Of a stretch of DNA of 7,237 bases, positions 1-7,237 are shown piece after piece. The DNA comes from Promethearchaeota archaeon (GTDB taxonomy: Archaea; Asgardarchaeota; Thorarchaeia; Thorarchaeales; Thorarchaeaceae): positions 348-7,584 of the forward strand of contig JALVPN010000013.1 in assembly GCA_027031765.1 (NCBI GenBank). Direction: 5' to 3'. Under the pieces are notes generated by a model. The model worked only from the letters and a program-made list of their open reading frames with translations, was not told the origin of the DNA and ran no database searches. Each line of letters opens with the position of its first letter. The stretch's first letter is position 1. The position numbers and the translations under genes are program-made.

Positions 1-1
1 C

Positions 2-397
2 AACTCGTACACTGCCAACAAGGACGGAGTGCCTAACACAGGCAACGCGAGCCGTCCGGGCTACTCCGGTCTGCCCTCCATCTCGCCGTCCAACTTCGTC
101 GTCCGGCCCGGTCGTGGTACACTGGACGACCTGGTCTCAGAGATCCGGCGCGGGATCCTGTGTCGGGACACTGGCGACCGGCCGAACATGACGACCGGTG
201 ACCTCAGTGCTATGGTCATGGACGGTTACTACATTGAGGACGGAGAGGTCAAGCACGCTGTACGGAGCACCCTCATCGGTATCAACATGAGGGACCTCCT
301 CAAGCGTGTGCACAGGGTGGGTGCTGACACCAGGGCGACATTCTCCATTGTGAGCCCCTCAATCGTCGTAGAGTCTGCAAAGGTCACGTCCGGATAG
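2..397 (+). CDS. pmbA: PmbA/TldE-family metalloprotease subunit, C-terminal part (5'-truncated by window edge)
   Basis: The frame is open from base 2 (NSYTANKDGVPNTGNASRPGYSGLPSISPSNF...). It contains the family's C-terminal motifs TGNA-x-R, P-x-I-x-P-SN, TTGDLS (cf. TGDFS), GYYIEDGEVKHAV and SPSIVV, and ends at TAG 395-397. The GTG at 29 is internal. PmbA rather than TldD is judged from motif memory. Confidence 0.82.
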   Translation, partial: NSYTANKDGVPNTGNASRPGYSGLPSISPSNFVVRPGRGTLDDLVSEIRRGILCRDTGDRPNMTTGDLSAMVMDGYYIEDGEVKHAVRSTLIGINMRDLLKRVHRVGADTRATFSIVSPSIVVESAKVTSG

Positions 398-406
398 CAG
401 TGACCC

Positions 407-2320
407 TTACATCCGCTCTATCGCTGGGACCCCGATTAGCCCCAACACGTTACGCATGGTCGTGTTGAACGCCCTTACGAGCTCCACGCGTGCGCTCCTG
501 AGTGGTTCTTCGGCCCGGAGCACGGGACAGACGTCGTAGAACTTGTTGTACAGGGTGGCGAGGTCATAGGCATAGCCCGCAAGACGGTTGCAGCTGAAAC
601 TTGTCCCCCACTGTCCCTTCTTCAGTCCGGCCACCACGTCTATGACTGTCTGTGGGAACCGCGCGAGTGCCTTCAGCAGGTTGAACTCGGGGTCGTCTGT
701 CAGCACACTCAGGTCTGCCTGGCCTGTCTGACCCCCTGCACGTTCAAGGATGCGCTGAGACCGCGCGTATGAGTACTGCAGGTAAGGCGCTGAGTCACCA
801 TTGAAGTCGAGGGCCTCGCTCCACCTGAAGGTTATCTTCCTGTCCGGAGAGGCCTTCAGGAGCATGTATCTGACAGCGCCCACACCTACGCTCTCCGCGA
901 CACTGTCCTTGAACTCCTCGCTCGCATCAGGGTTGCGCTTCTCCACCTCCTGACGTGCCAGTTCCCGGGCACGGTCCAGCACCTCGTCACATGTGTACCC
1001 TATCCAGGTGCCCTTCCTCCCAGAGAAGTCTGCGTCCTCAAGCCCGACGAACTCGTATGCGATGTGGTGGGAACGCTCGCTCTGCTCGTGGTAGCCGAGG
1101 AGGTCGAGTATCGTGTATATGAGCCGCTGCGGGTGCGCCTGTGCTGAGGCTATCACATTGTACACCTCATCAACACGCCCGATCTCCCGCTTGTCACCCT
1201 CCAGCGATGTCCTGTACACCACCTCCCCGTTGGGCTGTTCCTCGAACGGCTCATACCTGAACGGGTCCTCAAGGATGCCGAACTTCCACATCTGGAACGC
1301 CACGTCAGCACCCGTGTATGTCCGTGTCCCGTCCGACCTGAACAGCACCTTGTACGGGTCCTTCAAGTCCTTGAACTCCTCAAGGGTGTCCAGTCTGACA
1401 ACAATGCAGCCCTTCTTCTCACCCTCCTCGAGCTGCTCGATGTTGTCGCAGCTCAGGAGGACCTCCTTCGCACGTTCCAGCAGGCCACTGTGGGCAATCG
1501 AGCTCTCCCATACCTGGTAGTGGTGGTAGATGCCCAGTCTGTATGCAGTCTGACACTGGGCCCGGACACACCGTGTCACCATCTCGCGGCTCAGCCTGGC
1601 CTCATCACTTGTCGGGTCTTCCAGACGCCGCGCCACTTCCCGGATCTCCTCCTGTGCCGCCGCGTCGGTCTCAAATGCCTCCTGTACCCCAACGTACAGA
1701 CGGCCCAAGTAGTGGTCATACTTCACTCCCTGTGCAGGCCCATCGTCTCCCTTCTTCAGTCTCCACGTGAGCTGTGCTATCTGAAGGCCAAGGTCGTTGA
1801 TGTAGTCGACGCGCACGACCTCGTAGCCGACCCATTCCAGAGTGTTTGCAAGGGTGTCACCCAGTACCGCGTTCCGGGTGTGCCCGATGTGCCACGGCTT
1901 GGAGGGGTTCACAGCCGGGTACTCGATCAGTGCCCGTCGTTCAGCGTGGCGTGTGGTGCGTCCGTAGGCATCACCGAGCGCAGCGACCGTGCCAATCACT
2001 GTGGGTGCAAAGCTGCTGCGGTCAATGAAGAAGTTGATGTAGGGGCCTTTTCTCTCGACCCGCTCTAGGAGGGCCTCGCTGCTGACCTGCTCTTCGAGGG
2101 GGGGGAGAAAGTCCTCCGCAATCCTCACTGGCGACTCCCTGAGTTCTCTCGCCAGACTGAAAGCTACGGTGGTGGACAGGTCGCCCAGTATGGGGTCTGG
2201 CGGCACCTCTATGCTCTGTTTGGCCCTGTCCACATCGACCCCTGTCACTGAGGCCACAGTGCTGCTGACCCGTCCTAGGAGATGGCCCCATGGGTTGTCT
2301 ATGTTGTCCTCGTGTGTCAC
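407..2320 (-). CDS. argS: Arginyl-tRNA synthetase (class I, archaeal type), 637 aa
   Basis: The N-terminal domain has GDLST and GPYINFF. NPSKPWHIGHTRNAVLGD carries the HIGH motif (1880..1891), followed by YINDLGLQ, RSDGTRTY and the KMSKS-equivalent FSGRKG. The DALR anticodon domain has SAPYLQYSYAR and FNKFY-like YNKFY...PVL, and the protein ends in IERM. GTG start has an upstream SD. Confidence 0.98.
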   Translation of the reverse strand: MTHEDNIDNPWGHLLGRVSSTVASVTGVDVDRAKQSIEVPPDPILGDLSTTVAFSLARELRESPVRIAEDFLPPLEEQVSSEALLERVERKGPYINFFIDRSSFAPTVIGTVAALGDAYGRTTRHAERRALIEYPAVNPSKPWHIGHTRNAVLGDTLANTLEWVGYEVVRVDYINDLGLQIAQLTWRLKKGDDGPAQGVKYDHYLGRLYVGVQEAFETDAAAQEEIREVARRLEDPTSDEARLSREMVTRCVRAQCQTAYRLGIYHHYQVWESSIAHSGLLERAKEVLLSCDNIEQLEEGEKKGCIVVRLDTLEEFKDLKDPYKVLFRSDGTRTYTGADVAFQMWKFGILEDPFRYEPFEEQPNGEVVYRTSLEGDKREIGRVDEVYNVIASAQAHPQRLIYTILDLLGYHEQSERSHHIAYEFVGLEDADFSGRKGTWIGYTCDEVLDRARELARQEVEKRNPDASEEFKDSVAESVGVGAVRYMLLKASPDRKITFRWSEALDFNGDSAPYLQYSYARSQRILERAGGQTGQADLSVLTDDPEFNLLKALARFPQTVIDVVAGLKKGQWGTSFSCNRLAGYAYDLATLYNKFYDVCPVLRAEEPLRSARVELVRAFNTTMRNVLGLIGVPAIERM

Positions 2321-2324
2321 CGTG

Positions 2325-2333
2325 TCACCTCAC
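2325..2333 (-). promoter_or_regulatory. Shine-Dalgarno site of argS (GTGAGGTGA)
   Basis: The minus strand reads GGTGAGGTGA-CACG-GTG(start). This matches the archaeal GGAGGTGA-type SD, 4 nt before the start codon. Confidence 0.75.
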
Positions 2334-2484
2334 CACATGGCACAAGTCATTCTCTGTATGTCCTGTGTCACTCCACCCCCTGTCCCCTCATATGGTCTTT
2401 GCCCTCTGTACGCTGTCCTCACAATGGGGGCATCCCATGGCGGTCCGGATGAGTGGTGGGGACAGCCCTGGCGTGTCGGGGGCA

Positions 2485-2498
2485 CGACGGTCGTCGTC
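2485..2498. repeat. Inverted repeat ACGACG-GT-CGTCGT
   Basis: Perfect 6-bp arms with a 2-nt spacer. It shares the core ACGGTCGT with the inverted repeat at 2629..2646. Confidence 0.55.
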
Positions 2499-2628
2499 AC
2501 AGTTGTCCATTGTGTGTCATGACCAAAGGCCTGGCATCTCATGCCCTGCCAGAGTGGTGTGGAGGCCCTCCGGCCGAGGAGCGCCCCGCTGAGACCGCCC
2601 TCCGACGCCCTCCAGCCCCACGTCTTTG

Positions 2629-2646
2629 GTCAAACGGTCGTTTGAC
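2629..2646. promoter_or_regulatory. Operator-like inverted repeat GTCAAACG-GT-CGTTTGAC
   Basis: Perfect 8-bp arms with a 2-nt spacer, just upstream of the BRE/TATA-like element in the argS/tfb divergent region. The repeat is seen directly; its function is inferred. Confidence 0.55.
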
Positions 2647-2653
2647 AAGCCGT

Positions 2654-2690
2654 GCAAAGGCTTATTTACATTTGCTATATGCGCATATAA
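2654..2690. promoter_or_regulatory. Putative (possibly bidirectional) archaeal core promoter: BRE/TATA-like elements plus 14-bp palindrome
   Basis: This is the only AT-rich patch in a GC-rich intergenic region. The plus strand reads GCAAAGG-CTTATTTA (purine-rich BRE-like then TATA-like). The minus strand reads GCAAATG-TAAATAAG and CTTATATG. The perfect palindrome TATATGCGCATATA lies at 2676..2689. Confidence 0.6.
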
Positions 2691-2815
2691 GAGGCCTTCC
2701 CAGTGTTGGTCTCGATGGCACGCCAATGCATCACCCCTGCGCCAAGGGATGGTGCGCTCATCAGAACCTAGACCGCTCTAACCGCAGCCCTGTCATGCGA
2801 TGGGATTGCAGGGAG

Positions 2816-3812
2816 ATGATTGGACTGGCCAGCAAGCAGACGAAGACCGGAAGGCAAAAAGAGCGCAGTCTTGGTTCGGCCGACTACTTCTGCTCCGCGT
2901 GTAACTCCAGTGATGTGTACATCGACTGGGCACGTGGTGAGGTGATATGTTCAAACTGTGGACTTGTACTCTCCGACCGCTCCATTGACATGGGCCCCGA
3001 GTGGCGTGCATTCACCGCTGACGAGCAGAACGCCCGCCAACGTGTCGGTGGCCCTATGGACTGGAGCAAGTTCGACCAGGGGCTCACCACAATCATTGGA
3101 CGCCAGAACGTCGATGCGGCAGGACGCAAACTCACATCGACCCGGCGAGCACAGATCCACAGGCTGCGGAAGTGGCAAATCCGGACCAAGGTGCACTCAT
3201 CAGACAAACGCAATCTCGCTGTGGCAATGACCGAGCTCCACAGGATAAGCTCGCAGCTCAGCATACCCTATTCCATCCGTGAAACCTCGGCGATGATTTA
3301 CAGGAAAGCACTGAGGAAACGGCTCACCCGTGGCCGTACCATCCTCGGGATGATTGCAGCCTCACTGTATCTCGCCTGTCGGGTGCACCAGGTGCCCCGG
3401 CCCTTGGAGGAGATCACGGATCAGATACACATCACTCGCAAGGAGCTGAGCCTGTGTGTACGGCTCATCCTCCGGTACCTCAACCTGAAAATCCCCCACA
3501 GCAACCCTGTGGAGTTCGTCCACCGCTTCGGCACCGAGCTGAACCTGCCCGGTGAGGCAAAGAGGAAGGCAATCGACATCCTCGAAAAGGCAAGAGAGGC
3601 TCGCCTCACTATCGGGAAGGACCCAAAGGGAATGGCTGCTGCTGCAATCTATGTGGCGAGCATTCTCACAGGCTCGCGTCGCACACAGCTTGAGATTGCA
3701 AGAACCGCGAGGGTCACTGAAGTGACTGTGCGGAACCGCTACAAGGAAAGCCCACTGAACTTCGCGTCAGCGGGTCCGAATGGTGGAGAAACTCGGCATC
3801 TCGACCACGTAG
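2816..3812 (+). CDS. tfb: Transcription initiation factor IIB (TFB); predicted join(2816..3749,3781..3812), ~321 aa. If unspliced, the ORF runs to 3844 with an aberrant 31-aa tail
   Basis: The Zn ribbon is CSAC...GEVICSNCGLV, the B-reader DMGPEWRAF and the B-linker RLRKWQ...RNL. Two cyclin repeats follow (RGRT...AASLYLACR; GKDP.G.AAAAIY), then the HTH TQLEIA...VTEVTVRNRYKE. The canonical end MVEKLGISTT* lies in the +1 frame at 3780..3812. The track's start at 2453 is an upstream extension; ATG 2816 (or 2795) fits normal TFB length. Confidence 0.96.
3750..3780 (+). other. 31-nt frameshifting insertion in tfb; candidate bulge-helix-bulge/loop (EndA-type) mRNA intron
   Basis: Removing it gives ...TAC AAG GAA A|TG GTG GAG AAA CTC GGC ATC TCG ACC ACG TAG. 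The intron stem is CCC-A-CUGA/UCAG-C-GGG. The 5' bulge is AA^G (3748-3750). The central helix is AGGA/UCCG (3 Watson-Crick pairs plus A.G), and the 3' bulge is AA^U (3779-3781). Cuts after the second base of each bulge give exactly the in-frame product. Confidence 0.75.
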
Positions 3813-3848
3813 CGGTCCCACAGGTGCTCCTCGCAGCACAGTAGCATT

Positions 3849-3884
3849 GAGGGCGGGGCGTCCAACCTCGCCCCCTCTCTTTCC
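3849..3884 (+). terminator. Possible terminator downstream of tfb (GC hairpin plus pyrimidine tract)
   Basis: GGGCGGGG (3851..3858) pairs with CCTCGCCC (3866..3873) with one G-U pair. It is followed by the pyrimidine run CCTCTCTTTCC. Confidence 0.4.
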
Positions 3885-4070
3885 ATGCTCCTACATCTCT
3901 GGTTGCGCCCTGCTCAGTCGGGGATGTCGTTTTTGGTCTGCGGCCGGCAGACCGCATCTAGTGGTCTGGAGCCGGCCACCGTACACTGGGGCCTCTAGTG
4001 TGGGCCTGCCGCTCGCCAGAGAGCTGAGGAAACAGGTCAAGTACTGAGGTGCGAACAATATGACCCCTAC

Positions 4071-4184
4071 ATGGAGAGAGACCTGCCTGTTCTTCTTGAT
4101 CCTGGGCCCGCTACTGCCCCAGCCACTGGAGAAGAGCCCTCTGAGACCACACAGTGGTGCACAGCTTTTATCTATTTTCAGTGA
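4071..4184 (+). pseudogene. Probable 3' remnant of a paralog of the downstream surface-protein gene
   Basis: It translates as MERDLPVLLDPGPATAPATGEEPSETTQW..., matching the downstream gene's end GPPPSGGEAPAEDAQ* in the same frame. The TAG stop corresponds to TGG here. Confidence 0.5.
4119..4173 (+). repeat. Degenerate direct repeat, copy 1 (of 6437..6491)
   Basis: An ungapped manual alignment gives 41/55 identical bases, and 22/24 over the last 24 nt (CACAGT[G/A]GTGCACAGC[T/C]TTTATCT). The offset is 2318 nt. Confidence 0.85.
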
Positions 4185-4444
4185 TACGATGTAGTCAAGG
4201 TGTGAGGCGTACTGTCGAGTAGACGGCCAAACCGTGTGGTCTTGGTGACCGAATGGACGACGGGGGAAACCCCTGTAGCACGCCGTCCCCGTCCCATCCC
4301 TTATTGTGCGTGGTTAGTTCGCCCAGGTGGCATCGGGACTTCCCAGCCCGGACTATGCAACACCTCCAGCTGCTCGTGCGGGGCCGGCTTGTGCCAGGCC
4401 GTCGGACAGTGAAGGCCATACCAGTACATGGAGTCCAGAACACC

Positions 4445-6475
4445 ATGGTACGCATGCTGAACAAGAGCTGTATACTGCTGTTTGTAGTGCTACTGTTGGT
4501 ACCAACTGTGAGTGCACCTCACAGGCAACCTGTCAGTGTGACGAGGCATACGGCGTCCGGCATCAGGAGCATTGACCTCGTACCGAACAGGAACATGACC
4601 ACTGCCGCTGAGATCTATACGAGGATGCCCACAGAGTTCAAGTATGCCGAGCGGACGGTCACCCCACCTGACAGGTGGAACTGCCTCAACCTCACTTGGG
4701 AACACACACCGGGTGTGGAGCTCGGTTTCGGTCTTCCTGACAGAAGGGGCATACAGGCCCTCGACTACATCACTGCCACCTACGTGGCAAACTGGACACC
4801 GGACGTGCTCCCCGAAGCCGTGCACCTGCACTTGGTCTATGAGCTGAGGACAACCGGCGACTTCTCCGTTTCATGGGCCAGTTCGCTGTTCGAACTCTAC
4901 GTCTGGGCGGCTGACCCATCTGACGAGTGGGTCACACTCCACGAGTCTATGCAGCGGTACCGGTCCGAGCTCACCGTCGACCGCCCCCTCTTCGACTCTG
5001 AAATAGAAACAGTCTTTGGGGGGATGGTGGGCCAGGACGGGGGTCAGGAGGACGCCAATGACACCATACGGCTGGTCCTCGGTCTTGTGCCGACAACGCA
5101 GTTCGAGGACTATGCGGGCTCTCACCCCTGGGAGACCTTCAACGGTTCCATCACATGGACTATCCGCAGCCTCGTCTTTTCCGCCCTCTACTTTGACCTG
5201 GACCCGGAGTCTGACATCCCACACTTCGATGCCAATGGCAGTGTGCCCATCCAGACCGAACACCCCAGCACTGTCGAGTTGTCGGTTGCGGCCGATGGCT
5301 CTGTATACTCCCTCTACTCGGGGTTTGAGTTCGACATCGAGAATGTGACCACATTCATCACAAAGTGGACGGAGGACTGTACAGTGGTATGGTCTACTGC
5401 CATCACGATGGAGGACGGGTTCATCGGCCGGAAGATTGTTGCATCATCCTCAGCACTATATATTGCTGGGACAGTCCCTACGTCATGGGGTAGTCCGCTT
5501 GTGGTGGCCAAGTACGACGCTTCTGGGAACCGCCTCTGGATGACGACTTGGGCCACTGTGGGTGGCCTACACCCTGTGGCAATGGACATCATTGAAGACG
5601 AGTCACCCATTGTCCTGTGCAGGCAGGTAATCCCGGACGGTTCTCCAGAGCCCTACAGGGCAGTCCTCGTCCGGTTTGACAGTAGTGGGACAAAGATGTG
5701 GAACCAGACTATCCGTGACTTACTTGACAGGTGGCATGTGCCAACCGACATGGCCTGTGATGGCAAAGGGCACATCTATGTTGCCACCATGTCTGCTAGC
5801 CTTACTTGCTGGTCATACAACGGGACGCAGCTCTGGGCTGCGCGTGGATACCCTATGATTGGAGCGAACGCTGATGGTGTCTTCTCCATAGGTGCGAGCA
5901 ACACGAACTCCCCTATGTCTGTGCAGTTTGTCAACAGTACCGGTTCTGTCGAGTGGCAGAGGGAGTACTACTTCAACTACTCCGTGGTCTGGTGGGGCGA
6001 CGGGGTCACACCGTTTGAACTGATACCAGCACCCGGTGGCGGGATATACGTGCTGGCCCTACGCCAGCCCTACGACAGCACCTGGCGTGTCATGCGTCTT
6101 GAACGCAACGGGTCAATCTCTTGGTCGCAGGTGGTCGCACGCACTGACGGGCGCGAGTCCAACTACTTCACGTCCGTGGACATCGCGGCCGGCTCGGAAG
6201 GACACATATACGTTGCCAGGCGCGGCATCTCTCCTCCTGTCCTTGAGGTGGGTGTCTTCACCGACCCGCTCTATACGTCGGGGTCGGGCCTGCCAGCGTT
6301 CACGTTGTCCCCCGAGATGCTGGTATACGTCGGGGTCGCAGTGGTTGCTGTGGCCATCCCACTCGACTACCTGCGGAGGAGGCGGCTGGCAGCCAATGTC
6401 CCGGGGCCGCCTGAGACCGGCGACAGTGGCCCGCCACCAAGCGGTGGAGAGGCCCCTGCTGAGGACGCACAGTAG
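4445..6475 (+). CDS. Secreted, C-terminally membrane-anchored surface glycoprotein with a beta-propeller domain (~675 aa)
   Basis: The signal peptide (MVR)MLNKSCILLFVVLLLVPTVSA places the start at 4445 or 4454, not 4253. Repeated propeller blades follow: VAKYDASGNRLW, LVRFDSSGTKMW, LTCWSYNGTQLW, VQFVNSTGSVEW and VMRLERNGSISW. There are 12 N-x-S/T sequons in the mature part. The TM helix MLVYVGVAVVAVAIPL is followed by RRRR and a Pro/Gly/acidic tail. Confidence 0.85.
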   Translation: MVRMLNKSCILLFVVLLLVPTVSAPHRQPVSVTRHTASGIRSIDLVPNRNMTTAAEIYTRMPTEFKYAERTVTPPDRWNCLNLTWEHTPGVELGFGLPDRRGIQALDYITATYVANWTPDVLPEAVHLHLVYELRTTGDFSVSWASSLFELYVWAADPSDEWVTLHESMQRYRSELTVDRPLFDSEIETVFGGMVGQDGGQEDANDTIRLVLGLVPTTQFEDYAGSHPWETFNGSITWTIRSLVFSALYFDLDPESDIPHFDANGSVPIQTEHPSTVELSVAADGSVYSLYSGFEFDIENVTTFITKWTEDCTVVWSTAITMEDGFIGRKIVASSSALYIAGTVPTSWGSPLVVAKYDASGNRLWMTTWATVGGLHPVAMDIIEDESPIVLCRQVIPDGSPEPYRAVLVRFDSSGTKMWNQTIRDLLDRWHVPTDMACDGKGHIYVATMSASLTCWSYNGTQLWAARGYPMIGANADGVFSIGASNTNSPMSVQFVNSTGSVEWQREYYFNYSVVWWGDGVTPFELIPAPGGGIYVLALRQPYDSTWRVMRLERNGSISWSQVVARTDGRESNYFTSVDIAAGSEGHIYVARRGISPPVLEVGVFTDPLYTSGSGLPAFTLSPEMLVYVGVAVVAVAIPLDYLRRRRLAANVPGPPETGDSGPPPSGGEAPAEDAQ

Positions 6476-6491
6476 TGCACAGCCTTTATCT
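6437..6491 (+). repeat. Degenerate direct repeat, copy 2 (covers the last 12 codons, stop and downstream TATA-like box)
   Basis: Aligns without gaps to 4119..4173 (41/55 identical). Confidence 0.85.
6484..6491 (+). promoter_or_regulatory. TATA-like box CTTTATCT for the longin-like gene
   Basis: AT-rich box 37 nt before TTG 6529, a distance that fits an archaeal promoter with a short 5' UTR. Confidence 0.4.
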
Positions 6492-6528
6492 CCTCCCAGT
6501 TGCATCATGAGGACGGGTGCTAACCATA

Positions 6529-7237
6529 TTGTCCAGTCGGCGGTCAATCTATGGGGTCTGGGTGATTGATAGGCGGACGGGCCGGAACCTTGTGGCGCGG
6601 GCGTATACGGACGTCGACATCGACATGGACCTGATTGCGCCGTTCCTGTCAGCAACACACACTTTCATCGACCACGCCTCCAACGAGCACCTCCGTACAA
6701 TTGAGACCGAGCACAGCCGCTATGTGTGGGTGGCAAACGAACACCTCCTGCTGGTGGCGGTGGTGTCGACGAGCGCACGCGTCGGGCACATGCGCTTCAT
6801 GCTGAAATATGCGCTGGAGTCCTTCATGGAGTCCGAGGTGCGTGCCAAGAACAAGTCCATTGACACAGTCTTGGGCGAGTGGACGGGGGGGCCCGCCAAG
6901 TTCCGCAAGTTCGGTCGGTTCCTCGACGAGCTCGTGGCCCAGTACGAGGTGGCCGACGAGAGCCTGCTTGCTGGAAAAGCAATGGACTGCCTTGAGGTCT
7001 ACAGCCATCTCATCAGGGCCCTCATCAGGTCGCCAGCCACCGAGCCCGCCCGTCAGGACATCCTCCGGCGTGTCCGTCAGGACACCCGCCCACTGGTCGA
7101 GCAGCATGACATCCTCTCTGAGATGGTGATTGACCAGTACGGGATTGACATCCTCCCGATTGGGTCCAGAATCCTTGAGTTGCAGGACAGCAGGAAGTAC
7201 AAGACCTTCCGGGTCGCTTTGGAAGAGCTGTTCCGAA
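6529..7237 (+). CDS. Longin-like-domain protein (3'-truncated; absent from the ORF track)
   Basis: The frame is open from 6511 to the window end. It reads MSSRRSIYGVWVIDRRTGRNLVARAYTDVDIDMDLIAPFLSATHTFIDHASNEHLRTIETEHSRYVWVANEHLLLVAVVSTSARVGHMRFMLKYALESFMESE... This fits the longin order beta-beta-alpha(DLIAPFLSA)-beta-beta-beta-alpha, followed by a helical region. The start is TTG 6529 or GTG 6517. Confidence 0.75.
   Translation, partial: MSSRRSIYGVWVIDRRTGRNLVARAYTDVDIDMDLIAPFLSATHTFIDHASNEHLRTIETEHSRYVWVANEHLLLVAVVSTSARVGHMRFMLKYALESFMESEVRAKNKSIDTVLGEWTGGPAKFRKFGRFLDELVAQYEVADESLLAGKAMDCLEVYSHLIRALIRSPATEPARQDILRRVRQDTRPLVEQHDILSEMVIDQYGIDILPIGSRILELQDSRKYKTFRVALEELFR

What the first reader, a model, noticed from the sequence alone, without database searches (positions are those of the whole stretch)
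3736..3812. Candidate tRNA-type (BHB/BHL) intron in the mRNA of the general transcription factor TFB
Seen: the TFB frame leaves family consensus right after RNRYKE. The expected end (MVEKLGISTT*) resumes 31 nt later in the +1 frame. The insert forms a hairpin (3751-3758 with 3767-3774). It also pairs back to the upstream exon (GGA 3745-47 with UCC 3775-77, plus A3744.G3778), leaving 3-nt bulges AAG and AAU. Cutting after the second base of each bulge removes exactly 3750..3780 and regenerates GAA-A|TG. Established: archaeal EndA cuts BHB and relaxed BHL motifs at those positions, and mRNA introns of this kind are rare, cbf5 of some Crenarchaeota being the known case. Inference: this is a spliced mRNA intron in a probable Asgard archaeon. 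Caveat: the outer central pair is A.G and the exon helix is weak (CUAC/GUGG or CCGCUA/UGGUGG), so the motif is relaxed rather than canonical.
Basis: partly seen in the sequence, partly recalled or inferred. Interest (0 to 1): 0.93.

Follow-up and report, generated by a model that had tools for sequence, protein, structure and literature searches.

The report
tRNA-type mini-intron in Thorarchaeota tfb
The best-conserved gene for transcription factor TFB in one Thorarchaeota (Asgard archaeon) genome is broken near its end by a 31-base hairpin built like this organism's own tRNA introns. It is therefore most likely cut out of the mRNA by the tRNA-splicing enzymes, a route published for only one archaeal coding sequence (cbf5); no RNA data exist to prove it.

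Summary
The tfb frame leaves consensus after RNRYKE, and removing 3750-3780 (31 nt) restores KEMVEKLGISTT*, the tail that Thorarchaeota orthologues share.

- **Unique insert.** It is absent from about 95 orthologue loci. No insert of 12-42 nt at this site turned up in 399 other Asgard species genomes, none of 20-45 nt in JGI metagenome contigs, and no other public protein carries the read-through tail.
- **Real DNA.** An independent Logan contig of the source run spans it without a difference.
- **Geometry.** It has 3 central pairs plus A.G, bulges AAG and AAU, and a 7/8-bp inner hairpin. Random 31-mers reach this in 0.08% of trials; 0.36% if the hairpin is kept.
- **Host context.** The genome holds about 20 non-canonical tRNA mini-introns (19-35 nt, most 28-32) and a 45-nt 16S rRNA intron. 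Several have the same or weaker central helices. tRNA-Thr(GGU) shares the flanks AGGA...NCCGAA|U.
- **Machinery.** Two EndA-family genes and RtcB are present.
- **Weak points.** There is no RNA evidence and no covariation, because it is a singleton. The local fold is not exceptional (z -0.63), and no further mRNA introns were found here.

Verdict: a recently gained BHB-type pre-mRNA intron, confidence about 0.7. It is a new member of a known kind. Earlier notes of this scan report similar mini-introns in other Asgard genomes.

The parts
2816..3749 (+). tfb exon 1: Zn-ribbon plus two TFIIB cyclin repeats, ending ...RNRYKE plus the first base of the Met codon
   Evidence: Translation. Pfam PF08271 and PF00382. 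81-91% identical to most Thorarchaeota orthologues, whose proteins start MIGLAS....
3750..3780 (+). 31-nt insert, the candidate BHB/HBh' mini-intron (GCCCACUGAACUUCGCGUCAGCGGGUCCGAA)
   Evidence: Absent from all orthologues. Removal restores KEMVEKLGISTT*. Present in an independent Logan contig. No other copy in the genome.
3781..3812 (+). tfb exon 2: (A)UG GUG GAG AAA CUC GGC AUC UCG ACC ACG UAG = MVEKLGISTT*
   Evidence: It equals the majority residue at all 10 positions of 59 distinct orthologue sequences.
3744..3747 (+). 5' strand of the central helix (AGGA, exon 1). It pairs with 3775-3778 (UCCG, intron 3' end): 3 pairs plus A3744.G3778
   Evidence: G3745-C3777 and G3746-C3776 have probability 0.99.
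3748..3750 (+). 5' bulge AAG; predicted cut after A3749
   Evidence: BHB register. The same bulge type aa|g occurs in tRNA-Lys(UUU).
3751..3774 (+). Inner hairpin h' (3751-3758 with 3767-3774, 7 of 8 pairs, 8-nt loop)
   Evidence: pair probabilities 0.79-0.996; -9.5 kcal/mol alone.
3775..3778 (+). 3' strand of the central helix (UCCG)
3779..3781 (+). 3' bulge AAU; predicted cut after A3780
   Evidence: aa|t is the commonest 3' bulge among the validated introns: Asn, Leu(UAA), Gly(CCC), Thr(GGU).
3736..3741 (+). Exon-exon outer helix CCGCUA pairing with UGGUGG (3781-3786). This is the favoured alternative to CUAC/GUGG

Best explanation
The 31 nt at 3750-3780 are a recently acquired archaeal endonuclease-type (bulge-helix-bulge, relaxed HBh') mini-intron in the coding sequence of the core TFB gene of a Thorarchaeota archaeon.

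Proposed mechanism (inferred):
1. In the pre-mRNA the intron hairpin stacks on a short helix formed between exon-1 AGGA and the intron's 3' UCCG.
2. This presents two 3-nt bulges, AAG and AAU, four helix positions apart.
3. The two-subunit splicing endonuclease cuts after A3749 and after A3780.
4. RtcB joins the exons to give ...AAG GAA AUG GUG..., which encodes the conserved end KEMVEKLGISTT*.
5. Unspliced mRNA would give a TFB in which an unrelated 31-residue tail replaces the last 10 conserved residues.

Shown: the insert, its geometry, its uniqueness, its likeness to the host's bona fide introns, and the presence of the enzymes.

Inferred: cleavage and ligation in vivo, and an origin by transposition of a tRNA-type intron.
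For: 1. Removal restores the tail exactly. About 95 orthologue loci read RNRYKE + a tail of about 10 residues without an insert. Each tail position has a clear majority residue in 59 distinct sequences (46-59 of 59), and exon 2 of the window equals the majority at all 10.

2. The insert is in the DNA. A 588-nt Logan contig (depth 8.8) of the holder run covers 3400-3844 with 0 differences, and no insert-less contig appears.

3. BHB geometry sits in the register that restores the frame: 0.077% of random inserts reach it, 0.36% given the hairpin.

4. The host is full of such introns.
- ARAGORN finds only 20 tRNAs; Infernal finds 35-39.
- About 20 non-canonical hairpin introns, 19-35 nt with most 28-32, were validated by BHB scan plus ARAGORN. 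Two were confirmed by Infernal alignment.
- There is also a 45-nt BHB intron in 16S rRNA.

5. The same deviations occur in tRNA introns at the sites where the only ARAGORN- or Infernal-detectable genes for those anticodons lie.
- Asn(GUU) and Lys(CUU) have A.G at the outer central pair and no outer helix.
- Thr(GGU) reads AGGA ag|a...GCCG aa|u with only 2 of 4 central pairs. Its flanks nearly match those of tfb, AGGA aa|g...UCCG aa|u.

6. Machinery: two PF01974/PF02778 EndA-family genes of different size and RtcB. Asgard EndA is described as (alpha-beta)2 with the L1 loop that gives broad specificity (PMC5829648).

7. The gene looks alive.
- Exon 1 is intact.
- Its end branch is 0.12, against a median of 0.068, and within the range of other single-genus rows.
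- Synteny with ArgRS is kept in 93 of 100 loci.

8. Precedent: cbf5 introns are 16-44 bp and are cut by hetero-oligomeric EndA (PMC2738675). A BHB intron lies in the HVO_1309 5' UTR (PMC7714728).
Against: - There are no RNA data, so no junction or circular intron has been seen.
- It is a singleton. None of 399 other Asgard species genomes has a 12-42-nt insert at this site, none of the JGI contigs a 20-45-nt one, and no other public protein has the read-through tail. There is therefore neither conservation nor covariation, and a very recent disabling insertion cannot be excluded.
- The motif is relaxed: A.G in the central helix, and the favoured outer helix turns the 3' bulge into a 3x3 internal loop. 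The fold energy is ordinary (z -0.63) and the exact BHB lies 5.3 kcal/mol above the minimum-free-energy fold.
- A scan for further frame-joining BHB candidates gave 85 hits against 90-109 in shifted controls.
- cbf5, rtcB and rpoA' are uninterrupted here.
- Six TFB paralogues could buffer a loss.
Confidence: 0.7

Rival explanations
1. A real but unspliced, or poorly spliced, insertion. A 31-nt hairpin, perhaps itself a stray intron copy, landed in tfb very recently. The gene now makes a TFB with an aberrant 31-residue tail or is turning into a pseudogene, and paralogous TFBs cover the function.
For: - It is a singleton with no conservation.
- The motif is relaxed and the fold energy ordinary.
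- There are six TFB paralogues in the genome.
- No other mRNA intron was detected here.
- The read-through frame stays open for 31 codons.
Against: - The geometry is as good as or better than that of introns in tRNA genes with no detected intron-free copy, so EndA should cut it wherever it folds.
- The tail it removes is conserved in the ~95 orthologue loci read.
- Exon 1 shows no accelerated change.
- No insert-less allele appears in the run's contigs.
Confidence: 0.2
2. An assembly or sequencing artefact, or a minority strain variant fixed by the assembler.
For: The genome is a MAG of 229 contigs. The only holder run is probably the source sample, so the Logan contig is not an independent sample.
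Against: - A different assembler reproduces 3400-3844 exactly at depth about 9.
- The unitig does not break at the insert borders, as it would if an insert-less allele were common.
- An artefact would not be expected to have BHB geometry.
Confidence: 0.05
3. Translational recoding instead of splicing: a +1 frameshift near CCG-A-AUG giving a 10-residue insertion, or a ribosomal hop over the hairpin.
For: A stable hairpin lies between the two frames. GAA occurs both at 3746-3748 and at 3778-3780.
Against: - Landing on GAA 3778-3780 resumes in the wrong frame (UGG UGG...), not on AUG 3780.
- There is no slippery or hungry-codon +1 motif at CCG AAU.
- No relative has the extra 10 residues (read directly from the sequence).
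Confidence: 0.02
4. The hairpin is the edge of a mobile element that integrated into the 3' end of tfb and brought a replacement exon 2.
For: A 2.3-kb lineage-specific segment lies between tfb and its usual downstream neighbour.
Against: - That segment is bounded by 56-nt direct repeats at 4127-4182 and 6445-6500, starting 315 nt past the tfb stop.
- It carries a secreted beta-propeller-like ORF with paralogues, and no integrase or transposase.
- No second copy of exon 2 or its peptide exists in the assembly.
Confidence: 0.03

Closest known systems
cbf5 pre-mRNA intron of Crenarchaeota (Desulfurococcales, Sulfolobales; Watanabe 2002; Yoshinari 2006; Yokobori 2009, PMC2738675)
   Same: A short (16-44 bp) endonuclease-type intron lies inside a protein-coding sequence. 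Its motif is relaxed and needs a hetero-oligomeric EndA, and it disrupts a conserved part of the protein.
   Different: The gene is tfb and the phylum is Asgard/Thorarchaeota. This is a singleton gained after genus divergence, not an ancestral intron shared by orders. Splicing has not been shown. cbf5 of this genome is uninterrupted.
Non-canonical tRNA introns and the 16S rRNA mini-intron of the same genome
   Same: They share the size class (most 28-32 nt), the hairpin with 1 nt before it and 6 nt after it, the A-rich bulges and the relaxed central helix. tRNA-Thr(GGU) shares AGGA...NCCGAA|U.
   Different: The host RNA is an mRNA without a tRNA body. The intron sequence itself matches no other intron (best 13-nt hit).
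BHB intron in the 5' UTR of Haloferax volcanii HVO_1309 mRNA (Schwarz 2020, PMC7714728)
   Same: EndA acts on an mRNA in vivo and in vitro.
   Different: That intron lies in the UTR, not the coding sequence, of a euryarchaeon with alpha'2 EndA and a canonical BHB.
HAC1/XBP1 unconventional mRNA splicing (Ire1 plus tRNA ligase/RtcB) in eukaryotes
   Same: Protein-only cut-and-ligate splicing of a short frame-shifting intron changes the C-terminus of a transcription factor. In metazoa the ligase is RtcB.
   Different: The nuclease is Ire1 and the motif is twin stem-loops, not BHB. This is an analogy, not homology of the intron.

Membership tests
Archaeal endonuclease-type (BHB) intron, canonical hBHBh' | Two 3-nt bulges separated by a 4-bp helix and flanked by two further helices | tested here: not met
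   The central helix has 3 pairs plus A3744.G3778. The outer helix in the canonical register has probability about 0.001. The favoured outer helix gives a 3x3 loop at the 3' site.
Archaeal endonuclease-type intron, relaxed form (HBh'/BHL) | At least one well-formed bulge next to the central helix and an intron-internal helix, with the cut sites four helix positions apart | tested here: met
   The 5' bulge AAG lies between H (3 pairs) and a 7/8-bp h'. The second site AAU sits at the symmetric position. 0.077% of random inserts do as well.
Archaeal endonuclease-type intron in a coding sequence (cbf5-like) | Excision at the predicted sites restores the conserved reading frame | tested here: met
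   KEMVEKLGISTT* is restored, equal to the orthologue majority at all 10 tail residues.
Archaeal endonuclease-type intron in a coding sequence (cbf5-like) | The host has a broad-specificity splicing endonuclease and an RNA ligase | tested here: met
   Two EndA-family genes with PF02778 and PF01974 (about 150 aa and about 185 aa) and RtcB. The subunit roles and the L1 loop were not examined here; they come from the literature (PMC5829648).
Archaeal endonuclease-type intron in a coding sequence (cbf5-like) | Spliced mRNA, or cleavage by EndA, is demonstrated | not testable with these tools
   No RNA run holds the locus.
Archaeal endonuclease-type intron in a coding sequence (cbf5-like) | The intron is kept in relatives with compensatory changes | tested here: not met
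   It is a singleton: 0 of about 95 orthologue loci, 0 of 399 Asgard genomes (12-42-nt inserts), 0 JGI contigs (20-45-nt inserts).
This genome's own mini-intron population | Length mostly 28-32 nt, hairpin type, A-rich bulges, relaxed H allowed | tested here: met
   31 nt, with bulges aa|g and aa|u. H is equal to or better than in Thr(GGU), Met(CAU), Asn(GUU) and Lys(CUU).

The most novel reading that the evidence does not exclude
This would be a snapshot of ongoing intron spread in an Asgard archaeon. A tRNA-type mini-intron has just moved into an mRNA, at a site (AGGAA|U) that mimics the exon context of the host's tRNA-Thr(GGU) intron. That would imply a sequence- or structure-guided insertion mechanism such as reverse splicing by EndA and RtcB followed by copying into DNA. 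The production of the main transcription initiation factor would now depend on the tRNA-splicing machinery, as an HAC1/XBP1-like control point.
Probability: 0.25. Interest if true: 0.85.

Novelty: new member of a known kind. Interest (0 to 1): 0.62.

Why it matters
In the papers I could search, endonuclease-type introns in archaeal mRNAs are limited to cbf5 of some Crenarchaeota and one Haloferax 5' UTR (PMC7714728, PMC2738675).

A frame-breaking intron in the general transcription factor TFB of an Asgard archaeon would add three things:
- It would extend protein-only mRNA splicing to the archaeal lineage closest to eukaryotes.
- It would tie the output of a core transcription factor to EndA and RtcB.
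- Because it is a singleton in a genome crowded with look-alike tRNA and rRNA mini-introns, it offers a dated, recent intron-gain event for studying how such introns move.

There is also a practical point. Gene callers mis-annotate such genes: the public protein here is a 390-aa read-through product called from an upstream TTG.

Tried and rejected
- **RNA evidence.** No RNA holder is listed for the locus. Only contigs of a DNA run could be laid.
- **Same insert elsewhere.** I found none.
  - Exact and short BLAST of the 31 nt in the genome gave a best hit of 13 nt.
  - The read-through tail is in no other public protein.
  - A degenerate pattern allowing a 20-45-nt insert at KE|MV gave 0 hits in JGI metagenome contigs. 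A pattern allowing 12-42 nt matched only G000 among 400 Asgard genomes.
- **More mRNA introns in this genome.**
  - A genome-wide BHB scan gave 227,619 loose candidates.
  - ORF-fusion tests gave 1,099 against about 1,100 in controls, and with a coding-potential filter 85 against 90-109. There is no enrichment.
  - The top hits I read (C27, C7, C199) are operon junctions with an RBS and overlapping stop and start codons.
- **Genes with introns in other Asgard genomes, per earlier notes.** Here rpoA'/A'', rtcB and cbf5 are uninterrupted.
- **Mobile-element edge.** Rejected.
- **Ribosomal hop or +1 frameshift.** Rejected on frame logic.
- **Automatic picking of tRNA introns by ARAGORN after single deletions.** This was too permissive. 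I kept only solutions with a strong hairpin and a plausible mature length, and confirmed two by Infernal.

Full report
**Observation.** Window 2816-3844 encodes a TFB with a Zn-ribbon and two TFIIB repeats.
- After ...VTEVTVRNRYKE (GAA at 3746-3748) the frame continues as SPLNFASAGPNGGETRHLDHVAVPQVLLAAQ*.
- The +1 frame from 3780 reads MVEKLGISTT*.
- Removing 3750-3780 (31 nt) gives AAG GAA A|TG GTG... = KEMVEKLGISTT*.

**Who and where.** The window is contig C13 of a 2.95-Mb MAG (95% complete, 229 contigs, 59% GC).
- Its relatives are titled Candidatus Thorarchaeota.
- The only run that holds it is a hydrothermal-vent metagenome.

**Is the tail really the family consensus?** Yes.
- 23 orthologue loci from 15 other genera of the family read RNRYKE followed directly by a tail of about 10 residues. 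So do 72 further Thorarchaeota loci from the search for related loci, some of which are the same genomes.
- In 59 distinct sequences each of the 10 tail positions has a clear majority residue (46-59 of 59).
- Exon 2 of the window equals the majority at all 10 positions and ends in a stop, while synonymous sites vary freely.

**Is the insert real and how widespread?**
- A Logan contig of 588 nt at depth 8.8, made by another assembler from the holder run, covers 3400-3844 with no difference. It does not break at the insert borders, and no insert-less contig is seen. That run is probably the source sample, so this argues against an assembly artefact but is not an independent sample.
- The insert is a singleton.
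  - No other protein among the 15 billion carries the read-through tail. The window's own product is on record as a 390-aa protein called from TTG 2672.
  - A degenerate pattern allowing a 20-45-nt insert at KE|MV found nothing in JGI metagenome contigs.
  - A pattern allowing 12-42 nt matched only G000 among 400 Asgard species genomes, 85 of them other species of the same family.
- The gain therefore post-dates the split of this genus, and neither conservation nor covariation can be tested.

**Structure.** In the BHB register the parts are:
- central helix A3747-U3775, G3746-C3776, G3745-C3777 and the mismatch A3744.G3778;
- bulges AAG (3748-3750) and AAU (3779-3781);
- inner hairpin 3751-3758 with 3767-3774, 7 of 8 pairs.

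In the thermodynamic ensemble:
- the hairpin and the two G-C pairs are near-certain (0.99);
- A3747-U3775 (0.45) alternates with G3750.U3775 (0.53);
- the outer helix is CCGCUA/UGGUGG (0.88-0.96), not CUAC/GUGG (0.001);
- the exact BHB scores -14.9 kcal/mol against the minimum free energy of -20.2;
- the fold as a whole is not exceptional (z -0.63).

The geometry is nevertheless far from chance.
- Only 0.077% of random 31-mers at this site reach H>=3 plus 7/8 inner pairs in a register that yields the same spliced product.
- The figure is 0.36% if the hairpin is kept and only its placement and 7 flanking bases are shuffled.
- Genome-wide, such motifs occur at about 8e-4 per site and length.

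**The host's own introns.** This is the strongest argument.
- ARAGORN finds only 20 tRNA genes and Infernal 35-39, because many are split at non-canonical sites.
- I ran a BHB scan and then ARAGORN on the spliced sequence. This validated about 20 hairpin mini-introns in D-loops, variable regions and T-loops: Ala, Phe, Val, Thr x2, Asn x2, Lys x2, Pro x2, Asp, Tyr, Arg, Leu x2, Ser, Gly, Met. They measure 19-35 nt, most 28-32.
- Infernal alignments place inserts of about 30 nt in the variable regions of tRNA-Lys(CUU) and tRNA-Thr(GGU), where I had them.
- The 16S rRNA carries a 45-nt canonical BHB intron that splits the universal GCUGAA|ACUUAAAGG block.
- The tfb insert (31 nt; 1 nt, then the hairpin, then 6 nt; bulges aa|g and aa|u) fits this population.
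- Its deviations recur in tRNA genes for which no intron-free copy was detected.
  - Asn(GUU), AGUU gu|a...GACG aa|u, and Lys(CUU) both have A.G at the outer central pair and no outer helix.
  - Thr(GGU) reads AGGA ag|a...GCCG aa|u with only 2 of 4 central pairs, against tfb AGGA aa|g...UCCG aa|u.
- So the local endonuclease must accept substrates at least this relaxed.

**Machinery.**
- Two EndA-family genes have N- and C-terminal domains: a 150-aa ORF on C38, and about 185 aa within a longer open frame on C40.
- RtcB is present.
- This fits the (alpha-beta)2 EndA with the L1 loop reported for Asgard archaea (PMC5829648).

**Is the gene alive?**
- Exon 1 is intact and up to 91% identical to orthologues.
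- Its end branch is 0.12, against a median of 0.068. Other single-genus rows have 0.10-0.24.
- ArgRS lies divergently upstream in 93 of 100 orthologue loci.

**Rivals.**
- Unspliced recent insertion or nascent pseudogene. It cannot be excluded, given a singleton, six TFB paralogues and no RNA. It does not explain why a random insertion would have intron geometry and size.
- Artefact. Unlikely.
- Recoding. A hop from GAA 3746 to GAA 3778 lands out of frame, and there is no +1 motif.
  - There is a 2.3-kb lineage-specific segment downstream. In 41 of 46 relatives the longin-like gene at 6517 follows tfb directly.
  - It is bounded by 56-nt direct repeats at 4127-4182 and 6445-6500, starting 315 nt past the stop.
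  - It carries a secreted beta-propeller-like ORF with paralogues and no integrase.
  - No second exon 2 exists in the assembly.

**Further mRNA introns here?** None was detected.
- Frame-joining BHB candidates are no commoner than in shifted controls.
- The top hits I read are operon junctions.
- cbf5, rtcB and rpoA'/A'' are uninterrupted.
- My scan cannot see in-frame introns or ones near gene ends.

**Comparison with what is known.**
- The kind is known. cbf5 pre-mRNA introns are 16-44 bp, have a relaxed motif and are cut by hetero-oligomeric EndA (PMC2738675).
- As of 2020 that was the only coding-sequence case, plus a 5' UTR intron in Haloferax (PMC7714728). My paper searches found no Asgard or TFB case.
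- Earlier notes of this scan report comparable mini-introns in protein genes of other Asgard genomes. I did not re-test those. They do not count as support, but they mean the phenomenon is not new to this scan.

**Verdict.** This is a recently gained, relaxed BHB-type intron in tfb that is most probably spliced by EndA and RtcB (confidence 0.7). It is a new member of a known kind. Interest is 0.62, limited by the lack of RNA evidence and by its being a singleton.

Noticed in passing
window 4127-6500: A 2.3-kb lineage-specific insertion lies between tfb and its usual neighbour. 56-nt direct repeats (75% identical, each holding a TTTAT-like box) at 4127-4182 and 6445-6500 flank a 740-aa ORF (4253-6475). 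The ORF has an N-terminal hydrophobic stretch, a weak SBBP beta-propeller hit and a C-terminal membrane anchor. Paralogues lie on C211 and C194. In 41 of 46 relatives the longin-like gene (6517-7236) follows tfb directly.
   Followed up: partly
G000 contig C48, about 6092-6137 (+): A 45-nt canonical BHB mini-intron in 16S rRNA splits the universal GCUGAA|ACUUAAAGGAAUUGGCGG block. It has central helix GCUG/CAGC, a 10-bp inner stem, and bulges AAA and AGA.
   Followed up: yes
G000 C217:37436-37465 (tRNA-Thr GGU) and C217:56481-56511 (tRNA-Met CAU): These are variable-region introns of 30 and 31 nt with very weak central helices (2 of 4 pairs), both ending GCCGAA. The Thr intron shares the exon context AGGA-A with the tfb insert, which may hint at a common insertion-site preference.
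   Followed up: partly
G000 whole genome: ARAGORN sees only 20 tRNA genes in a 95%-complete genome. Most of the rest carry one or two 28-32-nt hairpin introns at D-loop, variable-region or T-loop sites. Standard annotation will under-call tRNAs here.
   Followed up: partly
window 3729-3742 and 3809-3822: An inverted repeat (12 of 14 complementary) pairs the end of exon 1 with the stop-codon region and so encloses the intron and exon 2. It could be chance, a terminator-like stem, or a clamp that brings the exons together.
   Followed up: no
window 2672-3844: The public protein record for this gene is a 390-aa product called from TTG 2672 with the read-through tail. Orthologues start MIGLAS..., which corresponds to ATG 2816. 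Both ends of the annotated protein are therefore probably wrong.
   Followed up: yes
window 6517-7236: The conserved neighbour of tfb gives a weak hit to the first longin domain of FUZ/MON1/HPS1 (E 3e-4, below the cut-off). It may be an Asgard 'eukaryotic signature' protein. The gene continues on contig C32.
   Followed up: no
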